Shown: piece after piece, positions 1-64,000 of the stretch
Layout of the letters: each line of letters starts with the position of its first letter
How positions within the stretch are numbered: the stretch's first letter is position 1
Assembly (NCBI GenBank): GCA_001873565.1
Contig: MNZJ01000012.1
Location: 439 to 64,438, forward strand
DNA: 64,000 nt
Direction: 5' to 3'
Source: Candidatus Peregrinibacteria bacterium CG2_30_44_17
GTDB lineage: Bacteria; Patescibacteriota; Gracilibacteria; UBA1369; UBA12470
Translations under genes and position numbers: made by a program
The notes under the pieces: model-generated
Databases searched by the model: none
Told to the model about the DNA's origin: nothing
What the model saw: the letters and a program-made list of their open reading frames with translations, nothing else

Positions 1-48
1 TTTGGGGTCTTTTTAGCTACATGCTGTGTTGGCGATACGCGCGTTTTA

Positions 49-57
49 TGGTATAAT
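49..57 (+). promoter_or_regulatory. Extended -10 promoter element TGGTATAAT, placed so that the ATG at 64 is about 7 nt downstream (a leaderless or near-leaderless mRNA)
   Basis: tggtataat lies at 49-57. The same 9-mer recurs at 29939-29947. The gap to the ATG at 64 equals the usual -10 to TSS spacing. Confidence 0.4.
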
Positions 58-63
58 TAAACG

Positions 64-1107
64 ATGACACCTGAATCAAAACAACCAGTAGAACTGAGAC
101 CTCATCACCTTGAGAGAATTTTGCAACATGTTACTTGGAAAGAAATGGGCGAGCGAATGGATGCTCAGGGCGACCTTAGTGCTGATCAACTCAGGAACTT
201 GGAAGAAGAACGAACTATGTACGGAACTTTAACTCGAGCTTTGGATTCCGATCCTGATGCTACAGTTGTATTTGTCAGAGGGTTTGATTCTCTCTGTCGT
301 AGATTTTGCGACACTAGCGCATGTAAACAGTATCAAGCAATAATGGAAACTGATCGGGTAGTGGCTGAAGAATTGGGACTCGAATTTGATAGACCTTATA
401 GGGTTGTTGACGTGCTTAATGCTTTGCAATATGAAAAAGATGAAAATCCTCGCACTTATTTCGCTATTGCCAGAGGTCATGAGCGATTATCAGAATGGAG
501 AAGCTCTGTTAGGAAGTTGTCTTTAAGGGCAATAGGTATAACACCAAATGACACCATCATAGAACAAAGTTTACTTGGCTCAGGTGGAGATATAGCGGAA
601 TCCTTAATGCTAGATCGCACATTAACAAAGAAATTTTTGGAACCAGGATTCCCTTCTGTGCCACCTCCACCAAATCCAGAAGCTTCAGTTGTCCCTTTGT
701 ATTACCCAGACACAGGTATGCTGGCTGGTAGATTAGTTGTAACAACAATGGATGATGGAAGAATAGAGTATAGCATGTTGGGCAGGTTTTCTTCTGAAGA
801 AGATGCAGCAAACGAAGCAGGCGGTGATTTACCAGACACATTAAAAAAAATTGAATTTATCAGAAGAATTGCGGGCAGAAGAGAGGATGGTCCATTGAAA
901 CAAGCTGTTACTCTTTCTGAAAGCGATGTAAAAGAAATGCAACAGCTAGGGTTAAAAGCGACTCCTCATGATCCGCGTAAGCCTCGAAAAAGCAAGGCGG
1001 GTTATGATACTGTAGCATTAACACTCCCTGATGGTAGCCGCTGTAATCTGTTAGTTAGCAAGAAAGATGACAATGAGGCGATGGATTTTTTGTTAGAAAC
1101 AGCATAG
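64..1107 (+). CDS. Hypothetical protein with a DUF1284-like Cys/His-rich N-terminal domain and an unknown C-terminal half
   Basis: 347-aa ORF. The N-terminus reads LRPHHL ... VVFVRGFDSLCRRFCDTSACKQ ... ETDRVVAEELGLEF, which matches my recollection of the DUF1284 pattern (RxHHL, DxxC..C, D..VL..LGL). The C-terminal 200 aa are not recognisable. Confidence 0.55.
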   Translation: MTPESKQPVELRPHHLERILQHVTWKEMGERMDAQGDLSADQLRNLEEERTMYGTLTRALDSDPDATVVFVRGFDSLCRRFCDTSACKQYQAIMETDRVVAEELGLEFDRPYRVVDVLNALQYEKDENPRTYFAIARGHERLSEWRSSVRKLSLRAIGITPNDTIIEQSLLGSGGDIAESLMLDRTLTKKFLEPGFPSVPPPPNPEASVVPLYYPDTGMLAGRLVVTTMDDGRIEYSMLGRFSSEEDAANEAGGDLPDTLKKIEFIRRIAGRREDGPLKQAVTLSESDVKEMQQLGLKATPHDPRKPRKSKAGYDTVALTLPDGSRCNLLVSKKDDNEAMDFLLETA

Positions 1108-1178
1108 AGCTCTAAAAAACCCTATTGTAAAGCTAAAGAGCTAATCGCCCAAACCACAACGAAACTTCCTGGAAAACC

Positions 1179-1255
1179 TCAAACTTACCCCTCAACATCT
1201 CCAGATAGCCCCTATCTGTAAGGAAAGTTCTAACAACTGCGTGTCGGGGACACCA
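1179..1255 (+). repeat. Copy A of an approximately 80-nt intergenic repeat family (caaact.acccctca ... cc.tatctgt ... gtcgggg.cacca)
   Basis: It aligns by eye with 2917-2990 and 3359-3439, all in the same orientation. Copy A is the most diverged. Confidence 0.6.
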
Positions 1256-1276
1256 CTTAGGACGTTAATCGACCTT

Positions 1277-2806
1277 TTAATTGGTTTTACGATAAACACA
1301 AATATTCTTAAGTCCCAATTTGTAGCTATCGACGAAAACTTCTCGGACATCTGATACAGTCGCTGCACGAGGCATATTGACCGTTTTTGAAGCCGATTCA
1401 TCGAACACTCCGGTGTCTGTACCAACCAAATCTCTCATCATTAAAAGATGTCCTCTTGATGGAACTTCGTGTGCAGTTTTAAGTGCTGGCTCTAATGAGG
1501 GGGAAACTCCAAGAAGTAAAGATGATCTTCCTGTCGGGGGCAATGTTGTTGTCAAAATATTGCGTAACTGTCGGCGTTGTCTTATAGATTCAGCTAAAAG
1601 AGTCCAATCATCAGCAGAAATAACTGCCGTGGGGTGCAAACCGAACTTGTCTTCTAGATATCGACCATCGGTGTAAGCATTGTGCCCTTCCATTGCACCA
1701 CAAGAACCTCTAGAACTTGCCAGCTCGAAAGAAGCTTCTTTTGACCCGAAATTAATAGCAGATAATATGTCCCTCGCAACAGAGCGAGACTCGTCAGAAT
1801 CGTAATTCAAGCCCATCAAGATTAATAAATCGGATAATCCGCATATACCAATACCCAACCTCCTTTTAGACTGTGCAACGTCCCGACTTTCTGCATGAGG
1901 GAAATGATTTAAACTTGCTTGAACAGCATTATCAAGGGCTCTCGTCATGAGTTTTACAGCAGATGTAAGTCCTCCATAATTGTATGTCGACCCAGTTAAG
2001 AAATGGGCTACATTGATATATCCTAACTGATTAGTTTCCCCAGGGACCATGCCTGTTTCACAACATGTCGGTACAGAGGTGTAAGGTAAATGAGAGACGG
2101 GATTATCTCGGTTCATCCTGTCTAGAAAAACTATGCCAGGATCACCCGTTTCCCAGGCGGAAGTAGCAATTTCATCAAGGATGTCGGAGGCATTGACTAG
2201 CGTCCCATCACTCAAAGTAATATCTGTGCCACTCAAAGCCGCCTCCATAAAAGCTTCGGTAACATCAACAGATAAATTGAAATAAGTAATCTCAGGATGT
2301 TCTTTTTTTGCGCGAATAAAGCGCAAGACATGAGGATGGAAACAGGAAAGCATCGCCATATTTCCAATATATCTCTGATATTGTCCTGTTTGTGTTTCTT
2401 TATCACAAAATTTATTCAAAGCCAATAAATGTCCCACAGGATCATTATATCCACTTAAATTAAACCCAAGTCCCATATTTTTTTGATAATAGGCTCGAAC
2501 AATATCAAGCGATCCGTCTTGAGTAAGATCAAGAGTAGGAGCAACAGCACATGATGATAATGGTAACTGACGTCCAGCATTGGTCATGCCAGGTGTTCCG
2601 GGGATACAGGCTCCGGACATAATCAGATCTCTAAAATCTGCTTTGAGTCTATGGACTACAGCTGATTGTGTCCCAAATTGTACTTCAGGGGCAAAAAAAG
2701 TATCAACAATCCGATCAAGCAACTCATCAGGTTGTTCTCCTGGCAGGAGAATACGGCCTGTCACCAAAACATCACTCCTATGCATGCCCAAAGCATTGAA
2801 TGCCAT
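1277..2806 (-). CDS. Short class II (B12-dependent type) ribonucleotide reductase-like protein
   Basis: 509 aa. RNR core motifs are present: LPLSSCAV; VPTCCETGMVPGETNQLGYINV (compare NPCGE...CNLGSINL); RRLGIGICGLSDLL; TLPPTGRSSLLLGVSPSLEP; TVNMPRAATVSDV...LGLKNICVYR. There is no ATP-cone. Confidence 0.75.
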   Translation of the reverse strand: MAFNALGMHRSDVLVTGRILLPGEQPDELLDRIVDTFFAPEVQFGTQSAVVHRLKADFRDLIMSGACIPGTPGMTNAGRQLPLSSCAVAPTLDLTQDGSLDIVRAYYQKNMGLGFNLSGYNDPVGHLLALNKFCDKETQTGQYQRYIGNMAMLSCFHPHVLRFIRAKKEHPEITYFNLSVDVTEAFMEAALSGTDITLSDGTLVNASDILDEIATSAWETGDPGIVFLDRMNRDNPVSHLPYTSVPTCCETGMVPGETNQLGYINVAHFLTGSTYNYGGLTSAVKLMTRALDNAVQASLNHFPHAESRDVAQSKRRLGIGICGLSDLLILMGLNYDSDESRSVARDILSAINFGSKEASFELASSRGSCGAMEGHNAYTDGRYLEDKFGLHPTAVISADDWTLLAESIRQRRQLRNILTTTLPPTGRSSLLLGVSPSLEPALKTAHEVPSRGHLLMMRDLVGTDTGVFDESASKTVNMPRAATVSDVREVFVDSYKLGLKNICVYRKTN

Positions 2807-2916
2807 TCGATCAATTTATTTTATAGAGAAGGAATGTACACTTGAATTTTAAAGAACACTAGCTGAAGTATGAAAGACAGAACGGTTGCATAAAACTGAT
2901 GCAACTCCGTAATCCG

Positions 2917-2990
2917 TCCAAACTCCACCCTCAATCCCCCCAGATACCCTTATCCATCAGCAAATTTTTGATAACCGCTTGTCGTGGAAT
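2917..2990 (+). repeat. Copy B of the approximately 80-nt intergenic repeat family
   Basis: tccaaactccaccctcaa ... cccttatccatcagcaaatttttgataaccgcttgtcgtgg is nearly identical to copy C across the 3' 45 nt. Confidence 0.65.
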
Positions 2991-3042
2991 ATTATACGAA
3001 ATAAACCATTCAATAGTTTGATAAAAATCAAAGCTTAAATCA

Positions 3043-3348
3043 TTGACCGATATAATCAGCGAAGAGTATGTTGACATCCCACTCGGTACAAAAAACGCCA
3101 TGAACGAAGAAAAAATAATAGAAATGCTTCTCGATCACGAGGGTCGACTAGAACGAATCGAAAAAAATATGGCAACTAAGCAAGATCTGGCGAAAATATC
3201 TGGAACATTGGATCAAATTTTGGAAATTAGCATGAGTAACTCACAAGAGATCAAAATGACTCATCGGTCTATAGAGAGGTTAGATAATAAAGCCTCCGAA
3301 CACGACAAAGCTATAGGACGAATACAACACAAGCTGGGTTTTGCATAA
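3043..3348 (+). CDS. Hypothetical small coiled-coil protein (TTG start at 3043, or ATG at 3100)
   Basis: 101-aa ORF with heptad-like charged sequence (EGRLERIEKNMATKQDLAKISGTLDQI). I recognise no family. It is flanked by repeat copies B and C. Confidence 0.45.
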   Translation: MTDIISEEYVDIPLGTKNAMNEEKIIEMLLDHEGRLERIEKNMATKQDLAKISGTLDQILEISMSNSQEIKMTHRSIERLDNKASEHDKAIGRIQHKLGFA

Positions 3349-3358
3349 GATCAAACAG

Positions 3359-3439
3359 TGCAAACTCACCCCTCAGCTACAGGGAGAACAGCCCCTTATC
3401 TGTCGGCGAATTTTTGATAACCGCTTGTCGGGGGCACCA
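3359..3439 (+). repeat. Copy C of the approximately 80-nt intergenic repeat family
   Basis: tgcaaactcacccctcag ... ccccttatctgtcggcgaatttttgataaccgcttgtcgggggcacca. Confidence 0.65.
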
Positions 3440-3482
3440 GGCCTTACTTAATAGAACCAGCTATTGGGTCTTTTAAAAAAAC

Positions 3483-3511
3483 TTGACCTCGTACCACAAA
3501 CGGGATACAAT
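3483..3511 (+). promoter_or_regulatory. Sigma70-type promoter for the toxin-antitoxin pair (TTGACC, 17 nt, TACAAT)
   Basis: ttgacc lies at 3483-3488 and tacaat at 3506-3511, with exactly 17 nt between them. Direct repeats cgtaccacaaac / cgtacaaac overlap and follow it. Confidence 0.6.
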
Positions 3512-3540
3512 TTAAGCGTACAAACTAATCTCTATAAATT

Positions 3541-3780
3541 ATGGCAACCAAAACAGCAATGATTCGCGCTCGCATGAAGCCGGAATTAAAAAACAAGGCA
3601 GAAACGATACTCGAAAGCCTGGGTCTCAAGCCTACAGAAGCGATAACGATGTTTTATACTCAAATTGTGCTAAAAAAAGGAGTGCCATTTAGTCTAGATC
3701 TTGAGACAGAAGATACCTCCGGCAACTATACATCTGTGAGTTCCGATGATGATCTTAAATCTTTACTTGGCTTGAACTAA
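3541..3780 (+). CDS. relB: RelB/DinJ-family type II antitoxin
   Basis: MATKTAMIRARMKPELKNKAETILESLGLKPTEAITMFYTQIVLKKGVPF matches the DinJ ribbon-helix-helix N-terminus. Its stop overlaps the toxin start (TAATG). Confidence 0.85.
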   Translation: MATKTAMIRARMKPELKNKAETILESLGLKPTEAITMFYTQIVLKKGVPFSLDLETEDTSGNYTSVSSDDDLKSLLGLN

Positions 3781-4052
3781 TGTACCAACTGCATATCCAT
3801 AAGGATGCTGAAAAAGCTTTTAAAAAAGCTCCAAAGCGCATAAGAGAAAAAGCATTTATTTGCTTAAAACATTTTAGAGATAATGGGGTCAAAGATTGTC
3901 CGTATTCTATCGATACGCTGAAAGGCAAGTTTAAGAAATTCAAATATCTCGAAGCTAAGATCGGCAAAGATTATAGGATTGTTTTTAGAATAAATGAGCA
4001 GGATATTTATATCCGATACGCAGGAACGCATAATGCGTTGGGGACAGGGTAG
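3780..4052 (+). CDS. relE: RelE/YafQ-family type II toxin (mRNA interferase)
   Basis: 90 aa and basic. The KGKFKKFKYLEAKIGKDYRIVFRINEQDIYIRYAGTHNAL C-terminus resembles YafQ/RelE. It is translationally coupled to the antitoxin. Confidence 0.8.
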   Translation: MYQLHIHKDAEKAFKKAPKRIREKAFICLKHFRDNGVKDCPYSIDTLKGKFKKFKYLEAKIGKDYRIVFRINEQDIYIRYAGTHNALGTG

Positions 4053-4070
4053 TAGATTGTTAATCTATCT

Positions 4071-4601
4071 CTACCCCATGATATAAGAATCACGGAAGGA
4101 GCCATTTATAAGAGATTCTCGGGTTATAGTCCCTTCTTTTTTAAAGCCAAATTTTTCATATAGTCTTATGGCTTTCTTGTTCTCGGTATCAACTTTGAGA
4201 TTGATTTTGCGAATAACGTCTGTTGTTTTAGCCCATTCAATCAAAGTCTCAATAATATTTGTGCCAATTTTAAGATTCCAAAACTCTTTCAAGACTGTAA
4301 TGCCAAACTCGCCAGCATGCCTGGTCCTGGGTCTGGAGCCTCCATCAAAATTAGCGATAGAAACAACTCTGTCATCTATGGTGCTGACAAGAGAAAGCTT
4401 GTTATCAGTTTTTCTGTATTGTTTTATGACTTTTTTTTCTTCTTCTAAAGTCGGTCTGAATTCTCCCGGGCCGAAGGTCAAGAAATCAGATTCAGAGGCT
4501 ACTTTCTCGAGATATTCGATACAGGAAGCTGCATCGTCGGATTTTCCTTCGCGAATAATCAAGAGCAGCCCATTCTCTAGTTGGATATATTTTGGTAACA
4601 T
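4071..4601 (-). CDS. GNAT-family N-acetyltransferase
   Basis: 176 aa with an acetyl-CoA binding region, ...NLKVDTENKKAIRLYEKFGFKKEGT... Confidence 0.8.
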   Translation of the reverse strand: MLPKYIQLENGLLLIIREGKSDDAASCIEYLEKVASESDFLTFGPGEFRPTLEEEKKVIKQYRKTDNKLSLVSTIDDRVVSIANFDGGSRPRTRHAGEFGITVLKEFWNLKIGTNIIETLIEWAKTTDVIRKINLKVDTENKKAIRLYEKFGFKKEGTITRESLINGSFRDSYIMG

Positions 4602-4605
4602 TATT

Positions 4606-5676
4606 TCAAATTATACTGTTTTGAGGGGATGGAAGTAAATCCTCAGCCATGTCTTCGATCAGCTTTTCTGTGTCCTCCCAAGAGAGGCACGGATCGGTTA
4701 TGGATAGGCCGCTCATATCGACTTCATGAGGCGCGCAGCCGTCAATTTTCTGGCTACCTTCTTTTATAAAACTCTCAAGCATAAATCCTTTGACCGTCTG
4801 CCGTAGCTCGGGATGGAAATGCAGGTTATTCATGACCTCGCGCACGACATCCATCTGGACGCGCGGATCTTTAACGTCGTTGATTTTGCAATTATCATGA
4901 CTCGCATCAACTATGATTGCAGGGTTAAGTACTCCTGCGTCACGAAGATATTTCTGGGATTTGTACAAACTTGCCAAATGGTAGTTAGGGCCGTGAGCTC
5001 CACCACGAAGGACCAAGTGAGCGTAAGGATTGCCCTTTGTCTCGACTTGGTATCCGTCAAAAACCGCAGTATGTGGACGCTGCGCTGCAATAACTCCATT
5101 AACACCGATTTTGATAGAGCCGCTTGTAGGATTTTTCATGCCAACCGGACATTCGAGTACAGATGCGTGGATCCTATGTTCTTGATCCTCGGAACTTCTG
5201 GCTCCGATTGCAATCCAAGTGAGCAAACCTGCAAAAGCCTTGGAGTTATGGGTGAAAAGCGCTTCGTCGGCTATCGGCAGTCCCATCTCTACAAGCTTAA
5301 CCATGAGGTCGCGAGTGTAAACTACGCCTTTCTCTATATCTGGCTCCGAAAAAGGATCTGGCTGATTGACAGGCCCGGTCCATCCAACGGTAGTACGAGG
5401 TTTTTGAATATAAACGCGTAATACAAGTTTGAGTTTATCCTTAACCTTCTCGTTTAAAGCAAGGAGACGGCGACCGTATTCGATGAGTGCATCGGCGGGC
5501 CATGCCGAGCAAGGTCCTGTGATAACTATCAGTCGGTCATCTTTGCCGGAAAGTATATCCATAACTTCTTTGCGATCTTGAATAACTCTGGCGGTCCCTT
5601 CGGCAGAAAGAGGATTTGCCGCAATGACTTCGTCATCGCTTGGTAATTTTTTGATTGTTTTGATTGTATCCATCAT
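4606..5676 (-). CDS. aroG: 3-deoxy-7-phosphoheptulonate (DAHP) synthase, class I alpha (AroG/F/H type)
   Basis: ITGPCSAWPADALIEYGRRLLAL...RVYIQKPRTTVGWTGP...IGARSSEDQEHR...CPVGMKNPTSG...LRGG...DASHDN is collinear with E. coli AroG. The likely ATG is at 5676; the ORF track begins at a TTG at 5709. Confidence 0.9.
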   Translation of the reverse strand: MMDTIKTIKKLPSDDEVIAANPLSAEGTARVIQDRKEVMDILSGKDDRLIVITGPCSAWPADALIEYGRRLLALNEKVKDKLKLVLRVYIQKPRTTVGWTGPVNQPDPFSEPDIEKGVVYTRDLMVKLVEMGLPIADEALFTHNSKAFAGLLTWIAIGARSSEDQEHRIHASVLECPVGMKNPTSGSIKIGVNGVIAAQRPHTAVFDGYQVETKGNPYAHLVLRGGAHGPNYHLASLYKSQKYLRDAGVLNPAIIVDASHDNCKINDVKDPRVQMDVVREVMNNLHFHPELRQTVKGFMLESFIKEGSQKIDGCAPHEVDMSGLSITDPCLSWEDTEKLIEDMAEDLLPSPQNSII

Positions 5677-5750
5677 ATGTAAGCATTTAAAAAGTAAAAC
5701 CTGCTTCAATCAAAGCAGAAATGATGTGCGGGGGGAAGAGCGAGTGCCTG

Positions 5751-5978
5751 CTACTTCTTACCCCTGTTCTTGAAATAATAAATTAATCCGGCAGCGACAT
5801 CTATAAATACGACAAGACGAATAAGACCCTGGCCAACGAGATATCCTCTTTGTTCGCATTCGTAAGGCGTGACGCAGTCGGGAACTATAAGAGCCATACT
5901 TACCCCTAAAACAGAGGCGATAATAATCACATCGGCGAGAAGCAATTTGAGTATGAATTTTTTTAGACCGGACTTCAT
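5751..5978 (-). CDS. Small hypothetical membrane protein (2 TM)
   Basis: 75-aa ORF with two hydrophobic helices. I recognise no family. Confidence 0.4.
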   Translation of the reverse strand: MKSGLKKFILKLLLADVIIIASVLGVSMALIVPDCVTPYECEQRGYLVGQGLIRLVVFIDVAAGLIYYFKNRGKK

Positions 5979-6043
5979 AAGGTGTGATTATTTACCGAAA
6001 AACATTCTAGCAAAATGTCACTAGCTTTGGTAGTAAAAAAGTA

Positions 6044-6089
6044 TTGACGGTGAGTAAACCCTCACCTACAATGTGAGCGTATCCTCACC
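6044..6089 (+). promoter_or_regulatory. Near-consensus sigma70 promoter (TTGACG, 17 nt, TACAAT) with two GTGAG-N6-CTCAC inverted-repeat operators
   Basis: ttgacg lies at 6044-6049 and tacaat at 6067-6072. GGTGAGtaaaccCTCACC at 6049-6066 fills the spacer. tGTGAGcgtatcCTCACC at 6072-6089 covers the expected TSS. Confidence 0.55.
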
Positions 6090-6099
6090 ACCCAGTCAA

Positions 6100-6261
6100 A
6101 TGCAAACCTTCATACTTCTGTACATCGCAAAGATCGCCCTCGGCTTAATGCTTATCCCTCTATTTAGAGATTATAGGAGGAGGGAGCTTCGCCATGTGCG
6201 CGTACAAGCATGGCGAGACAGACACGGGAGTAGTAGGAGGTCGCACAGCACTTTATTCTAA
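6100..6261 (+). CDS. Possible small single-TM, Arg-rich protein between the operator-bearing promoter and lexA (the track ORF starts at GTG 6073)
   Basis: MQTFILLYIAKIALGLMLIPLFRDYRRRELRH... has one hydrophobic helix and a basic tail. There is no homology call, so it may be non-coding leader. Confidence 0.3.
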   Translation: MQTFILLYIAKIALGLMLIPLFRDYRRRELRHVRVQAWRDRHGSSRRSHSTLF

Positions 6262-6294
6262 CCCCTACCCACTATCTCGCGCGAAGCGCTCCAT

Positions 6295-6380
6295 CCCTAA
6301 ATCCTAAATCCTAAATCCTGCCATAAATAAACATTCCATTCACTAATCCCTAAATCCTAAGTCCTAAATCCTAAAAAAAC
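6295..6380 (+). repeat. Two blocks of tandem CCTAAAT heptamers (G-poor leader) immediately upstream of the lexA ATG
   Basis: ccctaaatcctaaatcctaaatcct at 6295-6319, and tccctaaatcctaagtcctaaatcctaaaaaaac at 6347-6380. Confidence 0.85.
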
Positions 6381-6995
6381 ATGCTCACCGAAAAACAATC
6401 AGCATTGCTCAAATTCATAGGCCGTTATCAAATGGAAAATGGCGCTTCACCAACTATTAAGGAGATGCGCGAACATTTTGGTGTAAGCTCCGACAATAGT
6501 ATCCTGAAACATCTCAATGCTTTGCAAGAGAAGGGTGAAATCGAGAAAGGAGATACGCCACGCAGCATCAAGATGCTAGGTAGCGTCAGGGAGATTATGG
6601 AGACGGCGAAGAATATAGTCAGCCTGCCTATCTTAAGTACGATTCCGGCAGGAGGAGCGACGATAGGAGAGCAGGAAGAGATAGGTCGAATGGAGCTGGG
6701 CAGTGACATGGTCAAGCGGCCGGATAGCTCGTTCATACTTCGCGTTACAGGGGAGAGTATGGAGGGGGCAGGAATATTTGCAGGCGATCACGTCATTGTA
6801 GGACAAGGAATCGAGCCAAAAGTAGGAGACATTGTAGTGGCTCTTGTTGACGGAGGTAGTACGCTAAAAAGTCTAGTAAAGACAGGAGGGAAATATTATC
6901 TACAGGCAGAAAATCCTGCCTATGAAGACATACATCCGCTCGAATCTCTAGAAGTTCAAGGCGTCGTGACGGGACTGATTAGGAGTTACTTATAA
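6381..6995 (+). CDS. lexA: LexA repressor (S24 autopeptidase)
   Basis: N-terminal winged HTH (SPTIKEMREHFGVSSDNSILKHLNALQEKGEI), then PILSTIPAGG, the Ser in VTGESMEGAGI and the Lys in GGSTLKSL. Confidence 0.9.
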   Translation: MLTEKQSALLKFIGRYQMENGASPTIKEMREHFGVSSDNSILKHLNALQEKGEIEKGDTPRSIKMLGSVREIMETAKNIVSLPILSTIPAGGATIGEQEEIGRMELGSDMVKRPDSSFILRVTGESMEGAGIFAGDHVIVGQGIEPKVGDIVVALVDGGSTLKSLVKTGGKYYLQAENPAYEDIHPLESLEVQGVVTGLIRSYL

Positions 6996-7307
6996 GTCCA
7001 GTAGCGGATAGACATCAATAGCAGGCTCCTCATAAGGATGAGCTGCTTTTACTTTCGAGATTATATCTGGCGCTTTGTCGCGAGGGCATATGGTTTCTAT
7101 TCTTTCTTCATCGACCTCGGTAATTTCGTGAATATTGCCAGTATGAGGACTGCTGCCATCAAGTGGGCGGAACCGTCCTACGCCTTTTGACGAGAAAGAG
7201 CACGAGTCGTAATTGCCAATGTTGCCTGCTCCGGCTTCTGCAAGAACGCTGCGTATGGAGTTCGCATAATCCGAAGGAGTGTAGATGACGATTTTTACTA
7301 GATCCAT
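6990..7307 (-). CDS. NIF3/YqfO-insert (PII-like, COG3323-type) small protein
   Basis: MDLVKIVIYTPSDYANSIRSVLAEAGAGNIGNYDSCSFSSKGVGRFRPLDGSSPHTG...HPYEEPAIDVYPL is the typical standalone NIF3-insert domain pattern. Confidence 0.6.
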   Translation of the reverse strand: MDLVKIVIYTPSDYANSIRSVLAEAGAGNIGNYDSCSFSSKGVGRFRPLDGSSPHTGNIHEITEVDEERIETICPRDKAPDIISKVKAAHPYEEPAIDVYPLLDL

Positions 7308-7340
7308 GGCGAACTTTTAGAATAATAGAGATCTCTATAA

Positions 7341-7416
7341 TGGAGCCGAGGATGGGACTTGAACCCACGACCTACGCGTTACGAGTGCGTTGCTCTACCA
7401 ACTGAGCTACCTCGGC
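7341..7416 (-). tRNA. tRNA-Thr (anticodon CGU), CCA encoded
   Basis: The reverse complement is GCCGAGGTAGCTCAGTTGGTAGAGCAACGCACTCGTAACGCGTAGGTCGTGGGTTCAAGTCCCATCCTCGGCTCCA. It folds as a cloverleaf with a 7-bp acceptor stem, GTTCAAG T-loop and CTCGTAA anticodon loop. Confidence 0.9.
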
Positions 7417-7551
7417 GAGACATACGTACTTTAAACAGCTTGAAAAAAATTCGCAATAGGGAGGCTTTCTCGCTATAATTCCACCCCTGGAGAAACGGAA
7501 GACAAATTCGCCTACACCCTACACCCTAAGTCCTAAATCCTAACCATATCC

Positions 7552-10173
7552 ATGTCCAAGAAACTGACGCCAATGATGGAGCAATATAATGAGATCAAAG
7601 CATCTCATAATGATGCCATACTGTTTTTTAGACTTGGGGATTTTTATGAAATGTTTGGAGCTGATGCAAAAGAGGCCTCGGTCATTCTTGGCATAACGCT
7701 GACGGCGAGAAACAAAGGCGAGCACAGAACACCAATGTGCGGGATACCTTATCACGCAGCAGAAAACTACGTCGCCAAACTGACAAAAGCCGGCAAAAAA
7801 GTAGCGATATGCGAACAAGTGAGCGATCCGAGTTTGCCTGGAATCGTGAAGAGGGAAGTCATCAAAATAATAACGCCCGGAACGACATTCAATGATAGTA
7901 TCCTTGATAAAAAAACCAACAATTTCGTTGCCAGTATTTTCCCTAAAGAGAACTATTTCGGTCTTGCGCTAGCTGACCTTACAACAGGAGAGTTCAAAGT
8001 AACGGAGATTAGCGGATACGGCGATCTCAAGGCGGAACTCACAAGAGTGCGGCCGTCAGAATGTGTAATCAGGCAGGATCTACTCGAGAGAGTCGACTTC
8101 AAAGAGTTCTTAGACTCCTTTGAAGATATGTATGTATTCAAGTTCGAAGACTGGAACGACCCGTACAAAACCTTGCTCGAGCATTTCAGCGTACGCAGTA
8201 TGGATGGATATGGAGTCGAAAGATGGCCTTTTGGAATGCGTGCGGCGGGGATACTGCTAAGTTATTTGAAATCGACTCAGAAGACAGACCTTAGGCATAT
8301 AACAAAAATTTCATCATACAGTACGGAGGAGACGATGCTGCTTGACGAAGCGACAATACAGAATCTCGAGATCATAGCCACTCTAAGGGAAGGGAAAAAA
8401 GACGGATCACTACTCGGCGTAATAGACGACACAATAACCTCAATGGGAGGAAGATTGCTTAAGAAATGGCTGCTTCGTCCACTGCTCAGCAAAGACGAAA
8501 TACAGAAACGTCTCGACAGCGTGGAAGAACTGGTCAAAAAACAGACAATCAAGCGCTCGCTGGAGGGTAGCCTTAAGCAAATTCTTGATTTGGAGAGATT
8601 AGTCGCCAGACTTAGTTGCGAAAGTGGGAACGCCAGAGATCTGATCGCTATCAAAACTTCACTTCAGGTCATCCCTGAGATCAAAAGGGCTCTCAAAGAC
8701 GCGAACTCAAAACTGCTCGTAAGCGCGAGGCAGAATTTGAAAGAGATAAAAAAACTTGTAGACTTAATAGAAACGGCGATACTCGATGAACCGAAAGTCA
8801 CACTCAAAGACGGAGGACTTATTAAAACAGGATTTTTCCGCGAACTCGATGAGCTCAGAAGCATAAGCAGCGAAGGAAAAAGCTTCATAACGGATTTGCA
8901 AAACAAAGAAATAAAACGAACGGGGATATCATCGCTCAAAGTGAGATACAATAGAGTGTTCGGATATTACATTGAGATCAGTAAGACGAATCTGAGTCTT
9001 GTGCCAAGCGACTACATCCGCAAGCAGACACTTGTTAACGCGGAGAGATTCATCACTCCGGAACTCAAGGAGTACGAAGAGAAAGTCTTAACCGCAGAAG
9101 ATAGAATTGTAGAACTCGAGCATAAGCTTTTTCTTGAGATAAAAAGTCAGGTCTTGGAGCATTTGGAAGGGATACAGAGCAACTCACTCATTATTGCGGA
9201 GCTCGATGTTTTGCACTCATTTGCGCAAACAGCGCTAAAGAATCGCTATACAAAACCTCTCATCAACAATAAGCAAAGGCTGGTAATCAAAAACGGACGA
9301 CATCCGGTTGTCGAACAGATGACATTCGGCAGAACATTCATACCCAACAGCACAGATTTGGATAACGAAACAAATCAATTCGTACTGCTTACAGGTCCGA
9401 ACATGAGCGGAAAATCGACCTACCTAAGACAGGTTGCGCTGATCACGCTGCTGGCACACATCGGTTCATACGTTCCCGCAGGGGAGGCTGATATATGCCT
9501 GACAGATAGGATCTTCACGAGAGTGGGAGCATCGGACAATCTGACAAAAGGGCAAAGCACTTTTATGGTGGAAATGCAGGAGACCGCAAACATAATCAAT
9601 AACGCGACACACAGAAGTCTTATCATCCTTGACGAGATAGGTCGTGGTACAAGCACATACGATGGCATGAGTCTTGCATGGTCCATTTGTGAATATGTCC
9701 ACGACAAAATCAAAGCAAAGACACTGTTCGCGACTCACTATCATGAGCTGATTGCGGTGGTTGATAGGCTGGAAAAAGGATCAAATTTCCACGTCACAGC
9801 GAAAGAAGACGCTCAAAAAGGGATAATTTTTCTCTACAAAGTTCTCGAAGGCGGAATAAGCAAAAGTTATGGGATAGAAGTTGGCAAACTCGCCGGCTTA
9901 CCTGTAGAAATCACAGAAAAAGCGATTCAGATTCTCGAAGAACTGGAAGAAGGAGTGTTGGAAAAGAGCATCAAAGAGAGACTCAAGACAGGCAAAACCC
10001 GCGTACCGGAATCGCAAATGGCCCTATTCGACAAAGCAACAAGCACTTACGCCGCTTCCCGCGAACCGGGCAAGCTAACGCATCCAGCCCTTGAAGCTTT
10101 GAAGAAGCTTGATATAAATACTATGACGCCGCTCGAAGCATTGAAAAAACTAAACGAGCTGAAAGACTTATAG
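7552..10173 (+). CDS. mutS: DNA mismatch repair protein MutS
   Basis: MMEQY...FFRLGDFYEMF N-terminus, Walker A GPNMSGKST, and ILDEIGRGTSTYDG...ATHYHEL. Confidence 0.95.
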   Translation: MSKKLTPMMEQYNEIKASHNDAILFFRLGDFYEMFGADAKEASVILGITLTARNKGEHRTPMCGIPYHAAENYVAKLTKAGKKVAICEQVSDPSLPGIVKREVIKIITPGTTFNDSILDKKTNNFVASIFPKENYFGLALADLTTGEFKVTEISGYGDLKAELTRVRPSECVIRQDLLERVDFKEFLDSFEDMYVFKFEDWNDPYKTLLEHFSVRSMDGYGVERWPFGMRAAGILLSYLKSTQKTDLRHITKISSYSTEETMLLDEATIQNLEIIATLREGKKDGSLLGVIDDTITSMGGRLLKKWLLRPLLSKDEIQKRLDSVEELVKKQTIKRSLEGSLKQILDLERLVARLSCESGNARDLIAIKTSLQVIPEIKRALKDANSKLLVSARQNLKEIKKLVDLIETAILDEPKVTLKDGGLIKTGFFRELDELRSISSEGKSFITDLQNKEIKRTGISSLKVRYNRVFGYYIEISKTNLSLVPSDYIRKQTLVNAERFITPELKEYEEKVLTAEDRIVELEHKLFLEIKSQVLEHLEGIQSNSLIIAELDVLHSFAQTALKNRYTKPLINNKQRLVIKNGRHPVVEQMTFGRTFIPNSTDLDNETNQFVLLTGPNMSGKSTYLRQVALITLLAHIGSYVPAGEADICLTDRIFTRVGASDNLTKGQSTFMVEMQETANIINNATHRSLIILDEIGRGTSTYDGMSLAWSICEYVHDKIKAKTLFATHYHELIAVVDRLEKGSNFHVTAKEDAQKGIIFLYKVLEGGISKSYGIEVGKLAGLPVEITEKAIQILEELEEGVLEKSIKERLKTGKTRVPESQMALFDKATSTYAASREPGKLTHPALEALKKLDINTMTPLEALKKLNELKDL

Positions 10174-10323
10174 AAACAAACGTTTCGCGCAGCGAAACTC
10201 CATCCCTACACCCTACACCCTATCCAAAATCAAAAACAAAAATTCCTGGAAGCACTCAACAGACGATACGTATCGGTTATTTTTGATATAGATGGAACGA
10301 TAACAGAGATTGGTGAGCAGGAC

Positions 10324-11097
10324 ATGCCTGTCGCTTTGGCCAAAAAGATGGCGGACTTGAGCCTGAAAATGCCGATAGCCTTCGGGACGGGGCGCATCAT
10401 GGAGCACCTCCAAGGTCATATTGAGCAAATCCTAAGATTCTCAAAAGATCCTGAGACAACAAAAAAGAACTGGTACATCATCGGAGAGAACGGCGGAGCA
10501 GGACATTGGTACAACCCTGATTCTAAGTCTTACGAGGAGTTTTATAGAGTCGATTGGGACAGCAGTTTGATCGATAGGCAAAAGCTCAAGGCTCTTATCT
10601 CGAAAGAGGCTAAGCAGCTAATAGAGTCAATCAGTATAAATCAAACGCAGTTTCTAATTAGACCGTACCGAGAGGGTGTGCCAATTGGGCAAGTCGCCAA
10701 AAACACCGCGAAAATCAAAGAGATCGCAGACACAATCATGAGATCTTACAAAGGGCATAATGAGTTTGAAGTCTTGGATTCCAGTATCGCAGTACATATA
10801 AACCCAAAAACCGCCAACAAAGACCTGGGGGTCCGCATGTATGCAAAGCTGCTTTCCGCGAAGCTGGGGATACAGTCAGGAGAATCTGCAAGAGATATCA
10901 TGGTTATTGGAGATCAAGCAGGGCCGGGCAGGAACGACTACGAGTTCTTAAAAGGAGACATCGGAACGCCATTCACAGTCGGAGATTTGGACCACGTGGC
11001 GGAGTGGCCATTACCTGTTTTTGATGGAGACAATGTTATAAAAGGTCCTGAAGGGACGCTATATCTTATAGAGAAGGCAAAATTCGGCTTGCGCTAA
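10324..11097 (+). CDS. HAD-superfamily (IIB-like) phosphatase; the true N-terminus very likely lies upstream of the first ATG
   Basis: Motif IV-like VIGDQAGPGRNDYEFL lies inside the ORF. The catalytic motif I (VIFDIDGT) is encoded in-frame at 10276-10299, upstream of the annotated ATG, with no ATG/GTG/TTG between the upstream stop (10171) and 10324. Confidence 0.7.
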   Translation: MPVALAKKMADLSLKMPIAFGTGRIMEHLQGHIEQILRFSKDPETTKKNWYIIGENGGAGHWYNPDSKSYEEFYRVDWDSSLIDRQKLKALISKEAKQLIESISINQTQFLIRPYREGVPIGQVAKNTAKIKEIADTIMRSYKGHNEFEVLDSSIAVHINPKTANKDLGVRMYAKLLSAKLGIQSGESARDIMVIGDQAGPGRNDYEFLKGDIGTPFTVGDLDHVAEWPLPVFDGDNVIKGPEGTLYLIEKAKFGLR

Positions 11098-11184
11098 GAC
11101 CGCCACTTTGTTATCCTCACCGCGCCTAAAAATATACTTTCTGCTCTTGAAATAGGCATTTGAGAGCTCTAACCGTAGAAAGAC

Positions 11185-11874
11185 ATGACGCAGTCAAATG
11201 AAAATGCTCGATCATACGAGCTTATGCTGGTACTAAAAGCTGACAAAGGCGACGATGCTATCCAGCAGCACGTGGCCGATATCAAGAAACTAATCACCGA
11301 TCTGGATGGTGACGTTTTCTTCGAGGACGTATGGGGTCGTAGAGAGCTTACATACAGAATCAGGAAAGAAGGCGCAGGTTACTACGTTGTACTCGATTTC
11401 AACATTGATGGTAGCAAACTCAAAGAGATCAGTGATCACTTGCGTATAGATCAGATGATCTTGAGGAGCTTGCTTACTAAGACACCTGATGGCTACAAGC
11501 CAACGGCAATTACGGAAGCAGATCTCGAATGGACCAAGAGGATTAAGAAAGATGACGAAACTGAGGAGAAGGAAGAGGAAGCTGAAAAGCCTGTAAAAGA
11601 GAAAGCGGTACGCAAAAAACCAGAAGTAAAAGAAGAAGTAGTAGCATTGGAGCCACGGGCAGAGGAAGAAGAGGTTGTCGAAGAAGCGCCGGAGGCTGAA
11701 GAAGCTGCTCCCGAAGTCAAGGCAGAGGAAGAAGCGCCAGAGGAAGCTCCTGCGAAAGAAAAAAAGAAGGAGAAAAAAGCTCCTAAGGTAGAGGACGAGA
11801 AGAAGACAATGGACGACCTTGATGAGAAGCTCAAGGCGATCATGAATGATACGGATTTGGATATTAGCTTATAG
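11185..11874 (+). CDS. rpsF: 30S ribosomal protein S6 with a roughly 120-aa acidic/lysine-rich C-terminal extension
   Basis: YELMLVLKAD...WGRRELTYRIRKEGAGYYVVLDF forms the core, followed by an EEKEEEAEKP...EEAPAKEKKKEKK tail. Confidence 0.9.
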   Translation: MTQSNENARSYELMLVLKADKGDDAIQQHVADIKKLITDLDGDVFFEDVWGRRELTYRIRKEGAGYYVVLDFNIDGSKLKEISDHLRIDQMILRSLLTKTPDGYKPTAITEADLEWTKRIKKDDETEEKEEEAEKPVKEKAVRKKPEVKEEVVALEPRAEEEEVVEEAPEAEEAAPEVKAEEEAPEEAPAKEKKKEKKAPKVEDEKKTMDDLDEKLKAIMNDTDLDISL

Positions 11875-11909
11875 AGGTTCCTAAATATACAATTTTAACA
11901 TTTTTACAA

Positions 11910-12344
11910 ATGAGGACAGTTAACAAAGTAATTCTAATAGGAAACCTAACACGCGACCCTGAGCTGAAAGAGACTCAGAATGGTCAAAAAGTAGTCACTT
12001 TTGGTGTCGCTACAAACAGAGAATGGACAACCAGCACGGGTGACAAGCAGGAATCTGCAGAGTTCACGGAGTGTGTAGCTTGGTCCAAGCTTGCTGAGAT
12101 ATGCGCGAGTCTGCTGACAAAGGGCAAACTTGTTTACGTAGAGGGATATTTGAAGACAAGATCTTGGGATCAGCCTGATGGGACTAAGAAACACAGGACA
12201 GAGGTTGTAGTCGAGGACATGGTTATTTTGGAAAAAAGGCAAGGCAGAGCCGGAGGCGAAATGATGAATGATAACGACGCATCAATGATGCCTGCGCGCG
12301 ACGAAGAAATGCCGTTGGACGACGACCTCTCTTTCGAAGGATAA
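11910..12344 (+). CDS. ssb: Single-stranded DNA-binding protein
   Basis: NKVILIGNLTRDPELKETQNGQKVVTFGVATNREW OB fold, with an acidic C-terminal tip PLDDDLSFEG. Confidence 0.9.
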   Translation: MRTVNKVILIGNLTRDPELKETQNGQKVVTFGVATNREWTTSTGDKQESAEFTECVAWSKLAEICASLLTKGKLVYVEGYLKTRSWDQPDGTKKHRTEVVVEDMVILEKRQGRAGGEMMNDNDASMMPARDEEMPLDDDLSFEG

Positions 12345-12382
12345 GACCCAAATGTTCGCTATATATTAACTCCAAGCTTAAG

Positions 12383-12580
12383 ATGAAAAAATGCCGATTC
12401 TGTAAAGAAGGTATAAAGCACATCGACTACAAGAGAATTTCTCTCTTGAGGCCACATATTACGAGCTTTAACAAAATACAAGCACGTAGATATAGTAACC
12501 TCTGTTTGAACCACCAGAAACAGATGTCGAACGCAGTAAAAAACGCACGAATTGTTGCACTGCTTCCTTTTGTGCCGTAA
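12383..12580 (+). CDS. rpsR: 30S ribosomal protein S18
   Basis: KKCRFCKEGIKHIDYKRISLLRPHITSFNKIQARRYSNLC...AVKNARIVALLPF, in the canonical rpsF-ssb-rpsR order. Confidence 0.9.
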   Translation: MKKCRFCKEGIKHIDYKRISLLRPHITSFNKIQARRYSNLCLNHQKQMSNAVKNARIVALLPFVP

Positions 12581-12773
12581 GGAGTCCTTGACTTTTATGC
12601 GAACCAAGGCATAAAACATACTCCTGTAAAGACTTCACATGTTCCAAAAAGCTGAAGCAGCAAAATGGGCTTGTGGGCGCAAGAAAGCGCTATAACTAGA
12701 TAACTCCAAAAACGCCTTTGCAATGCCTCAGGTGTTTTTTTGTACGTACAGGATTGTTCCAGAAGAGAAAATG

Positions 12774-12782
12774 TGGTAAAAT
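12774..12782 (+). promoter_or_regulatory. Extended -10 element TGGTAAAAT upstream of the 12.8-21.3 kb operon
   Basis: tgtggtaaaat lies 24 nt upstream of the ATG at 12806, downstream of a T-run at about 12744-12750. Confidence 0.35.
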
Positions 12783-12805
12783 AATAAGATTTAAAACACA
12801 TAAGA

Positions 12806-13294
12806 ATGACTGAAAGGAATTACCCACACGACACAACGCTACTGCAGTGGAAAGCACCGGAGTACGTTAAGTACCAAAAAGGACCTATCTGGACAACGAT
12901 AGCAGGTTCAATGACGGCTGCTTTGATAGCTTATGGAATACTCAGTGGATCGTGGAGTATGGCGGCTGCGTTTTTAGCATTGTCTCTGGCTTATTACGTC
13001 CAGCACAAACAGGAGCCAAGAGAAGTGATCATAGAGATAACAGAGCTGGGAATCAAGGCCGCAGGACAGCTGTATGCATGGAGTCACATGAGGGCGTTTT
13101 GGATAATTTACGAACCACCAATCGTCAAGACTGTGCATCTAAGATTTGCAAAGAAGCACAAACAAGATTTGATATTGCAACTTGGAGATCAGAGCCCGGT
13201 AGAGGTACGAAAAATGCTCTTATCTCAACTCCCGGAATGGGAAGGCAAGGAAGAGGCTCCTCTTGATGCTCTAGTTAGAGCTTTAAAACTTTAA
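12806..13294 (+). CDS. Hypothetical 2-TM membrane protein (first gene of the orphan operon)
   Basis: 162 aa with two adjacent hydrophobic helices (IWTTIAGSMTAALIAYGIL / WSMAAAFLALSLAYYV), then a soluble beta-rich domain. Confidence 0.6.
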   Translation: MTERNYPHDTTLLQWKAPEYVKYQKGPIWTTIAGSMTAALIAYGILSGSWSMAAAFLALSLAYYVQHKQEPREVIIEITELGIKAAGQLYAWSHMRAFWIIYEPPIVKTVHLRFAKKHKQDLILQLGDQSPVEVRKMLLSQLPEWEGKEEAPLDALVRALKL

Positions 13295-13300
13295 AAAAAT

Positions 13301-14818
13301 ATGGCAGACGATCAAGGTAAAAAATTAGACAGAGTTCTCGAGCAGTCGGGCGAAAGCGCGGAAGAAAAGTTTAAAAAAAGAAGCAAAAGCCTGATAGGAA
13401 GGAACATCGTTGCGATGCCAAAAGGGGATTACGTTGCAAACGCTGTCCAAGATGAATTCAAGGACGACGTGGCACGCTTGATGACTGCGAATCAGATCGA
13501 GCTTAATAACAAGCATGAATCCGAGGCATCTTCCGCGACGTCTCAGTACGAAACGGCGCGCAAACAGATTCGCGATAAGTACAAGGAAGAGCTTACCGCA
13601 CTTCACAACAGATACGTGTCTGTGATGAAAGCTTATGGCAACAAACAGGGAGAAAAGCGCACAATTGATACAAAAGAGGAGGTTTATGAATTTACGAGAT
13701 TCGGGTTCGCAATGCTCAAAAACATGAACCTGCCGGAACTCGTCAACGCTGTCGGCGAAGACATGATTTACAGAGAGGCTGACGAAAAAGACAAGAAGAT
13801 GTTCCCGGTTATCGACAAGTTATCGCAAGGACAGAATTTGGAGCCTCAAGACTATTCGGATATTGCGGAAAGAATGACTAATTTGAGCGAAATAGACCTG
13901 AGCAACCTGAAGATAGACCAGAAAAAAATGGACGAAACACTTAGCACGATATCAAAAACAACTGTGCTATCTGCCGCGATGCTGCTTGATGAAGGACAGA
14001 GATTTGAGTTGGCTCAAGCACTTGTAAGAGAACATGGAGAAAAAGGAGCAAAAATAGTCCATGAGCTTACAAAAATGGGGTACTTCACCGCTGTTCAAAC
14101 GGAGGAGATCTTCGATAAATATTACACTACACCCGGAGCAGCTAGAAGCATGCACGAAAAGGCCGCAGCAGACGGCACATACGCGAGAGGTCAGCATGAA
14201 ATGGCGGAGCTTAGGGGAGAAGCCGTAGAGGGTCTGGATAAGTGGTTCCATAAGAACTTCGCGAATCATTCTTTGTCATACAAGAACGTCATCAACTACG
14301 AGATTATAGCGAGAGCTGCATTGGCGGTGGCGGTATTGAATATAGTCGTCAATCTCAAGAATAAAGACCCGGAAGCGGTACTGATGAATGTACCTATGTG
14401 GGGTGGTCTGGCTGCCGGAGCTTATATCTACAACGATGTGACTCAAGGAGGAGTGGAGAGAGCTTTGACAAAAGAAACAGATGTGGAACAGAGAAAGCGA
14501 GAAAAGAAGGAAATGGAGAGAAAGTTCAAAGAGAATTTCACGAGTCATCCGCAGTTGGCTAATTGGTTCGAGAACAATCTCGACGCGGTTAACACTGGAT
14601 TCACGGTGGCAAATCCAAAGAAAGAGAACGGTCCTTACACGATCACGCCGGAAGCTATGGGCGTTTCTAGTCCTGGAGAGAAAGATGGTAGAAGTGAGGA
14701 TCAATGCATACAAATAGTCAGTTCATGGCACAGGCTACTTTATTTCGATTTGGACAAGAAAACGGTGCAAGATCAGAAGACGTACATAGACGATGTCCTA
14801 CATAAACAAATAAATTAA
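13301..14818 (+). CDS. Hypothetical coiled-coil protein with a central TM hairpin (orphan operon gene 2)
   Basis: 505 aa. The start is 6 nt after the previous stop. Hydrophobic pair: IIARAALAVAVLNIVVNL and MWGGLAAGAYIY. Confidence 0.65.
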   Translation: MADDQGKKLDRVLEQSGESAEEKFKKRSKSLIGRNIVAMPKGDYVANAVQDEFKDDVARLMTANQIELNNKHESEASSATSQYETARKQIRDKYKEELTALHNRYVSVMKAYGNKQGEKRTIDTKEEVYEFTRFGFAMLKNMNLPELVNAVGEDMIYREADEKDKKMFPVIDKLSQGQNLEPQDYSDIAERMTNLSEIDLSNLKIDQKKMDETLSTISKTTVLSAAMLLDEGQRFELAQALVREHGEKGAKIVHELTKMGYFTAVQTEEIFDKYYTTPGAARSMHEKAAADGTYARGQHEMAELRGEAVEGLDKWFHKNFANHSLSYKNVINYEIIARAALAVAVLNIVVNLKNKDPEAVLMNVPMWGGLAAGAYIYNDVTQGGVERALTKETDVEQRKREKKEMERKFKENFTSHPQLANWFENNLDAVNTGFTVANPKKENGPYTITPEAMGVSSPGEKDGRSEDQCIQIVSSWHRLLYFDLDKKTVQDQKTYIDDVLHKQIN

Positions 14819-14820
14819 AA

Positions 14821-15786
14821 ATGGCCGAACTTGATCCTACAACAAGGAGAGTTATGGAAGAGAGGCTTATGCCAGCGGCAAAGAATCTACTCGGGAATAG
14901 AGGCAGCTCCGAAGTGCAGCAGCTACTAAAAGCCGGCGAAAACGCAACGGCGGAACAGAAGAAGAAAATCGCCGAAAAATACCTCGCACCTTTCTTCGGA
15001 GAGGGGTCGGAATATGGTGATATTTTGCTCGACGAAATATTAAAAATAGCATCAGACCAAGCAAAGCTTGATGCCGTAGACAAAGCCCTATCCAACTCAC
15101 CTGTTAACGCAAGTATAGATTTTAATCCAAACAAATTTTTGGAAAGAGCCGCAAGGCAGATGACAGGGAACTACGAAGGTACTGAGAATCCGAATTCCGG
15201 CAAAGACATAGACAAGATTCTTGCTCCGATGACTACGCCTACGCAAGATTTAAAAGGCGAGCAGGAGACCGATGGAAGAGCGAGAACACAGTCAAGAGTG
15301 GAGATCCAGGAGCATGAAGCGGGAGTTCCGGTTCCGCCTCCACCACCTCCGCCGGGGTTCAAAATCACAATTACGGAAGAAGAGGAAGGCGGGGAGGACT
15401 ACATAGGAGGCCAGATGGAAGGCTCAAAAGCGCAGGATCAACCCGATTCCGCGATGCCTGGTGCGGACGCAAAAACAGCTCGAGAAGCGAAGAAAGAAGG
15501 CTTAAATAAAGATAAAAAACGCGAAAAAGACGCATCGTACAAGGACGAAATGGCGGAGAACATACAGCAGCAACAGCATATGGCGGCAGCGGAAGTAGCG
15601 AGAGGCGAGGCGGAAGCAGCAGCAGAAGCGGAGCAGGCGGAAATGGACAAGAAAAAAGAAGGCACAACACTTGTTGGAAAACTAAAACACCCGGCCGTAT
15701 TAGCCGGCTTGACCGTAGGAGGCGCGGCAGCAGGAATAGGTAGTTTGTTGGGTCTTGATTACGGCGTAAACACATTATTCTCATGA
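14821..15786 (+). CDS. Hypothetical tail-anchored protein with a poly-Pro tract and charged low-complexity region (orphan operon gene 3)
   Basis: 321 aa. It starts 2 nt after the previous stop. Contains VPVPPPPPPPGF and a C-terminal TM, HPAVLAGLTVGGAAAGIGSLLGL. Confidence 0.6.
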   Translation: MAELDPTTRRVMEERLMPAAKNLLGNRGSSEVQQLLKAGENATAEQKKKIAEKYLAPFFGEGSEYGDILLDEILKIASDQAKLDAVDKALSNSPVNASIDFNPNKFLERAARQMTGNYEGTENPNSGKDIDKILAPMTTPTQDLKGEQETDGRARTQSRVEIQEHEAGVPVPPPPPPPGFKITITEEEEGGEDYIGGQMEGSKAQDQPDSAMPGADAKTAREAKKEGLNKDKKREKDASYKDEMAENIQQQQHMAAAEVARGEAEAAAEAEQAEMDKKKEGTTLVGKLKHPAVLAGLTVGGAAAGIGSLLGLDYGVNTLFS

Positions 15787-18074
15787 TGAAAAAATCAGAA
15801 AAAATCAGCAGATTCGCGCAGAGCTTAGCCGCTAGAGCAGTTCCGATGATGATTATAAGCTTCGTACTTGTCGGGGTTCTCTTCCCGGACACAGCTTTTG
15901 CGGCTAGTGACGAGCTAGACAAAGCCCTCCTTAAATTGCAGCAGACTATCAATGTAGGGTTTGGACTGGTCCATGCTACGTTCTGGCCTATTCTGCTTAT
16001 GATAGGAAGTTTGATGGACAACGATCTGATTTTTGGGCCGGGAATTGGAGAGAGGCTTAGAGAGATATGGGTTATAATGAGGAATATAGTGAACATCGCA
16101 TTCGTATTTTTGCTTTTGGTGGTGGCTTTTTATAATGTTACGGGCTTGGGAGGAGAAGGTAATTTCGCGCTTAAGACAGTTTTGCCGAAATTCGTACTCG
16201 CTTTGGTGGCGGTAAATTTCTCATTCTTGGCATGTAAAATTATTCTCGATGCGGCCAATGTTGTGTCGATGGCGGTATACGACATCACAGGGTCAATCGA
16301 GGACTACGATGCGAGCGAAATCAAATCGCAGATGGAGTACATGCTATGTAACGATCCAACGACGATATCTAATACGGGGGCGGGTACAACTGTCACTACC
16401 GCAAGTTCGGCATCCTCAAGCGGAACGGACAGCGCTGCAGCAGCCGAGTCATCTTCTTCCGAAGGATGGAGCTACAAGAATGCGAATCCAATCTCAAAAG
16501 CTTTCTGCTGTTCGTCTAATACGGAGGGAGATGAAACTTGTACAACGACAGGAGAGACGCCACAAACAATAACTGCATCTAAAGCAGACACGGAAGACGA
16601 GCGCAAAATTTTCGGGGCGTTTAATGACGCGGGGAAGAGTTTTTTTCGGCAAGTTGACCAGAACAATATAGGTATAATCATGGCCATCAACCTTGGAAGT
16701 CTTAATCACTTAACCGAGGTTGCAAGTAGTAAAACAGGGGTGGGCATTAAGGATCTTCCCATCAACACTCTCTTCTCAATATTGATGTACGTCGTGTTCG
16801 GTTTTGCATACGTGGCGCTGTTTATAGTGCTGCTGGCGAGACTGGTAGTCTTATGGTTCGTAATAGCATTGTCTCCGCTGATAGCGCTGACAATGGTAGT
16901 GCCACAGATCAATCAGTACGCATCAGAGCTTAATTTGACGGAAAAATTCATGCAGCATTTAATAGCTCCTATCATCATAGGACTATCGATGTCGATAGGC
17001 TATTTGCTTACCGATAAAATCAAATCGGAAGGGGCTGCAGGAATAGATATAGGTGGTATCGGTAATAGCAGCGTTGAGTCACTTACGGATGCCGGAGGTG
17101 CCGGTACATTTCTGGCTCCAAACGTCAGCGATCTGCAACAGCTAATGATTATATGTATCGCGGTCGCGGTTGTGTGGCTTGGCGTATTTGGCGCAGCGGA
17201 CAAGACGATTGCCAGTTCGGTTACCAGCCCGATCAAAGAGTTCGGTACCAAAGCGGCAAAATTCCTGGCAAAGCTTCCAACTTACGCTCCTATCGTACCG
17301 ATCATGACACGGGAAGGAGAGCAAGCGAAGCCTTACAGTTTTGCCGAAATTACGGGGGTCTTAAAAACGCTTACCGACAAGCCTGAACAATGGGCAAGTG
17401 ATAGAAGGAGAAACCTAGAGATAGAACTTGGTATAACTAATCCGGTTACACCTGAATTCGAAAAATTATTGCAGAAATACAAGGCAAGCACAGGTACTAA
17501 GAATGATAAAGCGGAGGTTGTCAAAACTATGCTTGGAAACATAAGAACAGACGCCGATTACAAGGAGTTTAGAGATAACGTACTTACGCCTGCCGGGATT
17601 AATGCACCTCAAACGCGAGACTCATTTGATAACTGGTATGCGGGTGAAGGATATAAAGAGTTTAATAAACAACTTGATCCGACAAGTCCATTCACAGGCA
17701 CTGAATATACGGACAAGACAGGGGCGAAGAGCGGAGAAATGACTCAACAACAGAGCATAGCTCAATTCAATACGTTGTACTCAGGTAGCGCTACAGGCGA
17801 CACCAAGGAAGCAAAAGTTGGAGCTGCCGCGGACAAGATGATCGCAGATAAAAAAGTCGATGATCCGGCCAAAAAAACTGATCTGACAGAGTTGCTGTCC
17901 AGAGTTACAAATGATGACGGTAGCATCGACGAAGCCAAAATGAAAAGAATGAGATTCGACCCTCAGGGAAGACTAATGATCGCCGCATCATTGAAGGAAA
18001 TACCTGCGCCTGGACAAGGAGGTGGCAGTGACGACGGCGGTAGTGGCAACCCTTCAGACGGCCCTGCCGAGTAA
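15783..18074 (+). CDS. Hypothetical polytopic membrane protein, TrbL/VirB6-like architecture (orphan operon gene 4)
   Basis: 763 aa, with an ATGA overlap to gene 3. It has a signal-like N-terminus ending TAFAASDE, at least 8 hydrophobic helices, a Ser/Thr/Cys-rich loop (TTASSASSSGTDSAAAAESSSSE...CCSSNTEGDETCTTTGE), and a hydrophilic 280-aa C-terminus ending in a Gly-rich tail. Confidence 0.7.
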   Translation: MMKKSEKISRFAQSLAARAVPMMIISFVLVGVLFPDTAFAASDELDKALLKLQQTINVGFGLVHATFWPILLMIGSLMDNDLIFGPGIGERLREIWVIMRNIVNIAFVFLLLVVAFYNVTGLGGEGNFALKTVLPKFVLALVAVNFSFLACKIILDAANVVSMAVYDITGSIEDYDASEIKSQMEYMLCNDPTTISNTGAGTTVTTASSASSSGTDSAAAAESSSSEGWSYKNANPISKAFCCSSNTEGDETCTTTGETPQTITASKADTEDERKIFGAFNDAGKSFFRQVDQNNIGIIMAINLGSLNHLTEVASSKTGVGIKDLPINTLFSILMYVVFGFAYVALFIVLLARLVVLWFVIALSPLIALTMVVPQINQYASELNLTEKFMQHLIAPIIIGLSMSIGYLLTDKIKSEGAAGIDIGGIGNSSVESLTDAGGAGTFLAPNVSDLQQLMIICIAVAVVWLGVFGAADKTIASSVTSPIKEFGTKAAKFLAKLPTYAPIVPIMTREGEQAKPYSFAEITGVLKTLTDKPEQWASDRRRNLEIELGITNPVTPEFEKLLQKYKASTGTKNDKAEVVKTMLGNIRTDADYKEFRDNVLTPAGINAPQTRDSFDNWYAGEGYKEFNKQLDPTSPFTGTEYTDKTGAKSGEMTQQQSIAQFNTLYSGSATGDTKEAKVGAAADKMIADKKVDDPAKKTDLTELLSRVTNDDGSIDEAKMKRMRFDPQGRLMIAASLKEIPAPGQGGGSDDGGSGNPSDGPAE

Positions 18075-18097
18075 TTCTAAGCACTCAATCGAACCGA

Positions 18098-21000
18098 ATG
18101 TTCATAAAAACCATATACAATTTATTCGAAAGTAAAAAATCACTACTACATAGTGATAGATTCTTGTATATGGCTGGAGGAGGAACTGGAACACCGGGAG
18201 GCGGAGGAACTGATGACCAAGGAAGGCCGGTGACGGCGGACGACCAAGGCCAGCCGGATTTGGAAACAGAGGGACTGGCGGGAGCGGAGGCAGCAAAAGC
18301 TGCAGCCATAGACGATTTATCTAGGATCAAAAGCAGTATAGCGGCCATCGATGTGAACAGTAACAACGGCGAAATATTCAGCGAATTCGACGACTCGATT
18401 TTGGAAATCGCAGATCATGATTACAATATCAAGTATTTGCTTTGGTTACAGAAATTGATCGAAACAAAAGGTAGAACCACCAGATGGTTCTTGCCACCGG
18501 AGATTGCAGGAAAAATAGGAGGACACGTCAATGAGATGACAGCATTATATCAACGGCTTAATGCAGGAGCAGGTCAGCCACAGCATAATTTTGATGCATT
18601 AAGACTGGATGATAAGGCGGTAAGAAAAGAAGCAGTAAGCGCCATTAGAGACCTTATAGGGCAGACCAAAGATGCTCGCGAGAAAAGCAGACAAAAACTG
18701 CTCGACAGAATAGACGCGACATTAATGACGACGATAGACGGGATCGAAAGCAGGGATATAGATGACGGGAAGAAAGATGCTCAGAAGAAATTGGTCAAGT
18801 CAGCACGCAAGACATTGGTGGAAGTAAAAGCAAGCAGCAAGCCTTTTGAGACACAGTACAATGACAGGATTAAGATATTGGAATATCTCAAGACGCACGA
18901 TGCGATGCTATGGGAGAGCGAACAAGACAAGGCGACTTTCGAGGCGGACAAGGAGTCCTTGACCCCGGAAGGACTTAGAGCAAAGATCAAAGATTTGCGA
19001 GCAAGGAAAGCGGCAGAAGTAGATCCATATTTGGCTCAGATAAAAACTAAAGCTGACCAGCTGGAAGCAAAAGTGGATGGCAAAGTCAGACGTGCTATTG
19101 AGGAAACGTTTAAAGACAACGATTCTCTGCGTGGAGAGCATTTAAAAAGGCTTGATAAAGTTAAAGAACAACTCGAGGGCTGGAGAAATATCAACTTTTT
19201 TGACATAGCTTTTGGAACAGGATCAGTCGATTTGGCAAGCATGATAGGTTCCGACGGGAAGATGCTTTCTGACGAAGATTTGAAAAGCAAAAACATCTCA
19301 CCGGGAGCGGAAGACTGGATCGCCTTATCGGAGGCACATGGTGTGTCTGAAGATGTACGCAAATCAGCATTATTAACGGCTGCAGACATGCTTATGGTTG
19401 CAGAGAAGACGATGGGCAGACCGAAGGAGGTGCTGGACATGACAATGATGGACTATGACAAAGAGATAGACAGATACATAACCAATATTACCGAAGTAGG
19501 AGAGCCACAAGGAGGATATACGATATATTTCCTTTCGCTCTACGACTTCAAACACATGGGTGAGAAGCTTGTTGAATGGGCAAAGAGGAAATACAACAGG
19601 CGTAGTGATAATCTGCTAGGCCGCTTCGGAGTATCGCTGCTTAGTGACTTGCCGGGCCCGCTCAAAACTGCGGCAAACGAGTTCGACAGATTGAAAGAAC
19701 AGTCCGAGCTTGATGAAGTTAATCAATACAAGGAATCTTATTCGAACAAAGACGCGTGGCAGGTCATTGAAGTAATGCACAATACGAGAAATCAGGACGA
19801 AATGAAAGCATGTATGTACCTATTGGCGGATTTAGGGCGTATCAGATGGGACGACCCTCAGATATGGAGACAACTTATGTATTTTGGTCATGGAGCGATC
19901 CAGTTCGATACGGAGAACCCTGAAAACGAAGTAAGGAATCAGGGTAGGCTCCATGAAAAACTACAGAAGATAGTAGGTGTGATATGGGATTTTGATACAT
20001 TCCAAACTTGGCAGAGTACAAACGAGTCGAACTACTCGTCAAAGATGGAAAGTCACAAAGATTTTTGTGACAAAAATGCTGAGTCAGAAGGTACATTAGA
20101 TCTCGTTTTGAAACAGGATCTTGAAAGTTTCAAACGTGATATTACGGCTGGCAAAGTACCGAAGATTGATCCGCAGAGATTTGAAAAGATGATCCACTAC
20201 AATATCGAGTTTGGAAAAGGTTCGCCGGAAGGCAAGTTGTATTACCTTATACAAGGTATAGCATGCGGACTTCTTTCAAGAGATACTGCGTCACGTATTA
20301 ATAGTAAATGGATTAATGCATATCCTGTTATTGACGTATTTGGATCTGAAACAGAGGCTGGTAGTAAGCCTACGATGGATGATATACGCAGATGGGCAAA
20401 ACTGGATGGTGACAAAAACGAGCCGGATGCGGCTTTCCACCACTGGTTCTATACATACGTTATGCACAGGCCAAGGGTTTATCAACGTGTCGACAAAGCT
20501 CTGACTCAAGGTATGGGACAAGACCACGATGATGCCACATGTTGGTTCGGTGCGATGAGTGCGAACACCGCGAAAACTATTCTTAGTCAAAATGCGCAAG
20601 GTTTCCGTATGCCTATGACAGGTTATCAGAACGCCACGGTTGGTATGCTTCACTACTTGGATACCATTATGGAAGGCTATCCGGAAATGGGTGAAGATCC
20701 AAGAGATGAGACGAGCGGATACAGTCAAATTATTAGGTTTGCAAACATGTTCACAACATTCGATGGTATTACCGCTGGAAGAATGTTTAAGGAAAGAACG
20801 GACTTCTTTAAGTGGAACGGAGAAGAAGAAAGGCATCCCAGATCCGATGGTGTATACAAAACAGCTTACGGGCGGAACAAGATGACTACTCAAAACTATC
20901 TCAACACTATGCGTGGATATCTGTCAGCCCTAGAGCCGGAATTCTTCGATTTTCTATTCCATTCCCAGTCCAAAACCAATGACCAAATACAAAAATTCTG

Positions 21001-21310
21001 TCAAAAGAAGCAAGAAGAGTACGGAGTCACAGATCTATTTGGCCCAGGAGGAGTTCCTCAAAATGCAGACCAACTACATCAGTCAGTATCAACCTTCCTC
21101 AAGTTCGTATTAGCCACTACAGAAGGCAGAGAGAGAATAAGAACCATGAGGGCATCAGTCATACAAGATCATAGGTCATGGGAAGCAGCTCAGAAGCGTG
21201 AATCTTCATCGTTCCTGACCGTTAAAGAAAGGGTCGCAAAAGCTTTGGACAAGCAAGTAGAGCCTACAGCTCATGGTGGAGTGCACGTTCCAACTCAGCG
21301 GCACTCATAG
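18098..21310 (+). CDS. Hypothetical 1070-aa soluble protein with a Gly-rich disordered N-terminus (orphan operon gene 5)
   Basis: Long uninterrupted ORF. An alternative ATG lies at 18170 (MAGGGTGTPGGGG). I saw no TM and no Walker A. Its 3' end overlaps the thrS 3' end by 47 nt. Confidence 0.7.
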   Translation: MFIKTIYNLFESKKSLLHSDRFLYMAGGGTGTPGGGGTDDQGRPVTADDQGQPDLETEGLAGAEAAKAAAIDDLSRIKSSIAAIDVNSNNGEIFSEFDDSILEIADHDYNIKYLLWLQKLIETKGRTTRWFLPPEIAGKIGGHVNEMTALYQRLNAGAGQPQHNFDALRLDDKAVRKEAVSAIRDLIGQTKDAREKSRQKLLDRIDATLMTTIDGIESRDIDDGKKDAQKKLVKSARKTLVEVKASSKPFETQYNDRIKILEYLKTHDAMLWESEQDKATFEADKESLTPEGLRAKIKDLRARKAAEVDPYLAQIKTKADQLEAKVDGKVRRAIEETFKDNDSLRGEHLKRLDKVKEQLEGWRNINFFDIAFGTGSVDLASMIGSDGKMLSDEDLKSKNISPGAEDWIALSEAHGVSEDVRKSALLTAADMLMVAEKTMGRPKEVLDMTMMDYDKEIDRYITNITEVGEPQGGYTIYFLSLYDFKHMGEKLVEWAKRKYNRRSDNLLGRFGVSLLSDLPGPLKTAANEFDRLKEQSELDEVNQYKESYSNKDAWQVIEVMHNTRNQDEMKACMYLLADLGRIRWDDPQIWRQLMYFGHGAIQFDTENPENEVRNQGRLHEKLQKIVGVIWDFDTFQTWQSTNESNYSSKMESHKDFCDKNAESEGTLDLVLKQDLESFKRDITAGKVPKIDPQRFEKMIHYNIEFGKGSPEGKLYYLIQGIACGLLSRDTASRINSKWINAYPVIDVFGSETEAGSKPTMDDIRRWAKLDGDKNEPDAAFHHWFYTYVMHRPRVYQRVDKALTQGMGQDHDDATCWFGAMSANTAKTILSQNAQGFRMPMTGYQNATVGMLHYLDTIMEGYPEMGEDPRDETSGYSQIIRFANMFTTFDGITAGRMFKERTDFFKWNGEEERHPRSDGVYKTAYGRNKMTTQNYLNTMRGYLSALEPEFFDFLFHSQSKTNDQIQKFCQKKQEEYGVTDLFGPGGVPQNADQLHQSVSTFLKFVLATTEGRERIRTMRASVIQDHRSWEAAQKRESSSFLTVKERVAKALDKQVEPTAHGGVHVPTQRHS

Positions 21311-23000
21311 ATGTCTGCTCCTTGGTCTCATAATCCCTGACTGTTACTGTTTTTTCGGCGACTTCTTTCTCGCCGACAACGAGCATATAAGGGATCTTCT
21401 GCATCTCCGCGTTACGGATTTTTTTGCCGAGGCTCTCGTCGCTTCTGTCGATCTCGACCCGAACACCAGCATCATAGAGCTCCTGATACATACTCTCCGC
21501 ATAGCCTAAGAACTTCTCGCTGACAGGTAAGATAACAGCCTGCACAGGTGCGAGCCATGCTGGGAACGCACCGGCATAATGCTCTGTCAGAATACCTGCA
21601 AACCGTTCGAGAGATCCATAGAGTGCGCGATGAATCATGATAGGTCTATGTGATTTGCCATCTTCTCCCGTATATTCAAGGTCGAACCGCTCAGGCATTG
21701 AGAAATCGAGCTGAATAGTGCCGCACTGCCAAGTTCGCCCAAGGCAATCTTTGACGTGATAATCAAGCTTTGGCCCATAGAATGCACCATCGCCTTCGTT
21801 GATAACATAAGGGAGTCCGGACTCATCAATCACTTCTTTGAGAGTCTTTTCTGCAAGTTCCCACACCTCATCTGACCCGATAGATTTCTCGGGACGAGTG
21901 GAAAGCTCAACATGATACTCAAATCCAAATGGCGCATAAAGTTTGCCCATAAGCTCCATCACTCCTTTTAGCTCATCTTTGACCTGATCTTCGCGGCAAT
22001 AAATATGCGCGTCATCTTGGGTGAAAGCTCTGACGCGGAACAGGCCATGCAGTACGCCGGATTTCTCATGTCTGTGCACAAGTCCGAATTCACCACTGCG
22101 AATAGGAAGATCACGATAAGAACGCCTGCGTGTTTTGTAAACGAGCATTCCACCGGGGCAGTTCATAGGCTTGACGGCGAAGTCAGCCTCGTCAATCTCC
22201 GTAAAGTACATATTCTCTTTGTAATTGTCCCAGTGCCCCGACCTGTGCCAAAGCTCCTCGTTAAGAATGATCGGAGTAGCGATAATGTCATATTTGTACT
22301 CGCGATGCAGCTTGTACCAATGCTTCTTAAGTTGCTCGAGTAATACAACGCCCTTCGCATGCCAGAATGGGAACCCCGGCCCTTCGTCATGAAAACTGAA
22401 GAGATCGAGATCCTTACCAAGCCTTCGGTGGTCACGCTTCTTAGCCTCTTCCAGCATGGTCAAATGAGCTTCGAGCTCTTCACGAGTCGAAAAACAGACT
22501 CCATAGATCCTCTGCAGCATCTTGTTCTTCTCATCGCCACGCCAGTACGCTCCGGCTATGGAAGTCAGATGGAAAGCACCAATCTGTCCCGTATGATCCA
22601 CGTGAGGTCCGCGACACATATCGACAAAAGTCATATCGCCATCCCGCATATGATTCTCAAAAAAACTAATCTCGGTTTCACCTTGCGCCGCAAGATCGGA
22701 CGCCATCTCGACTTTGTAATTCTGGTCAGCTTTGGCAAGAACCACTTTTGCATCCTCGACAGACACTACCTTCTTCTCAAAAACCTGACTCTGTTTCATG
22801 ATTTGCTTCATTTTTTTCTCAAGAATAGGCAAATCTTCGGGTATCAAAGTCCGCGGAAGGTCGAAGTCATAATAAAAACCATTGTCGATGTCAGGACCAA
22901 TGCCAAGCTTGGCATCAGGGAACATTTCGAGGACGGCTTGCGCCATCACATGCGCGCATGAATGACGCATTGTTTCTACCGGAAAAGTTGATTTACTCAT
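21264..23000 (-). CDS. thrS: Threonine--tRNA ligase (short form without the N-terminal TGS domain)
   Basis: Editing-domain HSCAHVMAQAV near the N-terminus, a class II core (FRVRAFTQDDAHIY, HRALYGSLERF), and an anticodon-binding C-terminus. Confidence 0.95.
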   Translation of the reverse strand: MSKSTFPVETMRHSCAHVMAQAVLEMFPDAKLGIGPDIDNGFYYDFDLPRTLIPEDLPILEKKMKQIMKQSQVFEKKVVSVEDAKVVLAKADQNYKVEMASDLAAQGETEISFFENHMRDGDMTFVDMCRGPHVDHTGQIGAFHLTSIAGAYWRGDEKNKMLQRIYGVCFSTREELEAHLTMLEEAKKRDHRRLGKDLDLFSFHDEGPGFPFWHAKGVVLLEQLKKHWYKLHREYKYDIIATPIILNEELWHRSGHWDNYKENMYFTEIDEADFAVKPMNCPGGMLVYKTRRRSYRDLPIRSGEFGLVHRHEKSGVLHGLFRVRAFTQDDAHIYCREDQVKDELKGVMELMGKLYAPFGFEYHVELSTRPEKSIGSDEVWELAEKTLKEVIDESGLPYVINEGDGAFYGPKLDYHVKDCLGRTWQCGTIQLDFSMPERFDLEYTGEDGKSHRPIMIHRALYGSLERFAGILTEHYAGAFPAWLAPVQAVILPVSEKFLGYAESMYQELYDAGVRVEIDRSDESLGKKIRNAEMQKIPYMLVVGEKEVAEKTVTVRDYETKEQTSMSAAELERALHHEL

Positions 23001-23277
23001 GGAATTTAGGGTTTAGATTGATGGATAACTACTACTAACTACAAACTACTAACTAACGTAGCGCTAGGGTCCCTAAAAGGGACGGTTCCACCTGGCTTCC
23101 TCCCGGAGGTCTGTTACGGGGAGGCACTTTTGTCTGTAATGATTCTGATTGCGGATGGTACTTACTCAGATTCTTGCTTGGAAGGCTTTCAGCCAAGGCC
23201 TTCTTTCTCTTTTAAGCAGATGTGCAAAGCAGCATGTTCCGCACAAAGATCGTAGTCATAAGGGGAAGCATTGTCAA

Positions 23278-26200
23278 CTACATCTCTTGCAGTTTCATCA
23301 CAAGAGTGATGATTTTTGCCATCTCGCCCAGAGCTATAGTACGTTCGGGACGCATATAGCCATCTCCATAACCAGATACGATGCCTTGCGCATAAGCATG
23401 AATCACGTAAGGCGCATACCAAGCATCGATGTCTACGTCGGGGAATGGGTTTGCTGGCAAATAGTAGTAATCCAAAAGAGCATCTCCATAGAGTGTCTCA
23501 ACATCATCATGCGTAATCAAAAAAACTATCTTAAGAGCTTCGGCTCTGTTGATAGTCCAGTTAGGATGGAAAGTGCCATCGGGATACCCCTGGATGATGC
23601 CGTTTTCATAAGCGGTGATTATGTACTCGGCGCCTTCGTCATATATCGTCATATCCAAAAAAGGCATGTAAGTCGCTTCGGAAACGACGTTTACGTCGAG
23701 CAGATCCATCGCCGCCTCGAGGAACTCAATGCGACTCATCTGCTCCTCCGGATCGAAGAGGTAGCTGATAACTTGAGACTCGATACTGTCGCCGGAAGCA
23801 GACTCGTTTATTTGATTAATAAGTGTGTTCTCATAAAAATCTTTCAAGTAAGGCTCGGCCCAGTGGCCGTTAAGCTGTGACACGACTTCCGTGTTCCATG
23901 TGGATTCAAAATCGTTAACAACTTCAGCGACATCGTCTGTCGGCGGCACTTCAATCTCGACCTCGACTTCAACCTCGGCGACTTGATCATTATTGGAAGA
24001 CGAACCGCCTCCGGTATATGTGTAGGTATTCCCGAAGCCGGCTCCTCCGCCGGTTGGACTGCTGCCGGAAGATGAGCTGGAGCTTATAATGAAGCTGCGA
24101 CCACCGGAATTAACGGAGTTGCCGTACGAGTCTAGCGCCATAACATAAACGGCATACATGGCGCCGGAAGTCAGCCCTGTCATCGGTGCCGTACTTGTAG
24201 CCATGCCGGAGACATCTCCATAAAGAGTGTAGCTGCCGGCCGTTGAGAGCTTGTAATAAATCTGATATTTGTCGAAATTGCTTTCGGTAGTCACAGGGAT
24301 CCAGACCAAATTGAGAGAAGTCGATCCGACGGAACTCGCGTATATGGTACTGGTAAATCCACCGGAAGGCGCGACTTGGTCCAGTACGAAAGCGTCGGAT
24401 GTAAGTATGCTGCCGACTTCGGTGCCATCATAAGGGGTAACACGGATTTGCGCATTTGATATATCGGCAGTGCCAAGATCGGAAGCAGCGTCCCATACGG
24501 CGGTGATTGTGTTGTTGCCGGAAGAGGTTGTAACGTACCCGGTGGCATTACCGATTTGGTAAGTATTGTCGTTTTCAACATCGGGAGTGCCATGAGTGGC
24601 GGCTATGTCGGAAACAGTCTCGGAAATTGTAGCCTTCACCCAAGAGCTGCCAACATTGTAATAAACGCTGAATTGTAAAGTGTCATCGTTGTCCGAGTCG
24701 CCGGCGATGAACGATAGATTAACCTTGCCGTTGCCATTGGTTGTCTGTGCCGCAGTGAGTGACGAAGCGGTGGGAAGGCCGTTATTATTAACGGAAACAG
24801 TAGTTGATTGAGCGGTATTGCCATAGCCGTCGATAGCCCAAATCCTCAGATAGTAAGTGGATCCTCCCATAAGTCCGGTAATTGTCGTAGTGGTAGTGCC
24901 GGCGGTACTCAAATTGCCATCATTGCTGTTGTCCCACTCGGATGCGGTTCCCGTGCGATTCTCAACATCGCTTTGATTGGTGCCGTACCAGATCTCATAA
25001 TGGTTGAAATTTGTGTCGCTTGCGGCATCCCAACTCAGAGCTATCGTAGTGGATGTGTTTGCTGTCGATTGGAAGCTGCCAAGACCCGTAGGCGCGCTAT
25101 TGTCTATGATGAATGTGGAAGAGGTTTGGGTTGTTCCCGTGCCAGTACCGTCATAAGGTGTGATGCGTATTTGGGCGCCGGAAGTGTCGGCGGTAGGTTC
25201 ATCGGTTTGAGAAGTCCATCCCGCACTAATCGTATTAGCGCCGGAAGAGGTTGTGATATATCCTGCCACATTACCTATTTGGTGCACATTGTCGTTCTCA
25301 ACATCGGGTGTACCGTAAGTGGCGGTCGTATCAGCGAGACTCTCGGAGATGGTTGCCTTGTTCCATCCGGCTCCGATATTGTATTCGACCAAGGCTTGCA
25401 ACGTGTCATCATCGTCATCGTCATCGATGGTAAATTGAACAGTCACTTCGCCGGTGCCATCGGTTGCGGAAGAACCGCTCACGGAGCTTGCGACAGGCTC
25501 GGTATTGAACGACCAATTCAAATTGTTCCCAGCGTCAACGGATCTTGCGGAATCGACGGCGTGAACGATCGCGCTTCCGCTACTTGCGTCGGAGTCTTTT
25601 ACGTTTACATAATCTACGGAAGACGAGCCGGAGACGTTCAAGGACCACTGATTGCCATCGGAATCACTGCGGAGAGTAATAAGATCTCCGGTGCCACCGG
25701 TTAGGGTTAAAGCTCCGGCAACGGTTTGAGTCCCGGTGTTGGAGAACACCAGTGGTTTACCCGCCTGCGTACAAGACAGATTATAAAAAGTCGTAGATCC
25801 TGCAATATTGCCCGTGGCGGTGGTTGTAAAGTTGACGCTGCCACTGTTGTGAGAAAAAGTACCGCCTGTGCTGTCGAAGCTGCCACCCAGATTGATAGTA
25901 GGTGGAGCTGTCATAGTACCGCCGGATACTGTGAGGCTACCATTTACGGCAAGTGTTGTAATGTCAACAACGACCTCATCCGTCGTATCTCCCCCTGCGA
26001 GTATGGCAATTTGATCAGAGGTCAAAGGGGCGTCATACACCCTGACGTCATCGATGAGACCGTCAAAAGCCTCTGCGTATCCAGGACTCTTGCCGATAGC
26101 GACGTTATTGGCGGAAGTATCGTAAGCTATCGTAGCGGTTGTGGCGGCAGAACCGTTGAGATAAAATGTAGTACCTACTCCGGGCTCGTAAACCACGGCT

Positions 26201-28656
26201 ACATGCTGCCAAGTCCCGGCAGTAACGGTCTTCCCTGTAGTCCAAAATCCTGCACCCGTAGGTATTATCCAATTGGAACCACTACGATAAATACCCCAGT
26301 CGAAGCCGCCGTTGTCAGTACCGATGACAGCATGATTCCCACCCGACGTTGTCTCCGGCTTAACCCAGGCGGAAAACGTAACGCCTGTTGTTCCGGAAGA
26401 TTGGTCGATGTTCAAACTCGTATTGATGATGTCGGTTCCGCCATCAAAATCCCAGCTTTGAGTGTCGGCGAAATTCAACGTTGGGACGTCAGCATTCGGA
26501 CCTTCCGGGGCGATAATATTGGAAGGGGTCCCGGTGTAAGCACCTGCGCTGTCGGCAATAGAGCCGGCGCCACCGATCGAGGATTCATCGAGTTTCCAAT
26601 ACGCAATCAGGTTGTCGTTTAGTGTTCCGGGAATGGTTCCGGAATACGTCACTATATCATTAGCATCGACAGGGTCGATAACCAGATTGTAATAAGACAT
26701 GTCTTTGAGAATCCATGTGTCGGCAAGTCCGTCACTGTCGCCAACATAAGTGAAAGTGCCGGAATTACTGTCGAATCCCCCCGTACCGCTGAAATTCAAG
26801 GTTTCATCGCCTTGGATTTGGAAGTTGCCGTCATTGCTAAATACACCATTAACCGTAAAGTTGTAGCTGTTGGTGAAAAATGTGCCGGCGGTAATAGTCA
26901 CATTGCCTGAGATGCTTTTGGTAGTACCAATCTGGAATATTCCACCAGGACCATTGATTGTAAGGTTGTCGTAATTCCAATTCTCTATAGTGGTCGTCCC
27001 TGATGTCTTGGTGTAAACGACAGTGCTGCCGGCAGCTAGCTGAGGGTAGCCGCCATTGGTCGTGATGGTCTGACCTCCTTGTAATTGCAAAGTCGTTCCA
27101 CTGTTTATAACAAAAGTTCCACCGGATCCGTTCACAGTCAGATCGTATCCTGCCAAATCCAAAGTGCCTGAGGTAAGAGTCAAATCTTGGCTGGCAGCAT
27201 CCATAACCAAAGCACTGCCAAGGGTGAAAGTGCCGGAAGTTTTATTTATCGTGATGTCGGTATTAATAATCCCCGTATTGCCGAATGTGGCGACCTGATC
27301 GTTTGTGCCGGTGAAATTGTAGGTGACAAGTGAGTCGTCGAATCCGGCAAGCATGGTGAAGTCCCCTTGAACAGTAACGTTGTTGCTATTGTTTATTTTG
27401 CCGTTGTTCAGAGAAAGCGTACCTTGCACGGTAATAGGCTCACTATTTAGATATAGCCAATTAGTATCAAGACCAAGTTCAACCGTAAGATTGTTAAAGA
27501 CGGTACTGTTGGGATTGATCGTGACATCTCCAGTGCGATCAACCTTTACGGTTCCGCTGCTGTGGTTAAAAGTACCGCTGGTGTGATTGAAGTTTTGTGC
27601 TAACTCCAGAGTGCCGCTTGTAGAATTGAAGACGGCGGAAGCGCCGTTGATGGTCAGGATGGCATCGAAATTGAGAGTACTGTCACCGCCGTTGAAAGTC
27701 CCGCCGGTCTGGTTGAACGTGCCGGATGTAAAAGCGAAAGTCGTCGCAGGGCTTACAGTATAAGTCCCGGAAGTTAATGTAAAATTGGCATTTTGAGTGA
27801 GGTTGCCGTTTTGAGTGACGGTACCGGAAGCTTTGTTAATGGTGATCGGGTGGTCGAAATTGCCTGTAAAACTGTTATTAAAAGCCTGATCGGCTGTGCC
27901 GGAGAATAAGATGGTGGTGGTGCCGATGTCGTAATCCGCGCTCACATTAACGGCAGGACCTGTCATTGTTAATGTATTACTCATCATATTGCCGTTATTC
28001 AAGTTCAGAACATTGGTAACGGTCAAAGCGTTGCTATTGTTTATAAAGAAGTTATTGGCGCCGTTAACAAGTTCCACAGTCAAGTTGTACAGGGTGGTCC
28101 CGCTTGCATTCGGATTAATCACAACGTCTCCACTTGTGCGATCAATTTTGACGGTTCCGCTGCTGTGGTTGAAAGTGCCACTGGTGTGATTAAAGCTGCC
28201 GCCACCAAGCTGCAGAGTACCGCTGGTGGAATTGAAGACGGCTGAAGCGCCGTTAAGAGTCAAATTGCCATTGATATCTATGGTGCCGCTACCTCCGGAA
28301 AATGTGCCGACATCTTGCAGGAATCCATTACCGCCAACAGTGATGGTGTAAGTGGAAGTTTGAGTTATCGTACTCGTGTATCCGGTATTGATGTCAAAAC
28401 CGGCGACATTGACATCGGCATCTATGTTGCAAGGAGTGTCACTGGTGGCGTCGAATGTTGCGATATCGTCTGAATCGGGTACTACACCAAGGCTCCAGTT
28501 ATTGGGGTTGTTCCAGCTATTGTCGGCATCGCTGTTGTCCCATGTGTTGATGGCTACTGCGGAGACGGACCGGATGCACAGAAAAACGCCGATAACGACA
28601 ATCGGAAGCAGTTTTATAAGTATACGAATTCTTGGGAGTATGAATAATGAGTGCAT
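23278..28656 (-). CDS. Giant cell-surface protein: signal anchor, beta-helix-like repeats, LamG/ConA-like domain, two (novel module + FN3) units, Ser-rich and EV-repeat linker, C-terminal SLH domains
   Basis: About 1790 aa from ATG 28656 (MHSLFILPRIRILIKLLPIVVIGVFLCIRSVSA). Repeated GTFNHSSGTVK[IV]DRT units. LamG-like ...FDGLIDDVRVYDAPLTSDQI. FN3-like ...IALSWDAASDTNFNHYEIWYG...STYYLRIWAIDGYGN. SLH-like YPDGTFHPNWTINRAEALKIV and FPDVDIDAWYAPYVIHAYAQGIVSGYGDGYMRPERTIALGEMAKII. Confidence 0.85.
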   Translation of the reverse strand: MHSLFILPRIRILIKLLPIVVIGVFLCIRSVSAVAINTWDNSDADNSWNNPNNWSLGVVPDSDDIATFDATSDTPCNIDADVNVAGFDINTGYTSTITQTSTYTITVGGNGFLQDVGTFSGGSGTIDINGNLTLNGASAVFNSTSGTLQLGGGSFNHTSGTFNHSSGTVKIDRTSGDVVINPNASGTTLYNLTVELVNGANNFFINNSNALTVTNVLNLNNGNMMSNTLTMTGPAVNVSADYDIGTTTILFSGTADQAFNNSFTGNFDHPITINKASGTVTQNGNLTQNANFTLTSGTYTVSPATTFAFTSGTFNQTGGTFNGGDSTLNFDAILTINGASAVFNSTSGTLELAQNFNHTSGTFNHSSGTVKVDRTGDVTINPNSTVFNNLTVELGLDTNWLYLNSEPITVQGTLSLNNGKINNSNNVTVQGDFTMLAGFDDSLVTYNFTGTNDQVATFGNTGIINTDITINKTSGTFTLGSALVMDAASQDLTLTSGTLDLAGYDLTVNGSGGTFVINSGTTLQLQGGQTITTNGGYPQLAAGSTVVYTKTSGTTTIENWNYDNLTINGPGGIFQIGTTKSISGNVTITAGTFFTNSYNFTVNGVFSNDGNFQIQGDETLNFSGTGGFDSNSGTFTYVGDSDGLADTWILKDMSYYNLVIDPVDANDIVTYSGTIPGTLNDNLIAYWKLDESSIGGAGSIADSAGAYTGTPSNIIAPEGPNADVPTLNFADTQSWDFDGGTDIINTSLNIDQSSGTTGVTFSAWVKPETTSGGNHAVIGTDNGGFDWGIYRSGSNWIIPTGAGFWTTGKTVTAGTWQHVAVVYEPGVGTTFYLNGSAATTATIAYDTSANNVAIGKSPGYAEAFDGLIDDVRVYDAPLTSDQIAILAGGDTTDEVVVDITTLAVNGSLTVSGGTMTAPPTINLGGSFDSTGGTFSHNSGSVNFTTTATGNIAGSTTFYNLSCTQAGKPLVFSNTGTQTVAGALTLTGGTGDLITLRSDSDGNQWSLNVSGSSSVDYVNVKDSDASSGSAIVHAVDSARSVDAGNNLNWSFNTEPVASSVSGSSATDGTGEVTVQFTIDDDDDDDTLQALVEYNIGAGWNKATISESLADTTATYGTPDVENDNVHQIGNVAGYITTSSGANTISAGWTSQTDEPTADTSGAQIRITPYDGTGTGTTQTSSTFIIDNSAPTGLGSFQSTANTSTTIALSWDAASDTNFNHYEIWYGTNQSDVENRTGTASEWDNSNDGNLSTAGTTTTTITGLMGGSTYYLRIWAIDGYGNTAQSTTVSVNNNGLPTASSLTAAQTTNGNGKVNLSFIAGDSDNDDTLQFSVYYNVGSSWVKATISETVSDIAATHGTPDVENDNTYQIGNATGYVTTSSGNNTITAVWDAASDLGTADISNAQIRVTPYDGTEVGSILTSDAFVLDQVAPSGGFTSTIYASSVGSTSLNLVWIPVTTESNFDKYQIYYKLSTAGSYTLYGDVSGMATSTAPMTGLTSGAMYAVYVMALDSYGNSVNSGGRSFIISSSSSSGSSPTGGGAGFGNTYTYTGGGSSSNNDQVAEVEVEVEIEVPPTDDVAEVVNDFESTWNTEVVSQLNGHWAEPYLKDFYENTLINQINESASGDSIESQVISYLFDPEEQMSRIEFLEAAMDLLDVNVVSEATYMPFLDMTIYDEGAEYIITAYENGIIQGYPDGTFHPNWTINRAEALKIVFLITHDDVETLYGDALLDYYYLPANPFPDVDIDAWYAPYVIHAYAQGIVSGYGDGYMRPERTIALGEMAKIITLVMKLQEM

Positions 28657-28819
28657 ATTTAGGGTACAATTTAGTAAAAAACACTCGCTAACAATATCAT
28701 TTATGCGGTATCGAAGCAAAAAAATATATGTATGGAAACGAGATCGACGGTAGTATGAACAGGCCATAGCGTGAACACGCCATAATTGACTTTCGCGGAG
28801 GTCTCGTTAATCTAATGAC

Positions 28820-29893
28820 ATGATGCTAAGAAAACTGGAACTTACGAACTTCCGAAACATTGAGAAACTCTCAATGTCTTTTGAGAAGGATAAAAAAGTC
28901 ACCGTCCTGATAGGAGAAAACGCACAGGGGAAGACAAACTTCCTTGAGAGTATATATTTCTTAGCAATAACAAGATCGTTTCGAACAAAACAGTTTACGG
29001 ACACAATAATGTGGGGTCGCGAGCACGGTCGTATAAAAGGGAGAATAGAAACTCAGGATGAGGAGTGCGAGCTGGAGGTAGCATTTACATCGCAGAAGAG
29101 GAGAAAATTAAAGAAGAAGAATGTCGAGGTGGAAAGCCGCAAGTATATACAGAGTCTCAATGTAGTTCTTTTTGTACCGGAAGATGTCCACATAGCGACT
29201 GGAGATCCTGAGACGCGACGCAGATACCTCAACTTAACATCAATCCAATCATTCCCTGGTTTTTTGGAGACATTGGTAACTTATACAAGGGCACTTAGAA
29301 GTCGCAATGAGCTCCTCAAAAAGCGAGCACCGATCTCGCATATAGAGATATGGGATGAGAAACTTGCAGAGCTGGGAGTTGATATATGGGACAAGCGCAC
29401 GCAGCTGCTCGAATTCTTTTCGCGTGGGATCAGCGATAAATACCGAGAGCTTTCCGGGTCAAATCAAGACCTGACTATAAAGTACAAAGCATCGCCAAAG
29501 ACAAAAGATGATTATTTGAAAGCACTGAAAGAGTCTTATGAGCAGGATGTCGCGAGACACACAACTCATTTTGGGCCACACAGAGACGATTTCAAGATAT
29601 ATATTGACGATGAGCCGATCAAAAAATACGGATCACGAGGAGAATGCAGAACTGCAGTACTTGCATTAAAACTTGTAGAGCTGGAATTCCTTACGAGTTT
29701 GACAGGTCAGAAGCCTTTGCTGCTACTTGACGACGTGCTTTCAGAACTGGATCACGGTAGGCAGAAACACTTGGTTGAGATAATTCTGGATCACCAAACA
29801 GTCCTGACGACAACATGCCGAGAACATCTCGGAGGGTTTACAGACGAAATCAAGGTTTTTCAGATGAAAGACGGAGAGATAGTTGGCGCATAA
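28820..29893 (+). CDS. recF: DNA replication and repair protein RecF
   Basis: LELTNFRNIEKLSMSF...VLIGENAQGKTNFLESIYFLA Walker A, then LLLDDVLSELD. Confidence 0.9.
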   Translation: MMLRKLELTNFRNIEKLSMSFEKDKKVTVLIGENAQGKTNFLESIYFLAITRSFRTKQFTDTIMWGREHGRIKGRIETQDEECELEVAFTSQKRRKLKKKNVEVESRKYIQSLNVVLFVPEDVHIATGDPETRRRYLNLTSIQSFPGFLETLVTYTRALRSRNELLKKRAPISHIEIWDEKLAELGVDIWDKRTQLLEFFSRGISDKYRELSGSNQDLTIKYKASPKTKDDYLKALKESYEQDVARHTTHFGPHRDDFKIYIDDEPIKKYGSRGECRTAVLALKLVELEFLTSLTGQKPLLLLDDVLSELDHGRQKHLVEIILDHQTVLTTTCREHLGGFTDEIKVFQMKDGEIVGA

Positions 29894-29938
29894 TATGAGG
29901 TCTCAATAGGTTCTGTTATTGCCAATACCACCGAAAAG

Positions 29939-29947
29939 TGGTATAAT
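29939..29947 (+). promoter_or_regulatory. Extended -10 element TGGTATAAT upstream of prsW
   Basis: The 9-mer is identical to that at 49-57. It is preceded by the small hairpin ccaccgaaaagtgg. Confidence 0.4.
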
Positions 29948-30089
29948 TCACAGATGTAGCTGACCCTGTAAACTGTCTTGCGCGAAGCGCTCCATCCATA
30001 CACCCTCATCCCTAAATACTCTGTTCGACACCCATCTCTCAAAAATCATAGTCAGTATTGTACTAGCCGCAGTACCTGCGATAGCATGG

Positions 30090-30902
30090 TTGTACATTTT
30101 CCTAAAAAAGAGAAAAGAGCTGCTTACTACGGTTATGTTGACGTTTGTAGCGGGGATGGTGTCGGTAGCTCCTATAATAATATACAAACTAAGTTGGAAA
30201 TATTTTCCGGAGTTTAATCTCTTCAATTACCTAGAGAGGTTCGACAGTAATCTGCTAGGATTTACAGATATCATGATTCTACCTGTCAGTGTAATATTGA
30301 GCTTCTTGCTTGTAGGTATGATAGAAGAGTACATGAAGCATTTGGCGGTGAAGACAGTCGATGACAATAGGTTCAAAGATATTGATGATGCGATTGAATA
30401 CAGTATCGTCGCGGCGCTAGGGTTCGCATTCATAGAGAATATTATGTATTTTTTCTACATCTGGCAGTATCAGGGGATAGACACGCTCTATATGTCCTTC
30501 ATATTCAGATCGATTTTTTCTACATTTGCGCACGTTCTGTTCTCGGGAATTTACGGCTATTATTATGGCATTGCCCATTTCGCGGAGCCTATTTTCCAAG
30601 AGGAAATACAAGAGAACAGGCATCCTTTTATCAAACTTGTGCACAGAATATTGAATCTAAGATCAGAATCACTCTTTAAGGATGAAAAAACAACGCAAGG
30701 TCTTATGTATGCGATTGTACTGCATGCTATTTTCAACGTGGTACTGGAGATGAACCTAACATTCCTAATAGTTCCATACTTAATTATCGGTTACGTAGCT
30801 CTGACATATCTGTTCTCAAGGAAGAAAAACCACATAAGATACGGAAAAGTTATAGGCAGAGCACAAAACACATTGGATTATGAGGAAAATAGACAAGCCT
30901 AG
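30090..30902 (+). CDS. prsW: PrsW-family intramembrane metalloprotease; the N-terminal TM helix is encoded upstream of the first canonical start
   Basis: EEYMKHLAV, ALGFAFIENIMY, HVLFSGIYGYYYG and HAIFN motifs. The track start at 30090 is a TTG inside the first TM helix, and the in-frame upstream sequence encodes KIIVSIVLAAVPAIAW. Confidence 0.8.
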   Translation: MYIFLKKRKELLTTVMLTFVAGMVSVAPIIIYKLSWKYFPEFNLFNYLERFDSNLLGFTDIMILPVSVILSFLLVGMIEEYMKHLAVKTVDDNRFKDIDDAIEYSIVAALGFAFIENIMYFFYIWQYQGIDTLYMSFIFRSIFSTFAHVLFSGIYGYYYGIAHFAEPIFQEEIQENRHPFIKLVHRILNLRSESLFKDEKTTQGLMYAIVLHAIFNVVLEMNLTFLIVPYLIIGYVALTYLFSRKKNHIRYGKVIGRAQNTLDYEENRQA

Positions 30903-31080
30903 CAGCAGAAATTTGAACCCTGCGAAGGATGACAACGATTACGCTACGGTCCTCACTCAAGGTTCACCGACCGTTAAGCTGACGAAAACAGCGATCTTGG
31001 CTGGACAGAGATCAAATGTGCCGGTTGGAGACACAATGCAAGGTGCCTTAAGTGGAGTAATAGCTGTTGGGCGACCTATA

Positions 31081-31230
31081 GAGCCAAATTGAAATAAAAT
31101 GACATAAAGAGCAATGGCGATTTTGTCATAGGGCGAGGCGTCAAAAACGAGGAATAGCAGCGCTATTTAAGGCTTTTGACAACAAAGCCATATGGCAAAA
31201 GTACCATCTTCTGCTTATGTCATTTTATTT
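31081..31230. mobile_element. About 150-bp palindromic MITE-like element (family A) with roughly 30-bp terminal inverted repeats
   Basis: The left arm is gagccaaattgaaataaaatgacataaagagc. The reverse complement of the right arm is agccaagtcaaaataaaatgacataagcag. A half copy lies at 51421-51490. Confidence 0.55.
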
Positions 31231-32047
31231 TGACTTGGCTTTATCATTTAGTGATAGTACAAGGTCCACAAGTGATATAATACAAGTTAAGGTAACAAGA
31301 TCAGGCATTGTAAGACTGCAGACAAGTACATCGGTCTACGAGCTGAGAATAGAAGATAAACGCGCTGGCAGAGTGAGATCTCTGCAGTATTTAAGGAGGG
31401 GATATCTGGATTATGACGAAACAATGCCGGACGGATTTTATGACGGAGGGCACGGAATGGAATTCGAAATAGACGAAAATGATGCACTAAAGGTACGGTC
31501 GCCACGCGAGGTTATTCTTGTTGACGGCACCAAGGATCAAGGATTGGCGTTCAAACTAGATGCTGCCAGGAAATTCATAGAAAACACGACTGCAGTTGAA
31601 GACAAAATCAAAATGCTGGCGATGTTTGTCAGTAATTCACTTGGCGGTTCTCAAATGGTGCAAGGAAGTGGGCTCAGTATTACGGACATGACGGATCGTG
31701 AAATAGAGTTGCGAAAACAGAACGTGCCGACAGCAGGAGAAGTAGTGATGTTGGGGTATTTAAACTACGGAGTGTGTCGACACAGAGCATTGGCTTTTAA
31801 ATATTTCGCAGATCGACTCGGAATAAGATCCAGGCTCGTACGAGGCAAGCAAGGAGGAGCAGATGGTGGATGGCATATCTGGAATGTCGTAGAGCTCGGA
31901 GGTAAACACTATGTAGTAGATGTTATGCAGCAGCCTTGGAGGTTGATGGAACAAGACAGCAAGGAAGTAGGAGCATATCAAAGAGCATTTAACGAGAGAG
32001 GCGCCAGAGTCCTAGCCGGCATTGGCGGCAGAAGCATTACCAGATAG
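31217..32047 (+). CDS. EDR1/CTR1-N-terminal-like (transglutaminase/papain-fold) domain protein
   Basis: YLDYDETMPDGFYDGG ... GVCRHRALAFKYFADRLGIRSRLVRGKQGG...HIWNVVELGGKHYVVDVMQQP matches my recollection of the plant EDR1/CTR1 N-terminal domain motif (DGFYD ... CRHRALLFKVLAD..G.PCRLVKG ... YLVDLM). The ATG lies inside the family A repeat arm. Confidence 0.6.
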   Translation: MSFYFDLALSFSDSTRSTSDIIQVKVTRSGIVRLQTSTSVYELRIEDKRAGRVRSLQYLRRGYLDYDETMPDGFYDGGHGMEFEIDENDALKVRSPREVILVDGTKDQGLAFKLDAARKFIENTTAVEDKIKMLAMFVSNSLGGSQMVQGSGLSITDMTDREIELRKQNVPTAGEVVMLGYLNYGVCRHRALAFKYFADRLGIRSRLVRGKQGGADGGWHIWNVVELGGKHYVVDVMQQPWRLMEQDSKEVGAYQRAFNERGARVLAGIGGRSITR

Positions 32048-32182
32048 TCCTAAATTGAGATTGCCAAACCAATTTGCCCATGTTAGCATCCATAAGCTAA
32101 CTCCAGATTTTTTGTCGTATACAAAAATCAACTACCAACAACTACTTACTACAAGCTACTGACTACTCACTAATCAATCCCG

Positions 32183-35077
32183 ATGTCCAAGAAAGATTAC
32201 ATAAGAATCAAAAAAGCGCGAATACATAACCTTAAGAGTATAGATGTCGACATCCCAAGGGATAAAATGACCGTTATCACGGGGCTCTCAGGCTCAGGGA
32301 AGTCGTCTTTGGCATTCGACACGATCTATGCGGAAGGGCAGAGACGTTATGTGGAAAGCTTGTCAACTTACGCCCGTCAATTTTTGCAACTGATGGAGAA
32401 GCCGGAAGTCGAGTCGATAGAAGGCCTCTCTCCGGCTATATCGATAGATCAGAAGACGGCAACAAGGAACCCAAGGTCAACGGTTGGTACAGTGACGGAA
32501 ATATACGATTTCTTGAGACTTTTATACGCGAAAATAGGTCGTCCTCATTGTCCGGAGTGCGGCAAAGTTATAACCAAGCAAACGGCAAGCCAGATAGTTG
32601 AGCACGTTGCGGCAATGGAGGAGGGTAGGCGCATATTGCTTTTGGCACCGGTAGTGGCGGATAGGAAAGGACGCCACGAAAAGGTTTTTGAAAACATCAA
32701 AAAAGAAGGATTTGTACGCATCGTTCTTGATGGTGAGATGTACAGTATTTTGGAAGTGCCGGAAATCAACGAGAAGAAGAAGCACTCAGTCGACATAGTA
32801 GTTGATAGGTTTGTTGTAAAAGATTTGAAGAAAAAAGTGCAAAAACTTTCATCAGGGCAAGAGCTGGACCTGCCGAATCCAAACAGGACTCGCTTGGCAG
32901 ACTCTATAGAGATAGCCCTTAAGCACGGGGATAGTGCGATGATAATTCAAGATCACGAAACGGGGGAGAGGCAGATGTTTTCCGAGAGATTTGCATGTGC
33001 TGACTGCAATGTTAATTTGCCGGAAATCGAGCCGCGCAATTTCTCTTTTAACAGTCCTCATGGAGCATGCGAAGCATGTCATGGTCTTGGCACCAAGCTG
33101 GAAGTGGATCCTGACTTGGTTATTCCAAACAGGAAGCTGTCGATAAGTGAAGGGGCGATCATGCCATGGTCGGCAACAACGTCTCATTTGACTTGGTACA
33201 ACAGGATACTGGAAGCTGTAGCGCGAAAACACAGGTTCTCAATAGACATTCCGGTGGAAGAGATGGATGAAGGGGATTTAAACAAGGTGCTCTATGGTAC
33301 CGGTGATGAGAAATACGCGGTACAGATGGGGGCTGACAACGGATCGGGAACGTTCAAAGGCGAGTATCAGACCAAATTTGAGGGAGTGCTGCCGAATTTG
33401 GAAAGAAGATACATGGATACGGATTCGGATTATGTCCGCAAAAAAATCGAAGACTACATGAGGATACTCAAATGTCCGGAGTGTAATGGGAAGAGGCTGA
33501 AGCCGGAAATGTTGGCGGTTACAGTAGCGGATAAATCGATAATAGACGTGACAGAGCTGTCTATAGCTGCGGCAAGGGAATTTTTTGCGAATCTGGCACT
33601 TACATCCGGAGAGCGGATCATAGCGGAGCCGATAGCAAAAGAGGTGGAAAGCAGACTCAAGTTCCTCAACAATGTAGGGATTTCATATCTCACCCTTAAC
33701 AGAGCGGCAAATACTCTTTCCGGAGGCGAAGCTCAGCGAATCAGGTTGGCTACTCAGATTGGATCTCATCTTGTTGGAGTTTTGTACGTGCTGGATGAGC
33801 CATCGATAGGGCTTCATCAGAACGACAACGAGAAACTCATCAAAACGCTTCATTCTCTTAGGGATCTTGGAAATACCGTAATTGTAGTTGAGCATGATAT
33901 CGATACTATGTTGGCCGCAGACTATATACTCGACATAGGTCCGGGGGCCGGCAAACATGGAGGCGAAGTGGTTTTCGCAGGAACTCCTGCCGAGATTTTA
34001 AAAGATAAGAATTCGATTACCGGAGGATATCTGTCCGGCAAGAAGGAAATATCAATCCCGAAAAAACGACGTAAAGGAAACGGGAAAAAACTCGAAGTGA
34101 TCGGGGCATGCGAACACAATCTTAAAGATATAGACATCTCTCTACCTCTTGGAACATTCATAGGCATATCCGGGGTCTCAGGGTCGGGGAAATCCACATT
34201 GATTAACGACATCTTGGTCAAAAAAGTTTCCGCAGTAGTAAACAGGTCAAAGGCATTTGCAGGTGCTCACAGAGAACTCCGAGGTATAGAGCATTTGGAC
34301 AAGCTTATTAATATAGATCAGTCGCCAATCGGGCGAACTCCTCGTTCAAACCCTGCAACATATACCGGCGTATTTACGGATGTGAGAGAGCTATTCGCAT
34401 CAACTCCGGATGCGAAATTGCGTGGCTACAAGCCGGGAAGATTTAGTTTCAACGTGAAGGGTGGACGTTGCGAAGCGTGTCAGGGCGATGGTATTAAGAA
34501 GATCGAAATGCATTTCCTGCCTGATGTGTACGTACCTTGCGAGGTTTGCAAGGGGCGTAGGTATAACGCGGAAGCACTTGAGATAACTTATAGAGGTAAA
34601 AACATCGCGGACGTACTGGACATGACTGTTGACGAAGCATCGGATTTTTTCAAGTCCATACCTGCAGTAAAGAATAAGCTCAAAACGCTGTCCGAAGTGG
34701 GACTTGGTTACATACATCTCGGGCAGTCGGCGACAACTCTATCGGGAGGTGAAGCGCAAAGGATCAAGCTTGCTACGGAGCTGTGTAAGCGTTCAACAGG
34801 AAAAACTCTATATGTTCTAGACGAACCTACGACAGGTTTGCATTTTGATGACGTGAAGAAGCTCTTGGAAGTTTTGCAGAAACTCGTAGACAAAGGGAAT
34901 ACCGTACTCACAATCGAGCATAATCTGGACGTAATCAAATCTGTCGACTATATAATCGACTTAGGCCCGGAAGGCGGAGACAAAGGAGGCTTAATCATCG
35001 CACAAGGCACCCCGGAAGAAGTATCCAAGATAAAAGAGTCATATACCGGCATATGGCTTAAGAAGATAGGTCTATAG
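32183..35077 (+). CDS. uvrA: Excinuclease ABC subunit A (UvrA)
   Basis: Two ABC modules ([27 protein letters not shown]), zinc modules (CPECG, CADCN...[18 protein letters not shown]...CEVCKG), and two copies of LSGGEAQRI. Confidence 0.97.
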
Positions 35078-35113
35078 AGCTGCCTACTTTAGGACTCACT
35101 CAGGCATCTATTC

Positions 35114-35132
35114 TAGGGCCTGTTCACACTAA
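35114..35132. repeat. 19-nt exact repeat tagggcctgttcacactaa overlapping the stop codon of a minus-strand gene (copy 1 of 2)
   Basis: It is identical to 48060-48078. In both copies the cta (TAG stop on the minus strand) sits at the same repeat position. Confidence 0.8.
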
Positions 35133-36241
35133 AACAATGATCCGCCCCACTCAATCACTGTAAATCCTTCGCGGACTCCAGGCTCAAGCTCTTGCTCCTG
35201 AATCTTAATAGGCTCAGATAGCAGCTCATAATCGAAGAAGACTCTTATAACGGTGTCAGGACTTGGTTCAATAGTAAGCGGTGCGAGATTATCAAGCTCT
35301 TCTTGGTCTATGAATGTAATCAAATAGTAAGGAGAATTTTCAAGCCGAGGCCCCCAGAAATCCAAGAAATCCGAAATCTCATTTTGATTAAGCCCCAAAA
35401 TTGCAAGCTTCTCCTTAAAGAAGTTCTTCAGTGAACCTTCTTCGACAACAAATCCCTCCTCGTACTCCGCGAATTTAGTCGAATATCCTTCCCAGTACAA
35501 ATAAGGATAAAAAGATTTGCTGCCTATGTCATAAAGAAGTCCGTTAGGACGTGCGACAACCTCCCATCCGTCTCCGATTTCGGGATCCGAATAAATAAAG
35601 CCCATATTAGGCTCAACATTCACGCGTATTGAAGTAGTCTCCTCCGGGTAAAGATAAATCACAGGCTTACCCAAGCCATCAACTTCGTTAGTGATAGTAA
35701 GACTGTCAGAAAGTTGCGACCCATCTTCGAAATAACCCGTGAAAACATATGTATTCTCTCCGTGACCTAGATTGTCCCATGACATACTGGCACGATAAAC
35801 AAATTCAGTATCTCCGTCTTCAAAACCTTGGAGAGTATAAACATCCACCATGTCTTGTTCGAAAAGACCTTGCTCCTCTGAAAATGACATCTCCTTATAG
35901 TAAGCTGTCACAACAATCTTCGTCGCATCTTCAGAAATAGTTCCATAAAACTCGATCGGATCAGTCATAAAGAATGATTCGCCATCGTACGGGCTATTCA
36001 CGGCAATGAACGAGTAAATTGTCGGCTCTTCTGAAATTACTTCTTTCTCTTCTGCCTTCTCTTGTTCTTCGATTTCCGATTCAAGCTCTTGGATCTTTTG
36101 TTCGAGTGCCTCGATCTCTTCATCGGTAGCTTGATCAATTTCTTCACCCCCTGCTTCGTCTTCCAACTCGCTAAGCGAGCAGCCAGAAACCATTAGGGAC
36201 GAGAGAAGAGAAACAAGAACAAGCATGGTGATTTTTTTCAT
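35129..36241 (-). CDS. Hypothetical lipoprotein with an acidic coiled-coil linker
   Basis: Lipobox LSSLMVSGCS after a signal peptide, then an EEIEALEQKIQELESEIEEQEKAEEKE linker. The rest is unrecognised. Confidence 0.7.
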   Translation of the reverse strand: MKKITMLVLVSLLSSLMVSGCSLSELEDEAGGEEIDQATDEEIEALEQKIQELESEIEEQEKAEEKEVISEEPTIYSFIAVNSPYDGESFFMTDPIEFYGTISEDATKIVVTAYYKEMSFSEEQGLFEQDMVDVYTLQGFEDGDTEFVYRASMSWDNLGHGENTYVFTGYFEDGSQLSDSLTITNEVDGLGKPVIYLYPEETTSIRVNVEPNMGFIYSDPEIGDGWEVVARPNGLLYDIGSKSFYPYLYWEGYSTKFAEYEEGFVVEEGSLKNFFKEKLAILGLNQNEISDFLDFWGPRLENSPYYLITFIDQEELDNLAPLTIEPSPDTVIRVFFDYELLSEPIKIQEQELEPGVREGFTVIEWGGSLF

Positions 36242-36592
36242 TTTGATTTTTATTAAGGCTCAAATTAAATTAAGCAAAAATATTACACCATAGGACTTCC
36301 TGAAATCATTTCTGGCTCTTTAATATCTTTACTCTTTGATTTAATAGAATTTAATAAAGCTTAATAGCATTTAATAGAATCAAACTTCTTCGCCTTAAAT
36401 AAAGCAAACGCAAGAAGAGATACTTAAAACAAAATAAAACAGGCTAAATGCAAGTAAAAATATACAAAAGACTATACACTTCGATAAAACATGATAAAAT
36501 CAAGCATAGAAACAAAAACAAAAACAAAAACTTGTAAAATTAGATAGAACGAGGTAAAATATAACCAAGTATAATAAAACTAAATCAATCAG

Positions 36593-36763
36593 ATGGGGAA
36601 CCGCCTACTGACAGCTGAGCAAGTGGCCAAGGAACTGCAAGTCCACCATCTAACGGTACTAAAGTTTATTAAGCAAAAGAAACTAAAAGCGATCAGGCTT
36701 GGGCGAGTATATCGCATCAGAGAAACGGATTTGGAAAACTTCCTGAATAAGTACTATCTCTAA
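36593..36763 (+). CDS. Excisionase/MerR-type helix-turn-helix DNA-binding protein (56 aa; below the ORF-track cutoff)
   Basis: Translation by eye gives MGNRLLTAEQVAKELQVHHLTVLKFIKQKKLKAIRLGRVYRIRETDLENFLNKYYL, the classic Xis-family pattern (LT..EVA..L.V...T+..+I..G.L.A.++G+.+RI...DL..FL). Confidence 0.6.
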   Translation: MGNRLLTAEQVAKELQVHHLTVLKFIKQKKLKAIRLGRVYRIRETDLENFLNKYYL

Positions 36764-36792
36764 AATAAAAATATAAGCCTCCTCACCTCACC

Positions 36793-36993
36793 ATGCTACT
36801 AAACTGCCTGCACTGCGGAAAATCCATATCGAACAGAAAAGACTTCTGTCCTTACTGCAACTACGAAATTCCTGTCCACTTACAAGAGATGAAACGCCAG
36901 CCTGGCGGCATCAAAAAAGGAGTACTAAAAGATCATTACAAAGGAACGATCTTCTCGTTCGTATATAAGGACTCTCTGAAAAAAGAGCTATAG
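36793..36993 (+). CDS. Small zinc-ribbon protein; the last 9 codons and the stop are supplied by the IS5 left end
   Basis: CLHCGKSISNRKDFCPYCNY carries two CxxC pairs. The ORF runs into the IS terminal inverted repeat at 36966. Confidence 0.5.
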   Translation: MLLNCLHCGKSISNRKDFCPYCNYEIPVHLQEMKRQPGGIKKGVLKDHYKGTIFSFVYKDSLKKEL

Positions 36994-38126
36994 ATTCAAC
37001 CTGTTGGAACCTGTAGAATGGGGTTAGTCATTAACCCCAAAAACTATGTCCACACAAAACAGTTTTCTTGCCATCGCTCACAAGAAGAAGCTTCGATGTG
37101 AGAAATTTCTTGATGATATGAGTAGCGTTATTCCTTGGGATAGTTTTCTAGCTCAGATCGAACCTCATTATGAAGAGAAAGAACGTGGAAGAAGCAAGAT
37201 GGACATGAAGATGATGCTACAAATTTACTTCTTGCAACAATGGTTCAACCTGAGTGATCCTGGGGTGGAAGATATGATTTACGACAGAGCATCATTCCAG
37301 AAATTTCTAGGTATTGATTTGTTAGCAGATAGAGTCCCTGACGAAACCACAATCCTCAATTTTCGACATTTACTTGAAGAACATCAGCTACAAGTTAGAT
37401 TCTTTGATATTGTGAATGAGTTACTTGAAGAAAGAGGTCTTATCAAGAAAGATGGAACCATTGTAGATGCAACTATTATTAATGCCCCTTCAAGTACCAA
37501 GAATCAAAAGAAAGAGCGAGACCCAGAAATGAGCAGTACAAAGAAGGGAGGTAATTATTATTTTGGCATGAAGGGGCATATTGGAGTAGATGCGCAAGGA
37601 GGCCTTGTCCATAGTCTTGAAACAAGTACCGCTTCCGTACATGACAAGGACAAAATGGGAGATTTATTACATGGGGAAGAAAACGCTTTATTTGGAGACA
37701 AAGGCTATATTGGTAGAGAGGAAAAAATAGCGGCAAGAGTAGCAGAAGTTTACTGGGGCGTGCTGGACAAGGCTGCAAGGAATAGACCTCTTTCTTCCAG
37801 CCAGAAGAAACGAAACAACAAGATGTCGAAAATAAGGTCTAAAGTGGAGCATCCATTTCAGGTAATCAAATGCCAGTGGAAATACACAAAGGTTAGATAC
37901 AAAGGATTATTCAAAAACAGCATGCAACTTCACACCTTGTTTGCTTTGTGTAATTTGTTCAAGGCTAGGAAGAAACTCATGGCTCTGTCATAGGGATAAC
38001 TGTACCCAAACGGCAAGAAAACGAAGAAAAAGCACCAAAAAATAGGTGCTTACAACAGAGAAAATTATAAAATTGCCCAAATTTACTTACGCTACCGCAT
38101 GAGGTGCTTTTTTCAGAGAGTCCTTA
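36966..38126 (+). mobile_element. IS5-family insertion sequence (about 1161 bp) with 20-bp perfect terminal inverted repeats
   Basis: IRL is taaggactctctgaaaaaag at 36966-36985. The reverse complement of 38107-38126 is identical. It encloses a single InsH-like transposase gene. Confidence 0.85.
37046..37993 (+). CDS. IS5-family DDE transposase (InsH-like)
   Basis: Collinear with E. coli IS5 InsH: IPWDSFLAQIEPHY..., QQWFNLSDPGVEDMIYD, VPDETTILNFRHLLEEHQL, GTIVDATIINAPSSTKNQKKERDPEM, FGMKGHIGVDA, GDKGY, VEHPFQVIKCQWKYTKVRYKGL. Confidence 0.92.
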   Translation: MSTQNSFLAIAHKKKLRCEKFLDDMSSVIPWDSFLAQIEPHYEEKERGRSKMDMKMMLQIYFLQQWFNLSDPGVEDMIYDRASFQKFLGIDLLADRVPDETTILNFRHLLEEHQLQVRFFDIVNELLEERGLIKKDGTIVDATIINAPSSTKNQKKERDPEMSSTKKGGNYYFGMKGHIGVDAQGGLVHSLETSTASVHDKDKMGDLLHGEENALFGDKGYIGREEKIAARVAEVYWGVLDKAARNRPLSSSQKKRNNKMSKIRSKVEHPFQVIKCQWKYTKVRYKGLFKNSMQLHTLFALCNLFKARKKLMALS

Positions 38127-38175
38127 AGTACGACAGCTCATACATAAGCTGGTCTCCCGGAGAACTCCATACACC

Positions 38176-38856
38176 ATGATTGAAGTAACCTCAAAACTTA
38201 CCACTCCTGATGACACGAAGCTTGATATTCTTTCTCGTGTCCTTGATGATGACGAGGTACTAAGCAGGATTGGCGAGCTGACCGGCATCTGGACAATCAG
38301 GAGCGCTGAGCTAAAACTTTTGAATCCCGGTAGACGTTTTAAGGTTATTTATTTATTAGAAATTTCTGACGGATATAAAAACGGCAAGGTTGTAATCAAA
38401 TTTCATAGGCGCAATTTGCCTCGACGATTCGAAAGAGAAGTTTCTCCGAGGACGTTGCCGTCTATTGAGCCTTTTGCGCCCGGATTTATTGCCAGTCGTG
38501 AATCAGTAAGCCATACCGACAAAAATCATCCTTTCCAGCGTGATGATTATCGTTTGTTTATTGAGGAGTATATTGTCGGCAGAGATTTAGAAGCTATTTA
38601 TGAAGATGAAAGTCCTCTTAAATATATTTCTGCAGGCATAGCCGAAGCCAGATATGAGCGTCTTGGAGCTATAACCAGTACAATGGGATGGGTGCTTTCC
38701 AATGTACATCCCGGCAATATTCGTTTTAGAGCTTACGACAATAGAGATGCCACCATAGTCGATTTGGGCGAGCAGGATCATAATGCATGGCTTGACCAAT
38801 ATACCGAAGTTGTCCGTCGGAATATTTTCGGACCTTTGCTTAGAAACCAATCTTGA
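38176..38856 (+). CDS. Hypothetical protein with a minimal protein-kinase-like fold signature
   Basis: VVIKFHRRN (a Lys candidate), EEYIVGRDL hinge, and NVHPGNIRF...IVDLGE resembling the HxDxxxxN...DxG catalytic and activation motifs (the catalytic Asp position reads V-H-P-G-N). Weak. Confidence 0.4.
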   Translation: MIEVTSKLTTPDDTKLDILSRVLDDDEVLSRIGELTGIWTIRSAELKLLNPGRRFKVIYLLEISDGYKNGKVVIKFHRRNLPRRFEREVSPRTLPSIEPFAPGFIASRESVSHTDKNHPFQRDDYRLFIEEYIVGRDLEAIYEDESPLKYISAGIAEARYERLGAITSTMGWVLSNVHPGNIRFRAYDNRDATIVDLGEQDHNAWLDQYTEVVRRNIFGPLLRNQS

Positions 38857-39159
38857 GTCGGCACCTCGATTTTGATAATCGCCAAAGTAGTGGTGCAAAT
38901 TACGTTTACGGCCTGGAATTTTGAAAAAACTTATCTTCTGTTATGCTCGTCCCAATAATTTTCGTCTACACGTCCTGCCATCAGATCTTGCCAAAACCGC
39001 TTATCCCAAGCACCGTCAGACACGTGATGAAGCCACCGTTTCACAATTTTCAGTTGTCTTGCCGACCCGAGCCGCGTCAGAAGCGGCTTGTATTTGTAGC
39101 GATTTTTATTGGCGCATGTGTTATACTGAGTGCCTTTATCATTTTGACCATTTGATACC

Positions 39160-40833
39160 ATGAATGCATCACTTGATGGATGGAATGGCGCTAATCGTCG
39201 TTCCCGCGGCAATGATCGTAATGCTGCCGATCCTGCGCAACAACCCGAGATTCGAGCCGGAGTGAAAAAACGCGTTAGTGCTTTGACGCGTGGAGACGAT
39301 CCTTTGGTTGTAAGCCGAGACGCAGCTCTGATGCCGGGACTTCTTACTGCCGGATTTGCTCAAAGAGTAAGAGGAATACGAAGTGCAGAACTTCCCGCCG
39401 GTGCTTTGTTAACATTTCACAGGAGGGGCCTTGATGCTGGCTCCAAAATAGAAACAGACCTACCAGATGAAGCCGGCTCAGCTTATCCGAGTCCGAAAGG
39501 TCCTTTTTCCCGAGTCAAACGACCATTGCCCGCAGATCAAATCGCTTATGCCGAAGTCAGGCCTCTTGCGCATCCGCTTGGCGAGGCACTTGCGGCAAAT
39601 GAGGATATTTTTGAGGACTTGAATGAACGAGGCAAACTAGGCTTTGGTCATCCTGAAAAAGGTCTGATACAAACCGACGTGATGATTTCGGCGACATGCC
39701 TCGACGGCCAATGGACCGATATTGACGTTGTTCCGTATTCCGAGTTGTCCGTTCCTCCTAACATGCAGGCACTGCATTACGGAGGAGCTTTTTTCGAAGG
39801 TATGACGGCGGAATGGGGAGAAGATGGTAAATGTTATGTTTTTGGACTTGAGCAGCACTGGAATCGCATGATGAAGAGTGCACGTACTCTTGGAACTAAA
39901 TTTGTTCCATTTGAGGTATTCGAAGAAGCTATCTTAAAAGTATGCCAGCAGAATGCTCGTTTTATACCGCAAAATGGTCGCCTATATTTAAGACCTCACG
40001 GGGCTGATGTTGGTAAACAGATGAGAGTTGGTAATTCCAGAATCGCAGGATTCTTTGTCGAAGTTACTCCAATAGGATCTGCTGAAAGTTATTTTGGCGA
40101 TATTGAGCGAGACCCTGATGGGAATGTTAAGGGCAAGGGTCTTGGCGTCCCAACTACTCAAGTACGTTCGGGAAAGGGGTTACCTGGAAACAGTAAAGGC
40201 GTACAAAACTATGGACCAACACCTGTTGTCATTCGTACGGTCTGTAGTCTTAATGTCGGGACCGACGAAGCACCTCACCGCCCAGTAGGCGTACTTTATG
40301 TCGACCGCGTTACAGATGGGCTCGGTGATGACGCCATGCTTGATGCCGAGGTCCGCGAGACCAACGCATCCAATACTATTTTCTTTGAAGATCTTGGCGA
40401 TGGACGCTACCTAGTTATCACTCCATCCCTGGAAGATGGTGATATCTTACCCGGCAATACGCGCGCATTGATTCTGGAGAAAGCTCGCGATCGAGGTTGG
40501 GAAGTCGAAGAAAGGCGCGTAACCTTGAGAGAGATCGCGAGTGGCAAATTCGTTGCCGCTGGCAATTGCGGAACCGCCGCGGTGTTCTCGCCTTTCGACT
40601 GGATACATTTCGCAAAAATTCAACCCGGCAGCAAACCGGAAGACAAATGGACGGGCGAATTGGTTGGAAAGAAAATCGACATCAGGTCTCAGGATGCTAT
40701 TAATCAAGAGCCGATACCGACGCCCGTACGTCTGCTTATGGAGGATGTCCTTGCGGTCAAATCAGCCAAGAACCCTTCGGACACCACCAGATATTTGACC
40801 GAAATTCCCGGCATTAAATTGAAAGCTGCTTAA
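39160..40833 (+). CDS. Branched-chain-amino-acid aminotransferase (PLP fold type IV) with an unusual N-terminal extension of about 150 aa
   Basis: The core starts near KLGFGHPEKGLIQTDVM...LHYGGAFFEGMTAEWGEDGKCYVFGLEQHWNRMMKSARTL...GRLYLRP...NSKGVQNYGP. Composition is visibly GC-richer than the surrounding genes. The start codon is uncertain. Confidence 0.75.
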   Translation: MNASLDGWNGANRRSRGNDRNAADPAQQPEIRAGVKKRVSALTRGDDPLVVSRDAALMPGLLTAGFAQRVRGIRSAELPAGALLTFHRRGLDAGSKIETDLPDEAGSAYPSPKGPFSRVKRPLPADQIAYAEVRPLAHPLGEALAANEDIFEDLNERGKLGFGHPEKGLIQTDVMISATCLDGQWTDIDVVPYSELSVPPNMQALHYGGAFFEGMTAEWGEDGKCYVFGLEQHWNRMMKSARTLGTKFVPFEVFEEAILKVCQQNARFIPQNGRLYLRPHGADVGKQMRVGNSRIAGFFVEVTPIGSAESYFGDIERDPDGNVKGKGLGVPTTQVRSGKGLPGNSKGVQNYGPTPVVIRTVCSLNVGTDEAPHRPVGVLYVDRVTDGLGDDAMLDAEVRETNASNTIFFEDLGDGRYLVITPSLEDGDILPGNTRALILEKARDRGWEVEERRVTLREIASGKFVAAGNCGTAAVFSPFDWIHFAKIQPGSKPEDKWTGELVGKKIDIRSQDAINQEPIPTPVRLLMEDVLAVKSAKNPSDTTRYLTEIPGIKLKAA

Positions 40834-40839
40834 TAGAGT

Positions 40840-40936
40840 CCTCTGCGAGAGATCACTAACTACTGCAAAATGGGAAATCGGCTGCAAATCGCTCGATTTT
40901 TTCATCTTTCGAGAGCGTTACTGACTTTCGCAGAGG
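40840..40936. repeat. About 97-bp long imperfect palindrome (family B), followed by a U-tract, between the transaminase and the ABC-F gene
   Basis: The arms are cctctgcgagagatcactaac and gttactgactttcgcagagg. The core aactactgcaaaatg..aatc.gctgcaaat is shared with 51518-51681. It is followed by ccccagtttttt. Confidence 0.6.
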
Positions 40937-41014
40937 CCCCAGTTTTTTCTTACTTGAGAACATCGAGGTTTAGAGCTATCCTTCACGAGATTATTTTTTT
41001 GAAGCAGTTTATCC

Positions 41015-42781
41015 ATGGCAACGTTGTTGCAAATTCATAAATTGTCCAAATCTTACGGTCCGCAGATGATTCTGGAAAACGCTGACCTTACTGTCGGCGA
41101 CAGGCAGAAAATCGGTATCATCGGTAGGAATGGTGCTGGCAAATCCACTCTTTTTAAAATCATTATTGGCAGCGAAGATTACGATGATGGCAACGTGAAC
41201 GTTCATGACGGGACCAGAATCGGATATTTGACTCAGCACAGCGAATACGGAGATGACGAGACTGTCGTCGATTTTCTTATGAGATCCAGCGGCAAACAGG
41301 ATTGGGAATGCGGCATGGTTGCAGGCAGATTCCAGATCAAAAACGAGATGTTAACAGCCGTAGTGACTTCCTTAGCCGGTGGTTTTCAAACAAGAGTTAA
41401 GCTTGTCGCCATGCTTCTTAAGGACCCTAATCTGCTACTTTTGGATGAACCGACCAACTACTTGGATTTGTCGACTCAGATCTTGCTTGAGAAATTTTTG
41501 GAAAATTATAATGGCAGTTTCTTGCTGATATCTCATGATCGCGAGTTCCTTAAGCGAACTTGCGATGAGACTTTGGAAATAGAACATGGCCGCATGACAT
41601 TATTCCCGCGTTCCGTCGAGGAATATCTGGAATACAAGGAACAGCAGTTAACGATGGTAGGCAAGCATAACGTCAAGGTGGAGCGAGAGAAGAAACATCT
41701 GCAGAAGTTCGTGGACAGATTTGGCGCAAAAGCCAGCAAGGCGTCGCAAGCGAAATCAAAACTCAAACAGATTGCAAGACTTAAGACTATTGAAGTTTTG
41801 CATCCACTCAAGACCACGCGTATCAAGATTCCTAAGGTGGAAGACAAAAAAGGTATCGCCCTTGATATTGACGATTTAGAAATTGGATACAGCGGCAAAT
41901 CCATCGCCAAAGGCATCAATCTGGAAATCGAACGTGGTCAACGAATTGCCGTGCTTGGTGATAATGGTCAAGGTAAAACCACTTTGCTCAAAACTATTGC
42001 AGGTGAATTGGATGCACTCTCAGGTAATTACAAGTGGGGTCATAATATCAATATCGGCTATTATGCGCAGCATATACCGGCTACTTTGAATCTTGATACA
42101 ACCGTAAAAGAGTACTTAAAAATGGTAGCGCCGCAAGACGTGTCCGAGCAAGATATCTTTGAAATGGCTGGGGATTTTCTGTTCCGTGATGAAGGGCTTA
42201 AGAAAAGGATTCCGGTACTAAGCGGTGGCGAAAAAGCGCGGCTGTGTCTGGCCAAGATTTTGTTGCAAAAAAATCATGTTATCCTGCTTGATGAGCCGAC
42301 AAATCACTTGGATTTTGAAACCGTCGAATCGCTAGCTATGGCGCTTAGGAACTCTAACGTAACAGTGATACTTGTAAGTCATAATCGCACATTTGTAGAA
42401 ATAGTCGCGAGTGGGATCGTAGAGGTGAAGAACGGATCGGTAAAACGTTACCATCATAATTACGAGGAGTATGTCCACCATGTTGAGAGAGATATCGAAG
42501 AAGATCTCGGTCTCACCGAATATCCGACTCTGAACCTTGATAAACAAGAGAAAAAAGAGCTCAGGATGAAAATCAAAGAGGCGGAGAAGCAACTTAAGCT
42601 GACTGAACGCAGCATCGCCAAATTAGAAGAGGAAAAAAGAATGTTGCTGGAGTGGTTTGAACAGCATTACAATGAATTCTCCGAAGAAAAGACCAAACGC
42701 ATATCAGAAATAGAGCAAGAACTCGTGAAGAAAGAAGCGCAGTGGATGGAGCTGGAAACGGAGATAGAGATCTTAAAATAG
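41015..42781 (+). CDS. ABC-F family ATPase (translation factor / ribosome-protection type)
   Basis: Two ABC cassettes (GRNGAGKSTL, GDNGQGKTTL; LAGGFQTRV, LSGGEKARL; LLLDEPTN, ILLDEPTN), no TM domain, and a C-terminal coiled coil. Confidence 0.92.
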   Translation: MATLLQIHKLSKSYGPQMILENADLTVGDRQKIGIIGRNGAGKSTLFKIIIGSEDYDDGNVNVHDGTRIGYLTQHSEYGDDETVVDFLMRSSGKQDWECGMVAGRFQIKNEMLTAVVTSLAGGFQTRVKLVAMLLKDPNLLLLDEPTNYLDLSTQILLEKFLENYNGSFLLISHDREFLKRTCDETLEIEHGRMTLFPRSVEEYLEYKEQQLTMVGKHNVKVEREKKHLQKFVDRFGAKASKASQAKSKLKQIARLKTIEVLHPLKTTRIKIPKVEDKKGIALDIDDLEIGYSGKSIAKGINLEIERGQRIAVLGDNGQGKTTLLKTIAGELDALSGNYKWGHNINIGYYAQHIPATLNLDTTVKEYLKMVAPQDVSEQDIFEMAGDFLFRDEGLKKRIPVLSGGEKARLCLAKILLQKNHVILLDEPTNHLDFETVESLAMALRNSNVTVILVSHNRTFVEIVASGIVEVKNGSVKRYHHNYEEYVHHVERDIEEDLGLTEYPTLNLDKQEKKELRMKIKEAEKQLKLTERSIAKLEEEKRMLLEWFEQHYNEFSEEKTKRISEIEQELVKKEAQWMELETEIEILK

Positions 42782-42806
42782 TAGCCCCGCAAGGAGCCTC
42801 TAACCC

Positions 42807-43214
42807 ATGCGATTTATGAACAAGCACGACCTGGAACATTCTCATTATTGGCAGAGGATTCCATTCATAGCTGAGCTTTTGTTTGTCCTCGGACTGATCG
42901 GGGGCGTCTCTTTCCGTCTTACTATTTTTCTTAAACCCCTCGGAGATCAAGCCGTGAATACTGCGTGGTACAGCGGAATTATTGCTTATATTATCTTCTT
43001 CTATGTACGTATTTCTATCGAAAATCATCGTAGGGAGATTTGTACTGACCGCTTCCTTTTTGAAAGACTTGCAGGCAATGATCTGACTGAGATGGACGTC
43101 AAAAACATCTCCTCTATCCTTAAATCGCAGTGCAAATCGAACATCAAATACAATTATATCGTTTGGTTCGGACTGTCTGTTGTATCTCTTATCGCCGCTA
43201 TATTGTTTGTTTGA
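42807..43214 (+). CDS. Hypothetical membrane protein (3-4 TM)
   Basis: 135-aa ORF with hydrophobic helices. I recognise no family. Confidence 0.45.
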   Translation: MRFMNKHDLEHSHYWQRIPFIAELLFVLGLIGGVSFRLTIFLKPLGDQAVNTAWYSGIIAYIIFFYVRISIENHRREICTDRFLFERLAGNDLTEMDVKNISSILKSQCKSNIKYNYIVWFGLSVVSLIAAILFV

Positions 43215-43253
43215 TGCCCGCCAATTAAAGATGTGGCTTTTTACTGCGTTTAT

Positions 43254-43643
43254 TTACATAAAAAATCCCACATATCCCAGATAGAGTCCGAGTCCTACGT
43301 AAATAATACCGATTACAACGTAGGCATCTGTCATCTTTTTCATCTTCTTTGTCAGCTGTATCATGTGCTGCGGGCATATCATTAGTAGCGCACCTTTTAG
43401 CACAGACATCCATCCCAATACGGTAAGAATGACTGCTGGAACGCTATTCCAAAGCGTATGACTCGTTACCATTAGCATTCCTATCACTGCCGCAAACATG
43501 CCCGCGAGAAACATGAGACCTGTGCTTTTTATAAAATCTTCCAGAAGTTCCTTTATTAACTTCTTATTGATCGCGATCCCAAGACCAGCAAAAACCATGA
43601 TAGGCCCTACCAACTTCGCCAGTACAATTGTGTTTGGTGACAT
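43254..43643 (-). CDS. Hypothetical membrane protein (4 TM)
   Basis: 129-aa hydrophobic ORF, 11 nt downstream of the antiporter gene on the same strand. Confidence 0.5.
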   Translation of the reverse strand: MSPNTIVLAKLVGPIMVFAGLGIAINKKLIKELLEDFIKSTGLMFLAGMFAAVIGMLMVTSHTLWNSVPAVILTVLGWMSVLKGALLMICPQHMIQLTKKMKKMTDAYVVIGIIYVGLGLYLGYVGFFM

Positions 43644-43654
43644 TTTTGTTTTGG

Positions 43655-44836
43655 TTAAATTTCGTGCTTTGGGACTGAGTCCGCCGTACCTACAGGCAAA
43701 TATTTAACAAGTGGCTTGAGTCCTATAATGGATATTATAGTCGTTGCGAACGCCATGACAACCAAAACCGAGAATACCTCAGTACCGATAACTCCGTATT
43801 CCAACCCGATTGACGCTATAATCAGCTCTACCGCGCCGCGACTGTTCATCGCAAGTCCGATGCCGAGAGACTCTTTTGGTCCTAATTTGGTCATTCTTGC
43901 AGCCAGTCCGCAACCAACTATTTTTCCCAAAGTCGCAACTAATATTACGACAACTGTGAATAGCGCCGCTGTTTTGAAAGCCGAAAAATCCAAATGGAAA
44001 GCCAGTGACGCGAAGAAGATTGGCCCAAATAGACTATATGAGAGCCCGTAAACTCTATCTTCTATTTTGTTAAACAGTCCGACCTCTATGATCTCTTCCC
44101 TGAGAAAAAGACCTGCCAAAAATGCTCCTATAATTATGTGCAGACCTATTGCCTCCGCTACAAGTCCGAAGCCTAATGCTACGATGATCGTAAAAGTAAA
44201 AGCTTTGTTCCCAGCATACAACACCTTGTTAAGTTGCCTGAAAAACCTCTTGCCCAGAAACAACACTATCCCAAAGAATGCCACTATCTTACCTATCAAA
44301 ATACTGAGTTCCACTGCGTCTATATGCCCTTTTTCTGCAATACTTAACACGACCGAGAAGAGTATGAGTCCCAATATGTCATCTATAATCGCCGCGCCCA
44401 TAGTGATATGAGCCACTCTGGAATTCATGATTGCGTAGTCTTTGAAAAGCTTCGCACTTACTGCAATCGCCGTTATCGACAACCCCATTGCTATGAAGAG
44501 AGACTCCGTGAATGAGTATCCAAAAAGATGAGACACGCCAAGTCCCAATGCAAAAGGCAGAACCACGCCCGCTACGCCAACCAGTACCGCTCTCTTTGAG
44601 GCTTTGAAAAGATCTTTTGGACTTGTTTCCAGTCCTGCGTGCAGCATAAGAAAGAATATTCCGAGCTCTGCCATAACTTTGATAGCCTCGCTCTCCTCAA
44701 CGACACCAAGAACAACTGGTCCTACTATGATACCTGCAAGGATTTCGCCAAATAATGGCGGCCAATTGAACTGCCGGAATACCCGGCCTATGGCCCATAC
44801 GCTTGCTATCAGTAGAAATATTTGAAAATATGGCAT
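43655..44836 (-). CDS. Cation:proton antiporter (CPA2 family, Kef/NapA-like membrane domain)
   Basis: 393 aa and polytopic. PPLFGEILAGIIVGPVVLG, AELGIFFLMLHAGLE and GAFLAGLFL are typical of Na_H_Exchanger domains. Confidence 0.85.
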   Translation of the reverse strand: MPYFQIFLLIASVWAIGRVFRQFNWPPLFGEILAGIIVGPVVLGVVEESEAIKVMAELGIFFLMLHAGLETSPKDLFKASKRAVLVGVAGVVLPFALGLGVSHLFGYSFTESLFIAMGLSITAIAVSAKLFKDYAIMNSRVAHITMGAAIIDDILGLILFSVVLSIAEKGHIDAVELSILIGKIVAFFGIVLFLGKRFFRQLNKVLYAGNKAFTFTIIVALGFGLVAEAIGLHIIIGAFLAGLFLREEIIEVGLFNKIEDRVYGLSYSLFGPIFFASLAFHLDFSAFKTAALFTVVVILVATLGKIVGCGLAARMTKLGPKESLGIGLAMNSRGAVELIIASIGLEYGVIGTEVFSVLVVMAFATTIISIIGLKPLVKYLPVGTADSVPKHEI

Positions 44837-44981
44837 GAATATTTAGTTAGTAGTTAGTGGGTAGTAACTGCATGTGGCTAGTAAAATTTTCGGCCCGACT
44901 TGGTCCGTTTGTTTTGATTTCAGAACAAAACTATTATTGCGGAATTTGTTAGCCGTTGCAAGTGGTGCTTTTTTTTAAAAA

Positions 44982-46025
44982 TCAGCTATTCTCAGGCCTC
45001 AGCTTCCTAGTCGTCTCTCCAGCTCGCCACATCTCTGAGTCGTGCATTTCTTTTAGTTCCGCTTCGAGCTTTTCGCGATAGTCCGGAGTGCTGTTCGCCT
45101 CAAGTACTATCCGTGTTTCCGTACCGTCTTTCACACTATCATAAAGCTTCTCGAACACCGGAGCTGTCGCCGCCCTAAATTCATGACGCCAGTCGAGAGC
45201 CCCACGCTGCGCCGTTGTTGAGCAGTTGGCAAGCATCCAGTCCATTCCTTGCTCATTTATCAGCGGAATAAGGCTACGTGTAGCCTCCTCTACAGTCTCG
45301 TTAAAAGCTTCGCTCGGGCTGTGTCCGCGTTTTCGAAGCTCGCTATACTGAGCTTCCATGATTCCACAAACTGCGCCCACAAGCACTCCGCGTTCTCCTG
45401 TAAGATCACTATATACCTCTTTTTCAAAAGTTGTTTCAAAAAGGAACCCCGACCCTATTCCCATCCCTATTGCCAAAGCTTTTTCACGCGCGCTGCCAGA
45501 ACTATCTTGGTGTATCGCATAGCTCGAATTCACACCTTTCCCTTCCGCAAAAAGCTTGCGCAAAGATACTCCAGGACCTTTTGGCGCAACAAGAATTACG
45601 TCTATATCCTGAGGTGGATCCACGTTGGTTTGATCTTTGTATACGAGCGAAAATCCATGCGCGAAACATAAGGTTTTGCCTCCTACCAAGTATGGTTTTA
45701 TCGTTGGCCATGCCACCTTTTGTCCTGCGTCAGACAATAGATAGAAAAGTATCGTTCCTCTTTTACACCCTTCCTCTATTGAGAATAGTGTCTCTCCCGA
45801 CGCCCATCCGTCTGCCACCGCTTTGTCCCATGATTTACCCCCTTTGCGCTGACCTATAATGACATTAAATCCGTTGTCACGCAGATTAAGAGCCTGAGCC
45901 TGCCCCTGCACTCCATATCCAATAATTGCCAACGTCTCGTCTTTTAGCGTTTCGAGAGCTTTTTCCATTGGGAATTCTTGTTTTGTCACGACATCTTCTA
46001 TGGTGCCGCCGAAGTCCATTTTCAT
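44982..46025 (-). CDS. ilvC: Ketol-acid reductoisomerase (class I)
   Basis: LAIIGYGVQGQAQALNLRDNGFNVIIGQR Rossmann motif, then LFAEGKGVNSSYAIHQD and CSTTAQRGALDW. Confidence 0.93.
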   Translation of the reverse strand: MKMDFGGTIEDVVTKQEFPMEKALETLKDETLAIIGYGVQGQAQALNLRDNGFNVIIGQRKGGKSWDKAVADGWASGETLFSIEEGCKRGTILFYLLSDAGQKVAWPTIKPYLVGGKTLCFAHGFSLVYKDQTNVDPPQDIDVILVAPKGPGVSLRKLFAEGKGVNSSYAIHQDSSGSAREKALAIGMGIGSGFLFETTFEKEVYSDLTGERGVLVGAVCGIMEAQYSELRKRGHSPSEAFNETVEEATRSLIPLINEQGMDWMLANCSTTAQRGALDWRHEFRAATAPVFEKLYDSVKDGTETRIVLEANSTPDYREKLEAELKEMHDSEMWRAGETTRKLRPENS

Positions 46026-46043
46026 GAGTGTAGGGTGTAGGAT

Positions 46044-46421
46044 TTAGTCGACGGATGCGACTGCGTCTATTTCGACTTTTACATCCAATGGGAGTCTGGC
46101 TACCTGCACTGTAGCACGCGCCGGGTAATCTGCCTCAAAAAACGATGCGTAAACTTCGTTGACCGTTTTGAAATCACCCATGTCCTTAAGAAATATCGTT
46201 GTCTTAACTATCTGCCCAAGCCCTGAGCCTGCTGCTTCCAATACAGCTTTGACGTTGTTCATGCACTGGCGAGCCTGCTCGGAGACGTCTTCGCTAACCA
46301 GTTCGCCTGCCGGTGTGTATGGGATTTGTCCCGAACAAAATACGAATCCATTTGCTTTCACCGCTTGCGAATAAGGTCCCACCGCTTGTGGTGCTGCGTC
46401 AGTTTTGACTATTTCTTTCAT
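46044..46421 (-). CDS. ridA: RidA/YjgF-family reactive enamine/imine deaminase
   Basis: APQAVGPYSQAVKANGFVFCSGQIP...TTIFLKDMGDFKTVNEVYASFF...PARATVQVARLPLDVKVEID. Confidence 0.9.
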   Translation of the reverse strand: MKEIVKTDAAPQAVGPYSQAVKANGFVFCSGQIPYTPAGELVSEDVSEQARQCMNNVKAVLEAAGSGLGQIVKTTIFLKDMGDFKTVNEVYASFFEADYPARATVQVARLPLDVKVEIDAVASVD

Positions 46422-46570
46422 CTTTTTATTTGGTTAATGATATTCCGTCTTGAATTCATTCATATCTTGAAGCATCTGAGGCGTTTTTTCAAATGTGGAT
46501 AAGATTTTTTCCCGAAAGATCTCGCCAACTCAAGGCGAATATAATATAGCCGAACTAAGGATGAGCTTTT

Positions 46571-47953
46571 TTAGATTTCAAAAGTTTCACCCGGCTGAGG
46601 GATCTGAATATCAGTGAACCCATTTTGCTGGAGCGCTTTTTTGTACTCCATTTGAGCTTTCTCTTCGCCGTGTACGATGAAAATTTTCTTAAGTCCTTTC
46701 AAATGAGTCGCGAACGAGAGCAAGTCTGAACGGTCTGCATGACCTGAATATGAGTCTATTACTTCGACTTCCGCATTTAAGCGGTAAGGCTTTCCGAATA
46801 TCTTGACCTCGCCTTCCTTGTTAAGAATTTTTCTGCCTAATGTGTTCTCCGCCATATAGCCTACTATAAGCACTGTGTTGCGGTGGTCTTCGATGTTGTT
46901 TTTGAGGTGGTGATTGATGCGTCCGAATTCGCACATGCCAGATGCCGATATGATAATGCATGGTCCTACATGATGATTTAGAGCCTTGGATTCTTCTACC
47001 TTGGTAATGTATCTCAGCATGGAAAACCCGAATGGATCTTCTTCATTATCTGCGAAGATTTTGTTTGTTTCGATGTCATAAGCTTCTTTGTGTTTTCGAA
47101 ATACTTCAGTGACGTTTACTGCCAATGGGCTGTCTACATATACTGGCAAGTCTTCACTTACTCGTCCGCTTTTTACTAATTTATGAATTGCGTATACGAT
47201 TTCCTGCGTCCTTTCCAATGCGAATGCAGGGATTATCACTTTGCCTCCTTTTTTAATTGTACGATTTATGATGTCTCCGAGTTTATCCTCCGCCTCTACA
47301 ACAGATTCATGCAGCCTATTACCGTAAGTTGATTCCGTAATAAGTATGTCTGCGTTTTCTGGTTTGTATGGGTCTCTAAGAACTGGCAAATCTTTGCGAC
47401 CAAGATCTCCTGTAAATATGATCTTCTTGCCTTCCGCCTCTATCTCCAACATAGCTGCACCCAATATGTGTCCCGCTTCTCGAAAAGTGATTTTCATCCC
47501 CGGTACAGGCTCAAAAGGCTCATTGTATTTTTGTTCTTTGAAATATTCCAGCGCAAGAGTTGCGTCTTCCTGAGTATATATAGGTTCGATCAATTCATCT
47601 CCCTGCTTTCTATTTTTTTCATTCAGATATTCCGATTCACGCTCTTGTATATATGCGCTGTCCATGAGCATGTGATTACAGAGATCGTGAGTTGCTGGCG
47701 TACAGTGAATTGCTCCCTTGTATCCTTGTTTAACAAGATTAGGCAAGCTTCCGCTGTGGTCTATGTGCGCATGAGAAAGCACGACAGCGTCTATCTCCGA
47801 TGGAATAAATTGAAAATTGCGGTTTTTCTCCTCAGCTTCTTTGCGGCGACCCTGAAACATGCCACAGTCAAATAGAACCTTCTTACCTCCAATTTCTATC
47901 ATATGCTTTGACCCTGTGACTTCCCTTGCGGCCCCGTAAGACGTGAATTTCAT
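46571..47953 (-). CDS. MBL-fold beta-CASP family hydrolase (RNA-metabolising, CPSF/RNase J-like)
   Basis: VLSHAHIDHSGSLP (the HxHxDH motif), followed by beta-CASP and a C-terminal ...SGHADRSDL motif. Confidence 0.88.
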   Translation of the reverse strand: MKFTSYGAAREVTGSKHMIEIGGKKVLFDCGMFQGRRKEAEEKNRNFQFIPSEIDAVVLSHAHIDHSGSLPNLVKQGYKGAIHCTPATHDLCNHMLMDSAYIQERESEYLNEKNRKQGDELIEPIYTQEDATLALEYFKEQKYNEPFEPVPGMKITFREAGHILGAAMLEIEAEGKKIIFTGDLGRKDLPVLRDPYKPENADILITESTYGNRLHESVVEAEDKLGDIINRTIKKGGKVIIPAFALERTQEIVYAIHKLVKSGRVSEDLPVYVDSPLAVNVTEVFRKHKEAYDIETNKIFADNEEDPFGFSMLRYITKVEESKALNHHVGPCIIISASGMCEFGRINHHLKNNIEDHRNTVLIVGYMAENTLGRKILNKEGEVKIFGKPYRLNAEVEVIDSYSGHADRSDLLSFATHLKGLKKIFIVHGEEKAQMEYKKALQQNGFTDIQIPQPGETFEI

Positions 47954-48059
47954 ATTTTAAGGAGTTTTTGTGTTTATTGACTCCTGTTATTATACCATCT
48001 TTTTGTCGTCAGCGCCAGAGCCGTCCTGTAGTGTAGTGCTCCTACCGCCATGCCTCCAT

Positions 48060-48078
48060 TAGGGCCTGTTCACACTAA
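48060..48078. repeat. 19-nt exact repeat tagggcctgttcacactaa overlapping the stop codon of a minus-strand gene (copy 2 of 2)
   Basis: Identical to 35114-35132. Confidence 0.8.
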
Positions 48079-48410
48079 GAAGACATGCCAAGTACCATCA
48101 AACCTCCAAGAGCAATCAATATAACCGAGTTGAAAATGAGACCCAAGATGCAGAAAACTTTTTTTCTATCTTTCTGAAAAAGTACAGCAATGCCAAGACC
48201 GACTCCGACAAGCGCTCCGAAGATGCCAGCTATCATCATAAGTCCTATGATGCCAGCTATCGGATCGTCAGCGTTGATTCCACCCGGGGTAGACATCTCT
48301 ATATACCCGGCCACCATTGTTAAGAGAAATTCCGCTACTCCCGCGACCAATGAGATTACAAATGATGCTATCCCCAGTCCCGAGTGTTTTAATGCCATTT
48401 CTTTTGTCAT
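48075..48410 (-). CDS. Hypothetical small membrane protein (3 TM)
   Basis: 111-aa hydrophobic, Gly-rich ORF. Confidence 0.5.
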   Translation of the reverse strand: MTKEMALKHSGLGIASFVISLVAGVAEFLLTMVAGYIEMSTPGGINADDPIAGIIGLMMIAGIFGALVGVGLGIAVLFQKDRKKVFCILGLIFNSVILIALGGLMVLGMSS

Positions 48411-48455
48411 TTTTTTAATATTTAAAGGATTTGTTGACGAAAGTATATCAATTCT

Positions 48456-49463
48456 TTACCAAGGCTTCAATACTCCACTTGAGAAGTCCATATTGCTGTC
48501 CGTGATAACACCGATGTTCTCTGAATATTTCTTAAGTCGCGACAACATATCCGCCGCGCCTTCTTCGTCCATCAAGTATGGATCTCCCCTGTAAGGTTCG
48601 GCTAATTTAATCGGAATAAGCTGATATGTCGGGTTAGACGGATCCGTGAAGCTCAGATATATTCCAAGGCCTTCTTGCGTTCCGGCCGACCAGTATTGAT
48701 CGAATACAAAATTGCCGAGCGAATAGAAAATCATTCCGTCGCCGTAGTTTTCGATGGACTGTATAACATGGGGATGAGTTCCCCAAACCATATCGGCTCC
48801 TGCGTCTACGAAATCATGCGCATGCTGCTGAATAGAACTTGATGGCGTGTTTACATATTCCGTACCCCAATGAATCGCTACTATCGTAAAATCGGTTTGT
48901 TCCGCTATTTCTTTGGTCAGATTTACCGCCGCTTCATAATCCAATGCGGCTTCAACCTCATTGAATCCAAGCCATCCTACTACCTGCCCGTTTATTTCCT
49001 GAATGTATGATGAGAACTCGTTCACCTCGCGCGGGTTGCCAACGTAGCTTAATCCTGCAGCCGCCGTATACGTTCGCGTCTGCTCGTATCCTGTCTCGCC
49101 CTGGTTAAGCATATGATTGTTTGCAAGGCTAACGAATGAGACTCCCTGCGCAGCGAGCAATTCCGCCGTCTCGGGCATAAACCTGAAACACAGTTCGCAA
49201 TAAGACACTTGGTAATCTGTTACAGGACCTTCCAAGTTTACCGCCACAATGTCCGGTTCGCTTGAGTATGTGCTTATTATTTCCGGCAAATTCGTAAATG
49301 GGAAAGTCGGTTCGGTTTCTGCATATCTTGAACGCAAAGTTGCAATGTATCGTCCCAACATTACGTCTCCAAAAAACAGCATTTCTACAGGTTCTTGCGG
49401 TTTAAGTGGCTCTATTGTCCGTATATATGCGATCCTGCCGGCGTGATAGAGTTTGTTCTGCAT
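48456..49463 (-). CDS. capA: CapA/PgsA-family metallophosphoesterase-like protein; a signal-anchor helix is encoded upstream of the first canonical start
   Basis: FFGDVMLGRY, NLEGPVT, SLANNHMLNQG, HWGTEY, GADMVWGTHPHVIQ, YSLGNFVFDQ. In-frame codons 49553-49470 encode KQTAILTKIITTILLIVSNVTGYLIEDN with no ATG/GTG/TTG. Confidence 0.8.
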   Translation of the reverse strand: MQNKLYHAGRIAYIRTIEPLKPQEPVEMLFFGDVMLGRYIATLRSRYAETEPTFPFTNLPEIISTYSSEPDIVAVNLEGPVTDYQVSYCELCFRFMPETAELLAAQGVSFVSLANNHMLNQGETGYEQTRTYTAAAGLSYVGNPREVNEFSSYIQEINGQVVGWLGFNEVEAALDYEAAVNLTKEIAEQTDFTIVAIHWGTEYVNTPSSSIQQHAHDFVDAGADMVWGTHPHVIQSIENYGDGMIFYSLGNFVFDQYWSAGTQEGLGIYLSFTDPSNPTYQLIPIKLAEPYRGDPYLMDEEGAADMLSRLKKYSENIGVITDSNMDFSSGVLKPW

Positions 49464-49564
49464 GAACAAGTTGTCCTCGATTAAGTATCCGGTGACATTA
49501 CTGACTATGAGCAGAATTGTTGTGATGATTTTGGTTAAGATCGCTGTTTGTTTTTAGAGAGTCC

Positions 49565-49987
49565 TTAGTAATGGTATTTTTTGCCGCTCAAGATGGTGCC
49601 GCTTCTATAAAGCTGTTCAAGCAAAAGTATGTAGGCAAGCTGATGGGTAAAAGTTAATTTTGAAAAAGAGAGTCGTAAGTGTGCTTTTGATATTACGTCC
49701 TCTGGAAACCCATGTGGGCCGCCTATAAGGAAAGTTATCGCCCCTTTGCCGAAATCTCTCTGGTCTCTGACTATCTCAGCAAGCTCTTCCGATGAGTACT
49801 GTTTACCCTGAATATCCAGTGCGATTATGTAAGTTTGCGGATCGAGTGACCTTGCCACAGCGTCATCATCTTTCTTCGTTTCGACAGAGATATCCGCAAA
49901 AGCCTGAAGGCGTTTTAAGAATTCTTTCTCGCTTTCCTCATACTCTTTTTTGAGTTTCCCTGTTTTTAGGATTGTTATTTTGAGCAT
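49565..49987 (-). CDS. rlmH: 23S rRNA (pseudouridine1915-N3)-methyltransferase RlmH (SPOUT)
   Basis: ITFLIGGPHGFPEDV...LSFSKLTFTHQLAYILLLEQLYR. Confidence 0.9.
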   Translation of the reverse strand: MLKITILKTGKLKKEYEESEKEFLKRLQAFADISVETKKDDDAVARSLDPQTYIIALDIQGKQYSSEELAEIVRDQRDFGKGAITFLIGGPHGFPEDVISKAHLRLSFSKLTFTHQLAYILLLEQLYRSGTILSGKKYHY

Positions 49988-50041
49988 TTGTTCCTAATAT
50001 GCGTGCGCTTTCTTAGAAGACTCCTTACAGGAATATTACCC

Positions 50042-51421
50042 ATGCAACTTCAAAAAGGTCAAACAATAACTACAGAAATTACGAAACTTGCTTTTGGTGG
50101 ACGAGGTATCGGGCAACTTGACGATGGCAGAAAAGTCTTTGTTGAAGGGGCAATACCCGGAGATAAAATCGAATGTACTCTTACAAAAATCAAGAAGAAC
50201 TATGCCGAGGCTGACCTTGTACGGATTGTTGCGCCTGCGAAAAATCGAATCGATGCCAAATGTAAGCATTTTGACCGCTGCGGAGGATGTAAATGGCAGA
50301 TGCTAGAGTATAAAGATCAGCTTAAATACAAAGAAGATCAAGTCCGCGAAGCTCTGGCGCATACCGGAGGCCTTGCCGACAGTGCCGATCTTGTTAAGCC
50401 GATCATCGGCTGTGACTACCCTTGGCTTTATCGTAATAAAATGGAGTTTTCTTTCGGTAATGAGTCGAAAGACGACGCTGAAGTAAGAGTCGGACTGCAC
50501 CCTGCCGGTCGCAGAGTCGATGTCTTTGATGTCGAGGAGTGCTTTATCGGATCTGAGATTGCCGCAGAGATTTTGTTAAGAGTCCGTACTTTTGTTCGCG
50601 ATCACAAATTGTCTTTTTATAATCACAAGACAGATACTGGACTTCTTTCTTCTCTTTTTATCCGTGAAGGTAAGAATACCGGTGAAATTATGATAAATCT
50701 TGTCACTTGCAGCTCGGAGTTCAAACACAAAAAAGAGTTCGTTGAACTTTTTCAAGACCTTCCGGAAGTCACCTCTATTTATTGGACGGCAATCAAGAGA
50801 AAACGCGGCGTACCGACTCAACATTACGAGAATTTGCTTTATGGAAAACCTACTATGGAGGAAGAGCTCAAACGTCCTGATGGCACAAGTCTGAAATTCA
50901 AGATTTCACCTCAATCTTTTTTTCAGCCAAATACAAAACAAGCCGAAGTCTTGTATGCGGAAGTTCTAAAAGCCGCCGAACTCACCGGAGAGCAGAATGT
51001 CTTTGACCTATATTGCGGAACAGGCACAATCGGACTCTTTTGTTCAAATAATGCGAAGATGGTTTATGGTATCGAGCTGAATGAATCCGCTGTCAAAAAT
51101 GCCAAGCAGAACATGATACTCAATGGCATCGAGAATGCATGGTTTAAGGCAGGCAACGTTGATGCCAAGCTATATGACATCCCCGCAGTGCCAGATGTTG
51201 TAATTGTCGATCCTCCAAGATCCGGATTAGGAGAAAAAGTCGTAGAAAAAGTTTGCGGATTTGATCCTAAAAAAATCGTATACGTCTCATGCGACCCTGT
51301 TAATCTCGCGCGCGATATTAAGTTCTTTGCGGAGAGAGGTTACAAATTATCTTATGTGCAGCCGGTGGATATGTTTCCGCATACTTATCACATTGAGAAC
51401 GTTGCGCTTTTGGTCAGGTAG
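50042..51421 (+). CDS. rlmD: 23S rRNA (uracil-5)-methyltransferase RlmD/RumA family (TRAM + Fe-S Cys cluster + SAM MTase)
   Basis: TRAM-like GGRGIGQLDDGRKVFVEGAIPGD, then CKHFDRCGGCKWQ, DLYCGTGTIGL, VDPPRSG. The ATG at 50042 is preferred over the track's TTG at 49988. Confidence 0.88.
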   Translation: MQLQKGQTITTEITKLAFGGRGIGQLDDGRKVFVEGAIPGDKIECTLTKIKKNYAEADLVRIVAPAKNRIDAKCKHFDRCGGCKWQMLEYKDQLKYKEDQVREALAHTGGLADSADLVKPIIGCDYPWLYRNKMEFSFGNESKDDAEVRVGLHPAGRRVDVFDVEECFIGSEIAAEILLRVRTFVRDHKLSFYNHKTDTGLLSSLFIREGKNTGEIMINLVTCSSEFKHKKEFVELFQDLPEVTSIYWTAIKRKRGVPTQHYENLLYGKPTMEEELKRPDGTSLKFKISPQSFFQPNTKQAEVLYAEVLKAAELTGEQNVFDLYCGTGTIGLFCSNNAKMVYGIELNESAVKNAKQNMILNGIENAWFKAGNVDAKLYDIPAVPDVVIVDPPRSGLGEKVVEKVCGFDPKKIVYVSCDPVNLARDIKFFAERGYKLSYVQPVDMFPHTYHIENVALLVR

Positions 51422-51490
51422 AGCCAAGTCAAAATAAAATGACATAAAGAGCGATGGTGATTTTGACATATGGCTTGTCTTGTCAAATCC
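51421..51490. repeat. Half copy of the family A MITE-like element
   Basis: gagccaagtcaaaataaaatgacataaagagcgatggtgattttgacatatggc closely matches the arms at 31081-31230. Confidence 0.55.
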
Positions 51491-51517
51491 TTGCATAATT
51501 AGGTATCATAGCTTTTG

Positions 51518-51681
51518 GAGACCTCTGCGAAAGCCAATTAACTACTGCAAAATGACCAATCTGGCTGCAAATTGCGAAAAGCTCATCACCGTATCTAATC
51601 TGATACGCCATCTTCGCTTTTTGCAATTTTCGCACAAATTTGTCATTTTTCGTTAACGTTACTGACTTTTGCAGAGGTCTC
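51518..51681. repeat. About 164-bp long imperfect palindrome (family B, longer variant)
   Basis: The arms are gagacctctgcgaaag and cttttgcagaggtctc. The core aactactgcaaaatgaccaatctggctgcaaattgc is shared with 40840-40936. Confidence 0.6.
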
Positions 51682-51711
51682 TTTGCACTTTTCTTAAAAC
51701 AAAAAACCAAA

Positions 51712-52893
51712 ATGAAAAAAACTATCGCAGCTATTGCCCTTGCGGCTATTGTCCTCAGTGCTATCGGACTCAGTTTTCTTGCTCGCGCCGCTACTTTTGA
51801 AGCTGCTGAGACTTCGATACTAGACGCTTCCTACGATGATGATTTGTATGTTTTTGGTGGCACTGTCGTTGTAAACAAAGATATTAACGGAGATTTGTTG
51901 ATTTTTGGAGGGAATGTAGAGGTCGCAGGCAATGTGGCAGGCGATGTACTTATCGCCGGAGGGCAAGTCGTCTTATCCGGAGATGTTTCCGATGATGTCC
52001 GCGTGGCCGGAGGCTGGGTTAATATCAATGCTAGTGTCGGAGATGACGTCATCGTCGTTGGGGGGACCGTCTCTATGTCCACTCTCAGCACTGTTGGTGG
52101 TGATGTTTATGGCAGTTCCGGTAATGCTAATTTGAACGGGAATTATTCCGGTGATGTGACTTTTGTTGCTTCTACTCTTGTGTTCGGAGGCACAATCCTT
52201 GGTAATGCCAGTTTTACTTCCGAATCAGGGATACATATTGCTGACAATGCCCGCATTGAAGGGAATTTGAGCTATAGATCTTCGAGCCAACTGGCTGTTG
52301 ATAGTAGCATCGTAGGAGGAAGAGTAGCATATCAGAAGTCTGCTTTCAGCTTGTCTGGCGCGAAGGAGCAGATTGCTGACGAGACCTCAAAAGTTACCAG
52401 CGCAGGGTTCATCTTCATGAAAATCTGGTCTTACCTGAGTTTTCTTGTTATTGGATTCGTGCTGATGCTACTTGTACCTTATTCGTTCCGCAGCACTACC
52501 GGTGTTGTCACTACAGAATACTGGAAGAGTCTACTGTATGGCCTGGCTTTTATTATCGGGCTGCCGATCGTCTCTATAATGCTCATCTTTACATTGGTTG
52601 GGTTTAAGCTTGCTCTGATGCTACTGCTCCTTCTTGCCGTCTATTGGGTTTTGGCAAAAATCTATGCGGGTTATATCATTGGCAGCCTTATTTTTATGCC
52701 GAAAAACAAAACCAGTAAGTTCTGGCGTGATTTTGGAAGGATGGCACTTGGGCTGTTTCTGCTTCTCATGCTTTCCGCGATACCTTATATCGGACTTCTA
52801 TTCAATTGGGTTGTGGTATTTATCTCTCTCGGAGGATTTGTGATTTATAACTGGAATGTTGTAACTGAGCTGAGGAAGAAGAAGATGGTGTAA
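51712..52893 (+). CDS. Membrane protein with a signal peptide, a bactofilin/DUF583-like beta-helix repeat ectodomain and a C-terminal multi-TM region
   Basis: MKKTIAAIALAAIVLSAIGLSFLARA, then repeats GDLLIFGGNVEVAGNVAGDVLIAGGQVVLSGDVSDDVRVAGGWVNINASVGDDVIVVGG, then 5-6 hydrophobic helices. The track start at 51640 lies inside the family B repeat. Confidence 0.7.
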   Translation: MKKTIAAIALAAIVLSAIGLSFLARAATFEAAETSILDASYDDDLYVFGGTVVVNKDINGDLLIFGGNVEVAGNVAGDVLIAGGQVVLSGDVSDDVRVAGGWVNINASVGDDVIVVGGTVSMSTLSTVGGDVYGSSGNANLNGNYSGDVTFVASTLVFGGTILGNASFTSESGIHIADNARIEGNLSYRSSSQLAVDSSIVGGRVAYQKSAFSLSGAKEQIADETSKVTSAGFIFMKIWSYLSFLVIGFVLMLLVPYSFRSTTGVVTTEYWKSLLYGLAFIIGLPIVSIMLIFTLVGFKLALMLLLLLAVYWVLAKIYAGYIIGSLIFMPKNKTSKFWRDFGRMALGLFLLLMLSAIPYIGLLFNWVVVFISLGGFVIYNWNVVTELRKKKMV

Positions 52894-52894
52894 G

Positions 52895-53158
52895 TTATAG
52901 TTTTATTATCTCTTGTGCGAGCTTCTCCGTTTGGGCGTGGCTACCGCCAAATGCGTAATTTTGTGAAACCTCGCCACGTGCGTTCACCACCCTATGACAT
53001 GGGATGTTTTGTGGATCAGGGTTCCTATGTAAAATATTTCCTACGGCTCTCGCAGCACGCGGACTTCCTGCCAGACGTGCTACTTGCCCGTATGTCATTG
53101 TTTGTCCGTATGGTACGCCGCGGACTACTTCATAGACTCTTTGAGAGAATTTATCCAT
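52895..53158 (-). CDS. ogt: Methylated-DNA--protein-cysteine methyltransferase, C-terminal (DNA-binding/active-site) domain only
   Basis: 87 aa: VPYGQTMTYGQVARLAGSPRAARAVGNILHRNP...IPCHRVV carries the PCHR active site. Confidence 0.8.
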   Translation of the reverse strand: MDKFSQRVYEVVRGVPYGQTMTYGQVARLAGSPRAARAVGNILHRNPDPQNIPCHRVVNARGEVSQNYAFGGSHAQTEKLAQEIIKL

Positions 53159-54441
53159 TTTATAGCTGTGCGTTTGTTTGTGATTTCACCGCCGAGTTGT
53201 TTCTCATGGAGCTCTTCCATAATCTCGCCAAGCTTGGGGCCAGGCTTTATATTGAGGAGCTTCATTACTTCGTCTCCGTCGATGAGTTTTTTTGGCTCTT
53301 TGGCGATCTTCTTCTCGGCCTTCTTGTATAGAGCTTCGAGCTGATCATACATCGAGTAATCGCTTGGATCCGTCCCTGTGATATCCGCTTTGAATACCGT
53401 CATCAAGACGGGAAATGCGGGTTTTTTGAACCATTTCATGCGGGTTCCTGCGTTCATCTCTATAATCTGCTTCATATTGAAATGATGCTCGATGGCAAAA
53501 CATACACGTTTTATGAAATATTTTGGGAATTTGAGACGACGAAGGATTGCCTCGGCCATCTCGGCTGACCTCTCGGGATGGCCATCGTAACGTATGCGTT
53601 CTTTCTGCGCGAATGTTTGGGGCTTGGCGACGTCGTGGAGCATCACCGCCCATTTCTCTTCGAGAGTTGCGGTCTTCGGCACAGACCTGAGCGCCTGCAT
53701 CGTGTGATCCCACACGTCGCCTTCGTGATGGAACTCCACCGGTTGCGCAACACCTTTCAACTCCAAAAGCTCAGGCATCACATATCCAAGCACACCCGTG
53801 TCTTCCATATCCTCCCATCCTTCCACCGGATTGTCATCTAGCATTATTTTGTCGAATTCATCTCTGAGCCTTTCGCTGGAAACTTTGGCCGCTAGCGCTG
53901 CATGTTTTTTGATCGCCCTATACGTCTCAGGATGGTACTGGAAATCGAGGGTTGTCTTGAATCTTATCGCACGAACTATACGCAAATGATCTTCCAGTAT
54001 GCGCTCGTGCGGGTCCCCGATAAATCTTATAAGTCTGTCTTTGATATCTCTTTTGCCGTCTACAAAATCGAGAATTTGCTTCTTGATAGGATCATAAAAA
54101 AGCCCGTTGATGGTGAAATCTCTCCTTTTGGCATCTTCCTCGGGATGACTAAACGTAACCGCATCAGGTCTGCGTCCGTCCGAGTAGCCGCTATCAGACC
54201 GAAAAGTCGCTATTTCAAAATGGTGCCCGTTCACAATCGCCAAAATCACTCCGAACTCTTTGCCTATCGGGATCGTATGCTCGAGTAAATCCTCTATTAC
54301 GTCCGGCTTCGCGTTTGTAACGATGTCGTAATCTTTCGGCTCACGCATGAGTAAAATATCGCGTACGCAACCTCCAGCCCAAAATGCATCGTATCCGGCT
54401 TTGCGCAGAGTCTTTACTATTTTTATTGAGGTTTTCTCCAT
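53125..54441 (-). CDS. cca: CCA-adding tRNA nucleotidyltransferase with an HD domain
   Basis: AGYDAFWAGGCVRDILL...DYDIVTNA...FEIATFRSD...RRDFTINGLFYD head, then HD (MLHDVAKP). The ATG at 54441 is preferred. Confidence 0.88.
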   Translation of the reverse strand: MEKTSIKIVKTLRKAGYDAFWAGGCVRDILLMREPKDYDIVTNAKPDVIEDLLEHTIPIGKEFGVILAIVNGHHFEIATFRSDSGYSDGRRPDAVTFSHPEEDAKRRDFTINGLFYDPIKKQILDFVDGKRDIKDRLIRFIGDPHERILEDHLRIVRAIRFKTTLDFQYHPETYRAIKKHAALAAKVSSERLRDEFDKIMLDDNPVEGWEDMEDTGVLGYVMPELLELKGVAQPVEFHHEGDVWDHTMQALRSVPKTATLEEKWAVMLHDVAKPQTFAQKERIRYDGHPERSAEMAEAILRRLKFPKYFIKRVCFAIEHHFNMKQIIEMNAGTRMKWFKKPAFPVLMTVFKADITGTDPSDYSMYDQLEALYKKAEKKIAKEPKKLIDGDEVMKLLNIKPGPKLGEIMEELHEKQLGGEITNKRTAIKWINSLKESMK

Positions 54442-54509
54442 TTGGTTTGTGAGTTTTGTCTTTTTAGATTTTAATATACTGGCCTTGTTAAAGCAAAATA
54501 CTTCCACAC

Positions 54510-55475
54510 ATGAAAATTCTAGGAATCGAAACATCTTGTGATGAAACCGCTGTAGCTCTCGTTGAAAACGGGAGTCATGTCTCTAAAAATGTGATTTATT
54601 CGCAAATAGATATACATTCTCAAACAGGTGGTGTTGTGCCGGAAGTTGCCGCACGCGAGCATATACTAAAAATGGTTCCAGCCCTGAGCGAAGTGGATTT
54701 TGATGACGTAGATGCTATCGCTGTTACTGAGGGTCCCGGACTTATCAGCTCGCTACTTACCGGAACCGTGACAGCTTCGACTATTGCTTTGGTACTTGGG
54801 AAACCACTTATTCCGGTCAATCATATCCATGGGCATATTTATGCGAATTGGCTTTCGAGAGATATTGATGATTTCGAGTTTCCGATTGTGATTTTGACGG
54901 TTTCCGGAGGGCATAATGAGCTCGTTTTGATGCGAGGACACTTAGATTTCGAAATCATAGGCGAAACTCTTGATGATGCCGCCGGAGAGGCTTTTGACAA
55001 AGTTGCCAGACTAATCGGGCTCGGTTATCCCGGAGGGCCTGCAATTTCAAAAGCCGCCGAGAATGGCGATCCAAACAAGTATGACTTGCCGCGCGCATGG
55101 CTTTCCAAAGAGAGTTTGGATTTCAGTTTTTCCGGCCTCAAAACGGCTGTTTCGCGCTTGCCGATTTCCGATACTGCAAATGTTGCGGCGAGTTTTCAGG
55201 AAGCTGTTTGCGACGTCCTGTCCGAGAAGCTCAAACGTGCTGCCGAAAAATACGGAGCAGAAGAAGTTCATCTAGCCGGCGGAGTCAGTGCGAATAAAAG
55301 ACTTCGCGAGATGGTGAAGCAGCGGATTTCGCTCCCTGTAAAATGGCCTGAAAAAATCGAATACTGCACCGATAATGCCGCTATGATTGCGGCTGCCGGA
55401 TATTTCCGGTTCAAAAAAGATCCTTCCGCATATGCCGCGTGGAATAATATACAGGCTAAAAACAGGTTTACTTAA
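54510..55475 (+). CDS. tsaD: tRNA N6-adenosine threonylcarbamoyltransferase TsaD
   Basis: MKILGIETSCDETAVALV...HIHGHIYANW...SGGHNELV...LAGGVSANKRLRE. Confidence 0.93.
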   Translation: MKILGIETSCDETAVALVENGSHVSKNVIYSQIDIHSQTGGVVPEVAAREHILKMVPALSEVDFDDVDAIAVTEGPGLISSLLTGTVTASTIALVLGKPLIPVNHIHGHIYANWLSRDIDDFEFPIVILTVSGGHNELVLMRGHLDFEIIGETLDDAAGEAFDKVARLIGLGYPGGPAISKAAENGDPNKYDLPRAWLSKESLDFSFSGLKTAVSRLPISDTANVAASFQEAVCDVLSEKLKRAAEKYGAEEVHLAGGVSANKRLREMVKQRISLPVKWPEKIEYCTDNAAMIAAAGYFRFKKDPSAYAAWNNIQAKNRFT

Positions 55476-55531
55476 ATGCCTTATCTGGTACAATTAACTT
55501 TGCACTTTATTTTTGTAAACCTGATAAAGAT

Positions 55532-56875
55532 ATGTCTGATGACACGAATGATGGCGGCGTGAAGCAACAAAAACTCCAGACCCCGGTTGGGATTCATGAT
55601 TTACTCCCCGATGATCACGAGTATTTCACTTTTATAAAGAAGGTTGTACGTCATCGTGCCAGACAAGCAGGTTTTAAGCGTATTACTACTCCTATCCTTG
55701 AAAATACAGAAGTGTTTGCAAGGGGGGTTGGTGATGCGACAGATATTGTGAGCAAGGAAATGTATACTTTTGAAGACAAAGGTGAACGAAGCTTGACTCT
55801 CAAACCGGAAGGTACCGCGGGTGTTGTACGTTCTTATATTCAACATGGTATGAAAGAGTGGCCGCAGCCTGTGCAACTCTATTATATCGAGCCTCATTTT
55901 CGCTATGACAAACCGCAAAAAGGACGTTATAGGCAGTTTTGGCAGATAGGTTTTGAAATTATTGGCGAAAGCGATCCTGCTCTTGATGCGCAAATTATTG
56001 ATCTTGCGAATAGAATTAACGAAGATCTTGGAGTTGCTCATCTTTTCTCGATTCAGCTCAATAATATCGGCTGCCCTAAGTGCCGAGGCAAGTACAAAGA
56101 AGATCTTGTGAATTTTTATATCGGCAAAGAAAGATCGCTATGCGGCAACTGCCAAGAAAGGCTACACAACAACCCTTTGAGGCTTCTCGATTGCAAGTCC
56201 GAAGATTGTCAGATATTAGCTGAGTTGGCACCAAAATTTGATCAGTACAGATGTCCTGAGTGCGTGGATTTTTATACCAAGTTAAAAGGTTTCCTAGACG
56301 AACTTGCGATTGAATATGTTGAGAATCCTAAGCTCGTGCGTGGTCTCGATTACTATACAGGCACCGTTTTTGAATTCTGGGACAAGCATCAGGGTGCACA
56401 GAACGCTATTGGAGGCGGAGGTAGGTATGACGGACTCATAGAACTGATGGGCGGTCCTCCTACACCGGGAGTTGGTTATGCCTCAGGTATTGAGCGGATC
56501 ATACTTAATATGAAAAGGGAGAACGTAACCGTTCCATCCAAAGACGCTATACATATCTTTGTCGCTCAGCTTGGTGACGATGCCAAAAGGAAGTGTTTAC
56601 CACTTATGAATAAACTTCGTGACCGCGGTATCAAGACTGTTGGCGCGCTTGGGAAAGCTAGTATGAAAGCTCAGCTCAGGTTGGCTGACAAGTTCAACGT
56701 TCCTTACACTCTTATTATGGGCATCACCGAAGTTCGCGAAGGTGTTATTATAATTCGCGACATGGCAAAAGGGCAGCAACATACAGTATCCATGGACGAA
56801 GTTGTTGAGAAGGTAGCCGCCTTGATAGGCGAAGAGAATCTTGATAATTACTCACCCGGAGAGGCGATATATTAG
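55532..56875 (+). CDS. hisS: Histidine--tRNA ligase
   Basis: PVGIHDLLP, EMYTFEDKGERSLTLKPEGTAGVVR, YYIEPHFRYDKPQKGRYRQFWQ, GGGGRYDGL. The insertion carries Cys pairs (CPKC...CGNC...CPEC). Confidence 0.93.
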   Translation: MSDDTNDGGVKQQKLQTPVGIHDLLPDDHEYFTFIKKVVRHRARQAGFKRITTPILENTEVFARGVGDATDIVSKEMYTFEDKGERSLTLKPEGTAGVVRSYIQHGMKEWPQPVQLYYIEPHFRYDKPQKGRYRQFWQIGFEIIGESDPALDAQIIDLANRINEDLGVAHLFSIQLNNIGCPKCRGKYKEDLVNFYIGKERSLCGNCQERLHNNPLRLLDCKSEDCQILAELAPKFDQYRCPECVDFYTKLKGFLDELAIEYVENPKLVRGLDYYTGTVFEFWDKHQGAQNAIGGGGRYDGLIELMGGPPTPGVGYASGIERIILNMKRENVTVPSKDAIHIFVAQLGDDAKRKCLPLMNKLRDRGIKTVGALGKASMKAQLRLADKFNVPYTLIMGITEVREGVIIIRDMAKGQQHTVSMDEVVEKVAALIGEENLDNYSPGEAIY

Positions 56876-56941
56876 ACTGAAAGACACAGATAGTAAGACA
56901 CAGATAGCAGAAATATTTTTTCACTTTAAATTCACTTCAAA

Positions 56942-57289
56942 ATGAAAAACAAAATAATTATAGGATCTACGCTTTTGTTACTCTTAAGTGGTTGTGGCGG
57001 TGGTCCATACAAGGAGTTTGCTCAGTGTCTCACCGATGCCAATGTTGTCATGTATGGAACAGACTGGTGCAGCCATTGTGCGGATCAAAAAGCTATGTTC
57101 GGAGAAGATTTCGATTATATCAATTACGTAAACTGCGATTTTAATGCCGATGAATGCTCTGCTGCCGGCGTTTATGGATATCCTACATGGACAATCGACG
57201 GTGAACTTCTGGGCGCCGGAGTACAAACATTCCAAACTCTTGGTAAAGCTGCATCATGTACGGTACCCACTGTGGTTTTCGGTCAGTAA
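56942..57289 (+). CDS. Thioredoxin-fold lipoprotein (WCSHC active site)
   Basis: Lipobox LLLSGCGG, then MYGTDWCSHCADQKAMFG...GVYGYPTW, resembling the Trx-like domain partnered with VKOR/DsbB systems. Confidence 0.7.
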   Translation: MKNKIIIGSTLLLLLSGCGGGPYKEFAQCLTDANVVMYGTDWCSHCADQKAMFGEDFDYINYVNCDFNADECSAAGVYGYPTWTIDGELLGAGVQTFQTLGKAASCTVPTVVFGQ

Positions 57290-57307
57290 AAATTAAAAAT
57301 AAAATCT

Positions 57308-58639
57308 ATGAAGAAGATACTTGTATCCTTCATTTTGGCCCTCTTTTCATCTTCCATGGCTTTGGCGAGTTTTTCCGATGTCGAGAGCGGATATAGATAT
57401 TATGCCGCTATAAGCTACCTGGAAGCTAGCAGTGTTGTCGGTGGTTATAACGATGGCACATTCATGCCGGATCAGAGTGTGAATAGAGCAGAAGCGCTTA
57501 AAATGATCTTGTCAGGCACAAAAGTCGATTCGGACGAGCTTGAAACTTACGAGCTGCCTTTTTCCGACCTTGCCTCAAATGCATGGTATCTGCCTTATAT
57601 AAATACGGCTTATGATATGGGGATTGTATCCGGCTATAGCGACTCGACTTTTGCACCTGAGCAAACCGTAAATCTCGCTGAAGCTCTCAAGATGATTGCT
57701 TTGGCTTCCGATGCCGATTTGGATTATGAACTCTCGACAGACCCTTATGAAGATGTGTCTTCCGATGTATGGTTTGCCCCATACACTCAGTATGCGAAGA
57801 GCCTAAATTTGATTGAGCCGGAAGATGATGGTCTTCTGTATCCGTCTCAAACATTAAGTCGAGCTGAACTTTCCGAAATTATATATAGATTCATGTATGT
57901 TGATGAAAACAATCTCGGTCAATTTGATATCAGTCTGAATTGGCAGTCTTACCAGAACGAGCAAGGATACGAAGTTAAGTACCCTTATGGTTGGCAGGTG
58001 ATTACAGGTTCCGATGGTGGCATCGTTCTATGGAATCAAGATCAAGGCAACAATCAAGCCGGCTTCGTCAGACAGTATCCCAATTCGGCCAGCGTCAGTA
58101 TCTTTGTAAACGACAATAATGATGGCATGTCCGCCGAAAGTTTCTTTGAGGAAATCTCTTCTCTCGCGGAGTACGATGGAGATGTTTCGTTAAATGAATT
58201 AACTATTGATGGATTGTCCGCATTGCAGGTGTATTATCCCGGCGACGCGGAACCTATCATGGATATGTATGTGTACTTGCCTAACGAGACCGTACTTACC
58301 ATGCATGGCAGTTATGGCGATGGCGCTCTTTCGGAGTATTCTCATCAACAAATTTACGCGATGGAAGTTAGTGCTCGTTATGTTGAAGACGCCGTTACGA
58401 CAACAACCGATTGGGGAAATATTCTGGAAGAAGCCAGGTCTCTCATTATGACCGAGGATATGGGGAATTATGCTTTGTCTCTATTTGACGATCGTTACTT
58501 AATAGAGACCGATACTATCGGGGTTGGTACCGGGCCTGTTGATTATTATTATAGTGCCGGCGCTGATGTCACTCTCAAATACGAAAGGTCTTTTGATATG
58601 ATTCTCGATATCCAGAGCGGACAGACTACTGGGTTTTAG
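57308..58639 (+). CDS. S-layer homology (SLH) domain protein: three N-terminal SLH repeats and an unknown C-terminal domain
   Basis: FSDVESGYRYYAAISYLEASSVVGGYNDGTFMPDQSVNRAEALKMI, FSDLASNAWYLPYINTAYDMGIVSGYSDSTFAPEQTVNLAEALKMI, and YEDVSSDVWFAPY. Confidence 0.8.
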   Translation: MKKILVSFILALFSSSMALASFSDVESGYRYYAAISYLEASSVVGGYNDGTFMPDQSVNRAEALKMILSGTKVDSDELETYELPFSDLASNAWYLPYINTAYDMGIVSGYSDSTFAPEQTVNLAEALKMIALASDADLDYELSTDPYEDVSSDVWFAPYTQYAKSLNLIEPEDDGLLYPSQTLSRAELSEIIYRFMYVDENNLGQFDISLNWQSYQNEQGYEVKYPYGWQVITGSDGGIVLWNQDQGNNQAGFVRQYPNSASVSIFVNDNNDGMSAESFFEEISSLAEYDGDVSLNELTIDGLSALQVYYPGDAEPIMDMYVYLPNETVLTMHGSYGDGALSEYSHQQIYAMEVSARYVEDAVTTTTDWGNILEEARSLIMTEDMGNYALSLFDDRYLIETDTIGVGTGPVDYYYSAGADVTLKYERSFDMILDIQSGQTTGF

Positions 58640-59468
58640 AGCCTGTTTTGATCGGCCTTAAGAATACATATCCTGCAGCTATCAGGTACATTAGATAGCT
58701 CGTGAACTCAATTAGAGATGGGTTGCCGTTATATCCAAGTAGCGCTTTCAGGAAGCTTCCTATGGTACCGTTTTCATGCATCATAGGGTACACGCCTTCG
58801 GTAATTACCGCAGGGTTGATATTCCATAGTTCTTCAATGATAAAAGGTATTAATGCCGCCTCCTGCAGCTCGTGAACACCGTGTGCTATCAAACCTGCTG
58901 CGAAGAATATTAGAAGCATACTTGTTGCATTGAAGAAGTGCTTTAACGGTATTTTCTTCGTAGTTGTAAAAATTATGTATCCCAGAATAATCGCTACTAC
59001 AACTCCGAGTATACCGCTCCAGAATGGACTGCTCCCACCTGCGAACTCCGCTGCATTTAGGAAAAGGACTGTTTCGATGCCTTCCCTACCTACACTTAGC
59101 CACGTTAGCATGAAGAGTCCCCATGGATGGTTTTTCTCTACATGTACGTCTACTTGCTGCTTGATTTTTGAAGCTAGCTCTTTCTGCTGTTTCATCCAAA
59201 AGATCATGAAGCTTACCAGTAATGCCGCCGTTAACATGATAAATCCTTCGAATAGTTCTTCCGTCCTGCCTGTAAATCCTCCGAGATAGTTCTCAAATAC
59301 GTATGCCAAAATAACAGCTACTGTTATACCTGCCCCCATACCTAAGTACACTATATTGTTGTACTTGGTTGCTTTGGTATGCTTGAGGTAAGCTAGGATA
59401 ATTCCGACAATTAACGCCGCCTCCAGTGATTCTCGGAAAGTTATGATGAAAGATGTGAATGAGAACAT
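58626..59468 (-). CDS. efeU: FTR1/EfeU-family high-affinity iron permease
   Basis: Two REXXE-type motifs (FRESLEAALIVG and GREGIETVLF) in a 7-TM protein. Confidence 0.88.
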   Translation of the reverse strand: MFSFTSFIITFRESLEAALIVGIILAYLKHTKATKYNNIVYLGMGAGITVAVILAYVFENYLGGFTGRTEELFEGFIMLTAALLVSFMIFWMKQQKELASKIKQQVDVHVEKNHPWGLFMLTWLSVGREGIETVLFLNAAEFAGGSSPFWSGILGVVVAIILGYIIFTTTKKIPLKHFFNATSMLLIFFAAGLIAHGVHELQEAALIPFIIEELWNINPAVITEGVYPMMHENGTIGSFLKALLGYNGNPSLIEFTSYLMYLIAAGYVFLRPIKTGSKTQ

Positions 59469-59599
59469 ATGCTTATTGAGATTAATTATTATTAAGTAGC
59501 CTGTATCTTATATCGTTTCCTCCAAGATATTGCAAGGATGTACTAAGGCGTGTGCAAACGTTTGCATAATGGCATAGGAAAAGCGTATTATGTTGCTCC

Positions 59600-59791
59600 A
59601 TGTTTAAGAAAATCCTGATTTTGGCATCAATTGGCTTTCTGTGTGGCTGTACCGGCGACTATACTGTCTACGAACCTGTCTCCCCTCCCCTAGAGGGCCT
59701 GCAAGATACAAGTACTTTTTTTGATAGCGGATGGGAGCTTAATGATGCTATAACTGCAAATGCTGTTAACAATTTAATGAGTGAGCTATGA
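59600..59791 (+). CDS. Small hypothetical lipoprotein
   Basis: MFKKILILASIGFLCGCTG lipobox. Its stop overlaps the malic enzyme start (ATGA). Confidence 0.45.
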   Translation: MFKKILILASIGFLCGCTGDYTVYEPVSPPLEGLQDTSTFFDSGWELNDAITANAVNNLMSEL

Positions 59792-60909
59792 CATACGAAG
59801 AAGAATCCTTGAAGCAACATCGTGAGCACAAAGGGAAGCTTGAGATCTCTTCCAAGGTCTCTTTGGAAAACATGGCTGATTTGAGTACGCACTATACCCC
59901 AGGTGTAGCTGAGCCATGCCGAGTGATAGCCAAGGATCCCGAGGAGGCTTATAACCTTACTCCAAAAGGCAATATGGTTGCCGTAATTACAGATGGATCC
60001 GCCGTACTTGGTTTGGGGAATATAGGCGGTCTTGCAGGATTCCCTGTTATGGAAGGGAAATCCCTGCTTTTTAAGAAATTTGCTGGCATTGATGCTATTC
60101 CAATCTGTCTAGGCACTCAAGATACTGAGGAGATTATACGCACTGTTCTTAATATATCACCTCAATTCGGAGGTATAAATCTGGAGGATATATCCGCGCC
60201 AAGGTGTTTTGAAATTGAGAAGAGGCTTGATTCCGAGCTATCTATCCCCGTTTTTCATGATGACCAACATGGCACTGCGATTGTTGTGCTTGCAGGTCTT
60301 ATTAATGCGTTCAAGGTACTACCAAGGTCGAACCCCAAAATCGTCATTAGCGGAGCAGGTGCTGCTGGTGTTGCGATTACTAAGCTTCTCTATAAATACG
60401 GCTTTCATCATATAGTTGTTTGCGACAGTAGCGGCGCTTTACGCGGAGGTCGAGAGAGAATGAATGAGTCCAAAGACGACTTGGTTAAACTGGTTGGAGG
60501 CCATGATGGATCTCTGGCTGATGTACTGGTTTCCGCAGATGTATTTATAGGGATTTCTGCTCCCGGTATCGTGAGCAAAGATATGGTTTCTACCATGGCA
60601 AAAGACCCTATTGTTTTTGCAATGTCTAATCCTGACCCTGAAATTACATACGAAGATGCAAAGGCTGCAGGTGCTAAGATTATTGCTACAGGCCGCAGCG
60701 ATTATCCCAATCAAGTCAATAATGCTTTAGCTTTCCCAGGAGTTTTTCGTGGAGCACTCGACAATAGGGTGTCTTCTATTACCGATGACATGAAGATTGC
60801 TGCCGCGGAAGCGCTGGCCAACTTGATAACAGAGCCTACGGCTGATAAAATCATTCCGTCAATCTTTGACGAAGGAGTGATGGAGGCTGTTGCCGGGGCT
60901 ATTAAATAG
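59788..60909 (+). CDS. maeB: NAD(P)-dependent malic enzyme (short, MaeB N-terminal type)
   Basis: LSTHYTPGVAEPC, VAVITDGSAVLGLGNIG, MEGKSLLFKKFAGIDA, FHDDQHGTAIV, ISGAGAAGVA, ALAFPGVFRGALD. Confidence 0.9.
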   Translation: MTYEEESLKQHREHKGKLEISSKVSLENMADLSTHYTPGVAEPCRVIAKDPEEAYNLTPKGNMVAVITDGSAVLGLGNIGGLAGFPVMEGKSLLFKKFAGIDAIPICLGTQDTEEIIRTVLNISPQFGGINLEDISAPRCFEIEKRLDSELSIPVFHDDQHGTAIVVLAGLINAFKVLPRSNPKIVISGAGAAGVAITKLLYKYGFHHIVVCDSSGALRGGRERMNESKDDLVKLVGGHDGSLADVLVSADVFIGISAPGIVSKDMVSTMAKDPIVFAMSNPDPEITYEDAKAAGAKIIATGRSDYPNQVNNALAFPGVFRGALDNRVSSITDDMKIAAAEALANLITEPTADKIIPSIFDEGVMEAVAGAIK

Positions 60910-60957
60910 CCTTGCATACTCTGTTACCTGCTCTCTGTTATCTGTTAACTACTCATC

Positions 60958-61698
60958 ATGTCCGGACACAGCAAATGGAATTCCATTAAACACAAGAAAG
61001 GCGCCGCCGATGCAAAAAGAGGCAAGATTTTTACAAAACACGCCAAACTGATACAAATTGCCGCCCGAGGAGGAGGAGATCCCGAGATGAACCCGTCTTT
61101 ACGTCTGGCTATCGACAATGCCAAGGCGGACAACACACCCAACAACAACATTGAGCGAGCAATCAAAAAAGGTACTGGCGAGGATAAAGATGCAGCTCAG
61201 CTTCTGGAAGTTATTTATGAAGGTTATGGGCCCGCCGGAGTAGCACTATATATACAATGCGTTACCGACAACAAGAATCGTACTGTTTCCAATGTCCGTA
61301 CCATCTTGACGAAGAATGGTGGCAGTATGGGTGAAGCAGGGTGTGTCGCCTGGATGTTCAAACCGCAAGGTCTCATAGTGCTTAAGGTCGGCGACACAAA
61401 TAAAGACGAAGTAGAGCTTGCCGCTATCGATGCCGGTGCCGCTGACATAGAGTCCGATGACGATACTATGACCGTTTATACCGACCCCAGTGATCTCGGG
61501 AAAGTAGCCGCTTCCTTGCGTGATGCCGGCTTCAGCGTCGAGTCGCAAGAATTTACTTTTGTACCAAACGATACCGTCAAAATTGATGACAGTGAAAAGG
61601 CAAAAAAGATTCTCAAGCTTATGGATGCACTTGACGAAGACGATGACGTAACAAACGTATCGTCGAATTTTGATATTGAAGAGTCTCTACTGGATTAA
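60958..61698 (+). CDS. yebC: YebC/PmpR-family DNA-binding transcriptional regulator
   Basis: MSGHSKWNSIKHKKGAADAKRGKIFTK...NMPNDNIERAIKKG-like, then YEGYGPAGVALYIQCVTDNKNRT. Confidence 0.93.
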   Translation: MSGHSKWNSIKHKKGAADAKRGKIFTKHAKLIQIAARGGGDPEMNPSLRLAIDNAKADNTPNNNIERAIKKGTGEDKDAAQLLEVIYEGYGPAGVALYIQCVTDNKNRTVSNVRTILTKNGGSMGEAGCVAWMFKPQGLIVLKVGDTNKDEVELAAIDAGAADIESDDDTMTVYTDPSDLGKVAASLRDAGFSVESQEFTFVPNDTVKIDDSEKAKKILKLMDALDEDDDVTNVSSNFDIEESLLD

Positions 61699-61777
61699 GG
61701 TGTTTTTTGTGTATTGTATCTCGCTAGGGCATCGACACTTTGCCGTATGAACATCGTAATTGGTCTCTAGTGAGACG

Positions 61778-63310
61778 TTAATTCCCTTCTTCAATCTGCT
61801 TCAGCATATCTTCGACAGTCACTTCTTCTTCATCCGGATTCTCAAAGAATTTCTTTGTCATGTCTTTGATCCTGTCCTCTCTAGTTATATCTTCTTTCTC
61901 TCCTGCTTTGCGTTTGCGGAAATCCTGCAAGAGCAGGTCTTCTCCCCCAGGTCTGGCTTTTGGCACTACTTCCGGCGTCTGTAATTGCACATTTGAGAGT
62001 GGATCTTCTCTTAAATCGGCTACTGTTTGGACGTGATGCTTCTCGTTCTCTTGTGGCTGCTGATTGATCTCGTAGACAGGTGCTGAGTTTGTAACTTCCG
62101 GTACCTCCGGCGGCTTAACCTCCGCTGGCTGCATATGTGGCTGCTGCGCAACATCTCCGGCGTATCCTGATTGGAATTCTCGAATTCTATTGATTACAAA
62201 TGCTTCGGCCTGCGCAAACTCCATATCTTTCACCCTGAAACCTGCTGCTTTTGGATGGCCTCCACCGCCGAACATCTGAGCAATATCGTTTGCATTGGCG
62301 CCTTTATTAGGCGTCCTAACACTGACAGATACTAATCCCGGCTGTTTCTCTTTGATAAGCAAAACCACCTGTGCTCCCGGTGCATTTGATAGGAGTTCGT
62401 CTATGATTCCGGCTGACTCGTCAGCTGTACCACCTGTTTTTTGCAAATCCTCCTGCGTTATCGTCGACCATACCAAGCGATTTTCTTCGTCGTATTTTAT
62501 CTTTGAAAGCACTCTTCCCCAGAGCTTAAGCATTGATAAGCTCTTTGTTCTATAGATATATTTGATGATCTCCTGCTGTCTTGCTCCAAAATCGAGCAAA
62601 TGAGCAGCTACGGCAAATGCTCTTGGTGTTGTATTTGAATGCTGAAAACTCCCTGTGTCCGTTATAATTCCAGCCAAAAGGAGTGTTGCTACATCAGCAT
62701 CTATTAATTTCCTACCTACTGTTTCTTCGAGTCGCTCCAGTATAGGTACTAAAATCTCTGTAGTTGATGAAGCCGTAATATCTACCAAATTGATACGCCC
62801 AAATTCACTATTGGAAGAGTGGTGATCTATATTTATAACAGGTATTGAATAAAACATCTCCGGATTATCTTCATACACATGGCCAAGTTGCTGCAAGTCT
62901 CCCGTATCAACGGTGATAATCAGATCATATTTTGCCTCTCCATGGTGCAATGTCACATCTTGCGCTGAAAAACGTCCTTTGCGTGGAGTTATTATTATGT
63001 TCACTTTGTCCTGTTCTACCTCGTATTTGATAGTATCGACTTCTGACTTCTTGCAATCCAATGTGACTACAAAATCTTCCGCCCCACCGAAATTCCTTGA
63101 TATGACGTCTATCATAGGCAGGAATTTGAGTGCATCCGGCACAGGATCAGCACAAATGACAGTTGCCTTCTTACCACGTTTTTTGAGAACAAGATAAAGT
63201 GCTAACGCAGCGCCAAGCGAGTCTCCATCTGGTGGACTTGATGGAAGAAGCAATATCTTGTCGCTTTTTTCTATTAGATGGATGATTTGTTCTTCTGTCG
63301 TTCTTGGCAT
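61778..63310 (-). CDS. nrnA: DHH/DHHA1 phosphoesterase (NrnA-like nanoRNase/pAp phosphatase) with a roughly 180-aa low-complexity C-terminal extension
   Basis: PDGDSLGAALAL, NIDHHSSN, GIITDTGSFQHSNTT, GGGHPKAAG. The tail is rich in P/E/Q/K. Confidence 0.85.
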   Translation of the reverse strand: MPRTTEEQIIHLIEKSDKILLLPSSPPDGDSLGAALALYLVLKKRGKKATVICADPVPDALKFLPMIDVISRNFGGAEDFVVTLDCKKSEVDTIKYEVEQDKVNIIITPRKGRFSAQDVTLHHGEAKYDLIITVDTGDLQQLGHVYEDNPEMFYSIPVINIDHHSSNSEFGRINLVDITASSTTEILVPILERLEETVGRKLIDADVATLLLAGIITDTGSFQHSNTTPRAFAVAAHLLDFGARQQEIIKYIYRTKSLSMLKLWGRVLSKIKYDEENRLVWSTITQEDLQKTGGTADESAGIIDELLSNAPGAQVVLLIKEKQPGLVSVSVRTPNKGANANDIAQMFGGGGHPKAAGFRVKDMEFAQAEAFVINRIREFQSGYAGDVAQQPHMQPAEVKPPEVPEVTNSAPVYEINQQPQENEKHHVQTVADLREDPLSNVQLQTPEVVPKARPGGEDLLLQDFRKRKAGEKEDITREDRIKDMTKKFFENPDEEEVTVEDMLKQIEEGN

Positions 63311-63471
63311 GGTTTTTAACTTCTTATTCTTGGCGGCATTGCATTCCTTGAATTATACATCTTTTTACTGGCTCGGTCAAGACTTGCCGCATCGTCCTTT
63401 AGCTGGATAGCTTATCATAAGAGGCGCCTATTGCAAGAGTATTTTAGCCTGGATTTCCTTATGAAAAAACT

Positions 63472-63499
63472 TTGACATTGAGCACGCATGTAGTATATC
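63472..63499 (+). promoter_or_regulatory. Candidate sigma70 promoter (TTGACA, 16 nt, TATATC) for the last, partial gene
   Basis: ttgaca lies at 63472-63477 and tatatc at 63494-63499. Confidence 0.4.
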
Positions 63500-63736
63500 A
63501 TTTTATATCGTCGTAGGGCGCTCTATTCTAATCTGTAAAATCAATTTTTCGTGTCATATTCATCCGAAGGAGCTAATAGGATAACTGACTGGACCACGCT
63601 TGTAGACTCCCCTATACCTCAAGCATTACTGGATCGATGCAATGCATTAAGCATACCAACGCCACCAGGCAATACCATTGGCACTTACAACCCTGGTCTA
63701 TCAACTGATAATCCATCTTGCATCGCCATAACAACA

Positions 63737-64000
63737 ATGTCCAAGCGAGAACGCTCATCAGATTCAGACGACGGGAATAAGGCAGCCGAAGAAGCATCCG
63801 CATTAAATGATCGAATCACCGCAATCACTGGAGCAATATCGAAAGCTATATCCTTTGGCGACATCACTCTGGATTTTGATCCCGCCTCTCAAGCTGGAGA
63901 GGTCACCGTTAACACTTCTTACATGAATGGCTCTCTCACTTCCGCGAGATTTCGCGAAAGTGATTTGAATCCAGATGGGACAATTATCCGCAGCGCGCCC
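63737..64000 (+). CDS. Partial hypothetical CDS running off the window end (first ATG at 63737; the frame is open from 63539)
   Basis: MSKRERSSDSDDGNKAAEEASALNDRITAITGAISKAISFGDITLDFDPASQAGEVTVNTSYMNGS... has no stop before the window end. I recognise no family. Confidence 0.35.
   Translation, partial: MSKRERSSDSDDGNKAAEEASALNDRITAITGAISKAISFGDITLDFDPASQAGEVTVNTSYMNGSLTSARFRESDLNPDGTIIRSAP

Follow-up and report, generated by a model that had tools for sequence, protein, structure and literature searches.

A palindromic motif, GTGAG-N6-CTCAC, as the probable LexA operator of an order of Candidatus Peregrinibacteria

Results

The palindrome GTGAG-N6-CTCAC, in its extended form GGTGAG-N6-CTCACC, is very probably the LexA operator of one order of Candidatus Peregrinibacteria/Peribacteria (CPR/Patescibacteria); on comparative sequence grounds, we put the probability of this reading at about 0.88. 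A lineage-specific LexA box had been proposed in a sequence-only reading of one stretch of the genome of Candidatus Peregrinibacteria bacterium CG2_30_44_17 (the window, that is, the whole stretch analysed, 64,000 nucleotides). The proposal is supported by a further copy of the palindrome at recA, by conservation at both lexA and recA, by SOS genes carrying the motif in relatives, and by the pairing of the recognition helix of LexA with the operator; from these observations, we infer the identity of the binding protein.

Twin palindromes at the promoter upstream of lexA

The promoter region and the genes behind it contain the following features, given in window coordinates.

6044–6049, + strand: −35 hexamer TTGACG, whose last G doubles as the first base of box 1
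6049–6066, no strand assigned: putative SOS box 1, GGTGAG-TAAACC-CTCACC (GGTGAGtaaaccCTCACC), a perfect 6+6 inverted repeat
6067–6072, + strand: −10 hexamer TACAAT, from the sequence and a sigma-70 scan
6072–6089, no strand assigned: putative SOS box 2, TGTGAG-CGTATC-CTCACC (tGTGAGcgtatcCTCACC), spanning the expected transcription start
6100–6261, + strand: small ORF of 53 codons plus stop (MQTFILLYIAKIALGLMLIPLFRDYRRRELRHVRVQAWRDRHGSSRRSHSTLF), first gene of the predicted boxed operon
6296–6375, + strand: G-poor leader behind the small ORF and ahead of the lexA start codon, with CCTAAAT heptamers in tandem
6381–6995, + strand: lexA, 204 aa, with Pfam domains LexA_DNA_bind (2e-13) and Peptidase_S24 (3e-25)

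Box 1 fills the 17 nt that separate the −35 hexamer from the −10 hexamer, and the centres of the two boxes are 23 bp apart. In a scan with the sigma-70 consensus, the promoter at 6044–6072 matches at 10/12 positions, which is the top score within 5700–7400. The promoter and both palindromes had been described in the sequence-only reading, and every element is base-exact, including the 17-nt spacer fully taken up by GGTGAG-taaacc-CTCACC and the second copy over the expected transcription start, with the centre distance, estimated there at about 23 bp, measured as 23 bp. The description of the promoter as lying upstream of lexA stands insofar as lexA is downstream of it (the start codon is at a distance of about 290 nt), but the first gene behind the promoter is the small ORF at 6100–6261, and lexA is the second.

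The protein encoded at 6381–6995 is, as predicted from its sequence, a canonical LexA of the cleavable type. Its whole length can be aligned to solved LexA structures (3jso and 1jhh, among others), which include those of the E. coli protein. The cleavage site is Ala90-Gly91 and the catalytic dyad is formed by Ser126 (in GESM) and Lys163 (in TLKS), according to our own residue count. The protein thus resembles E. coli LexA in having a winged-helix domain and a self-cleaving S24 domain with the Ala-Gly, Ser, and Lys residues. The recognition helix reads SSDNSILKH, its E. coli counterpart being RSPNAAEEH.

No terminator on the + strand and no second promoter are detected in the interval between the small ORF and lexA, the gap between the two genes is only about 10–35 nt in most relatives (by our own reading of the sequences), and the small ORF always lies between the boxed promoter and lexA; hence, the promoter with its boxes, the peptide gene, and lexA probably form one operon, whose genes would be co-transcribed. 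A non-coding RNA between the promoter and lexA was also considered as an explanation of this interval. Rfam and ARAGORN searches over the whole window yielded only tRNA-Thr at 7341–7416, and the conserved small ORF is preferred.

Generally, a Shine–Dalgarno-like sequence is seen at about 5% of long genes, and G accounts for 6–11% of bases at positions −16 to −1. Since the genome hardly uses Shine–Dalgarno sequences and its leaders are G-poor, it is not unusual here for the small ORF to lack a ribosome-binding site. Tandem heptamers poor in G (CCTAAAT, CCTACAC, ACTACTA, AACTACT) are found directly upstream of many start codons, at 6296–6375, 7511–7543, 10204–10243, 23031–23055, and 32138–32172. 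Taken together, the heptamer leaders and the rarity of Shine–Dalgarno sequences point to translation initiation that would proceed without Shine–Dalgarno pairing. Elsewhere in the window, two small ORFs that overlap each other (79 and 90 aa; 3541–4052) look like a RelB/DinJ-type antitoxin followed by a RelE/YafQ-type toxin, as judged by reading their sequences; no SOS box is found near this toxin–antitoxin-like pair.

Frequency of the motif

Boxes 1 and 2 are the sole matches to GTGAG-N6-CTCAC in the 64-kb window, even with up to one mismatch tolerated. At this level the test has low power, since at least two one-mismatch matches arise in 39/100 shuffles of the window. The whole source genome (1.17 Mb, 51 contigs, 43.8% G+C, the window being contig 2) contains five exact matches, and patterns with other spacer lengths from 0 to 14 give 0–2 matches each. 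The 18-mer GGTGAG-N6-CTCACC is observed three times, with about 0.04 occurrences expected by our own estimate from base composition. The five sites comprise the two described above, one at recA, one intergenic site before an HNH-like gene, and one inside a coding sequence; scanning the source genome with one or two mismatches reveals no convincing further site. The intragenic site, GGTGAG-AAACGC-CTCACG, is an exact copy in a glycosyltransferase-like coding sequence (contig C17, position 43122), lacks promoter context, and is probably a chance occurrence.

Across 41 related genomes, the 18-mer GGTGAG-N6-CTCACC occurs 131 times vs. once for the reversed control pattern. The 25-mer that combines the promoter and the box, TTGACGGTGAG-N6-CTCACCTA, is present in 28 of the 32 sampled same-order genomes. 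In the other orders of the class, 1 of 219 genomes has it; the control pattern has no matches.

Conservation at lexA and recA

The box upstream of recA-recX in the source genome (contig C19, position 8741) lies in the promoter TTGACG-GTGAGTGGACGCTCACC-TATACT (TTGACGGTGAGTGGACGCTCACCTATACT), an architecture identical to that of box 1 on the lexA side. It is the only other promoter-embedded site in the 1.17-Mb genome.

In same-order relatives, the exact motif is found upstream of lexA in 24/30 genomes and upstream of recA in 27/30. If not, a diverged copy is mostly seen: of 11 inspected loci lacking the exact motif, 10 have variants with one or two mismatches at the equivalent promoter position. 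Within the motif, variation over the 57 exact lexA and recA sites of relatives is limited to the six central bases, with both arms invariant throughout. The box is adjoined by TTGAC at 47 of these 57 sites, and TAnnnT follows the aligned sites. A second box at the 23-bp offset is seen at lexA in several genomes (G001, G003, G007, G015, and G032 among others). Canonical lexA itself is present in 40/41 genomes, and lexA and recA are the most consistently boxed genes. A genome scan for the motif and a comparison in relatives had been suggested along with the original proposal, and both outcomes bear it out: recA is boxed, sites at repair genes appear in relatives, and the motif with its invariant arms recurs at the frequencies given above for lexA and recA.

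Genes preceded by the motif

Boxed sites other than those at lexA and recA were taken from ten relatives, and the genes downstream were annotated. Motifs are seen upstream of genes for two Y-family polymerases (Pfam IMS); a UmuD-like Peptidase_S24 protein; a nuclease with RNase_T and GIY-YIG domains (DnaQ/GIY-YIG); RmuC and a RadA-like ATPase; a dinG-like exonuclease plus DEAD helicase; a Bro-N (DinD-like) protein; and multi-copy homologues of the HNH-like gene found in the source genome. Going by these annotations, the set is the content expected of an SOS regulon.

In the source genome the picture is sparser. Within the 64-kb window scanned with up to one mismatch, uvrA, ssb, recF, and mutS have no box, and a search of the genome finds no Y-family polymerase; hence, the SOS regulon appears to be minimal, with the peptide-lexA operon, recA-recX, and probably one HNH-like gene. 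The sequence-only reading had likewise found no motif upstream of uvrA, recF, ssb, or mutS in the window, with which our scan agrees, and had taken this as a possible sign of a different repressor; we read it instead as a sign of a very small regulon.

In two relatives from two families (locus L162 in G011 and locus L164 in G040), an ORF of 64–69 aa with a helix-hairpin-helix-like stretch, LPGIGSRTAIALGRYGVRTIGQF, lies directly behind a promoter-embedded box. These ORFs have no Pfam match; they may be remnants of the thumb of a Y-family polymerase or modules related to it.

The HNH-like family

The HNH-like gene of the source genome (273 aa, contig C22, positions 1312–2230, outside the window) has its box in the intergenic region upstream. 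In many genomes, members of this family encode proteins of 270–370 aa and have GGTGAG-N6-CTCACC 40–165 nt upstream. The boxed loci are the following.

HNH-like family, boxed loci: L151, L174, L142, L152, L169, L173, L176, L167, and L201–L206

At the N-terminus the proteins share a conserved region (...KWRRKCELLLPEI...IYEYAAKLAGMS...), and at the C-terminus a Cys/His motif of the HNH-like type. Comparison with Pfam, NCBIfam, and PDB profiles yields sub-threshold matches only (Endonuclease_7, E = 0.09; IscB HNH domain, E = 0.03), so that the HNH label derives from the Cys/His motif and not from a family match.

Boxes of this class lie outside any −35/−10 spacer; therefore, repression at these genes would have to work with another geometry. 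As an alternative, the palindrome could here belong to a mobile element: in some relatives, multi-copy HNH-like genes are preceded by a repeated element of about 250 bp that contains the palindrome. The family reaches about 15 copies each in G022 and G030, and its members are possibly selfish nuclease genes induced as part of the SOS response. Genome G022, from the same order and 97% complete, has a boxed recA and about 15 boxed HNH-like genes with near-identical spacers (TAAAAC or CAAAAC), and no lexA was found in it; lexA may be hidden in a gap of the assembly, or else the boxes are retained in its absence.

A comparable case is that of the REP13E12 genes (DUF222 and HNH) of Mycobacterium tuberculosis, which are LexA-regulated. 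Both are multi-copy families of HNH-type nucleases with SOS boxes; they differ in that the HNH-like proteins described here are below every Pfam threshold.

The small ORF between the promoter and lexA

The 53-aa peptide has one hydrophobic helix, as read from its sequence, and a strongly basic tail ending in LF. Orthologues are present in 7/7 other genomes of the same family and in 9/9 genomes of a second family; without exception they are flanked by the boxed promoter and lexA, with exact boxes at 16 of the 17 loci. Profile searches in the other families of the order yield no credible match, the lone match outside having E of about 0.01, and the ORF is thus found in 2 of 19 families. Differences between orthologues number 409, 279, and 673 at the first, second, and third codon positions, with most of them at the third; synonymous changes account for 369 of the differing codons. 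The protein is conserved, and the substitution pattern is of the coding type. Database copies are annotated only as "hypothetical protein", with no Pfam domain and no named homologue.

In an alignment of ten orthologues, the invariant residues are M1, Y8, Y25, R31, R39, and the C-terminal L-F. Most orthologues also have Gln four residues before the final Phe (QATLF, QNTLF, QKTLF, QLRLF, and similar), while the peptide of the source genome itself ends in HSTLF, with no Gln. The Q-x-x-L-F end resembles the beta-clamp-binding motif (QL[SD]LF/QxxLF), a resemblance that we regard as a lead only. The same genome offers a comparison in MutS (window 7552–10173), which has ...ESQMALFD... near its C-terminus; QMALF presumably is a pentapeptide of the sliding-clamp-binding kind.

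Small membrane proteins that are LexA-controlled and encoded beside lexA are a recurrent theme in other bacteria, and the peptide might, tentatively, be an SOS-induced checkpoint effector, either a division inhibitor in the role of SidA, YneA, or SosA or a membrane peptide of the TisB kind; we consider this a possible role, somewhat less than evenly probable. Its place as the first gene behind the boxes at 16/17 orthologous loci, the conservation of the protein with coding-type substitutions, and the combination of one hydrophobic helix with a basic tail all argue for such a function, while the lack of detectable homology to any described family and the restriction to 2/19 families argue against it, as does the positive-inside rule, which places the tail in the cytoplasm, whereas the working parts of YneA and SosA are extracellular. 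With YneA, SosA, ChiZ, and DivS, as well as with SidA of Caulobacter and TisB of E. coli, the peptide shares a small size, a single membrane helix, LexA boxes (control by LexA being presumed here), and linkage to lexA; it has no sequence similarity to any of them. The small ORF lies upstream of lexA, with which it is probably co-transcribed, whereas genes of the YneA type are divergent from lexA. Its conserved part, unlike that of YneA/SosA-type proteins, is the predicted cytoplasmic basic tail with the Q-x-x-L-F end.

A more specific and distinctly less likely version of this idea, which we offer as speculation, is that the peptide is a new SOS effector: a membrane anchor with a cytoplasmic basic tail whose clamp-binding Q-x-x-L-F would, upon DNA damage, tether the replication sliding clamp to the membrane or sequester it there.

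A different operator in the sister order

In the sister order (Peribacteria; lexA loci L068–L137), GTGAG-N6-CTCAC is absent at the lexA loci. The same two-box layout is observed there with another palindrome, TTGAC-a-GTGnAC-N4-GTnCAC-C-TAnnAT-GGTGnACG... The strict pattern, combining promoter and box, matches at lexA only, in five genomes. A looser form of the palindrome has 3–9 sites per genome vs. 1–3 control sites, which weakly supports GTGnAC-N4-GTnCAC as the candidate motif of this order. Additional palindromes (L213–L227) are seen near genes that we judge from their sequences to be rmuC-like, comM/yifB-like, and ssb-like.

The motifs of the two orders have in common the outer frame GTG-N10-CAC and the promoter architecture; the inner half-site is nAC in the sister order and AG here. 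The LexA proteins differ to match: those of the sister order are 40–45% identical to the ones described here, and their recognition helix is RSKNAVAKV vs. SSDNSILKH. That helix and operator change as a pair suggests that the binding protein is LexA; the relation is correlative and, as only two clades are compared, confounded with phylogeny. Both order motifs, like the LexA (Cheo) box of Gram-positive bacteria, CGAAC-N4-GTTCG, are palindromes of the 16-bp class, and many sites of the sister order read GTGAAC-N4-GTTCAC, which contains GAAC-N4-GTTC.

Discussion

That LexA binds the palindrome has to be weighed against two other readings. The palindrome might be bound by a different DNA-damage or stress repressor that controls lexA, recA, and repair genes. 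Some room for this is left by Bacteroidetes, in which SOS repressors other than LexA are known (PMC8565304), and by G022, with its boxes at recA and HNH-like genes and no lexA found. We nonetheless hold such a repressor to be very improbable: canonical lexA is present in 40/41 genomes and is itself, along with recA, the gene most consistently boxed; the recognition helix of LexA changes exactly where the operator changes; and LexA autoregulation classically has this layout, a palindrome of 16–18 bp present as two boxes at the lexA promoter.

Still lower is the probability that the inverted repeats work as hairpins in DNA or RNA (for instance, as a cruciform, an attenuator, or a mobile-element end) and that they occur at lexA and recA as parts of a shared promoter module. 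Both repeats are perfect, box 2 would be partly transcribed, and in some relatives the palindrome is part of the repeated element of about 250 bp before multi-copy HNH-like genes, all of which would suit a hairpin. Box 1, however, is upstream of the transcription start and hence outside the RNA, and the motif is placed at the promoters of repair and recombination genes. A hairpin would, moreover, tolerate compensatory changes in its arms; instead, the arms are invariant over the 57 exact sites and the loop is variable, which indicates sequence-specific recognition. LexA binding to the palindrome hence remains the preferred reading.

By analogy with characterised LexA systems, a LexA dimer on box 1 or box 2 would exclude RNA polymerase by steric occlusion, so that the peptide-lexA operon would be repressed by the product of its own second gene. 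RecA on single-stranded DNA would trigger self-cleavage of LexA at Ala90-Gly91 via Ser126 and Lys163; upon DNA damage, this cleavage would derepress the peptide-lexA operon, recA-recX, and the HNH-like gene, and newly made LexA would then close the regulatory loop. The occlusion, RecA-triggered cleavage, and derepression steps are all modelled on those systems.

The arrangement is similar to that of the E. coli lexA promoter, where the promoter is overlapped by two palindromic operators spaced by about two helical turns and the same operator is found at recA. The sequences are unrelated, the E. coli SOS box being CTGT-N8-ACAG; the present promoter also differs in that box 1 exactly fills the −35/−10 spacer and in that the operon begins with a membrane-peptide gene. 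The predicted regulon has about three operons, as compared with about 40 genes in E. coli.

A small LexA regulon in Patescibacteria has reportedly been reconstructed by comparative genomics by Sanchez-Osuna, Barbe and Erill in 2017. The present analysis concerns the same superphylum and takes the same approach; the proteins listed as validated there are not from Peregrinibacteria (PMC8565304, Table S2). In a later paper, the 2017 Patescibacteria SOS study is cited for a direct-repeat motif (PMC7739468). As of 2021, the validated LexA proteins of Patescibacteria comprised only one from Collierbacteria (Microgenomates) and one from Parcubacteria, both from PMID 28618189 (PMC8565304, Table S2). 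Among bacterial regulators, LexA stands out for the many changes of its binding motif, and by the count of one review 17 LexA motifs have been described (PMC8565304). GTGAG-N6-CTCAC matches none of the motifs listed there (CTGT-N8-ACAG, GAAC-N4-GTTC, GTTC-N7-GTTC, TTAC-N3-GTAA, GGTT-N10-AACC, and others). Our literature search found no paper linking LexA to Peregrinibacteria; the 2017 study itself may mention the palindrome. Within these bounds, the regulatory device is a well-known one, and the palindrome appears to be a new sequence form of it, found in an uncultured lineage.

The result would add a well-delimited new LexA motif for an uncultured CPR order, and the box would provide a computational handle on stress regulation in organisms that are not yet cultivable. 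The two orders, with the same promoter scaffold and a different palindrome and recognition helix, would form a natural pair for studying how the specificity of a repressor and its regulon changes. The source genome may also show how far an SOS regulon can shrink, namely, to lexA, recA-recX, one nuclease-like gene, and one membrane peptide. The latter is flagged as a candidate damage-checkpoint effector with no described relatives; if the tethering of the clamp were true, the effect would be a pause of replication or division in ultrasmall bacteria; in several of these, the source genome among them, no translesion polymerase is detectable.

What the first reader, a model, noticed from the sequence alone, without database searches (positions are those of the whole stretch)
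6295..6380. G-depleted tandem-heptamer leaders (CCTAAAT / CCTACAC / AACTACT) abutting many start codons
Seen, in the sense orientation of the downstream gene. lexA: (ccctaaat)x3 then tccctaaatcctaagtcctaaatcctaaaaaaacATG. mutS (7511-7543): cctacaccctacaccctaagtcctaaatcctaacc. HAD (10199-10225): tccatccctacaccctacaccctatcc. prsW (29991-30019): tccatccatacaccctcatccctaaatac. ilvC (reverse complement of 46026-46047): ctaaatcctacaccctacactcATG. thrS (reverse complement of 23001-23058): ...gttagttagtagtttgtagttagtagtagttatccatcaatctaaaccctaaattccATG. uvrA (32129-32182): aactaccaacaactacttactacaagctactgactactcactaatc. Antiporter (reverse complement of 44841-44870): cagttactacccactaactactaactaaat. 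These leaders contain no Shine-Dalgarno sequence and almost no G. Inference: they may act as unstructured, S1-type translation-initiation leaders. They may be binding sites for an unknown RNA- or DNA-binding factor. Their G-rich complements (for example tagggtgtagggtgtagggatgg) could also form G-quadruplexes on the template strand. Telomere-like heptamer arrays used as bacterial 5' leaders are not something I know to be described.
Basis: partly seen in the sequence, partly recalled or inferred. Interest (0 to 1): 0.6.

Follow-up and report, generated by a model that had tools for sequence, protein, structure and literature searches.

The report
Seven-base repeat leaders before genes
In this tiny uncultured Peregrinibacteria (CPR) genome, which does not use Shine-Dalgarno sites, many genes start just behind fast-changing, guanine-poor 7-base tandem repeats that most likely keep the ribosome landing zone unfolded; the feature is real, but the same kind of repeat has been described in other bacteria.

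Summary
Period-7 tandem arrays sharing a CTA core are strongly over-represented: (CTA-N4)x3 occurs 138 times against 3.6 expected. 69% lie in the 13% of the genome that is non-coding. The main families have their G-poor strand as the mRNA strand (40:7), and arrays end 3-7 nt before start codons.

They precede 48% of genes in the ribosomal-protein cluster, so they are almost certainly transcribed. The whole genome and ten relatives lack SD motifs, are G-depleted at -20..-1, and carry a UAA/A-rich signal at -15..-11, as in Bacteroidetes.

Array leaders are predicted to be almost structure-free (-1.8 kcal/mol, against -6.1 for other genes and -7.7 if flipped). Arrays turn over quickly. The distal lexA array has 3, 8 or 13 copies in natural populations. 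Relatives carry other units, and even 6- or 8-nt periods, at the same junctions. Arrays also occur in convergent spacers.

Best reading: slippage- and recombination-generated repeats, orientation-filtered, serving as generic unfolded SD-less leaders. They are not sequence-specific signals, and G-quadruplexes are a by-product. About 18 copies begin with a conserved mini-hairpin box (GCGCGAAGCGCTCCAT).

This scan found the same phenomenon earlier, in this genome and in other CPR genomes. The closest published case is the TAACTGA repeats of Beggiatoaceae.

The parts
6044..6072 (+). Promoter-like site (TTGACG-17-TACAAT) upstream of the small ORF and lexA
   Evidence: also noted earlier by this scan as a candidate LexA-box promoter
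6100..6261 (+). Conserved 53-aa small membrane-protein ORF. It makes the lexA 'leader' an intercistronic spacer (6262-6380).
   Evidence: Translation. The motif DY(R/K)RRELR..VQ(A/I)WR is conserved in frame in G003-G005 (DNA).
6279..6294 (+). Hairpin box GCGC-GAA-GCGC plus TCCAT, which opens the repeat leader
   Evidence: 18 sense copies in the genome, each followed by an array and then a start at 29-110 nt. Compensatory stem variants; 99.3% of cells paired. Predicted RNA hairpin of -5.2 kcal/mol, the only structure in 6260-6383.
6296..6319 (+). Distal perfect (CCTAAAT)3.4 array of the lexA leader; a copy-number-variable repeat
   Evidence: TRF. 3, 8 or 13 copies in other assemblies, with identical flanks and identical LexA.
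6335..6375 (+). Proximal imperfect cassette TCCATTCACTAATCCCTAAATCCTAAGTCCTAAATCCTAA, 5 nt before the lexA ATG (6381)
   Evidence: At least 10 dispersed near-copies upstream of other starts. Invariant among populations.
7450..7479 (+). Promoter-like site TTCGCA-18-TATAAT of mutS, conserved in the same-genus genome G001
7511..7543 (+). mutS leader array CCTACAC x2, CCTAAGT, CCTAAAT, CCTAA; it ends 8 nt before the ATG at 7552 and lies downstream of the predicted -10
   Evidence: One natural population carries a 43-nt-longer allele with the hairpin box here.
10182..10225 (+). HAD leader: hairpin GTTTCGC-GCA-GCGAAAC, then TCCATCC, then CCCTACA-type array, starting 9 nt after the mutS stop
   Evidence: Relatives show coding sequence upstream of the first ATG.
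29980..30019 (+). prsW leader: hairpin box GCGCGAAGCGC + TCCAT + degenerate heptamers, 32 nt after TGGTATAAT
46026..46047 (-). ilvC intercistronic spacer made almost entirely of heptamers (CTAAATCCTACACCCTACACTC-ATG)
23001..23058 (-). thrS leader: proximal G-free CTAAACCCTAAATTCC; distal ACTACTA-type array in the opposite (G-containing) orientation
32129..32182 (+). uvrA leader, ACTACTN-type heptamers
44841..44870 (-). Antiporter leader, ACTAACT-type heptamers
60920..60947 (+).

Best explanation
The arrays are fast-evolving tandem repeats of 6-8 nt units, mostly 7 nt in this genome, almost all containing CTA.

Shown:
- They arise and change by replication slippage and by recombination between dispersed leader cassettes.
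- They sit in the short non-coding spacers of a genome whose ribosomes start without Shine-Dalgarno pairing.

Inferred:
- Upstream of start codons, selection keeps them in the orientation that gives a G-poor mRNA. In that orientation they form a 20-100 nt stretch that cannot fold, contains no AUG/GUG/UUG and no SD-like words, and supplies the U/A-rich -15..-11 context.
- They therefore work as generic unfolded landing or standby sites for S1-assisted, SD-independent initiation. This applies especially at internal cistrons of highly expressed operons.
- They are not sequence-specific signals.
- In about 18 leaders a conserved 4-bp GAA-triloop hairpin (GCGCGAAGCGC-UCCAU) marks the 5' edge of the repeat tract. 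It probably acts as an RNA-level boundary or stabiliser.
For: Enrichment, location and orientation. Arrays are anchored next to starts (last CTA at -10..-6 in 44 of 68; closer to the start than to the upstream stop in 14 of 20 roomy co-directional spacers).

Inside operons: 14 of 29 genes of the r-protein cluster and several V-type ATPase genes carry arrays. Operon-internal genes carry them in 53/524 cases, against 19/387 for first or other genes.

SD-less lineage: G depletion and SD depletion in G000 and in ten relatives. Peribacter is listed as SD-scarce in PMC10783764. The UAA/A-rich signal at -15..-11 is found in genes without arrays too (152/923) and in relatives. It matches the A(-14..-11) determinant near S1 in Flavobacterium (PMC6847099).

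Structure: MFE over -40..+20 is -1.8 for array leaders, -6.05 for other genes, -9.8 for random windows and -7.7 with the array flipped. The 124-nt lexA spacer folds only into the box hairpin.

S1 with four domains is present; bS21 was not found.

Turnover: 3, 8 or 13 copies at lexA; a cassette replacement at mutS; different units and periods at orthologous junctions.

Hairpin box: conserved in four or more genera, always sense and always followed by a locus-specific array, with compensatory changes.
Against:
- Arrays occur in convergent spacers, which hold no start codon, at about the same per-spacer frequency (13% against 15%).
- The TCTACAG family prefers the opposite orientation.
- Close relatives have plain short A/T-rich spacers at the same junctions, so arrays are dispensable.
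- No preferred register of the repeat relative to the start codon could be shown (chi-square p = 0.26).
- Gene starts come from a crude longest-ORF caller.
- The conserved CTA core is not explained by 'any unfolded sequence will do'.
Confidence: 0.55

Rival explanations
1. The arrays are purely neutral or selfish microsatellites (STRR-like). They expand wherever non-coding DNA exists. Orientation bias and closeness to starts only reflect purifying selection against G, structure or SD-like words in initiation regions, and the shortness of spacers. The arrays give no benefit.
For: Similar frequency in convergent, divergent and co-directional spacers. Copy-number polymorphism. Absence at orthologous junctions in several relatives. 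Arrays break the assembly at contig ends.
Against: Arrays are six-fold enriched in the ribosomal-protein cluster (48% against 7.6%) and two-fold enriched at operon-internal starts. They are anchored at the start-codon side in roomy spacers. They recur at the same junctions in many genera with unrelated units. A conserved hairpin box is always coupled to an array.
Confidence: 0.27
2. The repeats are phased binding sites for a specific RNA- or DNA-binding protein, for example cooperative binding of the single cold-shock-domain protein, S1 domains or an unknown factor recognising CUA every 7 nt, which regulates or recruits ribosomes.
For: A CTA core is shared by nearly all families and occurs in 45 of 151 genomes of the class, with few hits to the reversed control pattern. 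One CSD protein and a four-domain S1 protein are encoded. MacGregor proposed the same candidates for TAACTGA repeats.
Against: The four variable positions differ between loci. The period is 8 in the same-genus genome G001 and partly 6 in G004. Copy number of 3 to 13 is tolerated at one gene. There is no register to the start codon.
Confidence: 0.1
3. G-quadruplexes (or i-motifs) formed by the G-rich template strand regulate transcription or replication.
For: 41 canonical G4 motifs against 5.6 in shuffles, nearly all in CCCTAYA arrays with the G-rich strand as template. The orientation is the same as for the G4-forming GGGNATC repeats of Xanthomonas and Nostoc.
Against: Most arrays (CCTAAAT, ACTACTN, TCTACAG) have no GGG runs. 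None of the window examples has four G-tracts. Relatives use G4-incapable units at the same junctions.
Confidence: 0.04
4. The arrays act as all-frame stop blocks or as a non-canonical SD. Either TAA/TAG in three frames insulates cistrons, or CCCUA pairs with an extended 16S tail (…CCUCCUUUCUAGGGAG).
For: CCTAAAT arrays put TAA in all frames. The 16S gene is followed by CUAGGGAG, which is complementary to CCCUAG.
Against: CCCTACA and CCCTATC arrays contain no sense-strand stop. The CUAGGGAG flank is equally present in relatives without CCCTA arrays, and a GGAG after the anti-SD is general in the order, fitting a precursor hairpin with the anti-SD. The mature 3' end is unknown.
Confidence: 0.04

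Closest known systems
TAACTGA heptamer direct repeats of marine Beggiatoaceae, also found in some Cyanobacteria and Bacteroidetes (MacGregor 2015, PMC4679880)
   Same: Tandem 7-nt direct repeats, mostly in forward orientation within a few nt upstream of start codons. They replace a recognisable SD, are present in ribosomal-protein operons, and have variable copy number. S1, Csp and CsrA were proposed as readers and the function is untested.
   Different: That case has one fixed unit (TAACTGA, which contains G). Here there are many G-poor units with only a CTA core, which differ between loci and genomes. The lineage is different (CPR). Some copies here carry a conserved hairpin box.
GGGNATC / GGGGA(C/T)T heptameric repeats of Xanthomonas and Nostoc (Rehm et al. 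2015, PMC4692102)
   Same: Heptamers over-represented in non-coding DNA between aligned ORFs. The G-rich strand is antisense within 50 bp upstream of ORFs. Copy-number variation is extensive, and most repeats are transcribed in Xanthomonas.
   Different: Those show a preference for four units and G4 formation in vitro. Here most units cannot form G4, and no four-unit preference was seen.
STRR (short tandemly repeated repetitive) heptanucleotides of heterocystous cyanobacteria (Mazel et al. 1990, J Bacteriol; cited from my own knowledge, paper not read here)
   Same: Dispersed intergenic tandem heptamers, several unit families per genome, in a lineage with low SD use.
   Different: Different units (for example CCCCAAT or CCCCAGT). 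No documented anchoring at start codons, and no hairpin box.
SD-independent initiation regions of Bacteroidetes (Baez et al. 2019, PMC6847099; Jha et al. 2021, PMC7797042)
   Same: The anti-SD is retained but SD is unused. There is an A-rich determinant at -14..-11 near S1, and initiation is tuned by low mRNA structure and by depletion of stray AUGs. Here: U(-15)A(-14)A(-13), G depletion and low MFE.
   Different: Bacteroidetes hide the anti-SD with bS21/bS18/bS6. No bS21 gene was found here, and Peregrinibacteria commonly lack it (PMC9297842). Repeat-built leaders are not a general Bacteroidetes feature.
d(GCGAAGC)-type GNA-triloop mini-hairpins (Hirao and co-workers; cited from my own knowledge) and 5'-terminal stabiliser hairpins of bacterial mRNAs
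   Same: The box GCGC-GAA-GCGC contains the GCGAAGC motif. It is a short GC stem with a GAA triloop at the 5' edge of an otherwise unfolded leader.
   Different: No evidence here for its form (DNA or RNA) or its role. Membership is a resemblance only.

Membership tests
Heptamer direct repeats upstream of start codons (TAACTGA class, MacGregor 2015) | Tandem direct repeats with a 7-nt unit, two or more copies, many loci per genome | tested here: met
   173 arrays, with period 7 dominant
Heptamer direct repeats upstream of start codons (TAACTGA class, MacGregor 2015) | [quoted passage not shown] | tested here: met
   40:7 sense for the main family; last CTA at -10..-6 in 44 of 68
Heptamer direct repeats upstream of start codons (TAACTGA class, MacGregor 2015) | Canonical SD rare in repeat-containing spacers | tested here: met
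   SD-like words are depleted genome-wide; the arrays are G-poor
Heptamer direct repeats upstream of start codons (TAACTGA class, MacGregor 2015) | Unit sequence TAACTGA, with related heptamers rarely repeated | tested here: not met
   The units are CCCTACA, CCCTATC, CCTAAAT, CCTAAGT, ACTACTG, TCTACAG and others. This is therefore the same kind of feature, not the same family.
G4-forming GGGNATC heptamer repeats (Rehm 2015) | Four or more G3 tracts per array (preference for four units) giving a canonical G4 motif | tested here: not met
   Only the CCCTAYA sub-family qualifies (about 36 of 173 arrays). None of the window examples does.
G4-forming GGGNATC heptamer repeats (Rehm 2015) | G-rich strand antisense within 50 bp upstream of ORFs; copy-number variation | tested here: met
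G4-forming GGGNATC heptamer repeats (Rehm 2015) | Repeats transcribed (RNA-seq) | not testable with these tools
Transcription is inferred from operon-internal position and from predicted promoters upstream.
STRR of cyanobacteria | Dispersed intergenic tandem heptanucleotides in several unit families | tested here: met
STRR of cyanobacteria | STRR1-3 unit sequences; cyanobacterial host | tested here: not met
   Different units. The host is Patescibacteria/Peregrinibacteria by MutS relatives.
Bacteroidetes-type SD-independent initiation | Anti-SD retained in 16S while SD motifs are absent or depleted upstream of genes | tested here: met
   CCTCC is present; SD-like words occur 44 times against 119 in the control
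Bacteroidetes-type SD-independent initiation | A-rich determinant at -14..-11 and low structure around the start | tested here: met
   A is 0.42-0.47 at -14..-11, and TAA sits at -15 in 156/949 genes. Gene starts have MFE -6.05 against -9.8 for random windows.
Bacteroidetes-type SD-independent initiation | Anti-SD sequestered by bS21/bS18/bS6 | tested here: not met
   No PF01165 (bS21) match in a 97%-complete genome. The mechanism of SD blindness here is unknown.

The most novel reading that the evidence does not exclude
The unit 'hairpin box (GCGCGAAGCGC-UCCAU) + G-poor repeat tract + start codon' may be a portable translation-initiation cassette. It would spread between gene starts within and between populations, by gene conversion through the repeats or by an unknown single-strand mobilisation. 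In that reading, leaders of unrelated genes are continually re-equipped, and copy number tunes expression. This would be a repeat-based substitute for the Shine-Dalgarno system in one CPR family.
Probability: 0.2. Interest if true: 0.7.

Novelty: new member of a known kind. Interest (0 to 1): 0.4.

Why it matters
How ribosomes find start codons in the many lineages that ignore Shine-Dalgarno pairing is still open, and CPR bacteria cannot yet be studied at the bench.

This genome offers a natural series of leaders that could be moved directly into reporter assays. The series has the same gene with 3, 8 or 13 repeats, cassette-swapped alleles, and orthologous junctions with or without arrays. 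Such assays could test whether an unfolded, G-free tract is enough for initiation.

There are also practical consequences. The arrays break assemblies. They mark true gene starts, including near-cognate ones, for annotation. They are strain-typing markers for groundwater Peregrinibacteria.

Tried and rejected
- **Extended anti-SD pairing (CCCUA with UAGGG after CCUCCUUUC).** The flank CUAGGGAG is conserved in family members without CCCTA arrays, and a GGAG after the anti-SD is general. It is better explained as a precursor hairpin.
- **Fixed register of the repeat to the start codon, tying arrays to the -15 TAA motif.** CCTA peaks at -17 and -10 looked suggestive, but the phase test on 68 leaders was not significant (p = 0.26).
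- **Telomerase- or retroelement-like synthesis.** No reverse transcriptase domain was found.
- **REP/RAYT-like mobilisation.** A Y1 (IS200-type) transposase exists in two or more copies at contig ends, but its end hairpins differ from the box, and arrays are not tied to it.
- **Known RNA family in the leaders.** Rfam gave only the tRNA at 7344-7416.
- **The -15 TAA as the stop codon of the upstream gene.** Only 10 co-directional pairs have a 12-nt gap.
- **The -15 TAA as a -10 promoter box of leaderless mRNAs.** There is no T at the sixth position.
- **Population variation in the ribosomal-protein operon.** The one place returned was 100% identical.

Full report
**Organism and context.** The window is contig C2 of a 1.17-Mb, 51-contig genome that is 97% complete and 44% G+C. 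The best MutS relatives in named genomes are Patescibacteria/Peregrinibacteria MAGs at 50-56% identity. Unnamed same-genus and same-family genomes reach 72-88%. I built a crude gene set by longest ORF with a codon-usage score: 969 genes covering 87% of the genome. All start-related numbers rest on that set.

**Checking the observation.** All eight quoted leaders are present. Three corrections apply.
- The lexA unit is the heptamer CCTAAAT.
- The distal thrS array is in the opposite, G-containing orientation.
- The HAD and prsW arrays precede regions where earlier notes of this scan propose near-cognate starts. Relatives do show coding sequence (FDIDGT) upstream of the first ATG of the HAD gene.

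Genome-wide figures:
- Exact period-7 arrays number 173, against 54 in a shuffle.
- Period 7 is the commonest TRF period, with 169 rows.
- The unit families (CCCTACA/CCCTATC, CCTAAAT/CCTAAGT, ACTACTG/ACTACTA, TCTACAG/TTTACAG) share a CTA core. (CTA-N4)x3 occurs 138 times against 3.6 expected.
- 119 of 173 merged arrays are intergenic.
- With one gene start facing the array, the G-poor strand is the sense strand 60:23 (p = 6e-5). By family the ratios are 40:7 for CCCTA/CCTAA, 10:3 for ACTAC and 1:6 for TCTACAG.
- 68 genes have three or more phased sense CTA upstream, with the last CTA at -10..-6 in 44 of them.

**The background is an SD-less lineage.**
- Upstream of all 949 scorable starts, G falls to 9-12% at -16..-1.
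- SD-like 4-mers are depleted: 44 against 119 in a control window.
- TAA starts exactly at -15 in 156 genes, with further excess at -14..-12. This holds for genes without arrays (152/923). It is neither the upstream stop codon nor a -10 box.
- Ten relatives show the same G depletion, lack of SD and -15 TAA peak.
- The 16S gene keeps CCTCC. No bS21 gene is found, while a four-domain S1 protein and one cold-shock-domain protein are.
- Published work lists Ca. Peribacter among SD-scarce organisms (PMC10783764) and notes frequent loss of bS21 in Peregrinibacteria (PMC9297842).
- In Flavobacterium, an A-rich -14..-11 motif near S1, low structure and AUG depletion tune SD-independent initiation (PMC6847099).

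The absence of SD and of G in the quoted leaders is therefore a property of every initiation region here, not of the arrays alone.

Indirect evidence is strong.
- Arrays fill intercistronic spacers of the S10-spc-alpha ribosomal-protein cluster (14 of 29 genes) and of the V-type ATPase operon.
- Operon-internal starts carry arrays twice as often as other starts, 53/524 against 19/387.
- Predicted promoters lie upstream of the arrays: mutS TTCGCA-18-TATAAT at 7450-7479 with the array at 7511-7543, and prsW TGGTATAAT.
- The lexA 'leader' is itself an intercistronic spacer. A conserved 53-aa small ORF (6100-6261) lies between the promoter at 6044-6072 and lexA.

**What the arrays do to the RNA.** Predicted MFE over -40..+20:

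| Sequence set | MFE (kcal/mol) |
|---|---|
| Array leaders | -1.8 |
| Other genes | -6.05 |
| Random genomic windows | -9.8 |
| Array leaders with the array reverse-complemented | -7.7 |

The 124-nt lexA spacer folds only into one 4-bp hairpin. Being G-free, the arrays hold no AUG, GUG or UUG. In the flipped orientation they would carry AGGA- or GGUG-type words complementary to the retained anti-SD; that last point is inference.

**Evolution.**
- Contigs from other natural populations that encode the identical LexA protein have (CCTAAAT)n with n = 3, 8 or 13. The flanks are otherwise identical, and the imperfect proximal array is unchanged.
- In one population the mutS leader carries a 43-nt-longer allele. 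Part of the array is replaced by a hairpin-box cassette that belongs to a dispersed family with ten or more near-copies in this genome. The junctions are not a clean insertion, which fits gene conversion through the repeats.
- At orthologous ribosomal-protein junctions each relative has its own repeat 'dialect'. G001 mostly uses 8-mers (YYTACTAA), G002 uses GCCTAAM heptamers, G004 uses GTAGTT hexamers and ACTACTC heptamers, and G005 uses TCTACTA. G006, G007 and G015 often have short A/T-rich spacers with no array. One example is the S5 spacer, which is about 62 nt in this genome and about 25 nt in G006.
- Six-fold phased CTA arrays occur in 45 of 151 sampled genomes of the class, and the reversed control pattern rarely does.
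- Arrays are present in 15% of co-directional, 15% of divergent and 13% of convergent spacers. They are therefore not restricted to leaders.

**The hairpin box.**
- GCGCGAAGCGCTCCAT occurs 15-19 times in this genome. It is always in the sense orientation of the next gene.
- It lies either 4-28 nt after an upstream stop codon or about 30-35 nt after a -10 box.
- It is always followed by a repeat tract and then a start at 29-110 nt.
- The same 16-mer is found in G001 (8 copies), G002 (2), G003 (1) and G004 (5). Each copy is followed by a different locus-specific repeat.
- Stem variants GCGT/ACGC, GCCC/GGGC and GCTC/GAGC are compensatory. 99.3% of cells are paired, and 5 cells have changes on both sides, a count that 0 of 500 shuffles reached.
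- Its role is not established. I infer an RNA-level boundary or stabiliser at the 5' edge of the unfolded tract.

**Interpretation.** The best-supported model (about 0.55) has two layers.
- Slippage and inter-locus recombination keep generating short CTA-containing repeats in spacers.
- Next to start codons, only the G-poor orientation persists. There the repeats serve as generic, unfolded, start-codon-free leaders for S1-assisted, SD-independent initiation.

The main rival (about 0.27) is that they are merely tolerated microsatellites. A sequence-specific reader is unlikely, given variable units and periods. G-quadruplex motifs are confined to one sub-family and to none of the window examples. 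All-frame stops and an extended anti-SD pairing do not generalise. The conserved CTA core remains unexplained.

**Comparison with known systems.** The kind is published:
- TAACTGA heptamers directly upstream of SD-less starts, including ribosomal-protein genes, in Beggiatoaceae (PMC4679880).
- GGGNATC heptamers with the same strand rule and copy-number variation in Xanthomonas and Nostoc (PMC4692102).
- STRR of cyanobacteria (my own knowledge).

My literature searches found no description of this feature for Patescibacteria. Earlier follow-ups of this scan reached similar conclusions, in this genome and in other CPR genomes.

New here, relative to the published cases:
- the lineage;
- the multiplicity of units sharing a CTA core;
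- the box-plus-array cassette conserved across genera;
- direct population evidence for both copy-number change and cassette replacement at the two loci of the finding.

**Verdict.** This is a new member of a known kind, of moderate interest.

Noticed in passing
window 6100-6261 (+): Conserved 53-aa ORF (one TM helix plus a basic tail, RDYRRRELRHVRVQAWR) between the LexA-box-like promoter (6044-6072) and lexA. The motif is conserved in frame in three same-family genomes. It may be an SOS-controlled small membrane protein. My 60-aa ORF cut-off missed it.
   Followed up: partly
genome-wide; all starts, -15..-11: TAA starts exactly at -15 in 156 of 949 genes, with A at 0.42-0.47 at -14..-11. The same peak appears in ten relatives. 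It resembles the A(-14..-11) determinant of Flavobacterium, but with a U at -15. What reads it is unknown.
   Followed up: partly
G000 contig ends C20:9-170, C29:12874-13032, C35:33771-33872, C26:9-95: An IS200/IS605-type Y1 transposase gene in at least two copies breaks the assembly. Its ends have their own hairpins (CCCGTAGC/GCTACGGG and GTTCGC-GTGA-GCGAAC). One copy lies about 25 nt from a heptamer array.
   Followed up: partly
L081 3050-3075 (16S 3' end) and relatives: Directly after CCUCCUUU, the 16S flank carries a conserved (N)GGAG(A) that can pair with the anti-SD (CUCC/GGAG, 6-7 nt loop) across the order. It is probably a precursor hairpin. The mature 3' end is unknown.
   Followed up: partly
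G000 C16:7000-7091, C16:11677-11723, C32:35086-35114, C33:2107-2186, C5:33465-33490: The TCTACAG/TTTACAG family prefers the opposite orientation (mRNA reads CTGTAGA) and begins at or within the stop codon of the upstream gene.
   Followed up: partly
G000 C19:1-83, C25:15342-15416, C43:1-39, C16:95-120: Several contigs end inside long perfect heptamer arrays (for example (AGTCAGT)n of 75 nt or more). True array lengths and counts are therefore underestimated in this assembly.
   Followed up: no
window 7440-7480 and G001 orthologue: The stretch AAAAAAATTCGCAATAG(G/A)GA(G/T)GCTTTCTCGCTATAATTCCA upstream of mutS is nearly identical in the same-genus genome, although the leader behind it has diverged. 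It is likely a promoter plus operator.
   Followed up: no
window 36242-37045: An 800-nt gene-free stretch with ATTTAATAGA x4 (36339-36380) and AAACAA x3.7 (36510-36531). There is no Rfam hit.
   Followed up: no

Follow-up and report, generated by a model that had tools for sequence, protein, structure and literature searches.

The DNA analyzed here is a 64-kb stretch carrying about 43 genes (hereafter the window), which belongs to an uncultivated population of Candidatus Peregrinibacteria from groundwater. It holds a complete mutS gene and, downstream on the same strand, a gene for a putative HAD phosphatase whose annotated start codon lies 3' of the codons for its own catalytic motif I. The features of this locus, and those of two other genes that are treated further below, are collected in Table 1.

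Table 1. Positions of the features at the mutS-HAD locus and at two parallel loci of the window
Feature	Position	Strand	Remarks
mutS	7552..10173	+	Complete, 873 aa, domains I-V; TAG at 10171-10173
Hairpin GTTTCGC-GCA-GCGAAAC	10182..10198	+	Just 3' of the mutS stop; no plus-strand T-run after it
G-free leader of HAD	10195..10221	+	CTCCATCCCTACACCCT at 10198-10214; CCCTACA-CCCTACA-CCCT at 10204-10221, abutting ATC
ATC, proposed near-cognate start	10222..10224	+	Aligned with the ATG of orthologue L013; kept in sister lineage L032
HAD (C2B-cap) phosphatase, proposed full CDS	10222..11097	+	291 aa
N-terminal helix, residues 2-12 (QNQKQKFLEAL)	10225..10257	+	Family-wide, including distant homologues and one fusion protein
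CTG, rival near-cognate start	10246..10248	+	Within the conserved helix, downstream of KQKF
HAD motif I, FDIDGT	10282..10299	+	Nucleophile Asp22, plus Asp24
Annotated ATG	10324..10326	+	ATA in the sister lineage, Ile in orthologues
TGGTATAAT, -10-like box of PrsW	29939-29947	+	Conserved
PrsW leader	29980..30020	+	Hairpin GCGCGAAGCGC, then CTCCATCCATACACCCT (29990-30006), then 7-nt units up to CTG
PrsW-family protease	30021..30902	+	CTG 30021 in the column where orthologues have ATG (MFDTH...)
PGA_cap/CapA-like gene	48456..49541	-	ATC 49541-49539, aligned with the Met of the orthologue

The mutS-HAD junction

A single frame is common to mutS, to the interval 10174-10323 and to the ATG at 10324. 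In this frame the interval contains neither a stop nor an ATG, GTG or TTG codon, no stop is met from 10174 to 11095, and codons 10264-10299 read RYVSVIFDIDGT, which includes the FDIDGT of motif I. The common frame, the lack of these start codons and the upstream motif had been put forward in the original prediction and were confirmed on the sequence. The same prediction had listed the in-frame near-cognate codons ATC 10222, CTG 10246 and ATT 10279, which are indeed present, but had left out ATA 10288, ATA 10300 and ATT 10309; these three lie inside or 3' of motif I and are therefore irrelevant. In public records, the gene is called from ATG 10324 as an ORF of 257 aa (P0001, 'hypothetical protein COW94_04395'). 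Among in-frame 50-codon stretches taken within real genes of the window, 7.5% are likewise devoid of ATG, GTG and TTG, and the absence of a canonical start is, taken alone, not unusual; what carries the case beyond chance is the homology upstream of ATG 10324. As for the frame shared by mutS and HAD, the odds of its arising by accident are one in three, and no functional role was found for it.

No sigma-70-like promoter was found at the junction, and the sole terminator-like call near it is on the minus strand. A search against Rfam at gathering thresholds returned only tRNA-Thr (7341-7416) and no known RNA element in the spacer, while folding of 10160-10340 (z = 0.14) revealed nothing structured beyond the small hairpin that follows the mutS stop. 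The stem of this hairpin is retained in a sister lineage, with its loop changed from GCA to ATA.

The junction is identical in eight independent assemblies or contigs, obtained from different samples and with different assemblers (MEGAHIT, SPAdes, JGI). Seven of them show no difference from the window across 3.8 kb; the eighth carries five SNPs, all located in rpsF. Over these 3.8 kb, the population is effectively clonal; polymorphism was therefore unusable as a test of selection, and we used instead the sister lineage, L032, a distinct lineage from another study with 93% amino-acid identity.

The HAD protein across the annotated start

Upstream of the annotated ATG, matches to NCBIfam HAD-IIB profiles begin at residue 35 of the extended ORF (position 10276), at profile positions 1-6. 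With residues numbered from ATC 10222, D22, D24, G25, T26 and T28 are invariant in all 47 aligned homologues. This motif (D22-I-D24-G-T26) stands at the end of strand 1. In motif II (T56-G57-R58), R58 is invariant and T56 and G57 occur in at least 90% of the 47 sequences; motif III is represented by K200 and motif IV by G230-D231...N238-D239. The expectation that motif I would sit within about 15 residues of the N-terminus did not hold for this family, in which a conserved helix comes first and the nucleophile is residue 22. The helix pattern before motif I, KF-LEAL-R-Y, is retained even by distant homologues.

AlphaFold2 modeled the 291-aa form with a pLDDT of 95.6 and a pTM of 0.91 (residues 1-10 at 95), placing a helix at residues 2-12 and the first strand at residues 18-22. 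Foldseek matched this model to ISN1, PH1421, PMM and T6PP (probability 1.0, TM 0.55-0.64), and the two analyses point to a Rossmann-like core whose motifs II and III are separated by an inserted alpha/beta cap. A protein begun at 10324 would have neither this helix nor the first strand, and would lack the nucleophile. One peptide predicted from the 291-aa form, YVSVIFDIDGTITEIGEQDMPVALAK, straddles the annotated ATG.

At the level of sequence profiles, TIGR01484 (HAD-SF-IIB) scored 30.0 bits, below its cut-off of 41.8, the other NCBIfam models also stayed below their curated cut-offs, and no Pfam family, Hydrolase_3 included, was matched at E <= 0.01; precomputed PF08282 hits are present on some orthologues. 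Judged from its motifs and its predicted fold, the protein is a sequence-divergent member of the C2B-cap (IIB) group. The modeled fold is the same as that of the C2B-cap HADs PH1421 (1wr8), the phosphomannomutases (4bnd, 2fue), the IMP nucleotidase ISN1 (6rn1) and trehalose-6-phosphate phosphatase (5gvx), and common to all are the DxDGT of motif I, the TGR of motif II, Lys200 and a motif IV of the form GDx6ND. Unlike them, the window protein has an extra conserved N-terminal helix before strand 1, and its identity to any solved structure is only 14-20%.

The start codon of the HAD gene

Alignment of the orthologues placed ATC 10222 in the column of a canonical start, and the match with L013 extends into the codons that follow (ATG CAA AAT AGA AAA CAA AAA TTC in L013, ATC CAA AAT CAA AAA CAA AAA TTC in the window). 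The starts of three other orthologues all fall within about two codons of this column: the ATG of L012 is aligned with it, the TTG of L002 lies one codon downstream and the ATG of L001 two codons upstream. Scans of contigs from genomes and metagenomes added at least 15 mostly distant loci and at least one new orthologue, which were used as controls. Among the matches listed, each of the 16 more distant loci begins with a canonical codon located 5-25 codons upstream of motif I, although such loci cannot date the change from ATG to ATC. When the junctions of relatives are compared, the HAD gene of L001, L013 and L031 begins 20-34 nt before mutS ends, and the window counterpart of this old overlapping ATG is an ACG in a dead frame. 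The HAD ATG thus lies inside the last mutS codons in these three relatives, as in coupled overlapping gene pairs, whereas in the window a 48-nt insert that contains the hairpin and the repeat leader separates the two genes.

The sister lineage retains the ATC and an identical leader, with a 3-nt in-frame indel just 3' of the ATC and no canonical start before motif I; its first canonical starts lie even further downstream than 10324. Its mutS ends at the same place, with TAA TAA. Between the two lineages, the dN/dS of HAD is 0.217 (Sd 30.5, Nd 26.5; P = 2.6e-7 against neutrality), to be compared with 0.175 for rpsF and 0.137 for ssb. The part of HAD that is least conserved between them consists of the eight codons from the ATC to CTG 10246, with three substitutions and the 3-nt indel. 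An all-versus-all BLASTP of stop-to-stop frames, which searched relatives for homology upstream of the first canonical start, was dropped; false signals arising from antisense shadow ORFs and from leaders of nearly identical sequence made it too noisy.

Genes of the window have no Shine-Dalgarno (SD) sites, and the 25 nt that precede their starts are G-poor and A-rich. G-free leaders built of 7-nt repeats precede many genes of this genome, and the repeat CCTACACCCTACACCCTA is found upstream of mutS as well; at HAD, the G-free run that begins at 10195 extends to 10247. The 25 nt upstream of ATC 10222 contain no G, against nine upstream of ATG 10324, a count that exceeds those of all 42 genes. 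We scored start contexts with a 3-mer model trained on 39 canonical-start genes. ATC 10222 obtained 8.8, a value reached by 0.07% of internal codons, and ATG 10324 obtained -10.8, below all 39 training genes.

On these grounds we consider it likely that the gene specifies a full-length, functional HAD phosphatase of 291 aa with a C2B cap, translated from AUC 10222 and not from the annotated AUG 10324. The computed evidence comprises the features of the sequence itself, homology extending 5' of the annotated start, the positional homology and conservation of the ATC, purifying selection, context and two parallels in the window. According to this proposal, an ancestral canonical start, which is ATG in orthologues, would have changed to ATC before the population and its sister split, and both would have retained it; the AUC, placed at the 3' end of a G-free 7-nt-repeat leader in a genome without SD sites, would be read as Met by the initiator tRNA. 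HAD is probably co-transcribed with mutS, and ribosomes that finish mutS 48 nt before the AUC may therefore add to initiation. Actual use of the AUC, its efficiency and a laxer checking of start codons in the lineage are what we infer. In E. coli, AUC initiates at about 1-2% of the AUG level and yields a product with an N-terminal Met (bioRxiv 10.1101/063800). By analogy with this figure, expression of HAD would be low unless the lineage discriminates less.

The original prediction had left the choice between AUU, AUC, CUG and reinitiation after mutS; position, context and conservation support it and narrow it to AUC 10222, with reinitiation as a possible contributor. A stronger version, in which translation of HAD relies mainly on ribosomes that have just completed mutS and reinitiate downstream (termination-reinitiation or 70S scanning), seems to us rather unlikely. 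It would account for the near-cognate codon, since a start site would not have to be selected afresh, and it agrees with the absence of a promoter-like site between the genes, with a hairpin that has no plus-strand T-run, with the overlap of 20-34 nt in three relatives, which is a typical coupled arrangement, and with the ATC of the CapA-like gene, merely 23 nt past the upstream stop. However, 48 nt and a stable hairpin separate the mutS stop from the ATC, and coupling to an upstream gene is absent at PrsW, where a conserved TGGTATAAT box belonging to this gene and roughly 70 nt of leader precede a start of the same kind (CTG). Besides, reinitiating ribosomes would still restart at ATC 10222, so that this scheme refines the AUC explanation and does not replace it.

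Initiation at CUG 10246, giving a product (M)EALNRRYVSVIFDIDGT... and leaving 10222-10245 as untranslated leader, we regard as improbable. This codon is a near-cognate start of NCBI table 11, is retained in the sister lineage, follows 30 nt that are G-free and A-rich, and has the top context score (13.1, above that of ATC 10222); moreover, no part of the gene varies more than the stretch between the two codons. Yet the sister indel within this very stretch is a multiple of three, and KQKF, just upstream of the CTG, fits the pattern of the family (RQKxxF, RKKKF, KHKLF). The codon falls mid-way in a confidently modeled helix, and none of the orthologues begins at this column, where TTA, CAA or CTG encode an internal Leu or Gln. 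A start at ATT 10279 was also considered, as this codon is aligned with the Met of 'MFDIDGT' found in gene calls P0003, P0004 and P0006. It was rejected on account of its context score (-6.2) and since these calls are themselves truncated and have an upstream TTG or ATG together with the conserved helix.

Loss of the start codon, leaving either a pseudogene or solely an inactive truncated product from ATG 10324, is very unlikely. The missing canonical start before motif I, the choice of ATG 10324 in public annotation and a clonal-looking population, which favors fixation of slightly harmful mutations, would fit it, and a decaying pseudogene was one outcome against which the original prediction had been set. 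The dN/dS measured between two lineages that both carry the ATC speaks against decay, as do 291 intact codons, without frameshift or stop, that keep all the residues invariant in the family. A truncated form from ATG 10324 fares no better: the ATG is ATA in the sister, where canonical starts come further downstream, the product would be devoid of the nucleophile and the first core strand in the model, and the context of this ATG is the least start-like of any gene of the window.

The two remaining explanations have a negligible probability. Readthrough of the TAG into a MutS-HAD fusion, rightly held unlikely from the outset, could invoke the common, stop-free frame, but sister mutS has tandem stops, the 16 codons after the TAG correspond to the hairpin and the leader and find no protein-level counterpart in orthologues, where in-frame stops occur between the genes or HAD lies in another frame, and mutS ends at its usual point with its five domains complete. 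Removal of a canonical start by a sequencing or assembly error was to be suspected if orthologues had such a start upstream, and they do; however, the junction recurs in eight contigs and is therefore not an assembly error, the same ATC is found in a distinct lineage, and between the mutS stop and motif I there is no ATG, GTG or TTG in any frame that a single indel could rescue.

Parallel cases and comparison with known systems

Two other genes of the window present the same pattern. In the PrsW-family gene, no canonical start occurs before TTG 30090, which falls within transmembrane helix 1, and the CTG is retained in the sister lineage; public records call the protein from ATG 30135, with loss of the first transmembrane helix. 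The CapA-like gene encodes an N-terminal membrane anchor upstream of its first canonical start, TTG 49469, and annotation loses most of this anchor; the start codon is ATT in the sister lineage, and the preceding gene stops 23 nt before the window ATC. The three near-cognate codons all follow G-free leaders, two of which are built of 7-nt repeats. A screen of all 43 ORFs with the context score flagged only HAD, PrsW and CapA-like (3 of about 43 genes, or 7%). ORF 31217 has 38 open codons upstream and was examined as a further candidate, but here a small insertion interrupts the gene and the start is not at issue. Purifying selection acts on each of HAD, PrsW and CapA-like, and their N-terminal extensions, when pooled, give a pN/pS of 0.22 (P = 0.006).

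At least three of about 43 genes thus have AUC, CUG or AUU at the orthologous start, with a near-cognate kept since the lineages split. It is possible, and we put this forward tentatively, that this Peregrinibacteria lineage (the window population and its sister) selects starts in a way that tolerates near-cognates far more than model bacteria do; the 7-nt-repeat leaders would act as a ribosome-recruiting replacement for SD/anti-SD pairing, and the checking of start codons (IF3, initiator tRNA, 16S P-site) would be relaxed. As to translation-initiation genes in the window, infC is not among the ORFs annotated with Pfam and there is no 16S rRNA gene; the 20 ORFs with Pfam annotation include thrS, lexA, GNAT, DAHP synthase, an RNR fragment, recF-like, ABC-F and an IS transposase, hisS having been identified separately.

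If starts are relaxed in this manner, standard gene callers would systematically truncate genes in such genomes. For HAD, the public record would shorten the enzyme by 34 residues and remove its catalytic Asp, and callers restricted to ATG, GTG and TTG would repeat this truncation in related genomes. A near-cognate codon kept across a lineage split under purifying selection would be rare natural evidence for AUC as a working start. Three cases in 64 kb, without SD sites and with an anti-SD core that is absent judging by relatives, may offer a handle on the choice of starts without SD, and the same genes a way to ask whether proofreading of start codons is relaxed in CPR bacteria. Should drift alone, in a population that is small and clonal, account for the pattern, the three genes would rather illustrate the erosion of start codons in reduced genomes. 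A literature search found no report of near-cognate starts or 7-nt-repeat leaders in CPR bacteria or Peregrinibacteria, and near-cognate starts in CPR bacteria are not mentioned in the accessible portions of two articles on SD-independent initiation (PMC10783764; PMC9297842).

Bacteria do possess near-cognate starts, such as the AUU of E. coli infC and pcnB. As in these genes and in the near-cognates of NCBI table 11 generally (AUU, AUC, AUA, CUG), the HAD codon is a one-base variant of AUG located at the start of relatives, and conserved coding sequence directly follows it. Unlike the known cases, HAD has no Shine-Dalgarno site to fix the ribosome and, in contrast to infC, no autoregulatory logic is evident. 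Frequency is another difference: annotated starts other than ATG, GTG and TTG (81.8, 13.8 and 4.35%, respectively) make up about 0.05% in model genomes (bioRxiv 10.1101/063800), whereas at least three of about 43 genes are affected here. With regard to initiation without SD and to G-poor, A-rich upstream regions, the window genes resemble those of bacteria devoid of a functional anti-SD, namely Flavobacteriia and some CPR bacteria, as described in the accessible parts of PMC10783764 and PMC9297842. These parts give 16S 3' ends for other Peregrinibacteria that read GAACACTTCCTTA or GAACATTCCCTTA, with no CCUCC core, and list 7% SD genes for C. Peribacter riflensis. What sets the window apart from such systems is that its leaders often consist of 7-nt units (CTAnnnC, CCTAAAT, CCTACAC) arranged in tandem up to the start codon.

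An open frame downstream of mutS

Between mutS and ATG 10324 lie 50 codons (10174-10323) that, read in the mutS frame, are free of stops and of ATG, GTG and TTG, and whose translation, ...IQNQKQKFLEALNRRYVSVIFDIDGTITEIGEQD, runs into that ATG, where the public annotation begins a 257-amino-acid 'hypothetical protein' (Candidatus Peregrinibacteria bacterium CG22_combo...). Reading of the sequence confirmed the original prediction that this frame nevertheless encodes FDIDGT, the nucleophile motif (motif I) of HAD phosphatases. When in-frame 50-codon windows are taken within the genes of this DNA, 7.5% likewise lack a canonical start; such a stretch is not rare by itself, and the weight rests on homology upstream of ATG 10324. 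The HAD-IIB profile alignments begin at residue 35 of the extended ORF and at the profile's very first positions, all 47 homologues share the DxDGT motif, and an N-terminal helix (K/R-x-F-x-x-A-L-x-x-x-Y) is kept before motif I in close and distant homologues. In an Omnitrophota MAG (L028, 1-3837), the HAD domain is C-terminal in an open frame that exceeds 1000 codons and holds further domains, and its HAD part includes the helix KLAEALARKY before FDIDGT; the partner in this large fusion protein could hint at substrate or pathway.

AlphaFold2 (47 sequences) modeled the 291-amino-acid form, counted from ATC 10222, with a pLDDT of 95.6 and a pTM of 0.91, giving a helix at residues 2-12, a first strand at 18-22 that ends in Asp22, and a C2B-type cap. 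The best PDB matches (probability 1.0, TM about 0.6, 14-20% identity) are the IMP nucleotidase ISN1, PH1421, phosphomannomutases and trehalose-6-phosphate phosphatases. Motifs I-IV are intact and, as profile scores fall under the curated cut-offs, the protein is predicted to be a divergent HAD-IIB enzyme. On this model, translation begun at 10324 would yield a product missing the helix, the first strand of the core and the nucleophile.

Start position in orthologues and in a sister lineage

The order lexA-mutS-HAD-(PDT)-rpsF-ssb is conserved among the orthologue loci. The rpsF product of the window, bS6 (11185-11874, 229 amino acids), carries a C-terminal extension of about 130 residues rich in Glu, Lys and Ala, in agreement with the enlarged bS6 that PMC9297842 reports for CPR bacteria. 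All homologues examined place a canonical start between 5 and 25 codons ahead of motif I, with two possible exceptions, the sister-lineage contig L032 and L015. The orthologue alignment proposed with the original prediction makes ATC 10222 (ATC CAA AAT CAA AAA CAA AAA TTC) the exact positional homologue of the ATG of L013 (ATG CAA AAT AGA AAA CAA AAA TTC, MQNRKQKF). The aligned position is ATG in L012, L001 has its ATG two codons upstream, and L002 has a TTG one codon downstream, immediately 3' of an in-frame stop. In L001, L013 and L031 the HAD start overlaps the last mutS codons; in the window the old overlapping ATG is ACG, its frame stops after two codons, and the two genes now lie 48 nt apart. 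In L015 (53-160, 55% identity), 34 open codons precede the called ATG (MFDIDGT), which is the only canonical start and stands immediately before FDIDGT; ATC AAA ACA AAA TTC lies directly 3' of a CTACAC/CTAACC repeat leader, and nine helix codons are missing. L015 may use an independent AUC start, or simply its ATG.

Clustering at 90% groups the annotated protein with a variant of 93% identity that comes from a different study (protein P0049). Its contig, L032, was compared with the window nucleotide by nucleotide. The two share the 24-nt leader exactly, L032 keeps ATC 10222, and the hairpin 3' of mutS retains its stem but has another loop. ATC replaces ATT 10279 and ATA replaces ATG 10324, so the annotated start is itself not conserved, and in both lineages motif I lacks any canonical start ahead of it. 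By this comparison the sister lineage would settle most alternatives to an AUC start, and the predicted near-cognate initiation is supported and narrowed to AUC 10222 by the orthologue start position and by conservation.

The alternative that keeps a modest probability is CTG 10246, because conservation within the gene is lowest between ATC and CTG; like ATC 10222, this codon has leader-like upstream sequence and is kept in the sister lineage. Against it, the positional homologue of the orthologue starts is the ATC, the KQKF just 5' of the CTG fits a family-wide basic-basic-x-F pattern, the CTG codon falls in the middle of a confidently modeled helix, and the 3-nt indel by which the lineages differ between ATC and CTG preserves the frame (IQNQKQKF in the window, INNPQKQKF in L032). 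ATC 10222 is therefore favored.

Decay of the gene, which had been named as a refuting outcome, is contradicted by selection: at a dS of 0.17-0.33 between lineages in neighboring genes, dN/dS counted from ATC is 0.217 (Sd 30.5, Nd 26.5; binomial P = 2.6e-7 against neutrality), similar to rpsF (0.175) and ssb (0.137), which excludes a gene dead since before the split. Conserved readthrough of the mutS TAG into a MutS-HAD fusion, already judged unlikely, is ruled out because mutS ends in TAA TAA in L032. Canonical upstream starts in orthologues, which were to imply a local assembly error, do exist, but the error does not: the junction is identical in eight contigs obtained from various samples with various assemblers, seven of them showing no difference from the window across 3.8 kb and the eighth only five SNPs, all in rpsF.

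Two parallel cases and the leaders of this genome

The CapA-like gene encodes its membrane anchor, ILTKIITTILLIVS, ahead of TTG 49469, the earliest canonical start. With phmmer, residue 2 of P0172 (a 63%-identical orthologue, MLLKVLITILILLI...) falls on query residue 6, which places the P0172 Met on ATC 49541. The sister lineage has ATT at this codon and an in-frame TAA four codons upstream; upstream sequence has diverged, downstream changes are mostly synonymous, and dN/dS is 0.060. The public call (335 amino acids from ATG 49463) loses most of the anchor. Nearby, a 140-amino-acid SPOUT methyltransferase ORF starts at 49987 on the minus strand, with no spacer to a 477-amino-acid plus-strand ORF listed from TTG 49988; the latter gene probably starts further in, at GTG 50003 or ATG 50042.

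In the PrsW-family protease gene no canonical start precedes TTG 30090, a codon within transmembrane helix 1, and the public call (255 amino acids from ATG 30135) loses that helix. Orthologues begin MFDTH..., and ATG TTC GAT ACT CAT in L033 corresponds to CTG TTC GAC ACC CAT at 30021. A hairpin, the 17-mer CTCCATCCNTACACCCT (also found before the HAD ATC) and 7-nt units precede the CTG. About 70 nt upstream, a TGGTATAAT box is conserved in three genomes, which puts the repeats in the 5' UTR and points to promoters of the sigma-70 type whose leaders span about 30-70 nt. In the sister lineage the CTG is retained behind other 7-nt units and identity begins at that codon, so that the leader has kept its repeat character and not its exact sequence; dN/dS is 0.074. 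Next to this gene, a MITE-like 163-nt insertion (31079-31241), whose 30-nt terminal inverted repeats are 87% complementary, interrupts an EDR1/CTR1/ARMC3-like peptidase gene (30880-31092 and 31217-32047) that is one intact 334-amino-acid ORF in the sister lineage (L035, 893-1897); a partial copy lies at 51419-51476, with a related 52-nt stretch (51419-51470) 88% identical.

The three N-terminal extensions pooled give Sd 8, Nd 6 and pN/pS 0.22 (P = 0.006). No further near-cognate-start candidates were found among the window's 43 ORFs; three in 43 genes has P ~1.5e-6 if the true rate is 0.05%, the remainder after ATG, GTG and TTG in annotated model genomes (Hecht et al., bioRxiv 10.1101/063800), a rate that is probably an underestimate since annotation pipelines rarely call such starts.

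No SD motif precedes any of the ~43 ORFs or occurs anywhere in the window. In PMC10783764 and its supplement, the 16S 3' ends of other Peregrinibacteria (GAACACTTCCTTA, GAACATTCCCTTA) are without the CCUCC core, and for C. Peribacter riflensis the share of SD genes is given as only 7%. G content is 13% over the 30 nt upstream of starts versus 22% in the window overall, and 5 of 42 genes have no G in the preceding 25 nt (0.35% of all 25-mers); ATG 10324, with nine, has the highest count compared with the 42 genes. Tandem 7-nt units such as CCTAAAT/CCTAAGT/CCTACAC make up many leaders (5 of 42 upstream regions have period-7 matches of 9/10 or better, versus 0.26% of random 40-mers), and CTAACTA and CTGTTAT are further units in G-poor leaders, the units ending at the start codon. 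CCTACACCCTACACCCTA is common to the regions upstream of mutS (7511-7528) and the HAD ATC (10204-10222), GCGCGAAGCGCTCCATCC is present at least twice in the window, and an intergenic module recurs in which a small GC hairpin is directly followed by CTCCATCC and then 7-nt repeats. All three near-cognate starts stand behind a G-free leader, two of these being made of 7-nt repeats.

Features of the window and context scores of candidate starts (3-mer log-odds model trained on 39 canonical-start genes)
Feature	Position	Strand	Remark
mutS	7552..10173	+	stop TAG at 10171; all five MutS domains present
mutS promoter-like TTCGCA-N18-TATAAT	7451-7479		
FDIDGT (motif I)	10282-10299	+	in-frame translation upstream of ATG 10324
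ATC	10222		score 8.8; matched by 0.07% of internal codons
CTG	10246		score 13.1; matched by 0 of 15,255 internal codons
ATT	10279		score -6.2
ATG	10324		score -10.8; below all 39 training genes
PrsW-family protease	30021-30902	+	CTG at position of orthologues' ATG
TGGTATAAT, extended -10-like box	29939-29947; L033 ~2963-2971; L034		context aaaagtggtataatt.ac.gat
PGA_cap/CapA-like gene	48456-49541	-	ATC 49541 at position of orthologue Met
G-poor 7-nt-unit leaders	6289-6380; 7511-7551; 10198-10221; 29990-30020; 32153-32182; 60928-60957		
G-poor 7-nt-unit leaders	44837-44866; 46026-46055	-	
GC hairpin GCGCGAAGCGC + CTCCATCC + 7-nt repeats	6279-6296; 29980-29997		
Related module, hairpin GTTTCGCGCAGCGAAAC	10182-10205		after mutS
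IS-type DDE transposase gene (DDE_Tnp_1 + DUF772)	37046-37993		

Probable initiation at AUC and known systems

Most likely, the G-free leader, unstructured in the MFE fold, would position a 30S subunit or a terminating 70S ribosome, and initiation would then occur at AUC 10222 with initiator tRNA. No promoter-like site was found between mutS and HAD; given this and the overlap in orthologues, the two are probably co-transcribed. Reinitiation after mutS may contribute, and the PrsW case shows that near-cognate starts of this class can do without coupling. Start-codon proofreading may be relaxed in this lineage, or drift in a clonal population may simply have fixed slightly harmful ATG-to-near-cognate mutations. 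In E. coli, AUC initiates at 1-2% of the AUG level, with an N-terminal Met (bioRxiv 10.1101/063800). A near-cognate start with a truncated annotation is a known phenomenon, of which the HAD gene is a new, well-supported example; more interesting is the wider pattern of three apparently conserved near-cognate starts within 64 kb of an SD-less CPR genome.
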